NCBI RefSeq assembly: GCF_048593235.1
Contig: NC_133621.1
Span: forward strand, 9,092,525 to 9,156,524
Direction of reading: 5' to 3'
Source: Sminthopsis crassicaudata
Taxonomy: Eukaryota
Length of the DNA: 64,000 bases
Below, one piece after another: positions 1 to 64,000 of this stretch (position 1 is the stretch's first letter; every line of letters starts with the position of its first letter). The notes beneath the pieces are model-generated. The model had not been told where the DNA came from and ran no database searches. It saw nothing but the letters and a program-made list of their open reading frames with translations. A program made the position numbers and the translations under genes.

Positions 1-84
1 TAGAAGGACTGAATAGGCCCCCTTCTTTACTTTAGTTTGTATCCTCAATTCTTAGCCTAGTACTTGGCATATAACAGATGCTTA

Positions 85-461
85 NNNNNNNNNNNNNNNN
101 NNNNNNNNNNNNNNNNNNNNNNNNNNNNNNNNNNNNNNNNNNNNNNNNNNNNNNNNNNNNNNNNNNNNNNNNNNNNNNNNNNNNNNNNNNNNNNNNNNNN
201 NNNNNNNNNNNNNNNNNNNNNNNNNNNNNNNNNNNNNNNNNNNNNNNNNNNNNNNNNNNNNNNNNNNNNNNNNNNNNNNNNNNNNNNNNNNNNNNNNNNN
301 NNNNNNNNNNNNNNNNNNNNNNNNNNNNNNNNNNNNNNNNNNNNNNNNNNNNNNNNNNNNNNNNNNNNNNNNNNNNNNNNNNNNNNNNNNNNNNNNNNNN
401 NNNNNNNNNNNNNNNNNNNNNNNNNNNNNNNNNNNNNNNNNNNNNNNNNNNNNNNNNNNNN
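85..461. other. Assembly gap; other gaps at 3667-3865, 10860-11162, 25415-25674, 30732-30861, 32653-32790, 56795-56930, 60935-61072
   Basis: N runs, several next to simple repeats. Confidence 1.
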
Positions 462-629
462 CTGCCAGGGACTTCCCCTAGATCTTTTGTCACTTTTGTG
501 GAGACCATTTAACTTTTGGGCTGTCTGTTAATTATCCTTTGCCTTTATCAGGTCACTACAATCTCCTTTCTGTTCATATATCTCTATGAGGAAGTCTTTT
601 ATACCACTTGCCTTCAACTTATATCAAAT

Positions 630-780
630 ACAATTAACTAGCATTTATTAAACACCTACTGTGAACCAACCATTATGCTAAGCACTAAATCTATGAAGAA
701 ACAAAGAAAATCAAAGGTAGTCCCTGCTCTCAAAGTGTTTGTAGTGTAATAGAGAATATAGCATGGAAACAACTATGTTC
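630..780 (-). mobile_element. Representative L2 3' end; many other L2 fragments occur (about 14600, 19590, 23660, 27330, 27840, 28090, 33210, 37280, 47980, 56140, 61840, 63690)
   Basis: agcatttattaaacacctactgtg...ccctgctctcaa is the reverse complement of the L2 terminus. Confidence 0.75.
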
Positions 781-887
781 AAAAAAAGAGAAATAAATTA
801 TATATTTAATATTTCATTATATTTTACATATGTGCAGTTTCTCTGATTATAACACTAAATAAGTAGAATGAAACATTCATCATATGT

Positions 888-1066
888 TGGAGTTTTTAAC
901 TTGGGGTTCACCAATCGATGTAAATTTGGATGAGAAAAAAAATTCATTGGCCTCTAAATGAAAGTTAGTATTTCCTTCAAATTTTTTAAATGTTTGTTCT
1001 GCAATGGGATCCCTAGAAACCATTCTGACCCAGGGATCATCACACACAAAGAGTTAAGCATCTCTG
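888..1066. mobile_element. Old hAT-Charlie/MER5-like DNA transposon remnant
   Basis: Ends ttttaacttgggg ... gagttaagcatctctg resemble degenerate Charlie-type TIRs. Confidence 0.4.
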
Positions 1067-1942
1067 ATAAGAGGGATTACAGTTTTGAATCTATGGCTCA
1101 TAGTTTTGTTGTTTTCTAAAAGGGACCTTATAGGCCATAGGGCCTAAGCCCTTTAACAGCTGAGGAAAGAGTTTTTTCCTTTCTTTCTTTTTTCCTGGAA
1201 ACGTTCAATGATTTGCGACATGGGAAACAAGAGGCAGATTTAGGATTTGAATCCAGATTCTCTGACCCCAGAACCAATGGACCTCTTTTCCCTCTTTCAT
1301 GCCATCTCTTCTTTATACTATTTATATAACTGATGGACACTAGTTGATGTAGTAGATGAAAATGTTACAATAAGTGTGGTGTATTGGCAAGTTTGAAGGC
1401 ATGCTAACCACAGAACACATAGCATATCTTTGCAGTGACTTCCCTCCTTGTCTGCTTGTGGTGTCCAAACTCCCCTAATTCTTAAATTGGGCTCTCCATT
1501 TCAAATCTTGAATCATCACAGAGAAGCCAGACAAGCTTTGATATTTGAATTATAAGGACATGTGCCAGATGTGCAGAAAATCCCAGAAAGTTGGGGCTTC
1601 TGGCTCACTGGCTATTTGACCTGCCCAGAAGAAACGTTAATTGGCTGCAAAAGAGCTTCTCCAGCTCTGTGGAAATGATGGTTTTCACTGGCTCAGTGTT
1701 GCTCATTCAGAGAAGATTCTATCTTTTCTGCTCATTAGGTCCAACCATACTCTTCCAAGTGGGGCTTTGTAGCCAGTGGGAATGAAGGTTCTGCTTTGTG
1801 TGGTCTGTCTACTGAAGAGTAGACTGAATTTCCCAATTAATTTTCAGAATAGTGCTTCAAAATAATTTTCAATTATCTTACACCCTGGTTCTGAGATGGG
1901 ACCCATATACTGCATTAGCCTGCCCAAGTGTCAGGAAATCTC

Positions 1943-1944
<2 letters not shown>

Positions 1945-1994
<50 letters not shown>

Positions 1995-2022
1995 CACACA
2001 CACATACACACACACACACACA
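1945..2022. repeat. Interrupted (CA)n microsatellite
   Basis: Seen directly. Confidence 0.95.
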
Positions 2023-3865
2023 TTTTTTCTTAAATTAATCCAAGTTGGCTAAGAAATCCATGTTTCTTCTAATTCCCACCATATTCATTTTCCTTAGAGG
2101 TCAGGGAATTCAGGGAAGTTGAAGAAGGAAATGGCAAACAACTTCAGTATCTTTGCCAAGACAACCCTAAATGTGGTCATAAGGAGTAGGACACAACTAA
2201 AACAACATTAGACTAGCATGTTGGATCCCAGAAGACAAAAACTACTTCTCCCCTCAGGGTTCTATGGGTAACCCAAAGACCTTGGGTTTTCCAGTACTCT
2301 TATTCTATGTGTTGTTTTCCCCAGTATCTACCAACCATTTCCTATTGATTAGCTTCTACAAAGGAGATATTTGCTGGGATGGTATAACAAGAATCTAAGT
2401 TTAAAAAGAAACTAAATAAAGTTGTATTATTTTTGAGATGCAAAAATCTTTGGAGATATGGCGTTCAACAGTTGAATACAAAAGTGGTGAGACACACAAA
2501 TAGGTGGAGGGAAGCTCTGTCTTGTACTCCTTCTCTTAGGAATCTTTTTTATTTCTTCATAGAGTCTCTATCAAGTTCTTTTTGAGGTTACAATGGTGAT
2601 GGATGAGTAACTCCCTTGGTCAGCTGAGTTGATTCCTTCCTTGGGCTATGTGTCTCAGCTGATGTGTCAACCCATTTCAGGTCTGGGTCAAGTAGGTTAC
2701 GTGACTGCTATGATAATTTCTCAGCAGACTTGGCTGCCGTTCTTAGCAGCTGCAGGTTTCAATGGGATAATTGCTGGCTTTGATCAGTCTAGAGACATCT
2801 TTGTCCCCTAAGCACTTCTCTTATAGGATGCTTCTTCACCTCTTACCAGAAAAGAAGGAGGACAAAAGAAATCATGAACCCCTCCCCAGATATATGACAA
2901 CCAGGTGCAAGACAGGATAGCTATTCCCCTTTCTCACCCACAATGGATCTCAACAGTTCTTCTCTTGATCATCATATGGGTCAAGAAGGAAAAATGAAAA
3001 ATGTTTAGGGTTAGGTAGGATGATTTTTAAAATGTAAACTCAGTCACCGCACAGTGAGTGCTGAGACACTGAGCCTCTGACTCTGTTCAGCCAGAAACCT
3101 CTTCCTCTCTCCACAGCACCAAGCATTCTCCAAACCTTTTGTTGGAGTAGAAGTGAGCCCAAACATATCTTCCCATATAAGCCCATGGGAGAGGCAAATA
3201 TAATCATGCTCTATGGGCAAGCCCTGAAGCTAGGTGCATATATGTACACATACAATGGTGGTTCATTGATACAGCTAGCTATTCTGTAGAGAGCTGTCAA
3301 AACAGACTCAGGAAAAAGTGGATTTAGGAAGACTTCGATTCAAATACCATTTCTTAAAATTGCAGGCTTTGTTACCACAGGAAAGTCACTTAACTTTTCA
3401 GAACCCCAAGTCACTCTCTAGGACTCTTTATTGCTATTAACATTGATGGGGGGTGGGGGGAATCATAGAATTTGAGAATTAGAAGAAGCTCCAGTGACCA
3501 GCCAGCCTACAAACACATAAAGGGAATCCCCACGATAGCATAGCTGGCAGATTCTTGTCTAGCTTCTCCTTGAACACCTCCCAGGACAGGAAACCCATGC
3601 TGACAAAATGATAGGTCCTTGATGTATGTATATATGTATTCAATTTCATGTAGTGATGAAATTGACNNNNNNNNNNNNNNNNNNNNNNNNNNNNNNNNNN
3701 NNNNNNNNNNNNNNNNNNNNNNNNNNNNNNNNNNNNNNNNNNNNNNNNNNNNNNNNNNNNNNNNNNNNNNNNNNNNNNNNNNNNNNNNNNNNNNNNNNNN
3801 NNNNNNNNNNNNNNNNNNNNNNNNNNNNNNNNNNNNNNNNNNNNNNNNNNNNNNNNNNNNNNNNN

Positions 3866-4260
3866 ATCTTTCTCTCTCTCTGTCTTTTTTCTCTCTTTCC
3901 TTCTGTCTTTCTCTCTGTCTTTTTGTCTCTCTTCATCTGTTTCTCTCTCTCTGTCTCTCTCTTTCCTTCTGTCTTTCTCTCTGTCTCTTTTTGTCTCTCT
4001 CTCAATCTTTCTCTCTCTCTGTCTTTTTTCTCTCTCTCTTTCCTTCTGTCTTTCTCTCTGTCTTTTTGTCTCTCTTCATCTGTTTCTCTCTCTCTGTCTC
4101 TCTTTCCTTCTGTCTTTCTCTTTGTTTCTTTTTGTCTCTCTCTCAATCTGTTTCTCTGTGTGTGTGTGTGTCTCTCTCTTTCCTTCTGTCTTTCTCTTAC
4201 TGTTTCTTTTTGTCTCTCTCTCAATCTGTTTCTCTCTCTCCTCACTTTCTTTCTTTCTCA
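3866..4260. repeat. CT-rich minisatellite with ~63-77 bp units, next to a gap
   Basis: tttccttctgtctttct recurs 5 times. Confidence 0.9.
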
Positions 4261-7200
4261 ACATATACACACATACACCAACACAAACCCCCATATGCAC
4301 CCACAGACACAGAGCATTAAATAATGACATTAACCACAAATTTGATCTGACCCAATGGCCAAACATACCATCCTCAATGTTTTTCATTGAAGGTTTCCTT
4401 TCACTATTTAGACATTTCCCTAAATTTGTTCAGTCATGGTCTCGAAATTGAAGAAATTTATAAATACTCTTTGTGTTTCTGTTCCTTATTTCCCTGGAGT
4501 GTTCTGAAGGGCATGACCCTGGAATATTGAGCTCCCACTAGGACTTTTTGGATAAAAGATGGATTAGGTCATCTCAAATTGGAAAGTCTGTTTGCTGTGT
4601 CAAGTCTATCTCTTTCAAGGGCAGCAGAGCTGGCAAATCAAATAAAAGAAATTTAAAATGAAAAATGGAAGATAAACACAAGTGTGTATGTACATTATAA
4701 TTCATTGGGAAAAGGAAATGAAAGCACCATTCTTGAAATGCGTCAAGAAACAAAGAGTTCTTCTCACGTCCATTGACAATATAATTTATAATCCAACCCC
4801 AGGTTTTTCTGTATTTTTCCCCTACAGTTCAGAGGTCAATGTAACTTGCAGCCTGGCCAGAGCAAAGTTTTAAATTTCATTCCTTTTTAAAAAATGTATC
4901 AAATGTAGTATATCCCTATCCCACTCAATCAGCTAACATTAAGTGCCTACTATGTCCCAGGCCATTACTGAATGACTGTTGCCATGTCCTTTTCTTGGTT
5001 GGTTTTGAATCCCTTCATATTTAATGTTCCAAACTGAGCTCCTTCAACTGCCAATATGTCTATTTCAAATCCCACTTCCCTCAATGATCCTTCTTGAGGT
5101 GATTAATAGGGCAATTATGAGTTATTACCTGGGATTTCTTTTAAACAAATAACAATATTTAGAACCAGAGCTGTAAACACTGGCAGGGCTGACTTTGACT
5201 TCCAAACACTACATGTGTAATTGAACTCAAATTAGAAGGGTCAGGCAAGGCCTTGGTAAGGGACTCTGCACTTTGTCAGATGTATTTATTCATGTGCTGA
5301 GGATTAGAATTCATAAACATTTTCAGGGTTTTTTTAAGGCAATTTCTTTCCTCTTGTTGTTCTTGGCTGGGGCCTGGCAAGGAAGGGATGCTCTGTCTCC
5401 CATGTCCTATTATCAGCAAAAATGGGTTAGTGTATAACAAAATGCAGGGGGACATCCAGGCTTTTTGTGGAGCTACAACCAATTGGCGTTGAAGAGATCA
5501 GCATGAAGGACTCCTTTCATGAAGGGAGGACATGTTTTCATCCCCAATAAAAACCATTTCCTTTCAAGTGAGCATGTTGTTCAGAAAAATCTGGCTAGTC
5601 AAATATCTTTAGTTTTTCTTTTTACTAAACATGCACAGGGTCAATGTGAAAACAATATGCTATTGGATTAACCTTTTCAGAAATTAATTTAAGCATGGCA
5701 CAGGAAATTCCTGCAGGCAACTCTTGATCTTGAAGACAGGCCAAAAAAAAATCCATTTTTAAAAGTCTCTTTTTCTTGGAAAACTCGAGCCTTTAAATGC
5801 TTTATCAATCCAATCAGGGTAGGAGAAATAATCTTGAACTTCCCCTCTAGAGGCTGCAGATACCACTTTGGTGTTTGTAAGAAATCAAAAGGATTTCCAA
5901 AACAGTAAGGGTCATTGGGTTTCCTTAGGGGCCTACAGCTACACACAAGTGGCTAACCATAAGTTTTTCAGTCTATACTTTAAAAATTGTTGAGGCTACT
6001 GAAACATTGTACCATCAGCCCTCATTTGTATTTGTGTGATACTCACCCTGCCCCTTGTTTTCAATCAAATTCTACCTACAGTTATGCAAAGCTCATTAGA
6101 AAGGCCCCGCTGGGACCTCCATGGGAGGCAATCTTCCCAAGAGGTGAGAAAAGCTTAACCAGTTGGCATTTCCATGAAATCCAAAATGAAAACAGTGAAA
6201 TCTTCCATGCAGGTAAAAAAAAAAAAAAAAGGGGGTAGGGGGTTGGGGAGTCCTGTGGAAACGTTGGCTAAGGGAGTTTAGGCCTTGGCTATTAAAAGCA
6301 CACCTGTCAAAACAAAAGAAATGACAGTTTAAGCTTGTTAGAGGGGGGGAGAAATACCAGAGACCAGGAAGCTGTTGAGATGATGATACAGAACTTAGGA
6401 CTGGAAATTCAAGGGTCCCATTTATAGAGAATAGCACACTTCCTGTTCACCTCCCTGCCTAGCCTCAAAGTCAGAACCAAAGATGTCTCCATCCCCCTCC
6501 TTATTTTTGAGGGTTTTTAACCAAATGTTGTCTCAGGTCCATTTCCCCATCATGCTTTGATTTGATCTTATAATTAGAAGTATCAGTGGAGATGAAATTA
6601 AGGCATGGTATTTTCCCTTTTCTTTCTTTTGGTTCCAAAGCTGATGAATAAGTCTCATGGCTTGACTTCCCAAAGTAGCAACAATCACCTTTATTTGGAC
6701 ATCTCAAAGATTTTATTTCCCATGTGACTCTTCAGAAATTTGTTTTTATTATAATTTAGAGAGAGGAAGTAGCCTCCTCATTCTTTCTTCTTTTAGCTTA
6801 TATATGGCATAGGTCTATTTTTTAAGGGAATAGGTGTGTATCTGACAGAATTTATGAGCTCCCAAAAAGTTAGAGCTTATGAGGAGAAAAAAGATAAGGC
6901 TGTAGGACAGACCTTCTCCATATCCTTCTCTTAGCAAGAGAGAAGTTAGAATCAGGAGGGACTCTAAGAGTCACCAAGTCTAAAGCTGTGATTTTTATAG
7001 ATGAGGAAACTGAGAAGTGATCTGGCTTACTCATCAATATTCAGCTTGAAAGTGTCAGAGTTCAAGCAAATCTCTTGGCTCAATATGTCATTTTCTGAAC
7101 ATTCAACCACATCCTTGGGGATCCTGAGAGTGTTGGTAGACAGGCACAAGTAATAACACAATAAGACTATCACAATAATATTTAAAAGGTACTGAGATGT

Positions 7201-10200
7201 GTGTCCAAGAACACTGGGAATTCTTAAAGTATCAAAACATTTTTGTCTGCTTTTCCTAGTTCCTTGGCACTGTTGGGAGGGAAGAGTGGAATAAACATTT
7301 ATATATCACCTACTGCATGCCAACCAGTATACTAAGTCCATTTTTCAAGCAGTATCTCATTTGATACTCAAAACAAATCTGTGAGGCAGAGGGAATTGGG
7401 CAAATAGAGATTAAAATACTTGAGTAGGGTCACAGAGCCAGCAATTTTCTAAGATCAGATTTAATTCTGGTCTTTCTGACTTTAGGCATGGCACGCTATA
7501 CACTGTGCCATTTAAAAGGAGAAAGATGTTCAGAATGGGTGATTTCATCAATGTGGGAAAACTCCCTTCATCAATGCAGACTGGCAGGTCTTCTGTCATT
7601 GAAACTCTCATAGAGTTAAGGCACTGAGAGGCTAGCAGGATAAATTACTTGTTAATTGTCATATAGTCAACATGAATCAGGGGCAAGACTTGAACCTGAG
7701 ACTTCCAAGATTCTACCTCTCTTTTGTATGTTTAAGAGCAACATGATAGATAGAGCTTGAATCTTCCATTGTAGCTTAATTTACCTTTCTCCATTTCCTT
7801 TTTTAAAAAAGTTCCTATTGATAGTATTATTTCTTACTAGAGTGTCAACACATCAGAAAACTTTGTCCTAAGAAAACTTTGTTGAATTATTCCCTATATT
7901 GTGACTCAGTCCCCCCAAAGATATATTAATATCTCTTTCTCCCCAGTCATTGGGGAATTCACAGTGCAGAAATAACCAGATGACTGAGGTTTGCCCCCAT
8001 TCTTTACCCACAAGGACTTGTTTGCTTTTTTATTGATTAAAAATAATTCTCAAGTACATGTAAAAAAACATGTTAAACCTCCATTTTTTTTTAATTTGAG
8101 AATATGAGTTCTAAATCCACTTTCTCCTTGAGAAGACAAACATTTTGCTAAAGATTCTACACATGTAGTCATGAGAAATGTTTTCACATTAGGGATTTTA
8201 CAAAGGAAAACACAGATTCCTCCCCCCTCCCAAAAAAAAGCCAAAACCTCAACAACAACAACAACAAATCCAAGGAAAAAGAAAGTACCAAAAAGTTCTT
8301 CAGTTTGCACTCATACACTATCAGTATATTTTTTTCACCATTTGAAAGTAGATAGAATTTTTCGACATAAGTTCTTTAGAATTTGGGGGAATTATTACAT
8401 TGCTTAAAATAATTAAATCATTCACAGTTTTCATCATACAACATTGCTATTGCTATGTACAATGATTTCCTGGTTCCCTTTATTTTACTTTATATCAATT
8501 CATGTAAAATTTCAGGTTTTTCTGAAACCATCCTGCTTGTTATTTCTTACAGCACAACATAATTCCATCACCATCATATGCTGTAAGTTGTCCATCCATT
8601 TCCCAATTGATGTACCTAGTCTCAATTTTCAATTTTTTTTAGATCACCAAAAAGACCTGCTATAAATAGTTTGCATTATAGGTCCTTTAATCATTTCTTT
8701 GATATTTTGGGGTATAGATCTGGTAGTGGTATTGTGGAAGTCAAAGGGTAAAAAGTTTTATAGCCCTTTGGGCAGAGTTCCAAATTGCTCTTCATGATTA
8801 TTGGATCAGTTCATAATTCTACCATTAATGAATTTGCATCCCAATTTTCCCATATCCCTGTCTGTCATATTTTTTTCTTAGTCATATTAGACAGGTATAA
8901 AATGGTACCTTAGAATTGTTTTAATTTGCATCCTCCTTTTTATTACTTACTGCTGTTCTATAAAGTTGAAGTTTCTGAATAAGTGATCTTTGTGTGGTTA
9001 AGTGAAAGCATTATATTTCGATTTTGGTGTAATATCAGCATGCTTAGGTTTTCTTTTTATTCAAACAGCCTAAAGAGTATATAACCTATTGATGAGAGCT
9101 CCGGTAGCATCACTTTTGTTAAATGAAAGAAGTCCAAAGGAGAGTGATTCTTGAGTCAGAAGATCTGGGTTGAAATACTGTTTTTGACATGTTCTATCTG
9201 TGTGACCTTAAGCAAGCTAATTAACTTCCATGGGATCCAGTTTCCTTATCTATAAAATTAAAGGGTTGCAGTATAAATGCACTAAGGTCTTTTTGAATTT
9301 TAAATTTCTGATTTGAAGATATCAGCAATTTTGGTGATAATGATAAGGATGAGGGTGAGGGTAGTAGTGAAGGTGATAATATTAGTACTGGTTGTTAGAA
9401 AAGGACGTGGGCCAGAAATAAAGAGACAGAGAGATATAGTAAATGGATGGCTCAAGAGCTGAACTGGTTTCATAGAATGCTGAAGAACCTATAAGAAAAG
9501 GTCCATCAAAGCTTTAGGGATCTTCTCTATGGAATAAATAAACCAATAAAAGAATATGGACAAGATTTGTACACAAGAGTCATGGATAATGTGTGATTAG
9601 ATCTTAAGGAAAGACTATCCACATGAAAGAGTCACAGATCCATTTTGGAACTCACAATTAATAACTATAACATCTATGTTGTTTGTGGATTAGCTGCAGA
9701 GATGAAAAATAATTTTAAAATTTGCAAATGAAATCTTTCTACCATAAAACTCATCGATATAGACTTGGACATAGATACAGAGTCAGAAGCTATTGAGTTC
9801 AATCCATTCATTTTAAGAGGGATAAACTGACATAGAGATTGATCAAATGATTTACTCAGCCTCACGCACCCAATAAGTACCTGAGGAATGATTTCAACTC
9901 AGGTCTTCTTGGTTCCAAGTTCAGTACTCTACCCACTTCTTCATATTGTTCCACCATGAAATCAGGAAGTTGTTGCCTACTGATTTACAAAATAGACATT
10001 ATGACTTCTCATGTCTTTATATCAATTAATCTACAAACATTTATAATTTCCTACAATGTGGAAAATCTTAAATTCTGAGGATATGAAGATTAAAAAAGGA
10101 AAATATCTGCCTCTATAGTCTCAACAAGTCATCCTTGATATATATCCTTCTGGCCTGGAGCTTCTCCAAATTTCATTTGATCCTCAAATAATGGAGAGAA

Positions 10201-12166
10201 AACATAGCCTCAGGGCTCTTTGTCCTTTAGATAAAGTCTTAGCTAGTACTTTTCTGGCACAACATTCAAGAACTTAGGGTCCATCTCATCTCAATATAAA
10301 ATGTCAGAATTTCAGGTCTAGGGGAGAGACAGGGGGAAAGGTACAAAGCCCTGATTTCCTCCTGATAAAGAAGCTCTTTCTACCAAAGAAAATCTGCAAG
10401 CATTCAATGATTTGTCAATTAGACTCTAAGGGAGGTTCCTAGCCTGCCCAGAGACATTTACTAAATATCAATGAAAAATGGAGCATTTAAAGGAGGCTGG
10501 TGACTGCACTGCCCTTCCTCATTTGAATCCAATTCAGTTTCAAGTCATGACCACCTACCTCATGTCATGGTCTTCTTCAAAAAGACAGCAATAGTAATGG
10601 CAATGTCTCTTTCCTTCTTTTACTTTCCCCTTCATATTTGCAATTCAGGTTCTTCTTCCCCATGCATATAAGTCTATCCTTATATCATATATTTTCAAAA
10701 AAAGATTCAGGATGATTATCTCTCTCACAGGGAAGATAACAATTGTTCTCTTACCTTCCTTCTGATTCAAAGAATTTCTAGGGAAATATTCCCTGAAGGT
10801 TTGAAGTGGGATATTTGGATGGAAGGAAGGGAGAAACACACATAGAGAGAGATAGGGAGNNNNNNNNNNNNNNNNNNNNNNNNNNNNNNNNNNNNNNNNN
10901 NNNNNNNNNNNNNNNNNNNNNNNNNNNNNNNNNNNNNNNNNNNNNNNNNNNNNNNNNNNNNNNNNNNNNNNNNNNNNNNNNNNNNNNNNNNNNNNNNNNN
11001 NNNNNNNNNNNNNNNNNNNNNNNNNNNNNNNNNNNNNNNNNNNNNNNNNNNNNNNNNNNNNNNNNNNNNNNNNNNNNNNNNNNNNNNNNNNNNNNNNNNN
11101 NNNNNNNNNNNNNNNNNNNNNNNNNNNNNNNNNNNNNNNNNNNNNNNNNNNNNNNNNNNNNNAGAAGGAGGGCGAGAGGGAGGTAGAAAGAGGGAGGGGG
11201 AGAGGAGGAGAGACAGGGGGGAATATTCAGTATTTTCTTTTTCATTCTGAGAGGAACTGAAGAGGGTAAGTTATTTGGACTGTTTTATGTAGTTAATCCT
11301 TTACTTTTTAAAAAAAGATTATCAAATTTTGGTTCTGGGATACAGCTCAGCCAAGATTGTTTCCTGCCCTGTATACTCGCAAAACTGCAAGAGTTCATTT
11401 TTTGCTATAAACCCTGTAATCAGAAGGTACCATCTACTGGGAAATTTCTATGAACCAGAAGGAATGCTACTAAGCATCAGATGGGAATAAGCAATGGAAA
11501 GACTAAATGTTAGGGACTTGCTTTGACTTCTTGGCCAAGCTACTGATGCTTCTTTTCCTTTTCCCTATATATGACCTCACAAGTTCTGAATAACGAGGTT
11601 GTTGGCTTTGTATAAATCATGGAAGGGTGATAGGAGAGCAGAGTGTATGTTTCAATTTTTTTTCCCAAGAGCTAAAAGTAGAAAAGGTTGTTTTGTTGTT
11701 CTTTATAGATATTTCAAAACTTTGGTTTCTCTGGCATTCACACCTTTGGTTAGTGATTTTTTTTCTTCTGACCTGGTTTTCAACTGAGCAGTTTCCAGGG
11801 TTGAGTTCCAAGCAATGGAGAGGAAGTATTACTGGCATCTAATGAAAATTAGGGAAGATATCATATGAATTTTACTCCTAAGACTGATTGTAGCGTGTGC
11901 AATTTATGTGGAAGACAATGAAGATAGCATAAGAAGATCTAAATATAGTTTCAGATGTGTCATAGATGAATAAATCACATTTTTTGGTATGTGTTCAAAT
12001 TAAACTTTCAGAAAACTAACTCATTTCTGGTTTTTCCAAAGCAGAATAAGTTATTCATGTATTAACATGAATGTTATGGAATATTATTGTTCTTTAAGAA
12101 ATGATCAGCAGAATGATTTCAGAATTTCTTCTCCTTCTACTCCCAAAGCATGAGTGTCCCCCAATA

Positions 12167-12426
12167 CCCGATTTCTTAAACTGTGGGTCGAGACTGTTTA
12201 TATGGTCATGTAACTGACTGTACATCTACTTCATAAAAATAAAGACTGACAATGGAGCCTTAGGGCATATGTGATAGGCATATGAAATTGATATACAAAT
12301 CAAATATTTACTGATAATAAATCACAATTTCATGATGCCCACATTCAGTTACAGAGAAGGGTGGAGCTACATAAAATTTTCTCAGGTGAAAAGGTGTCAC
12401 AAGTGGAAAAAGTTTAAGAAACCCTA
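12167..12426. mobile_element. hAT-Charlie-type MITE, internally rearranged
   Basis: Imperfect TIRs tttcttaaact / agtttaagaaa. The body resembles a recalled marsupial Charlie MITE consensus. No clear 8-bp TSD. Confidence 0.65.
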
Positions 12427-13375
12427 CCCTAAGGCTCCATTGTCAGTCTTTTTTTTATAGCTCCACCCTTCTGGCTTCTTTCTCCTAAACCCCTAAACAA
12501 GTTCCTTCTAAACCCTCATTTTGAGAAAGGACTTAAGCCAGACATCCTTTATTCATCTCCCACAAAAAAAAATGAAATACAATACAAATATAAAGTGAAA
12601 AATCTCCAGTCATCTCAAGGAGCTCCAATGAAGCATCCTGCATCATATAAATATATATATATATACATGTTCCATGCAGAGTGAATGAAGGGGACTCTTA
12701 AAGAAGAGGAAGGAGAACATCCCAGGCTGGGAAAGCAGACAATGCAAAGGCATGGGGATGGAAGATAGAGCATCACTTGAAGAAGGGAGGAAAATGTGAG
12801 GAAATTGGAAAGATAGAGAGGGGTGAGAACTTTCAATGCCAAACCAAAGAGTTGAATTTTTGTTCAAGAGTTACTAGGAAACTCCTACAGTTTATTGACT
12901 GTGAAGTGGGGTGAGGGGAACACGGTCAATCCTACACTATTCAAATCATGATATTGGGTGTATGGAGGAAATATAGAATCAGAGAGAACATGCATATAAC
13001 TGTATAAACAGCATGGTTCAGGTTTCTGCACAAAAGCAAAAGGCAATGAAACTGTTGTTGACTTTCCTAAACCTAAATTTTTGTCAAACACATATAAGAA
13101 TGTACAGAGTATCATAAGATACTTTGAATGTCTTCATAATTTAGTATTTACTGATAAACCCTCTAGCAATCGTGTCTTTGACTGCTGGCAGTTGATTTTA
13201 AATAATACACAAGCAAAGCAATTCTAACATTTTGTAGGGTCCCCAAATTTACTTTTGGGAATAATTCATTGGATTAATTTATTTTGGAGGTTCTTCTGCA
13301 GAAGAGAAGACATGGGGTGACGGTCATAGCTGTTTTTTTTCCCCTTTGAAGAACCATCCTGCAGAAGGGAGATTT

Positions 13376-14148
13376 GATGATAAATGTTGGAGGGGATGTG
13401 GGAAAACTGGGACACTAATACATTGTTGGTGGAGTTGTGAACTTATTTAACCATTCTGGAGAGCAATTTGAAACTATGCTCAAAGGGCTATGAAACTGTG
13501 CACATCTTTTGATCCACCAGTGTCTCTACTGGGCCTGTATCCCAAAGAGATCATAAAAAGGGACCCACATGTACAAAAATGTTTGTAGCAGCCATTTTTG
13601 CAATGGCAAGGACCTAGAAACTAAATGAATACTCATCATTTGGAGAATAGCAGAATAAGTAATAGTATATGAATGTTTTGGAATATTATTGTTCTTTAAG
13701 AAATAATCAGCAGAATGATTTTAGAAAGGCCTATAGAGAATTATGAACTTATGCTAAGTGAAATGAGTAGAACCAAGAGAACATTGTACATAGCAATAGC
13801 AAGATTATGCAGCGATCAATTTTGAAAGATGTGAAGAGAGAGGATTGTTGGGAATTAATGTGGACCACAACATAATGGTTTTACTTTTTTGTTTTAGTTT
13901 GCTTGGTTTTTGGTTTTCTTTCTCATGTTTTTTTTTCCTTTTTGATCTGATTTTTCTTGTGCTGTATGATTACAGCGGAAATATGTTCATAAGAATTGCA
14001 CATGTTTAACATATATTGGATTACTGCAGACTAGGACAAGGAATGGGGAGAAAGGATGGAAAAATTTTGGAACCCAAGGTTTTGCAAGGGTAAATGTTGA
14101 AAATTATGTTTAAATATATTTTGAACATAAAAAACTACTACTAAAAAA
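13376..14148 (+). mobile_element. L1 3' fragment (ORF2 C-terminus plus 3' UTR)
   Basis: aaatgttggaggggatgtgggaaaactgggacactaatacattgttggtggag is typical L1 ORF2 end sequence; A-rich tail. Confidence 0.9.
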
Positions 14149-14185
14149 AGACAAATTGACTTGTCCCCCTGTCACCAGAAAAAAG

Positions 14186-14202
14186 CAAACAACAACAACA
14201 AT

Positions 14203-14258
<56 letters not shown>

Positions 14259-14260
14259 AC
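14186..14260. repeat. (AAC)n microsatellite with one AAT interruption
   Basis: Seen directly. Confidence 0.95.
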
Positions 14261-15299
14261 ATTCAAAAATATTCCAGGTAGAGGTGCTAAAGGAAGCTTT
14301 TGATTTGGCATGAAGGAAAATCTCCTACCAGAGAAATGCCAAAATGGAAAGGCCAACCTCAGGATAGAATATGTGAATGCCCTCCACCTTCACCTCTTCC
14401 AGTGAAGATTGAGAGAACAATTTATTGGGAATGGTAGAACAGAGATTTACTTTTCAGAGATTGACCTAAATGCCCCCTAAAGGTTTTTCACACCTCTAAG
14501 AATCCCCAGTTTCCTTCAAGATGGCTTGTCAAGTGCCCACTCTTACTAATGCCTTCACCCGAAAAAGCTTGTATCAGTGATGTATATCTTTCATATGTAT
14601 GTACCATTTCCTTTGGTCAGAGAGTAAGCTTCTTGAGGACAGGGGTTGTGTCAATTTTGTATATGTATCTGTTGTCTAGCATAAGGCTTGGCACATAACA
14701 AATCTGTAATATTCCTTTTAATCAACTATTGATTAATTTCTGCTTCTGAAATTCCATGATTAGGTAAATTTTAGGTACCCTAAATCAATCTTTTTAAAAA
14801 GCTGTATCAACAAAGTATGGAAATTATATTCCCATCCTTTTGGAAATTCTCATCTGAAAAACCAAAGAGTTGGGATAAAAATGTATGACATTGTGGTGCC
14901 TTAGAGAGAACATTGGTTTAAAAGTTGGAAGTCCTGGATTTGGATTTTAATTCCTCCATGTGCTTTCATTCTCTCTCAGAGCCTCAGTTTTCCTTATCTT
15001 TCAAACAAGTGGATTAGACTAAAACAATTTCCAAAGTCCCTTCTAGCTCTAAGTACGTCAACCTAGGAATTCAATACCAACTGGGGATATCCCATTAAAT
15101 GCAAAATGCCTAAGCCAAAAAAAGACTTCAGGAGATCATGAGGTTACAAGGCACTTCATAATCCTCCATGCAGGGATGCTATTTCATCATGTCAACAAGC
15201 CTTCTGAGTACTTTATAGTCTCTATGCAAGGTTGACACATTCATATGTCCTTATGTAGCTGTCAGAAAATTCATTTCAAAGTGAGAATTGTGAGTGCTC

Positions 15300-16100
15300 T
15301 GTTGAGATCTAATCTGTCCAGGCCCAGAGCATGCCAGAATTATGAAAAGTGGGGGTGCTGCTGATGGTCTTGGTGCGGTGCCTGTCAGGTGTCGAGTGAT
15401 TTCTCTCTGCACTGCGGGATTTGGGGCCAGATTCTCTCCTGGGACACTCCTTACTTTTGGAGCCAATGTCCAAAGGCATGAGTCAGCCAACAGAAATGAG
15501 CTTTTCCGGCAAAAAGAGGGCCCGATTCCAAGGAAGCCCCCGAATACTTGGCTTTAATATGCCAGTGAACTTGTGATTTTTACAGTGTTTTTATAATAAG
15601 ATTTCTCATAAGTTACATAGAGTGTACTATGATTTTGTCAAGACTTTATTGGTGGATAACTGCAAATGCTTGGCTCTTGTGAAAGATAGGGCAAGGAAAG
15701 CTTCATTGATGCTGAAGCAGGAAATTTGCTAGAAGCCACTGTGAGCAATGGATTTTAGAAATAATAGAAGCTGCACATGAGCTTTGGGCTTGAAAAGGAT
15801 GTGTAAAAATTATCTGATGTATCTTGTAACTCCAAGACAATTATCAGCGAAGATAAATTGGTGGGAAGTTATGATTTCCTGTATCTCCTATGTCCGTCTG
15901 TGGCATTTTTATTATTATTTTTAACACAAAAGTCCTCCACTTTGTTGAAAGTGCTCCAATTCATTACTTAATAACTCTAGCCAAGTCCGGTCACCCACAA
16001 GAGCCAATGTCTCTACAGCATCCAAACAGCTGAAAGGAATCAACAGTTCACCTTCAGGAGATTTCTCCTCCTCCCCTCCTTATTCATTGGTTTCTAAGAA
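15300..16100. promoter_or_regulatory. Candidate conserved intronic enhancer
   Basis: Repeat-free with local CpG retention. Contains TGTCAGGTGT (MEIS/T-box/E-box-like), TGAGTCA (AP-1) and TTTTATAA. Confidence 0.45.
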
Positions 16101-16599
16101 GTGGCTTTTAGTTTCATAATCTTAGTTAGTCGGTTATCAAGCCATTAATGGCAATAATACCCATAAATGGACCACAAAATAAATTTGTAATGGAACTATG
16201 TTTAGAGTTTCATGATTATCAGTAATGGGATAGACTTGGGAGAGTCTGGCTCCCTTTCATTGGAGATCTTCAAGGCAAGTTTCAATGATGATTTGTTGGG
16301 ATAGTTATAATGGACTGTCTCTTCAGATACATAATAGTTGGACAAAAAAGTCTGCAGATAAAATTCTATGATACCTGTCCATTATTCAGAATGTGATTCA
16401 GTTCAATAAGAGAAGCCAAGTCCTGTTCTAGAACTGGAAATGGGAACACAACAAACGGAACCTACTCTCAAGGAACTTACTGGAGAGACATATCTCCAGT
16501 ATAAATAAAGATAGATTAAATAAAGACAAAAGTAATACAAAGGAATTAGGGGGGAAACCATTAAAATTAATGAACTGAATTAAATTGAATGGCAGCACA

Positions 16600-17170
16600 A
16601 GATGACAAAAAGTGTTGGCCTTGGAGTGACATTACCTGGGTTTCCATTCCTGCACCAATATTTTCTACTTATAAAATCAAGAAGAAATTCTTTATCACTC
16701 TGAGTCAGTTTCTTCATCTGCAAAATGGAGGTAATAAGATTTGAAATATTTGATAGGAAAGTTAAGGTTTGGAGAACCTTAAAACCCTAAATATACAAAT
16801 ATCTCAAGGATCTTGGATTTCTTTATTGAGAAACTATCTACCAAGTAATCTATATCTAGCAGCATAAGAAAAAGAATAATAGATTTAGAGCCTGAAAGAG
16901 ATTTGAGATCATCTAATCCAACACCTTCATTTTACAAGTTAGGAAACAGATTAGAAAGGTAATAGTCACTTGGCTAGGGACATATGGATAGCAAGAAGAA
17001 GAAACAACCTTCAAATCCAAGCTGTTGTATCATTCTTAGGAAGTTACCTGAAACTCAGAGAATTTAAGTGTCTTGCCCATATTCACAAACCCATGTTAGA
17101 GGCAGAATTTGTATCCAAATGGTTTTTATTCCAAGCCCAATGCTCTATCTTTTTACCACTGCTGCCTCTT
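16600..17170. mobile_element. Representative MIR/MIR3 cluster; many other MIR-type fragments occur (about 6940, 7290, 9150, 14890, 21470, 23120, 23920, 25900, 27070, 28600, 44330, 46480, 50070, 50280, 54960, 56940, 58450)
   Basis: CORE motifs cagtttcttcatctgcaaaatgg and cattttacaagttaggaaac. Confidence 0.75.
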
Positions 17171-17211
17171 TTGCATTGTTCATAAATTATTCAAAATGCT
17201 ATATAAATAAA

Positions 17212-17355
17212 TAAGTGTATACATATATGTGTACGTGTGTTTTGCACAGGTGTATATGTATATATAAATATGTATGCATTTATATTTATATGTATATGTG
17301 TGTATGTATGCATGTATATGTATATTTATGTGTGTATAGTATGCATACATATATT
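17212..17355. repeat. (TA/TG)n low-complexity tract
   Basis: Seen directly. Confidence 0.85.
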
Positions 17356-17885
17356 TTTAAATAATTGATAACAAAACAGAAATCAGAGAAAATAAACATG
17401 AGAATATATACCACACAATGCAGAGTAAAAGAATGAAGTAACTCAAGTCATTCAAGAAAGCCATAGATCTCACTAAAAATGAAATTGCCCAGATTTTCCC
17501 ATGTAGCAAACTGGAGATAGGAACATAATCAAAGTTGTATGTATGATCCCAGAGTCTTTCTCTCTCCAGACCTCTGAGGAGAGGCTGTACTCACCATCTT
17601 ATTTCTTGATGCTTAAGACTAGAAGAGATCAGGGTCTCTTTTCTCCAGGTTTCACTAACTGTAGCCAGCCCTAATGTAAACTCAGAGCATTGATCTCCAT
17701 CAATGAGAAGGGAGATTCATGCAACGAATTGGCCCTTTGAGCCAAAAGTTATATTCTTCTCCAAAATAAAACTCTTTTCAATCCCCTTACAAAGATCAAT
17801 TGGGGCAAGTTGAAAACTGGTAATCATATAGTATTTTTAAAATAGTATTATTGATAAGTTTGGATAGTTAAAAATATGGAGGAAA

Positions 17886-19512
17886 CTAGAAAAAACTAAT
17901 GACAAAGTTCATCTGGAAGAACAGAAGGGGAAAAATTTCAATGAAAATAATGAAAGAAATGCAAATGAAGGTGGCTTACCTTTACCAGACTTAAAACTAT
18001 ATTATAAAACAATGATCATCCAAACCATTTGGTACTGGCTAAGAAATAGAGTAGTGGATCAGTGGAATAAATTAGGTTCACAAGACACAATAGTCAAGGA
18101 CGACAGTAATCTAGTGTTTTACAAATCCAAAGATTCTAACTTCTGTAATAAGAACTCACTATTTGGTAAAAATTTCTGAGAAATTGGAAACTAGTATGGC
18201 AGAAACTAGACACTGACCTGAACTTAACACTCTGTGCCAAGATCAGATTCAAATGAGTTTATAATTTAGACATAAAGAGTGATATAAGCAAATCAGAATC
18301 TATAGAGAAGGAAGGAATTTATGACTAGAGAACAACTAGAGAGCATCATGAAATGGATAATTAAAATGTTTTTTGTTAAAAAAAAACAATGCAGACAACA
18401 TTAGAAGGGAAGCAGAAAATTGGAAAGATTTTACATTCAAGGATTCTGATAAAGTCCTTATTTCTGAAATATATAGAGCATTGATTCTAAATTATAAGAA
18501 TACAAGTTATTCTCCAATTGAAAAATGGTCAAAGGATATGAACAGACAATTTTCAAGTGAAGACATTAATACCATTTCTAGTCATATAAAAATGCTCTAA
18601 GTCTAAATTATTGATCAAAGAAATGCAAATTAAGACAACTCTGAGATACCACTACACACCTCTCATATTAGCCAAGATGACAGAAAAAGATGACAAATGT
18701 TGAATGGGGTTATGGGAAAACTAGAACAGTAATATATTGTTGGTGTAGTTGTGATCTGATCCAACTATTCTGGAGAGTAATTTGGAACTATGTCCAAAGG
18801 ATTTTGAAACTGTGCATACCCTTTGATCTAGCATTGTTTCTACTGGATCTGTATCCCAAAAAGATCCCCAAAAGATCACACGTCCGAAAATATTTGTAGC
18901 AGCCTTTTTTGTAGTGTCAAGAAACTGGAAATTGAGTGGATGCCCATCAGTTGGGTGATGGTTAAATAATTTATAGCATATGAATGTTATAGAATATTAT
19001 TTTTTTTCTATAAGAAATGTTCAGAATGATTTTAGAAAGACCTGGAGAGACTTATATGAACTTATGCTAAGTGAGTAGAACCAAGAGATCATAGTATATG
19101 ACAACAGCAAGATATGATGATCGATTCTGATGGACTGTGGCTTTTTTCGACAATGAAATGATTCAGGTCAATTCCAAATTGTGATGGAGAGAGTCATCTT
19201 CATCTAGAAAGAGAACTGAGGAGATTGAATGTGGATTACAGCATAATGTTTTCACATTTTTATTGTTGTCTGCTTGCATTTTGTTTTCTTTCTCGTTTTT
19301 TCTTTTTGATATGATTTTTCTTGTTCATAATGATAAATGTGGAAATATGTATAGAAGAATTGTACATGTTTAACATATATTAGATTGCTTGCTGTCTAGG
19401 GGAGTGGTTGGGGAGGAGGGAGGAATGGAATACAAGGTTTTACAGGGATGAATGTTGAAAACTATCTTTGTATATATTTTGATAATAAAAAGCTATTATT
19501 TAAAAACAAAAC
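17886..19512 (+). mobile_element. 5'-truncated L1 (~1.6 kb) with target-site duplication
   Basis: Degenerate ORF2 peptides in the ORF track (18373-18899). TSD aatatggaggaaa at 17873-17885 and 19513-19525, in TT/AAAA context. Confidence 0.95.
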
Positions 19513-20449
19513 AATATGGAGGAAATCAAATACGATTCTCAGACATTTACTTTGGTTTTGTCCTAGTGCTTCCCCTACATTTTTATTTAGAATTAGTAAG
19601 TGAATGAATAGATGGATGATAAGCACATTCAAGTGCTGACTATGTGCCAAGAATGGTATATGAATACAAAGAAGCAAGGCAATCCCTCTCCACAAAGAAC
19701 TTACTTTTCAATAAGAGAAAATAATATATAGAGGAATATTAATCAAGGAAGTGTTTTAGACACAGAAATGAAAGAGATGGTGATCAGAGCCCTAGCAAAA
19801 CTATCATATCCTTTCCAGAAATGATGCTGTTAGTTCGAATACTGTTTTTAGAGCCAGAACTGGAAGGAGTTGAGGAGAAGGGTATAAAATAGTACAGAAT
19901 TAGTCTGAGAACAGCATGATGGGTCTGGGTCCAGATCGTATGTGTCAAATGCCCAGCACAAACAGTAATGGTTTACACTTTTCACTTTAAAGTGTCTGCA
20001 TGTGTAAGCAAGATGTTTAGACCCTTAGATAATAAAGATAACAGAACACACATCCCAGTTCAACCAGGATGTCAATGAAGGTTTGTGTTTGGAGTACCCA
20101 GCTGTGTATACAGATGCAATGGAATTCTGTCTGTGAAGAACCTACAGAAATGACACGAATAACTAACATTTTAAAAAATGAATACTACACAGACATGCAC
20201 CTGCTCCCGAGACTCCATAGATTAGCCCTGCAGCCAAAATATAAGCCCCTTGGAATTCAATTACATGGCTCCAAATGGGGTGATAAAACAGAGGCTTCAT
20301 TTTTTGAACCAATACCAGAGTAATGAGAACTCTTTCCTTGTGGAGTTTTTCCTGAGGATTCTCCTCCAGCCCCTGGTTGTGTCTCCATGAAGTGTGCAGT
20401 ACATTACTAATATCGTGCTGTTCATACATTTCCCTTTCTCTTCCTGCAG

Positions 20450-20534
20450 CTGGATCCTGTCCCAGAAGATGTTCTGCACCAAACTCCAAATAGAAATGCC
20501 ATTATTTCTCTACAAAAGACCACGGAAATTCAAA
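20450..20534 (+). CDS. HDAC9: HDAC9 internal coding exon (85 nt, phase 0 to 1), end of deacetylase domain: LDPVPEDVLHQTPNRNAIISLQKTTEIQ
   Basis: Acceptor tttccctttctcttcctgcag|CTG and donor CAAA|gtatgt; open frame. Resembles human HDAC9 LEPLAEDILHQSPNMNAVISLQKIIEIQ as I recall it. Phase matches the next exon. Confidence 0.95.
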
Positions 20535-20626
20535 GTATGTCTTCGGAGTTCATTGGTGATTTTAAGTCCCTCCTTCTCCCCCCAGTAAGAGCAGGTACAG
20601 CTATTTCAACTGACACAGAGACCTAG
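20535..20626 (+). CDS. HDAC9: Possible read-through alternative C-terminus of HDAC9 (SMSSEFIGDFKSLLLPPVRAGTAISTDTET*)
   Basis: The frame stays open past the donor to TAG at 20624-20626. It starts QSMS, as in the recalled human isoform ending EIQSMSLKFS. Confidence 0.35.
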
Positions 20627-22185
20627 AGTCAGACATTAGAGTGGGCTGCCATTCTGAGTTTAGAAGACTGGTTTGTATTTATAGCTAAATTGATTCCTGA
20701 ATTCTTTGCTTGGCAGTCTCCTTTTAATGCCTTTGCCATCCCTAACCCTCAAATATTACATTTAGAATCTTCTTTTCCTGATGTTCCAAATCCTTCCATT
20801 TTCCATTCCTACCACTGAAGCATTTTGTTACATGGAAAAAATGAGGGGGGAATAGAAATGCTCGATCTTTTAAGTGGCCTGGCCATTATGAAAAAGTAAA
20901 TCATTTATCTTCTCACATTACTGACTGCCAGCCACCATTTATCATACATTCATGATTTAGAGACTCCAATGCAACCCTGATCTCATCAATGTGGGCACTC
21001 CCTTCAACAATTTAGACCGTGACCTATTAGTGCATGCCTTTCCTGGGTGACTCTTGGCCCTTTCTTCCCAGAAGGATCAAAGAGATAACCTATGTGAGCA
21101 CTTTGCAAACCTTACAGTGCTGTATAAACGCCGGCTATTGTTAAAAAATAATTTATAGTTGTTATAGGAGACTCTCTATGATAAATATTTTGAGTATGAG
21201 TATTGGCTCAAAAAATTGAGTATGAATATTCAAAAAAGACTAATATAGAAAGTAATTTGCAAACATTAAAGCATTATACTTGTGTGTATGTTTATATACA
21301 TATATGTAAGTATGTGTGTAGATATGGATTGAGGCATTATTAATTATAATTGATCATTATTATTGGCTATTACTAATGATTAATATTTTAAATTACTAAT
21401 TAATGGGAAAGGATGAACATGTAAAGCAATTTGAAAATCTTGGATTATTATAGAAATGCAAAAACTGTCATTAAAACCCTGAAAGGTAGATGCTATTAGC
21501 ATCCCCATTTTATAGATAATAGAAGAAAAAAACTGAGGCAAAGGTAAGTAACTTGATTAAGATCTCACAATTAACAAGTGTTTAAGAATAGATTTGAATT
21601 CAGATATTCTTGGACTTCAAATCTAGAATTCGATTCAATCTACCACTTAGTTGTCTTTTATGAATAATTTATTTTTATTATTATTTATAAATGCTTACTG
21701 ATTTTAATAATATTATTAAGCTTACCATAAAAGTCCACCAAATGTATTGCATAGGAGGAAAAAATCAACCATTTGCTATCATCAGTGAAGCCAGCATAAT
21801 TGCGACCAGAGACCAGAATTTTGGGGTCCCCTTTTCTGTTTAATATCTATCTCTTTTACATTGCTGATACCCTGTCACCAAAAATAATACAACATTAATT
21901 TTGAAAAAGTTAGCAAACTCAAACGCTTCCAAATTTTCAGCTGCATGAAAAATCGAGTACCTATCAGATGGGAAGGTCCAGGAAGGCAGCAACTATGGCT
22001 TCTTGAATTTTGTATATCCTCAAAAATCTTCCCAGTATTCTGCACGTGGTACAATTTTAATGAATTAAATTTAATTAGTGACAAAGTGGTGCTAAGAATC
22101 CATGTCTCCCACTTCCTGTTCTAGTCTGAAGGTCATTTCATCTCTTTGCACATTTAGCTTTCCTAGGACCTTCTGCCGTATTATC

Positions 22186-22790
22186 ATAAATCAAACCTCA
22201 AAATAAACAAGAATGAACTTAAGAAGGTAAAGAGAATTTTGAAAAAGTTAGACCTTTGGAGAAAACTGGAAATGAATAGAAAGAAACATACTTTTTGCTT
22301 AGTAGTACATGGACCCAATACAAAAATTTACCATTTAGTAGGGCATAAACCCTCAAAATAAAATGCAAAAAGGCAGAAATAGTAAGTCCATCTTTTTCAG
22401 ATCATGATGCAATAAAAATTACATGTAATAAAGGGCCAGGTGAAAAATAGATGGGAAATCTATTCATTGGAAAGTAACTGGAAATTAAATAATCTATTCC
22501 TAAAGAATGAGTGGGTGAAACAAGAAATCATAAAAACAAAAAATAATTTCATCCAAGAGAATGAAAATAATGTGACAACATACCAAAATTTATGGGATGA
22601 AACCATAGCAGTTCTTAGGGGAAATTTCATATCTTTAGAAGTTTATTTGAATAAAAGAGAATAAGAATATCAATGAATTGAGCATGCAACTAAAAAAACC
22701 TAGAAAAAGAACAAATTAAAACCCCTCAATTAAATACCAAGGTTGAAATTCTGAAAATAAAAGGTGAGATTAATAAAAGTGAAAGCTAAA
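22186..22790 (+). mobile_element. L1 internal ORF2 fragment (endonuclease/linker region)
   Basis: WKLNNLFLKNEWVKQEI...TTYQNLWD in track ORF 22440..22664. Confidence 0.9.
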
Positions 22791-22880
22791 TAAATAAACA
22801 AACATATAAATAAATAAACAAATGAATAAATGAATAAATAAATAAATAGATAGATAGATAGATAAGTAAATAAATAAATT
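22787..22880. repeat. Compound (TAAA/CAAA/TGAA/TAGA)n repeat
   Basis: Seen directly. Confidence 0.9.
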
Positions 22881-25800
22881 ACATATTGAACTAACAACAT
22901 ATTATCTTTGTGGGCACATTCCCAGAGCATAGGAAGTTGGCTGAAATAAGAAGGAAGGTAATGTTGCCAAAACAAATAAATCAATCAACCCACCAACCAA
23001 CCAACTTTTATGGGTGTGGAAGTGGCTCTAATCTTGAAGGTATATTTCTTATCAGATATAGTCCCAGCCTGAGTCCCCTCTTTCTCTTCCCAGCTCTTAT
23101 CTAACCTGAGGCAGAATAAAATTGGTAAATTGATACAGTGCTGGGCCTGGAATCAGGCCTGAAATCAAATCCAGGCTCAGATACTTACTTGCTGTGGGAC
23201 CTTGTGCAAGTCATTTAATGATTCCCTAGTTTTTTTGTAAAATGGATATAAAAAATACCTACATCTCAGAGTTGTTGTGAAGATCAAATGAAATAGTAAT
23301 CATTATGGGTTTAATATAGTGGTTGACACATAATAATAGCTATATTAATGTTAGCTATATTATTGTTATTATTAATTTTTATTTCTATTTACCACTCTCT
23401 GTGTTTGACTTAGAAGTCAATATCTAGATGTTATGACCAGAGAAGTGATGTACAAGGGAACTTGGAAATTATTTCATTCAACATCTTATTTTAAAGGTAA
23501 AAAAAAACAGGGGCTGAGAGAAGGACAATGACCTGACCAGATCCCATGGGGAACAGGTTAACATGCGAATTAATTTGCAAATATTAATTCATTATATTTG
23601 TGTGTATATACATATATATATGTATGTATGTATGCTAGACATCATATCAAACCAATCAGAAAGCATGAAGTGAGTAATAAATACGTGCCAAGCAATGGCC
23701 TAGGTTGGGCAATACAAAGACAAAATTCAAAGGCTCTCGAGGAACTTATGTTCTTTTTTTTTGGGGGGACAGACCATATGCACATCAATAACTAAATAGA
23801 AAATATGTTTGAAGAAATATTTAGGTGACAGAGAGGGCTCCAGCAATTGGGGAAATCAGGAAATCCCTGAAATATCTTGTTTCAAAGTGAAAGAGTACAA
23901 TTTGACTTTCAAAATGAGTTCATGGTATCATCAGTCTAGAGCTGAAAAGAACCTGAGAGGCTGTCTAGTACAAATACCTTATTTTATAGATGAGGAAATG
24001 AAGGCCGAGGGACTTTCCCAAGAGTACATTCATAATGAGACAGAGGGATTCAAAGTCAAGTTCTCTGATTCCAAAGCCCATGTTCTTACCTTGGAACTGT
24101 ATCATCTTCCAATTAAGGCAGGTAGGATTTCTAATTTGTTGTTAATTCTTTAAGACCTTAGAGCAATTCTTATTGCCTTGGTTCTGGCTCCTGAAGTTAC
24201 ACTTTGTTTACCAGCAAAGTTTTCCTTTCACTATGAGCCCTCTATCTCCACGTGCTTATAGTCTAGGGAGGTGTTCTGGTTTCAGCTCCCCATCCCATCT
24301 CCAGCTGGGTTCTGAAGGGTTCTTTTGTGCTATCTGAAAATGATGAAAATGTGCTGAGGCAGGCCCCAAAGCATGTGGGAACCATTCAGTGGGGTTCCCA
24401 GATAGCTGAGTCCCCAGGCACACTGTGAGGTGCTGACAGGTTGTATGTGAGCTTTGGTTTGAGGGGGGAGCCCCCCAGCTGAGGGTGTGCAGGTGCCTGA
24501 GTCTCTCATTAGCATTGGCCCCTTGCCTGGCAGCTGCCTGTGCTCATGGGTCCTTTGGCAGCATCATCCCTTTCCTTCTGACTCTTTTTAATTTCTAAGC
24601 TTAACCAAAGGAGATCATACCAGAAAAGAGAGTGAATCAGGGTCATTGTATAGATATCAACTTAACCTATATTTCAGGAGCCTGCAGGTGGGGATGTTCA
24701 GGAAGTCCAAAAGCACATGGAGAAGTCAAGACTTGACCATGTATCTGTCTTTTTTCATGTATTTGCTACTTCCTTAGTGGCTTCTTATTTGTCTAAAGTG
24801 ACCCTATTTCTGGTTGGCCTTAGGATCTGACCAAAATCAGACAGATGATCAGAAACTTCAGGTTCTAGCTTCTTCCCAGAATTCATGAGTTGAATAATTT
24901 CCAAGTTAATAAGGAAGAATTACTTTGGGTAGCAATTTCATTTTCTCCCAAGTTTCTCCCAAGTTGGGAGATAGTATGTCACAAAACATATAATAGCAAT
25001 TTATATTTTGTCTGTTATCATATACAGGCAGTTATGCACCTGGGAACTTTACCAGGGTGGGACATCTGACCACTTCTAAATAGTGGATAGAATTGGGGAG
25101 AAATGGCCACCTATTACTGTCTACCTCACAGGGTTCTTGAAAGGCTCAAATCTAGTAAATATGTAAAGTGCTATGTCACATTTAAGGATAATGGTCATGG
25201 GTGCACTTTTAAAATGAAAGCTAGCCCAGAATAGCATCAGAATTCCAGTATCTATGTCTGAAAGATGCAAATTCATTCAACCAAATCATTCTGACTTTTT
25301 GACTCAGAAATGTTTCCTTAAATATGTTTATACTTTACCACCCTTCAATGTAGATGTGCGCTGGCTGAGATGATTTCATAGAGTCACCATAAAAGGAAAG
25401 TGGGAAGACAGAAGNNNNNNNNNNNNNNNNNNNNNNNNNNNNNNNNNNNNNNNNNNNNNNNNNNNNNNNNNNNNNNNNNNNNNNNNNNNNNNNNNNNNNN
25501 NNNNNNNNNNNNNNNNNNNNNNNNNNNNNNNNNNNNNNNNNNNNNNNNNNNNNNNNNNNNNNNNNNNNNNNNNNNNNNNNNNNNNNNNNNNNNNNNNNNN
25601 NNNNNNNNNNNNNNNNNNNNNNNNNNNNNNNNNNNNNNNNNNNNNNNNNNNNNNNNNNNNNNNNNNNNNNNNNNCAACTATATCAGAGATATGCTAAGTG
25701 ATTGCATATATTTTATTTGATTCTCACAATTCTGGAGGTAAGCACTCTCTCATTTTATATTTGAGCAAATGGAGGCAATTGTAATGTACAGGTGCTTCCT

Positions 25801-28800
25801 CACCCGACTACAAACATTGGCCATACAAATAGCCTCTACTTATCTACAGCTCTTAATGTCCTTTTGCCTACTGCCTCAGGTTCTCTTACACTTCCCAAGA
25901 AAGACTGTGTGGCCCATTGGATAAATTCATAATGCTGAAGTCAAGAAGATATGAGTTTCAATCTTGCCACTTAGACATATCTGCTTTAGCTAAGTAATTT
26001 CTTCTGTCTCAGCTTCAGTTTCCTCATCCATAAAAGGATGAGATTAATGCCTGTAACAATGCTATGTGGAGCCAATAAAGTAATGTAGGTAAAGCACTTT
26101 GCTAACCTTTGCTCCTCCCAAAGAGACTCAATTTTCCATTTCTGTGTCTTTGCACTGGCAATCCTTCCTATCAGAACTACCCTCCCTTTTCATCTCCTCT
26201 TCTTAGCATTCTAGTTTCCTTCAAAGCTCTGCTTTTCTCCTTCATGAGGCCCTTCCTGATTCCTCCCTATATTATTTCATTTTGGATATGAGTATCACAG
26301 TGAGTGGAGAGTTGACCACCTGGCACTTTTCTAGACTTTCTGGCACTCAGGGGCCAGTCTTTTGTCTGTGTTTTGTCTTTGAGGGAAACACATCATTCCA
26401 GATACCCTTGAGATGGAGGGAATACTCACACTGAGTCTGTCTGCAAGGCAGATTTCCCTTTAGGCTCAGTATCTGACTACACAGTTAAGACTTTCCCATT
26501 TTTAAATGCATTTTTAGTCAAAAGCTCAAAGAACTATGTTCCAAAGTCCAAGTTATTAAAGGTTAGAATTTTTTGAACAAATTAATAATGGATATAAAAT
26601 CTTCTCCTATTTTACTTCAGTGAAGATATATATCTGCTCAGACTATAGATTCACAGTTTTTTGCCTAAAACCAAAGAATCTGGGACAAAGAGAAACTTAC
26701 ACCTGACAACATTCACCAAGGCCAGGAGATCCCCTATTTCCCAAAGAGTGATTTTTAAAAACAAAAACATCTACAGAGGGGAAAAAACAACAACAATTTA
26801 TTTAGAACTTCCAATTAATCCATAGTCATAACCAATGATTATTAATTGTACTGTGATATTTTTATAACACTACCTCTAGAAGAAATGAGAATCCAGGGCT
26901 AGAGAAAGATGGGATTAGAGATCATGAGGCTTAGATTAAATAAAGATTTGTGATTTTTAATTCTGTTAAGCTCCTGCCAGATTTTGGCCCAGAGAATTTG
27001 GAAGGCAGGATGATATACTGATATGATAGACGTCTTTTGTGTTTTGCTTTTTTTCCTTTGTAACCAAAGGATGTTAGTCTAAATCGAAGCTCTATCAATT
27101 ACCACCTATGTGACTTTGGCAGGTCCCTTGACCCTTGGACTCTAGTTTCATCATTTATAAAATGGAGTTGGACTACATGACCTTTAAGGACCCTTTTTGG
27201 CCCCAGATATTTGACCCTATGGTCTGGGTTTGGTCAAATCAATATGTAATCAATGATTAATGAACCTCACCCAGTAATATGTGCATGATTTCTTTGCTAT
27301 ATAAATTCATTTTCATGTCTTTCAATTTGCCAATAATTCCCATTGGAATGTGAGCTCCTTGAGGACAGTCATCTCTCTGTCATACCATCAGAATGGTGGC
27401 TGATACACAAAAAAGTTTTAAGAATGATTTGGTCAAATGACTGATTTTCCTGGTTTCCTAGTCAATCCATCCAAATAGCAAGAAGAACTTGATAACACCC
27501 ACCCTCTTCTCATCCCACCAATTACTGGGCTTAAGATAGACCAGCATCATCTATTAGGACTGAAGGGAGTTACCAACCTTTTGTCCCCAACTCAAACTTA
27601 ATTATCCCATTGTACACTTCCAATCAGGACATGACACCCAATATTGGCTGGATGCCAACACCCATAGCCCTGCCTCTATTGGAAGAATACCATAGCTCCA
27701 TTCCACTCTAACTCTTGGACTCATTATTCTCCTGGTAGGAGAGCATCTGCCCACCATTTTTCTCTAGTATCATTCATTGTCCCTCTTTTTTGCATTTCTG
27801 CTTTCCTGTGTATTAACCACTTTTTTTCTTCTCCCATAGACTGACTATGACCTTGAACCTTCCAGTATGTTTTATGTCACCAATTAGAATATGAGCACTG
27901 GAGAGCACAGATTATCTGCTTAGTATCTTTATCCCCTGTGATTAGCACAGTTTTTGACATGCAGTAAGAATTGAATAAATGTTTTTCTTTTCTATTGATC
28001 CTATCTCATTCCTTTCCATTTCATATAGAAATATGTATATTTATTTGTACATGTGTGTAGGTGAATATGTGGGGATGTCAACTTCCCCTATTAGACTAGA
28101 GGCTTCTTGAAGGCAAGGGCTAATTTGGGCTTTTCTTTGAAACTTCAAGACTTAACATGGTGTCTGGAACATGATAAGGGCTTAATAAATATTCTTCTGT
28201 TCACTTGCATTCTAATAACTTAGAGTATTTTGAAGTTTTCAAAGTGTTCTAAGCATATTACTTCATTTGAATCTGACAAAAAAGTGACTTCCTAGTGCCT
28301 TCCTTCTGTTGACTAGCTGTATATCTTTTTATTCATGGTTGGTTGTCTTTTATTTCTCCCATTTTGAGACCATCTTTTGCCTTTCTTTAAAGCCTTGGGC
28401 TTTTAGCACACAGAGTGGGTACTTAATCTATTAGGTACTTAGAAAATGCTAGTGGACTGAATGGCAGACAACTTCCATTATATTAATTAGTTAATATTAA
28501 TTATTAACATAAATGAGATGATGGGAGTTAGCATATGGAAAACATGTTTTCTCTTTAAATGGGAGCACTCATTATTCTTATCTTTAGAAAGAGCTGAGGT
28601 TAGATTGAGAGAACTACTGTAGGAAGCCCAGGTCTGAAACTTGCTTGCCTCTCTGACATAATCCCAGTCCTTCAGCATTTCTGGACCCCAGGTTTTTATC
28701 TACAAATGAGAACATTGGACTAGATTACCTCAAAGAGTTCTTGTTGCTCCAAATCAGAGATCTGTTTCACAGTTAAGAAAACTAAGGCTCAGAAGAGTCA

Positions 28801-28943
28801 GTTAAATAACCCATGATCCCACAACTAACCAACTCTCAAGGCAAATTTTAACACCACAGCTCCATTTCAACCCCAGCACAACACGCTTCCTCTTCAAAGT
28901 ATGGATGAGTGGTGTAACTGCAAGGAGGGCATGTTAAAATGGC

Positions 28944-28961
28944 ACCCCACGTTGGGCGCCA
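28944..28961 (-). other. Retroviral primer-binding site for tRNA-Lys1,2
   Basis: Minus strand TGGCGCCCAACGTGGGGT is 17/18 identical to canonical TGGCGCCCAACGTGGGGC. Confidence 0.9.
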
Positions 28962-28963
28962 AA

Positions 28964-29275
28964 TGCTGGAACTCTATCTTCCCAGAAATCAGCCGGAGTC
29001 AGGATCACTAAACATCTTTATTCTAGATCTTTTACCATCACCCTCCAAGGCCAGGTCACGAGTTCCAGAGAGCGTGAGTTCCATGACCAAGTTTGTCCTC
29101 CTCCTCCTCCTCCTCCCACACAAGTCACTTCCCCCTCTTTGTCCCAACAATCAAGTCAGCACAGAACAGCTGGGAAGGGTCAACTTTCAAACAAGTTAAT
29201 AGGGAACTGTCCAATTGGCAATTAGTCTCACGTGCTTCATTACTCAAGTGCATTGCTCAGTTCTAGCCCTTTACA
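28964..29275 (-). mobile_element. ERV LTR (312 bp, TG...CA), probably ERV2/beta-like
   Basis: The minus strand starts TGTAAAGGGCTAG and ends CCAGCA, with AATAAA at 29017-29022. A tRNA-Lys PBS follows after 2 nt. Confidence 0.85.
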
Positions 29276-30439
29276 GAGAGATCAAGAAAAAGAAAAAATG
29301 GAGAGTTAGCAGATTAGAGAAAAAGAGGAAGGAAGGGAAAGGCCAAAAAGTGAGGAAGAAAGGGGGAAAAAGAGAAGAGGAGTTTGTGCCCATATCAGTG
29401 AGGAAGCATGGAGCTGAGCAAAGCTCTTGGGATGATTTATGCAGTCCATGCTGCTTGCCTGTCTGGGAAACAACCCTTTCCATTCCCATCAGGTAAGAAT
29501 ATTGGGCAATTTTCCCCAAGAGGAAAGGTGGACAAATTCCTTTCTGCTTAGAAAGAATCTGGATTTTCTCCCTGTCTAATTTAAATGTTCCTTGCTTGAG
29601 TAGGGGGAGGGAGAGGTTGAGAAATTGAAGCTCAGTTACTTGTAAAGATAATAACTGCCATTCATCCTCAAAGCACAGTCTCCTTCAGCCAGACATGACT
29701 AGCTCTGGATATCAGGAAACCAAATGCTGAGTCTTTAGCAGAGTTGAGGTCCCATACTAGGACCCTAAAAAGCAAGACTGGCCCCTCTCTGTTGGCATTA
29801 CCAACCAATCCTGTCCCAAAGGGGACAAGCTAGTCACACAAGAAGGAGCCCACACATTCATTTTCCATGGTGTAGCAGACACTTACTCATTCTGGGTCAT
29901 TTCCAAGCCTATAGATATAATAATCTTGAAAGACTTATTATTCACATGCACGCAACATACCACACACACACACCACAATTCACCTGCATTTAGATGAGTT
30001 AGGAGTCAAAGCATTCCCTATTTATCTTCTAGGAGTGAAAAATAAAGACTAGGCCATTTTGGGTATTTGCCCACAGTACAAAGTCCCATTCCCTTTCTGG
30101 AGGTTAGAGACAATATGGTAGAGTAGAATTGGTGATGAACAAATGATGTGGTTTCTGGTCCTGCCCTTGGTCACCAACCAGCATGGAGATCTTACATTAA
30201 ACTAAAAATAAGCAAAGAAATGCCATTAAAGAAGAGACATTCTTTTTTGCTTTGTTGTTGCACCCTGCAGTTCACAGAGCATTTCTATGTAACTCTAACT
30301 TGCAGATGAAACTTTCACAGGCCTTGTCTCTCCTGTTAGGACATGAGCTCCTTAGATTACAAGGACTAGTTAAATTAGTTAAATTTCCTTTAAAAATTGC
30401 CTAAAAAGTAATAGTATAATAATAGCATACTAATCAGAG

Positions 30440-30675
30440 CAAAAGAAGGAAGACAATAAAGAGAAGGAAGAGGAAAAAAAGAAGAAGAAAGAGAAGGGAG
30501 AGGATGAAGAAAAAAGAAGAGGAAGGAGGAGAAGGAGAAAGAAGAGGACTAAAAGGAGGAAAGTAAAGAAGTAGAGGAAGAAGAGAAAGAAGAGAAATAG
30601 AAGAAGAAAAAGAAGGAGGAAGAGATGATGATTTAGGATGAGAAGGATGAAGAACAGAGGAAAAAAGAGAAGGCA
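30440..30675. repeat. Degenerate (GAA/GGA)n polypurine tract
   Basis: Seen directly; it explains the F/L/S-rich minus-strand ORFs. Confidence 0.9.
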
Positions 30676-31440
30676 TAGGAGTGATAAAAAGGCATAAAGT
30701 TTTGAAATGTAAGATGGCTTTGGAATGAGAANNNNNNNNNNNNNNNNNNNNNNNNNNNNNNNNNNNNNNNNNNNNNNNNNNNNNNNNNNNNNNNNNNNNN
30801 NNNNNNNNNNNNNNNNNNNNNNNNNNNNNNNNNNNNNNNNNNNNNNNNNNNNNNNNNNNNNGCACTTCCTACATTTGTCTCTGAATTCTAATAGAATCTC
30901 TGGACCTTTACAACTCACAAAGGCAGTTCCAGTCCTGGCCATAGTCACTTTGACATGCTAGTTCAGTTAAGATCAGGAAAGCACAAAGATAAAGGGAAAA
31001 GGAAGCCAAGGGACTTACACTAGCTGATATGGATAATGTGGCCATGAAAACTGAGGAGAGAAAGGATGCTCTTCTCCTTCCCCACCATGGAATCATATGA
31101 TGCTAGTGGGAGAATCATGACCATGAGGACACGACAAGAGCCAGAAGTTGCCTTGCTACCATTATAGAGTCACAAGAGAACTAATAGACCATGGAGGTTT
31201 TACCACACCCTCCCAAAGTTCCAAGTCCTTTTAGGGATAAGTCAGAGCTCCTTCTCCAGATGCACGTTGCCATCACGTCTGCAGTGAAGAGTTTCAGTGT
31301 AGAGAGTAGAGAGTGACCTCAGTCCACTGACAAGTGAAGTGAGTTGCTCAGAGAGTCATGATGTCAGTATTGATGTGGTGGGAAGTAGAAAAAAATTGAT
31401 ATGAAGCTACAAGATCCTGCTCCCCTTCCCTTTCCTCCTT

Positions 31441-31510
31441 ATTATCATCATCATTACCACCTCCACCACCATCATCACCATCATCATCAACATCATCGTT
31501 ACCATCATCT
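31441..31510. repeat. (CAT/CAC)n repeat
   Basis: Seen directly. Confidence 0.85.
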
Positions 31511-32329
31511 CAAAGACTTAGAGACTTGAAGAGACCTCCAAAGTCCTTTAGTCCAGAGGCTACATTTCACAGTTGAGATGTCAATTCAAGCCTAGTGCTT
31601 GAAGTAATTTGTTTAAATTCTTATAAGGAACAAAAGACAGAGGAATTCAAGCCCTAATTTTTTTATTCCAATTTCACTTCACTTTCAACCATACTGTACT
31701 CCCATCAGTAGTAAGTCCCTTCACATTTTAGAGACTTCTCTGGAAAATGAGGTCATGACTGGATAGAGGGATGCTTCGTGGCATTAGTGGGAGAAATGTG
31801 CTTTGTATTCACTGAAACACATTTTGAAGTGTGCTACTTAGGGGCTCTAAAGGGATACCTGAGATCATTCATTAGCAGGATCAGGGAATATGTTCTTCGT
31901 TAAGCATTGCTCCATGTATTGTGTCTTTCACCCAACATTTCAAGTCTTAGCAACCTGGATATCTTTGAGACTAAAGGATTACTTTTATGACACTACTTTG
32001 GCTCTGCTCCACAAAAGTAGGCTCCAGATTACTTTTCATAGTCTAGGGTTGGTATTCCTCAGTTTCTTGGATCTGCCTTCATCTTAAGAGCATATTTCCC
32101 CCATTTATGTCATTGACTATGTATTATTTTGTGAATGGATTTTATGCATGTATTTTGATTTTTCATGAACTATACCTTCTATAGTATTTCCACAGCTCTC
32201 TGAAACATCCTTGAAAACAAAGAAAAAAGACCTAAGTTCAGCAAAACCCATCAATAAGTGAAGAAACACTAGCATTATTGGTCTTAATTCCACACTTCCA
32301 TTTGCCCTCCCTGACACTCTTCAAGGAAA

Positions 32330-33700
32330 GGAGGGAAATGGCTTTTAGTATCTCTTTTTGAAGATAACCTTGGTTATTATAAATGGACTCCATTTTGTTT
32401 ACCTTGTTTTGTTATAGTTGTTCTTTCCATTTACAATTTTGAAAATTTTATGTATATAGTTTTCTTAAATTTTTTTACTTTGTAAAATTTCCCATAAGAC
32501 TTTCTGTACTTCTCTGTGTTTATCATATATCATCTCTACAACATAGCAACATTCCATTATATTCATGTGCTGTAATTTGTAGTTAGTTTTCATTTCTTTG
32601 CTAATATATAAAAAGTATTACTATAAATATTTTGTTATAGATAGGGCAATTTNNNNNNNNNNNNNNNNNNNNNNNNNNNNNNNNNNNNNNNNNNNNNNNN
32701 NNNNNNNNNNNNNNNNNNNNNNNNNNNNNNNNNNNNNNNNNNNNNNNNNNNNNNNNNNNNNNNNNNNNNNNNNNNNNNNNNNNNNNNNNNAAACTGTTAG
32801 ACATATATATATACACATATATATATGTTTATATATATATATGTATATATGTATCTAACAGTAAAGTCTCTGGATGATAGGATATGGACATTTTCATCAC
32901 TTTCTTTGAATTGTTCCAAATTGCTTTCAAGAATGGTTGGACCAATCCGCAGCTCCACTAAGAGTGAACATTAGTTGCCTATCTTTCTACAAGCCCTTCA
33001 AGACTGATTATTCCCACATTATGTCATCTCTTCAAGCTTCCTAGGATCTCAAAATTGTTCTCATTTCCATTTTTCTTATTAGTGAATTAGAGCTTTTTTC
33101 CATGTTTATTAATAGTTTGCCATTCTTTTTTTGAGAACTCTTTGTTCATAAATATCTACATTTTATATATTATGGAATAACTTGAGGACTAATGTGTTTG
33201 TGTAACTTACATAGCAATCTATCAGCAACCTTTTATTAAATTAACCTCCTGTGTTCCAGGTACTATTAGGAACAGAAGATACTAATATGAAGAATTAAGA
33301 GATCTTTACTCCAAAAGAACTTACATTCTAATAAGAGAGACAATAAGGACACATATACTGGGTACAATAAAGAGAATAAGTACAGATAAATGAATAATTA
33401 TTATCAGATTCATATTAATGAATGCAAATTCCTCCCCCAGTTCCCACTCCACTAAAAAGATACAAGTATTTGCCTTCTTATCATAGTGGATTTATTTGAT
33501 AAAAAAAAATTTCAATTTCATGTAATTAAAATCATCTAGTCTATCTTTTCCCATCACTTTTATCCTTTGTTTGGATTCCCTATCACCATTTCTGAAATAG
33601 CTATGCGAGATATTTGATTAAATTCTCTCCTAATTTTTGTAAAGAATGGCATGAACCTTAATATCCATTTGGAGTTTATCAGTAATATGGTATAAAACTT
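32330..33700 (-). mobile_element. Old L1 3' region, interrupted by a gap and an L2 fragment
   Basis: ccaaattgctttcaagaatggttggaccaatccgcagctccac and downstream sequence are the reverse complement of the L1 ORF2 end. Confidence 0.7.
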
Positions 33701-34097
33701 AACTCTGAGTTTTAGAAATATGTAAAATACATAAGGAGTGTTCCCAGTGAGGACATTCCCTTCCCAGCCCAAAAGATCTTCTTCATTCTAACTAGGAGAC
33801 CCCCAAATGATGGATAAGTTCAGAGTAGAAAACCAGATGCTTTCTCAACTGTTTCCATAGGGAATGGGAGAGGCAGTTCCTTTTCCCCTGTGTTTTTTCT
33901 ATTCATGGCAAAGTTTTCCAGAGGATCCATGTCTAATTGTTGGTGTCATATGTGAACTTGCAGTCTTGGCTGGTTGTCCTTGAGGGCTTGTAGACTCCAC
34001 ACTCAGATGTAAATGTTGCTTAGTGAAGGCAAGAGCTTTACTCAAATAATTAATCAATAAGGATTAATACTTATATATACTTTAAAAAAATAAAGAA

Positions 34098-34360
34098 CAC
34101 CTAGATTGTTCAATGGTTAGAGTTCCAAGCCTAGAATCAGGAAGATTCTTTCTGAATTCAAACCTGGCCTCAGATACATACTGACTGGGAGACCTTGAGC
34201 AAGTCACATAACTTTGTTTCTTTCAGTTTCCTCATTTATAAAATGAGCTGGAAAAGGAAATGGAAAAGCACATCAGAAGCTTTGCCAAGAATATAGTAAA
34301 TGAGGTCGTGAGAAGTAAATGAGGACATCACTGGAAAAAAAAAAGCCTGAACAACAACTA
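34098..34360 (+). mobile_element. MAR1-like SINE (tRNA head, CORE, RTE-derived tail)
   Basis: cagtttcctcatttataaaatgagctggaaaaggaaatgg...tttgccaag. A similar tail fragment lies at about 2095-2215. Confidence 0.75.
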
Positions 34361-35259
34361 GCACTTTTTGTTGAACCTTGGGCTAGGAGCTGGAAGTAAA
34401 ACAAAACAAAACAAAAATAAAACAATCTTTGCTCTCAAGATTCTCCATTCTTTTGGAAAAGATGAAGACCTAAATCAGCCTATCTAAAATTTGGCAAGGA
34501 GCATTAACAAGGGGAGAATTAACAAACATTTTACATTTAAAAGGGACTTGTGAAAGAGACAGTCAAGATCATGGAGTGGTGGGAAGCAATAGAGTTAGTT
34601 CTACTTCACATATCCCTCCAAGCAAAACTAGAAAAGGCCTGTGGAACACTTTCTCTCTTGGTAAAAAACATCCTTTCATGCTTTTCCGTAATTTAATATG
34701 CAGCTCATCCTCACCTGTCCTCCTGAGGCATAGGGTGCAACAAACCCCTTTGGAACTTGGAAGAATTATCCAGTTGTCTTGCATTTACTTTGCATTGCTA
34801 TATCCTACCTCCAATGCACTTCCCTCTATACAGTTATACTCTATTCTTCCTGGAAACTTTTCTTCTCTATGTCATACCCCTCCCAATTTGCCCTTAGCTT
34901 ATTTTCAACTAGCTACAATTCTGTTCTCCCTTGATCTCAGGCAATCCCTCCATCTCCTCTCTTCATACAGAACCTGAGTCAAAAGACCTTTGATGGTATT
35001 TTACCTCAAGCAACAATCACCATGGCAGATTCCCCCGTCACTATTTGGACCACAGAGATTTGGTTAACGTGCATCTCTTTGGGATTAGTCAGATCATCAC
35101 TTAGAATAATTGTTTCCACAGTGCTTGATTTGGGATTCTAGAGCAGTTTTTGGAAGAATACTTTTGGAAATGCAAGACCACCCCTGAATTCTTGAGTTTT
35201 ATTCCTCCAATATGTTTTTATCCAATATTATTTACTGGATACAGTGTGGTTCCCCTCCC

Positions 35260-35262
<3 letters not shown>

Positions 35263-35317
<55 letters not shown>
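35263..35317. repeat. Pure (AC)n microsatellite, about 540 bp upstream of the penultimate exon
   Basis: Seen directly. Confidence 0.95.
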
Positions 35318-35325
<8 letters not shown>

Positions 35326-35539
35326 GTCTTTTTAATGTATGGCTCTCCAAATTTATGATTGCTTGTATTTCAAAATTTTCAATAGCTTACTGTTCCAGTC
35401 TAGCCCCTGAGGCTGGAGGAAAAGTACATCTAGGACTAATAAACCTGACTCTTTTGGTGCCCTCACTGCCCCTGTTTTCTGCATGAATTTCTAGGTTTTT
35501 ATTTTCCCTTAGAACCCATATTTCTGCTCTTACCCTTAC

Positions 35540-35857
35540 CTTTTCCTTTCTCTAGCGCTCTCTCCTACCTCAACGAACATCACAGCTGACTTCTTTGTCA
35601 GCCAGGCAAGTTATAAGTATAAAGATGGGCACTCAGACCATGAACGCTGGCTCATCTTGTTATTTGCTCATTCTGCTGGAGCAAGACCCTATACCAGTTG
35701 CCTTCCCCTGAGAAGACCCCCAAATGTGGTGGACGTAGAGATTTGTCCATTTCTCATTTCCTATTTCCTAACTCTTCCTTGTTGGCTCTGGGAGATTGTG
35801 CCGCTAATATCTGTGCAGATCCAAACAACCATAAATTGTGGTGCCTTGTTCTTTTAG
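35540..35857. promoter_or_regulatory. Non-repeat, CpG-retaining intron flank upstream of the penultimate exon
   Basis: Several CpGs, no recognisable repeat, and cryptic splice signals. Confidence 0.35.
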
Positions 35858-36002
35858 GTAAGTACTGGAAGTCAGTGGAGAGGTTTTCCGGCTGTGCTCT
35901 GACTGGAACTCAGGAACAAGAACAAGAGGAAAGAGAGACTGTTTCTGCCCTGGCTTCTCTGTCTGTGGATGTGGACCAGTGCTTTGCTAAGGAAGACAGC
36001 AG
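35858..36002 (+). CDS. HDAC9: HDAC9 penultimate coding exon (145 nt, phase 1 to 2): (S)KYWKSVERFSGCALTGTQEQEQEERETVSALASLSVDVDQCFAKEDS(R); includes the class IIa C-terminal export-signal region
   Basis: Acceptor gtgccttgttcttttag|GT and donor CAG|gtatga. SKYW and ETVSALASLSVD are class IIa HDAC hallmarks. Lies inside track ORF 35698..36069. Confidence 0.95.
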
Positions 36003-36485
36003 GTATGAATTGAGTTCTGGAAGTGTATTTAGGGCAGGTGGGTTGAGTCCCACTCATTCTTACTTTTAAATCTTATGATCTTTCACTCCCTCTCTCCCAC
36101 CTCTAGCCACCCTAACCTGTTTCCTACCAAACCACTAAGACCACCCCCTCAATGTGATGTCAAAGATTTATTCTTTCTGTGAAAGATAGAGATAGGAAGC
36201 TCCGACTCTGCCCCCTGAAGAATTAGCTGAATGCGGATGGATGGGTGCTAATTCCAAGCTCAGGGACAGATAATTGAAAATTGTGAAAAGAGCCACATGG
36301 AGGCTTTGGACCTTTCCATATTGCTTGTATTATCTAAGTTGGATTTTTAGCTCCTCACACAATTGATATTTTGTAAATTGGTGATAGGAATGTCAAGGGA
36401 AGAAGAGAAGGACAGAAGGAAGCTGGGACTAGTCTCTGGGTATAAACTGATCTGTAGTATTACAAATCTCAAAGTAAAAAATCTT

Positions 36486-37074
36486 TTTTTTATTTCTAAA
36501 ATATATTTTATTTATTAATTTTATAATCATAATTTTTTGATAGTACATATGCATGAGTAATTTTTTTACAACATTATGCCTTGTATTCATTTTTCCAAAT
36601 TTCCAAATTTTCCCTTCCCTCCCCTAGATGATAAGCAATCCCATACATATTAAATGTGTTACAGTATAACCTAGATATAATATATGTGTGTAAATCCAAT
36701 TTTCTTCTTGCACATTAAGAATTGGGTTGCGAAGGTATAAGTAACCTGGGTAAAAAGACAGTAGTGCAAACAGTTTACATTCAATGCCCAGTGTTCCTTC
36801 TCTGGATGTAGTTGTCTCTGACCATCATTGATCAACTGGACGTGAATTGGATCTTTTTTATGTTGAAGATTTCCACTTCCATCAGAATACATCTTCATAC
36901 AGCATTGTTGTTGAAGTGTATAATGATCTTCTGGTTCTGCTCATTTCACTCAGCATCAGTTGATGTAAGTCTCTCCAAGCCTCTCTGTATTCCTCCTGCT
37001 GGTCATTTCTTACAGAGCAATAATATCCAAAAATCTTCATATACCATAATTTACCCAACCATTCTCCAATTCAT
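36486..37074 (-). mobile_element. Relatively young 5'-truncated L1 with TSD
   Basis: Poly-T start and marsupial L1 3' UTR. TSD aaagtaaa(a/c)aatctt at 36471-36485 and 37075-37089 (14/15 match); TT/AAGA site on the minus strand. Confidence 0.95.
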
Positions 37075-49358: not shown

Positions 49359-50989
49359 AAAATCCATGCCAGAAAATATGGGAAATATATTAATTAAATC
49401 CACCTATCAGTAATGGTACAGAAGTCCATTTGGGGCTTTGATAAATCTCTTCTCTCATCATAAGTTTTCAAGCTCAGAGGGACCTTTGAGATCATGTTGT
49501 CCTTTTTGGTCTAGTTCTAGCCTAGTTTTTCAGACTTATGACCCATAACTCCCCTTCATAAGTTGTTTTGATCCAATGAAACAAGCCTTCCTACTGTTTT
49601 CTATATTCATTACATTTTCCTTCTTTGTATATGCATGTGCAAAAGCCCATGACTTGTATTCAGTTACTTCTTATCTCGATCTCTCAGAACCACTAATTTT
49701 CTTAGAAAATCCACTTGGGCACTATATGTCTCCCTTCTCCTCTTAAAATGTTCATCCCCTACCAAGATCTTTGACTTGAGAACATCAAATATGGGTTTTT
49801 TTTGGTTTATAATTTATATTCACTAGCATGTATATATGTTTCTTCTGATAAAAATCATCTCCTTGGGGCAAAGATGGCTTTATTTTGGTCTTTGTTTTAC
49901 CAATACCTAGCAAAATAGTAGAATGTAGTAGGTTCAAAATAAATGCTTTTGGATTCATTGATTAAAAGTCCAATATTCTCATTTTTCTAGATGAAAATTG
50001 GCATTTCAAAGAGTTTTAATGACTTTTCCAATGCCACAAAAACCATAACATCATATCTAGGGATGGAAAAACATTCGAGTAATGTAGTGCAACCATCTAA
50101 TTTTACTGATGTGCAAACTGAGGCTCAAAAAGGTCAAGTAATATGTACAAGCTCACATAATTAATAAAGGGAAGACCTAAGATTTAAAACCAAAATTTTA
50201 AAGAATGAAGTATCCACCCATATCTATATTTGTATGTCTGTATATATGCATATGAGTACATATAATCTACCTGAAAAGAAGTAGCATGGAAAACTGGAAG
50301 GTGTTCAAGATTTGGAACCAAAGGACACAGGTTTAAATTCTTAAATTTTTCCAAGTACTAGCCAAATGCCGGTGAGCAAGACACCCAACCTGTTTTGACT
50401 TCAGTTTCCTCATCTGTAAATGAGAGGGTAGGACTCAGATGGCTTCTGAGGTTCCTTTCTCCTCAAACTCTCTGAGTCTAAGATTCTATGATCATCGAAA
50501 CAAATAAACAAATTACCAGCAGCACTACCAATAATAATTATTTCACTTGATATGCTTTAATTTCTTCCTTTAAAAATATTCCAAGCTATAAAAGTGCCTA
50601 CATAATCTGGAGATGTGTTCTAAGCCCCAATTTGAAAAATAAAATAAAATGAAATGTGCAAGATGGATGGAACAGAAGGGATAAGTTGGGCTGAAGGGCT
50701 GAGCAGTAGTTTAGTCTGAATAAGGGGCTGTGTGTGTTTGTAACTCTGTGTGTGGGCATATGTGTGTGAGAGAGCTCATGCGTACATGTGTGTTTCCTTA
50801 TTTTTTTTCCTTTCTCTGTGCACATGTCAGCATTTCAGTTTATCAGGGGAATGCATGCATAACATTTTTAAGGAAGCATCTGCGGAGGCCTGAAGAAATT
50901 CCCTTCTCTTTGCCCCAGTTTCTACATCTCTCACAAAGTAGTCTTTGAAGCCCTTCCCCACCCCCCCAATGCCCCGCCTCTCCACCAGA

Positions 50990-51631
50990 GCTTTAGGATA
51001 TGCAAGTCAAATATTGGGTTGAAAATCTGAAGCGCTTGCATTTGGTTTTCACCGAATGGCTAAGGCCCGAGATGCTGCCTAATAAAACCAGATAAACCCT
51101 AGAGATGATTTCTAGTCCAAATTCTGAGTGCTTTGCCGTGATTTGCTAATCAAATTCAGAATCTGATTTGAAGGGCCGCGGGCAGTCCGCCAATCCAGTC
51201 ATGAAAAACCAGAAGCACAAGGCCTCACGTGAGGAACCCCCACTTCCAGACCCAGTGAGCCGCTCTCATCTTTCGAATCAGAAAAGCTTGTGAATGAATG
51301 TCCCTCCAGTAGGATACTATCATTATTTTTTTAATTAACATCTTTGACTCTCCGAGATAGAAACCATGAGCTTTTCTGAAGCGAGAGTTATAAAATATTC
51401 TGACATGTTTTAATATAAACAGGAATGTTTGCCGTGATTGCCGGGATCGAGAATGTTTTTCCACTTGACATGTGTTTATACTTCCTAGGAAAGAAACTCT
51501 ATTTATGGATAGCTGAATAGCACAAATAAACATCAGAGAGAGCTGAAAAATCAGTTTTGATTATGCATGAAAATCTACCATGTCATTGTGTACTCCTCGG
51601 CCCTCTTCTGATTGCCTGTTTATTTTTACAG
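50990..51631. promoter_or_regulatory. CpG-retaining non-repeat block at the end of the last intron; candidate enhancer or promoter-like element
   Basis: About 16 CpGs here and about 30 over 51000-52310 by hand count, in a CpG-depleted window. Contains palindrome CCTCACGTGAGG (51223-51234), CCAAT (51190), TTTGCCGTGATT twice, and CTAATAAAA. Confidence 0.55.
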
Positions 51632-51671
51632 ACCTGCTGGCGAGCCCATGGATGAAGATCCAGCCCTGTGA
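51632..51671 (+). CDS. HDAC9: HDAC9 last exon, coding part: (R)PAGEPMDEDPAL*
   Basis: Acceptor ctgattgcctgtttatttttacag|A. Phase-2 entry completes AGA; TGA at 51669-51671. Matches the recalled human HDAC9 terminus AGEPMEEEPAL. Confidence 0.95.
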
Positions 51672-54300
51672 AGTGCCAAGTTCCCCCTCCCTGGTATTTC
51701 CTGTGTGTGACATCATTGTGTATCTCCCCACCCCCAACCCCCAACCAAGCACCCTCAGACATGTCTTGTCTGCTGCCTGGGTGGCACACATCGAATGGAA
51801 TATAAACACTGGGCACAGAGCACACACAGCAACTTCACTTGTCCCCTGGCCGGACTTGAAAGGGCCCGAAAGATTCCTCCAGTGTAACCACTCTGACTCT
51901 AAAGTTACAGGCGACGGTCCTGAGAGGGATGGCTGGCCTCCAACATGTGGGCTCTAAATGTGCTGGGCAACCCGGGGCAGAGGAGAAAAGGGCCTGGGCT
52001 AGCCCACGGACTTGGCACTCTCCACATTATAGAGACGGGGATAGCCCTAACGGCATTCTTTCAGACATGCTGAATTGGTTTCGATGGGCTAATTTTTTTC
52101 ACATGGTTTTAAATTGTGTACAGGATTTGTTTTCAACTCTGAGCAAACAAGATAACATATTGTACCTTTGTTTTTACACCCTCGCAAATTCTAGCAAGTG
52201 AGAGGTCAAAATTTTAGAGAAATGGGGTGAGGGCATTTTTAGTCTGAAAGCCAAGTGCTTCCTCCTTCAAAATCTAGATCCCCAAGGCGGTGGCGTTGTG
52301 GTAGGGCGCAATTTGGGATTTTCTTTTTTGATTATGTATGAAAAAGAAAATGTTTTTGGAAAATGGAATCTCTGTTTCACTCATATCCCACTCGAGGTTC
52401 TCACAGATGGCAGGGCTCTGGTTTCTTTGGTGGCTGGAAGCTTCTTCCCATTTCTTAAGAATCCCTCATTCTTCCAATGACAATCCTTTGGAGTCTCTGG
52501 TCCACAGGGACTCCCATTTCCTTTGAAAAGAATAATTTTTCTAAGATGCCCATACTTTGCTCCACAAGTTTTGCTGAGCCCACATATTTCTAGCTGGCTG
52601 AGTTTTCCCCATACGAGCACCTTTGTGGCTCAGATGTTTCTTAAATTACGTTTCTACTTTAAGATAATTATGGGGCTTGATTATTGTATTGTTGTCTCAT
52701 ATTAAAGTCCATAGGTTGAGCATTATTTATGAAACTTGGGAGGATTTAGATGAGAGATTAGTTTTTTTTTTAATCATTGAAATGTGTCATTATTTACAAA
52801 ATAGCATCAGCTACTTGATTTCATATTGGTTAGTATTAACTGAGGGCTGTGCCTTTAACCAGTAGTGGACCCTTGACCTTTCCACATGTTGCCTTATGGT
52901 CAGAAGATTTAAAAAAAAATTGGAAATTCATTTTCTGAGTTCAAAATCAACTCATATTGTGACACAGAGGGTAAGTTTTCTTTTTCAGTATTCTATTTTC
53001 ATGGGCAGCTCTATCACCTAAAACATCTGAAAAGAAATATTACCATCCAGGATTCTTCTTGCTGTATTTAATACCGAGCATTGCTTTGGAAACCTATTGG
53101 TATTCTTTTTGTTAAATATATATTTTCCTAACTCAAAGGATATATTAAAGCAATAAGTGAAGATTGTCATGCTTTTATTCAGAAATCGAAAAGGAACCTT
53201 AATTTAAACAAGGTTTGAGGGAAGGCCATGCTCTGAAAGATATGCAGCAATGTGGTTTGAGTTAGAGAGGGCTCAAACCTGTAAATCAAAGATGAAAGGT
53301 TTCACTCAAGGAGAATTATATAACTCTCTTTTGTTATAGTCAGACTCTATTTTTCATGTGTTGGTGTGGGGTTTTTTTAGGATTACTATTTTAATTTTAA
53401 AGACTTTTATTACATATACAAAAACTGCCGGATACTTGGTTTAACATCTTAGAAATCCGAGCCATCCTTTGAAATGGGGTAATCTGAAAGGGAATGCAGC
53501 TCTGCATTAGGGAAAAATGGATTTATATTTTTGGGAAGGGGAAGGTTAATATGGATTCATCACGTTGATTACATTTTTGTAAATTTCCTCCCAAGTTTTC
53601 ACGGAAAACTCATGACACCCTTCTTGCTCATCAGTTGCAGTTAATTCCCAGTTATCACTTCAAGAAATGCATTTTTAAGAGACTTGGGCAGCTAGGCCTG
53701 TGGCTTGAAAAGATCATTTTCCTGTCACATTGTTTAACAATTTTACATCATGTTTTAATTGGAAACATAATTGTATTTCTTTAAAATTAACTTGAAACTG
53801 CAAAATTCTATGATCTATCTTCTGTCCCTACCAGACCTTGTATTTTTTCATGAGAATGAAGAAAAAAAGAAGTTTTGACAACCTCCTGTAAATTAACTGG
53901 TTTGCGGATTGATGGTCCATTATTGCAGGTTGGCAAATCCAAGCCTCGGCCGTCCAAATCATGGTGCATTCAAAAATGAATCATCCGTTGGCCTTGAGAG
54001 GAGGCATTCACTGGCCCAGAGTTGGGGTCTGTGCGATTCAGGGACAAGCAGAGAGATTCTGTAGAAGACTGATCATGGCTGAATGTATTTCTGAGCCCAG
54101 AGCATCACTGTATTGTATACCATTATACCATTAAAAGAATGGCTGCCTTGAGGGATAGGATAGAGGTTTTGGGAGAATATCAACACTTCTGAAACCCACC
54201 AGAAATGGTGGAAAGTCACTTTCACTTGCTAGTGTGTACTTCACACAATCATATCATCATTGTTATTATTATTACTAGTTTCCCAAAGGAGGCTATTCTA

Positions 54301-54448
54301 TATATTTTTTTCCTTTTTTTTTTTTTTTTCCTGAGGCTGGGATTAAGTGACTTGCCCAGGATTTGTTAAGGGTCTGAGACCAGATTTGAACTCGGTTCCT
54401 CCTGAATTCAAGACTAGTGCTCTATCCACTGCACCACTTAGCTGCCCC
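54301..54448 (-). mobile_element. WSINE1-like SINE in the probable 3' UTR, with perfect 18-bp TSD
   Basis: TSD ccaaaggaggctattcta at 54283-54300 and 54449-54466; long poly-T. Confidence 0.95.
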
Positions 54449-57400
54449 CCAAAGGAGGCTATTCTAACTCCTCTCTCTCTGAGTAAATTTCTCCCCTCTT
54501 GGTTTGTCAATAATCAGCCTAATTCTGATGGACTCTGTTCAACACATGAAGTAAAATGTCTGCACACACACAGCCATGTACACATACATATTGTAACATA
54601 CTCACCCTGGGAGTGAAGCTTTAGAAATCATCAGAAATTAATAAACTGATAAACCACTTAATTTTTTAACTTAAAAAAAAACTCTACAGTGCTCAGATCT
54701 TCTATTGTCAAATATAAAAAAAAACAATTTTCCAAATATGCCAGGCCTTTTTAATGTGAAAATCGCATTGAAGGGCATAGTACCGAGAAATGTACTTGAT
54801 GTGAAAATTGTAAATGTTTTGTGATTGTTGTTGTTATTGTTGTTGTTCACAATGAAGCTTATGTATATGTGTGTGTAAATTTTAAATGATATGGTTCAAT
54901 CAAAGAAGAGATATTTAATGGATTTGAAGCAAATAATAGAACAGAATGAGATCGTATGCTAAGCCATAGGCCAAGAGAATATAGATTTGAAGCTAAAGGG
55001 AATCTTAGAGGCTATGTTGTCTAATACTCCTTCCATCTTTTTAGAGCAAGAAACTGAGGCCCAGAGATCAAGGAGTATGCACAAGGTCTTACAGGTAAGA
55101 AGATGCAGAGCCAGGATTCCAAAGTAGGGCTCCTAAGACCAATGGAGTTGAACATCTACCACCCAGCAGATTTTTGTAAAGACTTTCCGGTCCCACATCT
55201 ATAATGATCAGGAGCTAGACTCAAGCTCTCATTTTTCTCACTATTTCACACATGCCCTTGTTCACATCTCTGTCATATCTAGGACATGATGACCTTTGGA
55301 TTTTACCTTCATATCATCCAGAACACAGGAACTAGATGGAACCGAAAAAATTCTTGCTAACTTACTTGCTGAATCAATAAATGAATGGACTTGAAATGAG
55401 GATGCCTTCTAACACTAAATGCTCAGGAAGATGGAAGATGGGCTCTTCTGGGTCCTTCTAACCACTTCTCTAAGAGCATAGCAAAGCTTTCTTTCCTAAA
55501 GTCAATCATAAAGATTGATCAAATTAACTTATCTCTTTACAGAATCTATATGGAAATAAAAGCAAAAATGCCCACAATAAAAACCTGGGTCAGAATTTCT
55601 CTTAAATGGTCTTCTCGGACCTGTTGTTCTAGCATTACTACTTGGGAAATTTTCTTAATCATTATGAATTTCTTATTAATTTCCCTTTGAAGTTTTCATG
55701 TGGTTGTCATTATTTGAACAATGTTAGATTTCTAATAACCTAAAATACGATAACCCAAAAGGTTACTAACTGGAAGAGGATTCTCTCCAAGTTCGGAAAC
55801 CAGCCATTCTTCCATAGAAAGCTTTATCCCAGAAAGCAGCATCTCTTTTTGCATTCCTCTGCTGCCTAAAGAATGAAATCATTTGGCCCTGCAGAGAATG
55901 TGGGTGAAAAAGAGGGGAAAGCGAGGGGAGGAACACACCTGTTGAGCAGTTTTCATAAAGAAGGCATTTTCATATCCCAAAGAAATGGAAACCAGATGAG
56001 TTGTCCTGCCTATTTGAGAAATGAAGGGCTCTCATCGTTGTCATCATTATCATTAGTGTCATCATCATCAGTTGGCTATAGAGCTCCCCTATGGGATGAT
56101 GAGCCCTGATGAGGATTCATTCTTGTTTCCATCATGCTTTCTGAAGAATGGCACTGTCCCTATCATTGTCTTCACCTTCCTAGAATACAATACAACAAAT
56201 TGATAGAGTGCCGGACCTCTGCTAGATACAAGGGATTCAAAGATAAAAAAAGAAATTGCCCTCCTGTCCTCAAGGAGCTTATTTATTTTTCATTCATCAT
56301 AATTGCTCATCAAGCTGAAATGAATGAAAAAATACTGAAAAGTAGTTTCCACCAGACAACAGTTTACAATTTCAGACATAAAGGGCACTGTTAGCCCTTG
56401 GCTAGAGATAGTCAAGAGAGGGAGCCCGGGATGGGTGCTGAAATTTTATTGAGATAGAGAGGTCTAACACGAAGCATCCCTTGATTCTCTCTACCAGTGG
56501 AGGAAAGCACATCTTGGGCGATTTATTCTCTTAAAAGAGTTGTCCAGTGTCCTGAGTTGTTGGACTTATTCTGAGGCCCATTTGTTAATATCTAATGGTA
56601 TAAAAACTATTAGGCTACAAAGTACAGAAGGAAATACTTAAATTCATCCTTCTAAGAGCTGAAAATTTATGGTGTGCATACTATACTAAGAGATGCCTAT
56701 GTACCTAACAAAGCACAAATTTGAAATATTAATGAATATACAAATGAGACTACAGATGGATATATAGAATAAATAAATATGTGTAAATATACATNNNNNN
56801 NNNNNNNNNNNNNNNNNNNNNNNNNNNNNNNNNNNNNNNNNNNNNNNNNNNNNNNNNNNNNNNNNNNNNNNNNNNNNNNNNNNNNNNNNNNNNNNNNNNN
56901 NNNNNNNNNNNNNNNNNNNNNNNNNNNNNNGGAATGACATAGTGATTATAAAGCAGTCTCTAAGCTAGAAGATTTGGATTTAAGTTACTTCTTTAACACC
57001 AATGGTTGTATAGCCCTAAATAAATAATCTAGCATTTTAGTGCTTTGGGCAGTTCTCTAAGACTATTAGTCCTGGAAAGAGTGACAACTTTATTTAATAA
57101 AGTGATTTTACTTCTCTGTGAATACCTTATAGGCTAAATCACAGAAACTATCTTCTATCTAATCAAAGGGCAAAATGATTCTTATTACTCTCATAATAAT
57201 ATAGTTCCTGGCACATAGTAGCACTTAATAAATGTTTATTGACAAATTGCCATGATTTAAAGTTCTACACAGGGTTTTGTCAACCTGTAACTCAATGGGA
57301 TTTCTGGAATTTCTGGCTCAGTGACCCAATTAAAGTGTCTTTTCTCTTTTGCTGTTTACTCTGTTTCTGTGATGAAACCAATTTGTTATCCTTGGCATAT

Positions 57401-57793
57401 AATTGGATTGGGCCTTGGTTGGCTTACCTAGCTCTAGTAATGACCTGTCCTTTACAGCTGCTGAGAAAAATATGCATTACTAAATCTTTTCTGAAGATCC
57501 TGCAGTCATGAGCTTGTCTCACATTTGCAGAACTGGTCTGGAATCAAGGATTGATATGTACACTATCAGATTTATACTGCTAAACACACTTCTAGCTTGT
57601 TCTTGTTTGTGATACCTTTTTTTATCTGTAGGCATCCACTGGAAAATCCACTGGTGTGATCCCAAACATTACTGATAATTGATACTTAGTCTGTAGAATA
57701 TTGTCAAATTTATCCACTGCATAGGTTATTTTTAAAAATTCTTTTTGTCCTGTATTTTGTATCATCCTTTAACTCCACTGTTGTCCTGGTATG

Positions 57794-57799
57794 AATAAA
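57794..57799 (+). terminator. Candidate distal polyadenylation signal AATAAA
   Basis: tgAATAAAagcaatttgaaatg, with upstream TGTA elements at 57751 and 57758 in U-rich context and U-rich sequence downstream. Confidence 0.6.
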
Positions 57800-57834
57800 A
57801 GCAATTTGAAATGAAGCTTCTATTCTGCTCCATT

Positions 57835-58320
57835 TATTTATTTTATTTTATTCTGAACTTAAGAAATAAGACAAGCATTTTCATAACAATGTAGAATAGA
57901 AAATAATAATTGCATGTGAAACTGCAAGTCTATTTTATGCAATTTGCTATTTCTTTTAATAATAAAGTGATCATGTAACTTTCTTTTTTCCCTTCATTTT
58001 CTTCCTTCCCCTCTTACTCTAATGATGGCTACCATTAGACATAAATATGTGTATGTATGCATGTGCATATATATACAAAATATATATAGATATGTAAAAT
58101 CATTATATACATCTATTTATCAGTTCTTTCTCTGGATCATGGTAGCATCTTTCTTCATAGGTCCTTAAAAGTTAATTTGGGTATTTATAATAGTTAAAAT
58201 GACTTAATCATTCAAAGTTATTATTATAACAATATTACTATTACTATATATGACATTCTCTTGCTTCTGCTCATTATTTTAAGATCATCAATCTCATCAT
58301 TTCTTATAGTTCTGCACTAC
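57835..58320 (-). mobile_element. L1 3' fragment immediately downstream of the distal PAS
   Basis: T-rich tail, then ttctgaacttaag...gaaactgc and gttctttctctgga...ggtagcatc L1 3' UTR motifs. Confidence 0.7.
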
Positions 58321-58666
58321 AACAATCAACTGAGGAATGGTTAAACAAGTTCTGTTTATATGTATACTAACTGATTAATATATCTTAAAGAAATTGAAAG
58401 AACTCATGATTCTAGGATGATTTTTGTTGTACACAGAAACAAGAACCCGTCTTAGGACAGATAAGTGGCACAGTGGATAGAGTACTTGGTCTTGAAGGTC
58501 TGAATTCAAATGACCAGCTATGTGACCCTGGGCCAGTCATTTAACATTTATTTGTCTCAGTTTCCTTAATTGCAAAATAGGAATAATAATAGCAATACTC
58601 TCTAAGAGCTATTATGTGAGAATTAAATATTATTTGCAATAAATATTATTAAGAATGCTTTGCATA

Positions 58667-58813
58667 GGGGAGAAGGAGGGGAAAAATTAGAACAAAAGGT
58701 TTGGCAATTGTCAATGTTGTAAAATTACCCATGCATATATATAGTAAATAAAAACTATTAAATAAAAAAGTATCAGTAAAAAAAAGAAAATAAAGGAAAA
58801 GTCAGCTAAAAGA
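58667..58813 (+). mobile_element. Very short L1 3' end with perfect 16-bp TSD, inserted in a MIR-type SINE tail
   Basis: TSD aagaatgctttgcata at 58651-58666 and 58814-58829; TT/AAGA site. Confidence 0.9.
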
Positions 58814-60507
58814 AAGAATGCTTTGCATATAGATGTTTTATAAGTGCAATTCATTTTAAAAAAATTATCTTTGTTAATACATAAAACTATAAAGGATCTG
58901 TACATTTTTGTCAGTGTGAGAAATTCCTCCATTTTACCTCATGCCATCAACATAATTCCCAATTTAATGATGGCTTAATAGATAAATTCTGGGTAATGAC
59001 CTAAAGAGAAGCTGGATCCTGTCAGGGGTACCCAAGATACATTCTGGTGCTTACAAACTGTGTCTCCCTGGGCAATTCCCTAGGATGACTTTGTATACAG
59101 CAATCTGCTCCTAGAAGCACAAATATTCCCTAGTAGGACTGTTTGTGAATTTTAGGTCGTCACCCAGATGGAGTTTTCAGCTTGGAAATTCAAAATATGT
59201 GTTAGACTGAGTCAAGTGAAGCCAAAAAACATTTACTGTGTCAGATGCTATGTAAAGGGATGGGAATACAAAGGTAGACTTTTTTAAAAAATCCTACTCA
59301 GAAACTTCCAACACTTGACAAGTCTGATTAAGAAAAACTGTTTAGACTTGCTGCTGACTTTTGGCCCTCTCATATTTCCAATTCATTTTGAGTTAGACAA
59401 TATTACTGTCTTCTATGCATAATCAAATCCATTGTTCATTGGAAGAGATTTCTAAACTATATGGAAAATAATGTGTGAGTCTTAATGTCTATTTCCAATT
59501 CATCTCAGCTCTGTGGAATAGAGTGAAGGCAAATTAAAGAAGAGAAGAATATAGCAATCCAAAGTAAAGAGGCAGCCATTAGAGAAGGCAGGGGATAACC
59601 ATTGGCATATATAAATGTTCCCTTGATAACCTCATAGACTCGCAAGTTGTAGTCTGTTGAGTAAGCCTGTGTTGAGTAAGCCCATCCTTATCCCCCCACA
59701 GGGGATTGAAGTCATCTGGCCTGACATACTTTAACAAGAAATCTCTCGACAATGTATCAAACAATTGGAAATCCAATTTTTGCTTGAAGTTATTTTGGTA
59801 GGAGAGAGAGATTTACAGCTACATTGTTTGTACCATTTCTGAATCACATGTCCAGGGCAAAAAGGAGCTCTTATGGTTGGAAGGGATCAGAGGAACTGAG
59901 GACCAATAATTCTTTTCTCCTATGGGAGCAGGGGCTATGAGGAGCAGTAACATATTGATCACAAGGAAGAAGAAGGAGCACTGTTACTTTTGTCACAAAA
60001 AAATAAGGGATCATGAGGAGCAGCAAACCTTGCTATTTAAAGGGATGAGAGGCCCTTCCTTGGAAAGGACCAGTACACAATCTAGAAGAACTGTATTCAT
60101 GTCTCTTCCCAGAACACACTACCTTGGAAGTAGTGAAAAGTTGTTTTACAACAGCAATGTGTAAAATACTGAAGTGACTCGCCCTCAGGTAAAAAGAATC
60201 CAACTTTTAACCTATAGTTCAAAGTCAAGAAATAGGCAGGAAAAATGAGCTACCTTGCTCCGCCCTCCCCCCCCCAAAAAAAAAAAAAACATTTTTGGAG
60301 ATAAAAGACTACTATTGTGAGTGAAAAGATCAAAACACAAATTCAGAAGACAACCATATCAGAAAAAAAAAGCTACAAGGAAAGTTTCAAAATAAATCTG
60401 AATTGGACATAAGCATAACAAGAATTTTTAGAAGAGCTAAAACCTATTTTTAAACAATCAAATAAGGGTAATAGAGGGGGAAAATGAGGGAAAAAAATGA
60501 ACATTTT

Positions 60508-60671
60508 GGGGTAGCTAGGTGGTGAAGTGGATAAAGCATTAGCCCTGAAGTCAGGAGGATCTAAGTTCTAACCTGACCTCAGGCACTTAACCCTTCCTAA
60601 CTGTTTGTTTGATTCTGGACAAGTCACTTAACTCCAATTGCCTCAGCAAATAACTAAAAAATAAATAAAAT
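60508..60671 (+). mobile_element. WSINE1-like SINE nested in L1 ORF1
   Basis: ggggtagctaggtggtgaagtggataaagc head, A-rich tail, TSD approximately aaaatga(a/g)ca. Confidence 0.85.
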
Positions 60672-60715
60672 AAAATGAGCAATGAAAGAAATTTTTGAAA
60701 AGATAATTCTTTGTT

Positions 60716-60925
60716 TTTAATGAAGATCAATGACATTATTTGAATGATATCTTGACTTAGTCATGAGTTGAGTTTAAGCGAAACAAAGTTGAAAATATTC
60801 ATGAGTTTCACTCTCTTCCAGATGTATTGACATTCAATAACAAGACAAAATCAGACTGAGTAACAATCGTCTAAGATTCAGTGGTTGATCTTGACATCTT
60901 TGATGTCTTTCAAAGTTCTAAGATT
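60716..60925. mobile_element. WALLSI/RTE-SINE-like element; related fragment at about 10490-10600
   Basis: gaagatcaatgacatt...gatatcttgac...tttaagcgaaacaaagttg...ctcttccaga resembles recalled marsupial WALLSI consensus. Confidence 0.55.
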
Positions 60926-63900
60926 CAAAAAGGANNNNNNNNNNNNNNNNNNNNNNNNNNNNNNNNNNNNNNNNNNNNNNNNNNNNNNNNNNNNNNNNNN
61001 NNNNNNNNNNNNNNNNNNNNNNNNNNNNNNNNNNNNNNNNNNNNNNNNNNNNNNNNNNNNNNNNNNNNNNNNAGAGAACCTTCAAAAACAAAGGGGTTAT
61101 AAAACTTTGTTAAGAAAAATAAATCTTTTAAAACTCAAATTGACTAAATTATGGGTAGTCAAAACCTCAGTGAAGAAAATATTTTAAAATTAGAATTGAG
61201 CAAGTAGAAGCTAAAGATTCCATAAGACATCAAGAAACAATAAAACAAAAATTTTAAAACACGGAAAAATGGAAGAAAATGTTAAGTATCACATTGAAAA
61301 TAAAACAATTGCATGAAAAAATACATTAAGGAGAGATAATTTAAGAATTATTGAACTGTCTGAAAGCCCCAATCAAAGAAAGAGTCTAGACATCATATTT
61401 CAAAAAAAATCAACAAGAAAAAATTGCCTTGATATCCTAGAATCAGTCAGGTCTAATTTAGATGAACTGATGCAAAGTGAAGTGAATAGAACCATTAAAA
61501 CATTGTAGCTCTAAAAGTAATCTTATGATGATGAACAATTGTGAAAGACTAAGCAATTTTAATCCATATAATCATATAGGACATGCTAACACCTCTACAG
61601 AGAGAACTGATCAACACAAAGTACAAATTGATGGATACTTTTGTAAACTTTCTTTTTCTTGCTCTCATGTGTGTTTAGTCATGTGCTCTCATGACTAATG
61701 TGGAAATAAGCTTTTCATTGTTTCACCCATATAATTGATATCATATTGCTTGTTTTCTCAATGGGTGAAGGAGAAGGGAAAGGGAGAAAATTTGGAAATC
61801 AATTTTTTTAAAGATGTATATAAAAATAAAATTTACAGTGTTGAAAAAACCTTAGCTCAGTCACCTCCAACACAAAGTAATTCTTTTCCCAATGCCCTCA
61901 ATTGTTAATTTCTCCTAACTCCCAAGTTATTTCTATATAACTCATACTTATATGTTATTTTATTTTTCCACTTGATAGTAGAATGTTAGCTCCTTGAAGC
62001 AGGAAGTGCTTCCTTTATATCTTCATTTCCTCAACACTTACATAGAACGTTAGGGGCAAATTTGTGATCATACAACTTGAGGAAATTCCAGATAACTACT
62101 GATAAATATGGGCAACTGAAGTGTGATCTTAGGTGCCCAGGATATTGAAAGTTCAAGGGACTTACCAAGTCTCTTCAATCATTATATACCAGTAGGAGAA
62201 GCTTGGTCTTTTGGCTTAGAAGATCACCTTAATATCCACTATGCAACACTGCCTCCTAACACCTAGTAGTGCTTAATAAATGCTTTTTGAATTAATGTTT
62301 TTTTTAACTAATAGAGAAAACAGGGGATCATATCAACATTCATATCTCCTAAACAATACCCCTTAAAATTACACTAGATCTAAACTATTATGAAATCAAC
62401 TCCTCTTGTTTTGATCCACTTTAAATTCCAAGGAAAATAAATAAGAAATATATATATTTTCTTTTATCTCCCTGTTAAAGTGCCTTTAACTCTCAAGGAT
62501 GAAAGATGATGGGGAGAAACAAAACATAACCGATATAACTCATGGCTCACAAGTAAAGCTCTGGGCTTTGCACAGACTGGGCTCAATTGTGGCCCTCTCC
62601 TTTTATTTATACTGTGAACCCATTCAACATTTCCCTTATTAACATCAGGATTTATTTTATATTTAAGTCAACACAACAAAAGGAAAAATAGTATTGTATT
62701 CAACACCCCTGAAATTACTAATCCCAACAAGGCATCTAATATAGACTAGGTGTGAACCAATAAAAATGCATTCTCCATCCTTCTTTAATGAGACTCAGTT
62801 TCTCAATACATAGAAGCTCTTATTTTTGGTGGATCTCCTATGTCAGGGGGGAGAGAACTTAGGTTTTCAGAGAATTATTAACGTCAATCTTGTTTCCTGT
62901 GAGTTATACCTCTTTGTGAATGCATATGTCCTCTTGACTTAAAGCAAAAATAAGAATGCTTTCTCTTATCAAATAAAGATATTTTCTTCTAAGCTAACCT
63001 GTGCATTTAAAAAAATTAAAAATATTATTCCCATTTTAGTGATAAGAAGAGTAAGACTAAAAAATAAGTAATTTTCAATGAATAGTTGTGATTATACCTC
63101 TCATAATTCTTTCCCCTCTTGTTTGTAAATACAAACTAAATTTAATATTTTCTGAATAATTATTTAATATCTTTGGGGGAGGGAGAAAGTATGTAAATGT
63201 GTGTCTTGTCTATGGAAATGAAAGTCTGGTGAAAGTTTTCCCAGTTAGTGGAAAATATGTAATCCCTTAGAATCATTATGATTTGCTTCAGTCACCCACC
63301 CAGATTCTCTGAAGTAATGAAGGGTTAGCCCAGAGACACACAAGAGTCTTGGACTGAATTTCTGAAGTTTGAGGGTTGTTATTTTGCTTTAATATGTTAA
63401 ATATGGGATGCTTTCCTCCAACCATTTGATGAACAAATGTTACCAGAAGAAAACCTGTAGCCTTCATCAACCAAAACAATGAAAGCCAGCTTCTTTCCAA
63501 ATGAAAGTACATAGAAGAAAAATAGCAGACGTCCTTGTGGTCAGGGAAGTCTGGCTTCCAAAGCACAATGGTTATTTAGGACATGTCTTCAAATCTAGGG
63601 TCAGTCCTTCCAGAAGTCTTTTATCTCCAATTCAGATTTTGAAACTGCACCTTGTGCCGTAAATGTGCAAAAGTGTGCAAAGGACTTATTCATTCAACAA
63701 ACATTTATTTGAAACTTACTGTATGACATTTGGGATCCAAAATCAAAATGAAGTAGCCTCGTGCTCAAGATGCTTATATTTGTTAGGCAGAGAGAGATGG
63801 TGTATATGTAGATTAATAAATGTAAAATATATAAAAAGCAATTTCATAGGAGGAGGGAGTACAATGGCAATTGGGGAATCGATATAGGCAAGCAGTTGAT

Positions 63901-64000
63901 GCCTGAAAAAAAAAGTATTGATAGAAAAAAGGAAGTTCATGGAATGGAGCAAGAAAAAATTAGATTGTATACAATGGAGATGATCTATAGAAAGGTTCAG

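What the first reader, a model, noticed from the sequence alone, without database searches (positions are those of the whole stretch)
35841..36008. HDAC9 export-signal exon begins with a perfect 5' splice site: candidate recursive-splicing switch
Seen: the acceptor reads ttcttttag|GTAAGTACTGG, so the first six exon bases are the consensus donor. Splicing to the upstream exon rebuilds CAAA|GTAAGT, which is closer to consensus in its intronic part than the upstream exon's own gtatgt and this exon's own gtatga. Established: AG/GT recursive-splice exons can be removed after ligation and are held in check by the exon junction complex; class IIa HDACs carry a nuclear export signal around the ETV(S/T)A(L/M)ASLSV motif. 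Inference: re-splicing would delete the export region and shift the frame, giving a nuclear-retained isoform. The GT arises from the split Ser codon A|GT; I recall A|GC in human, unverified, so this could be a synonymous, lineage-specific gain.
Basis: partly seen in the sequence, partly recalled or inferred. Interest (0 to 1): 0.8.

Follow-up and report, generated by a model that had tools for sequence, protein, structure and literature searches.

The report
HDAC9 exon starting with a splice-donor motif
A silent C-to-T change made the second-to-last coding exon of this marsupial's HDAC9 gene begin with a perfect splice-donor motif, so it could in principle be spliced back out, but such exons are common and usually kept, and no evidence of removal could be obtained.

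Summary
Window 35858-36002 (+) is a 145-nt coding exon with acceptor ttcttttag|GTAAGT and its own donor CAG|gtatga. Joined to 20450-20534 and 51632-51671 it gives an 89-aa tail that is 87.6% identical to a sugar-glider protein and 66-68% identical to HDAC9. It carries the ETVSALASLSV export-type motif.

Splicing to the upstream exon rebuilds AAA|GTAAGT. Skipping the exon shifts the frame, replacing 61 residues with a 108-aa tail that stops in the last exon.

Nine other amniote loci (six eutherian-like, two squamate-like, one named bird) all start this exon with GCAA(G/A)T. Only the window has GT (Ser A|GC to A|GT).

The change looks neutral: the window also differs at 2 of the 4 other synonymous codons that are invariant in the nine.

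By published definition this is a putative recursive-splice exon. That class covers 3.6% of human exons, and 93.8% of those are constitutive. RNA runs hold the exon without its introns, so it is included. No junction or lariat data could be obtained.

Verdict: a new member of a known kind. The claim that it acts as a switch is unproven.

The parts
20450..20534 (+). Upstream coding exon (85 nt, LDPVPEDV...TTEIQ plus the first base of the Ser codon). Its last three bases, AAA, form the exonic half of the rebuilt donor. It is long enough for an exon junction complex about 24 nt upstream of the junction.
   Evidence: 80% identical to the bird exon, with the same boundaries.
20535..20540 (+). Own donor of the upstream exon, gtatgt. 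It is the weakest of the three donors.
   Evidence: 6 U1 pairs, duplex dG -4.2. The same AAA|gtatgt is present in the bird.
35838..35857 (+). Polypyrimidine tract and AG acceptor of the exon.
   Evidence: Homologous acceptors are present in nine other loci.
35858..35863 (+). GTAAGT, the first six exon bases, identical to the consensus intronic half of a 5' splice site. In unspliced RNA the context is TAG|GTAAGT; after ligation it is AAA|GTAAGT.
   Evidence: U1 duplex dG -11.9 unspliced, -7.0 spliced, -2.8 for the ancestral GC form.
35859..35859 (+). Derived T, a silent change in the split Ser codon (A|GC to A|GT). It converts GCAAGT into GTAAGT.
   Evidence: C in nine other amniote loci. T confirmed in the run X5 contig.
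35858..36002 (+). Penultimate coding exon of HDAC9, 145 nt (1 mod 3). By definition a putative recursive-splice exon.
   Evidence: Runs X1-X3 hold all exon words but only half of the exon-plus-flank words, which indicates spliced inclusion.
35935..35967 (+). Codons for ETVSALASLSV, homologous to the class IIa HDAC C-terminal export motif. The Leu in SLSV aligns with HDAC4 L1062.
   Evidence: Coordinates, alignment. The HDAC4 L1062A mutant is described as nuclear in PMC12721432.
36003..36008 (+). Own donor of the exon, CAG|gtatga, which would compete with the rebuilt donor.
   Evidence: 7 U1 pairs, dG -7.2. Shared with the eutherian-like loci; the bird has CAG|gtaagt.
51632..51671 (+). Coding part of the last exon (PAGEPMDEDPAL plus stop), after a strong acceptor.
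51632..51957 (+). Reading frame used if the exon is skipped: a 108-aa unrelated tail with its stop at 51955-51957 inside the last exon, so no nonsense-mediated decay is expected.
   Evidence: The same frame in the bird stops after 19 aa, so it is not a conserved coding frame.

Best explanation
This is the normal, included penultimate coding exon of HDAC9 in a marsupial. It became a putative recursive-splice exon through one neutral, silent C-to-T transition in the split Ser codon.

Shown: the ancestral amniote exon start is GCAAGT, forced by the codons Ser-Lys-Tyr. The window has GTAAGT. After ligation to the upstream exon the junction reads AAA|GTAAGT, a U1 site about as good as the exon's own donor.

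Inferred: the upstream 15.3-kb intron is removed first. An exon junction complex is then laid about 24 nt upstream of the junction and blocks the spliceosome from using the rebuilt donor. The exon's own donor at 36003 is joined to 51632 and the full-length, export-competent HDAC9 is made.

A small leak of re-splicing (20534 joined to 51632) is possible. It would give a stable mRNA for an HDAC9 that lacks the export motif and carries a 108-aa frameshifted tail. Nothing indicates that this leak is large or regulated.
For: - Exon structure, frame and identity.
- GC in nine other amniote loci, including the named bird Acanthisitta chloris, against GT here.
- Neutrality: 4 of 17 amino-acid-invariant degenerate codons are invariant in the nine others, and the window differs at 2 of those 4. 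A window-only silent change is therefore ordinary.
- Inclusion: runs X1-X3, X8 and X15-X17 hold the exon words but not the flanking intron words.
- Base rates from PMC6224609: 3.6% of human exons rebuild a donor, 93.8% of those are constitutive, and 26.8% become skipped on eIF4A3 knockdown.
- The skip frame is not conserved as an open frame in the bird.
Against: - The rebuilt site is strong: perfect +1 to +6, 7 U1 pairs, dG -7.0 against -7.2 for the own donor.
- It is predicted to be open in the part-spliced RNA (0.83 unpaired against 0.35 for the own donor).
- The exon's own donor, gtatga, is not strong.
- Blazquez et al. report that raising the strength of the rebuilt site caused skipping even with the exon junction complex present.
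- Long flanking introns favour removal of the upstream intron first, which is the order needed for re-splicing (inference).
- No junction counts were obtained, so substantial skipping is not excluded.
Confidence: 0.68

Rival explanations
1. Real recursive splicing. After the upstream intron is removed, AAA|GTAAGT outcompetes or partly escapes repression by the exon junction complex and is joined to 51632. This removes the exon in a sizeable fraction of transcripts, possibly tissue-dependent. It would yield an HDAC9 without the export motif that stays in the nucleus.
For: All sequence prerequisites are met. A GC-to-GT mutation at the start of an RPS2 exon was enough to make it a recursive-splice exon sensitive to eIF4A3 knockdown, and stronger rebuilt sites gave skipping even with the exon junction complex present. 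The skipped mRNA ends in the last exon, so it should be stable. Recursive splicing is documented as a physiological route for some exons.
Against: No read evidence. The exon is present in spliced RNA. 93.8% of such exons are constitutive. The substitution looks neutral. The resulting 108-aa tail is not a conserved frame. Position -1 of the rebuilt site is A, not G.
Confidence: 0.2
2. Non-recursive effect. In unspliced RNA the site reads TAG|GTAAGT, a near-perfect U1 site lying on top of the acceptor AG. U1 bound there could hinder acceptor recognition and cause ordinary exon skipping. It could also be used as a classical zero-length ratchet point. In either case the exon is never ligated first.
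For: The U1 duplex for the unspliced context is 9 pairs, dG -11.9, far stronger than after ligation. The motif equals the ratchet-point consensus.
Against: The exon is included in RNA, so the acceptor works. A donor needs an upstream acceptor to define an exon, and none is evident. No read evidence either way.
Confidence: 0.07
3. The T is an assembly error or a rare allele, not a fixed feature of the species.
For: Only one species carries it. Contigs drop minor alleles, so a C allele could be hidden (tool note).
Against: T is present in a run X5 contig from another study. All sampled words of 35790-36070 are held by X4, X5 and DNA runs of two samples in two studies.
Confidence: 0.05

Closest known systems
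Annotated recursive-splice exons repressed by the exon junction complex (Blazquez et al. 2018, PMC6224609), e.g. KPNA1
   Same: A real, included exon whose first bases plus the end of the preceding exon rebuild a 5' splice site. The expected outcome is constitutive inclusion protected by the exon junction complex, with skipping when the complex is depleted.
   Different: No measurement of skipping or of dependence on the complex exists here. The hexamer is a perfect GTAAGT. The exon is frame-shifting and carries an export motif. HDAC9, HDAC4, HDAC5 and HDAC7 do not appear in that paper's supplementary tables.
Engineered GC-to-GT mutation at the start of an RPS2 exon (same paper, Figure 3H)
   Same: The same single-base change at the same position (second exon base, GC to GT), turning a non-recursive exon into one able to re-splice.
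   Different: That was a laboratory mutation in a human minigene. Here it is a natural silent substitution in a marsupial lineage, with untested effect.
Cryptic recursive-splice exons and ratchet points in long introns (Sibley et al. 2015: CADM2 and others; Drosophila Ubx)
   Same: The juxtaposed acceptor-donor motif YnAG|GTAAGT, followed by a downstream donor that defines the exon. A long neuronal gene with 15-kb flanking introns.
   Different: Those exons are non-coding, normally removed and serve stepwise intron removal. This exon is conserved, coding and included.
HDAC9 isoforms lacking the C-terminal export signal (MITR/HDRP; C-terminally truncated forms)
   Same: They yield HDAC9 proteins without the export signal that tend to be nuclear (PMC7912504, PMC8516780).
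   Different: They arise by alternative 3' ends or other exon choices, not by re-splicing of this exon. Gene models reading through the upstream donor (EIQSMS...) exist in other species (P0059, P0029). The read-through sequence is not conserved between window and bird.

Membership tests
Putative recursive-splice exon (definition of Blazquez et al. 2018) | A genuine exon that is spliced to the preceding exon | tested here: met
   The three exons join in frame into a conserved HDAC9 C-terminus. The same exon boundaries are found in nine other loci. RNA runs hold the exon without its flanking introns.
Putative recursive-splice exon (definition of Blazquez et al. 2018) | The exon-exon junction rebuilds a 5' splice site above the MaxEntScan threshold of 5.52 | tested here: inconclusive
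   MaxEntScan was not available. Proxies: AAA|GTAAGT has 7 U1 pairs, dG -7.0, equal to the exon's real donor and better than the upstream real donor. It very likely passes, but the defining score was not computed.
EJC-sensitive recursive-splice exon | Skipping rises when EIF4A3, RBM8A or MAGOH is depleted and depends on the intact rebuilt donor | not testable with these tools
   This needs knockdown or minigene experiments.
Exon actually undergoing recursive splicing | Skip junction (20534 to 51632) and lariats whose 5' end is the first exon base (35858) | tested here: inconclusive
   The single read-laying run placed only two unspliced contigs of run X5. The mRNA-type runs gave nothing, and the tool notes that a filter can drop contigs.
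Intronic ratchet point / cryptic recursive-splice exon | Juxtaposed acceptor and consensus donor, YnAG|GTAAGT | tested here: met
   ttcttttag|GTAAGT.
Intronic ratchet point / cryptic recursive-splice exon | The exon is non-coding and normally absent from mature mRNA | tested here: not met
   The exon is coding, conserved across amniotes and present in spliced RNA.
HDAC9 (class IIa histone deacetylase) C-terminal export exon | Orthology to HDAC9 rather than HDAC4, HDAC5 or HDAC7 | tested here: met
   The 89-aa tail is 87.6% identical to a Petaurus protein, 66-68% to HDAC9 (Castor and a eutherian type), 50-53% to HDAC4, 41-46% to HDAC5 and 43% to an HDAC7-like protein.
HDAC9 (class IIa histone deacetylase) C-terminal export exon | A hydrophobic export motif that mediates CRM1-dependent export | not testable with these tools
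   The motif ETVSALASLSV is present at 35935-35967 and aligns with HDAC4 AMASLSV, whose L1062A mutant is nuclear. Function in this protein is inferred. The primary paper (McKinsey 2001) was not held.

The most novel reading that the evidence does not exclude
A single silent substitution gave this marsupial lineage a new route, tunable by the exon junction complex, to a nuclear HDAC9 lacking the export signal. Where the complex is limiting, for example in some neural or muscle states, the exon would be re-spliced out. That would shift HDAC9 towards constitutive nuclear repression. It would be a natural, datable example of a recursive-splice exon being born and put to use.
Probability: 0.08. Interest if true: 0.65.

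Novelty: new member of a known kind. Interest (0 to 1): 0.3.

Why it matters
If the exon is simply included, this is one more of the several thousand exons that rebuild a donor and are kept in check. It adds little beyond a clean natural parallel to the RPS2 GC-to-GT experiment.

Its value is as a natural experiment. The same conserved exon begins with GC in nine other amniote loci and GT here. Comparing inclusion levels between this species and relatives would show how much protection the exon junction complex gives a newly created, near-perfect donor.

If skipping were substantial, a silent mutation would have created an HDAC9 isoform with altered localisation. That would matter for how synonymous changes are judged.

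Tried and rejected
- Read evidence: the only read-laying run (window 35500-36400; runs X1, X5, X13, X10) placed two unspliced X5 contigs. It placed nothing from the mRNA-type run or from the two relatives' runs, so it gave no junctions and no state in the relatives.
- A homologue search with the 47-aa exon peptide found nothing because of the length filter.
- Other marsupials:
  - The Petaurus protein P0054 has no DNA on record.
  - A search seeded with P0054 found no further marsupial HDAC9 fragments.
  - A degenerate-pattern scan of metagenome contigs gave only two unrelated bacterial matches.
  - The Trichosurus HDAC4 locus was too large to fetch.
- An exact look-up of a 90-aa 3'UTR ORF, meant to pull RNA contigs of this species, was not on record.
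- MaxEntScan is not installed, and a literature search for the 9-mers was useless.
- McKinsey 2001 and Petrie 2003 are not held.
- Read-through of the upstream donor as an alternative route to an isoform without the export motif: only the exon, not the intron start, is conserved with the bird.
- The second AGGTAAGT, at 21542, has no pyrimidine tract and looks like part of a MIR-type repeat (my recognition, not tested). It is rejected as a recursive site.
- No catalytic-domain exon (EGGHDLTAICDASE) lies in the window on either strand.

Full report
**1. What is in the sequence**

The acceptor reads ttcttttag|GTAAGTACTGG, with the exon starting at 35858. The exon ends GACAGCAG|gtatga at 36002/36003 and is 145 nt long. 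The upstream exon is 20450-20534 and ends AATTCAAA|gtatgt. The last exon begins at 51632 after a long pyrimidine tract.

Joined, the three exons give an 89-residue open frame that ends in a stop at 51669-51671. After ligation the junction reads AAA|GTAAGT.

A 592-nt contig of public run X5 covers 35768-36359 and differs only at 36234, so the T at 35859 is real in an independent data set. Runs X4 and X5 and DNA runs from two samples hold every sampled word of 35790-36070.

**2. Which gene it is**

A library-wide HMMER search with the 47-residue exon peptide returned 20 hits, all C-terminal pieces of class IIa deacetylases. A profile search then returned named proteins.

The 89-residue tail compares as follows:
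- 87.6% identical to a Petaurus breviceps (sugar glider) protein
- 66-68% to HDAC9 (beaver and a eutherian type)
- 50-53% to HDAC4
- 41-46% to HDAC5
- 43% to an HDAC7-like protein

It is therefore the HDAC9 orthologue of a marsupial.

The exon encodes ETVSALASLSV at 35935-35967. This aligns with HDAC4 ...AMASLSV.... Counting back from the C-terminus, and taking the 1084-residue length of HDAC4 from my own knowledge, the Leu in that motif is L1062. The L1062A mutant is described as nuclear in PMC12721432. Reviews place the class IIa export signal near the C-terminus and note that MITR lacks it and is often nuclear (PMC7912504, PMC8516780). That the motif functions in this protein is inferred.

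**3. Consequences of skipping**

145 is 1 mod 3. Joining 20534 to 51632 replaces the normal 61 residues after ...EIQ with 108 unrelated residues. The stop falls at 51955-51957 inside the last exon, so decay is not expected and the catalytic domain is untouched. In the bird the same frame stops after 19 residues, so the long tail is not a conserved coding frame.

**4. Strength of the sites**

MaxEntScan was not available. Pairing to the U1 5' end was used instead:

| Site | Context | U1 pairs | Duplex dG |
|---|---|---|---|
| Rebuilt site, spliced | AAA\|GTAAGT | 7 | -7.0 |
| Exon's own donor | CAG\|GTATGA | 7 | -7.2 |
| Upstream exon's donor | AAA\|GTATGT | 6 | -4.2 |
| Ancestral form, spliced | AAA\|GCAAGT | 6 | -2.8 |
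| Unspliced context | TAG\|GTAAGT | 9 | -11.9 |

In a fold of the part-spliced RNA the rebuilt site is mostly unpaired (0.83), against 0.35 for the own donor. On sequence grounds the rebuilt site is thus a serious competitor.

**5. Is the GT lineage-specific?**

Genomic contigs carrying the homologous exon were fetched for nine other species:
- six eutherian-like (L001, L002/L003, L005/L006, L007, L008, L009)
- two squamate-like (L004, and L010 from GCA_020142125.1)
- the bird Acanthisitta chloris (L013)

All begin the exon with GCAAGT, or GCAAAT in one. Only the window has GTAAGT. The layout, the phase and the upstream donor AAA|gtatgt are the same in the bird. Every exon length is 1 mod 3.

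The window's A|GT is a derived, silent transition. How deep it goes within marsupials could not be determined.

**6. Is the change more than drift?**

Seventeen degenerate codons in the exon have the same amino acid in all ten species. Four of them are codon-invariant in the nine others. The window differs at two of those four, GAG to GAA and GCC to GCT. A silent change private to this long branch is thus what neutral divergence produces. The invariance of the C elsewhere is not unusual either. The octamer AGGTAAGT occurs at chance frequency in the window (2 found, 2.14 expected).

**7. Is the exon used or removed?**

Runs X1-X3, X8 and X15-X17 hold all or nearly all sampled words of the 145-nt exon (1.00; X8 0.83). 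They hold only about half (0.42-0.50) of the words of the 281-nt stretch that adds the intron flanks. This is the pattern of spliced RNA that contains the exon.

The 15-kb introns cannot fit the permitted stretch. Skipping and lariats therefore remain untested.

**8. Comparison with what is known**

Blazquez et al. 2018 (PMC6224609) define any exon that rebuilds a donor at the preceding junction as a putative recursive-splice exon. Their figures:
- 3.6% of human exons (6,837) qualify.
- 93.8% of those are constitutive.
- 26.8% of the expressed ones become skipped on eIF4A3 knockdown.

The exon junction complex blocks spliceosome assembly on the rebuilt site. Sensitive exons tend to have the upstream intron removed first and to have weaker own donors. 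Stronger rebuilt sites cause skipping even with the complex present. A GC-to-GT mutation at the start of an RPS2 exon was enough to create a sensitive exon. Recursive lariats and physiological use exist for some exons. HDAC9 and its paralogues are not in that paper's supplementary tables.

The window's exon meets the sequence definition of this class. It is a natural copy of the RPS2 mutation. It is not a cryptic ratchet-point exon, because it is coding, conserved and included.

**9. Verdict**

The most likely reading (about 0.68) is a constitutive HDAC9 exon that a neutral silent change turned into a putative recursive-splice exon kept in by the exon junction complex.

| Reading | Probability |
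|---|---|
| Constitutive exon, kept in by the exon junction complex | about 0.68 |
| Appreciable real re-splicing | about 0.2 |
| Interference by U1 at the unspliced acceptor | about 0.07 |
| Allele or assembly artefact | about 0.05 |

Within the 0.2 for real re-splicing, a regulated switch with a function is well under 0.1. It is a new member of a known kind, of modest interest mainly as a natural experiment.

Noticed in passing
L001, L002, L008 (about 17 nt into the homologous exon): Eutherian-like copies carry their own internal donor-like site, TC(G/A)|GTAAGG, from the codons Ser-Val-Arg. It lies about 17 nt after the exon start, close to the range where the exon junction complex is reported to repress internal donors. 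U1 duplex dG is -8.7 for the TCG form. Donor-like motifs near this junction seem to be tolerated.
   Followed up: partly
window 51566-51891 vs L013 57701-58006: The last exon, including at least 220 nt of 3'UTR right after the stop codon, is 82% identical between marsupial and bird over 327 nt. This is as conserved as the coding exons, and the match runs to the end of the fetched bird locus. It is probably a conserved regulatory 3'UTR.
   Followed up: partly
L013 about 48750 vs window 36003: The exon's own donor is a perfect CAG|gtaagt in the bird but CAG|gtatga in the window and in the eutherian-like loci.
   Followed up: no
window 20535-20625; proteins P0059, P0029: Reading through the upstream donor gives Ser-Met-... 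and a stop after 30 codons in the window. Gene models in a ground squirrel and a tortoise end in similar read-through peptides (EIQSMS..., EIQSMF...). Only the exon, not the intron start, is conserved with the bird.
   Followed up: partly
window 21542-21549: The only other AGGTAAGT in the window lies in a purine-rich context that resembles a MIR-type SINE core (actgaggcaaaggtaagtaacttg). It has no pyrimidine tract.
   Followed up: partly
window 22200-23120: A dense cluster of AATAAA hexamers, about 15 in 900 nt, lies in the intron downstream of the upstream exon. It is likely an A-rich simple or tandem repeat.
   Followed up: no
window 36234: The run X5 contig reads T where the window has C. 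This is an intronic difference, probably a polymorphism.
   Followed up: no
window 1-20449: The preceding catalytic-domain exon (EGGHDLTAICDASE motif) is not found on either strand of the window. In the bird it lies 9 kb upstream of the next exon, so here it is probably beyond the window start or inside an N run.
   Followed up: partly
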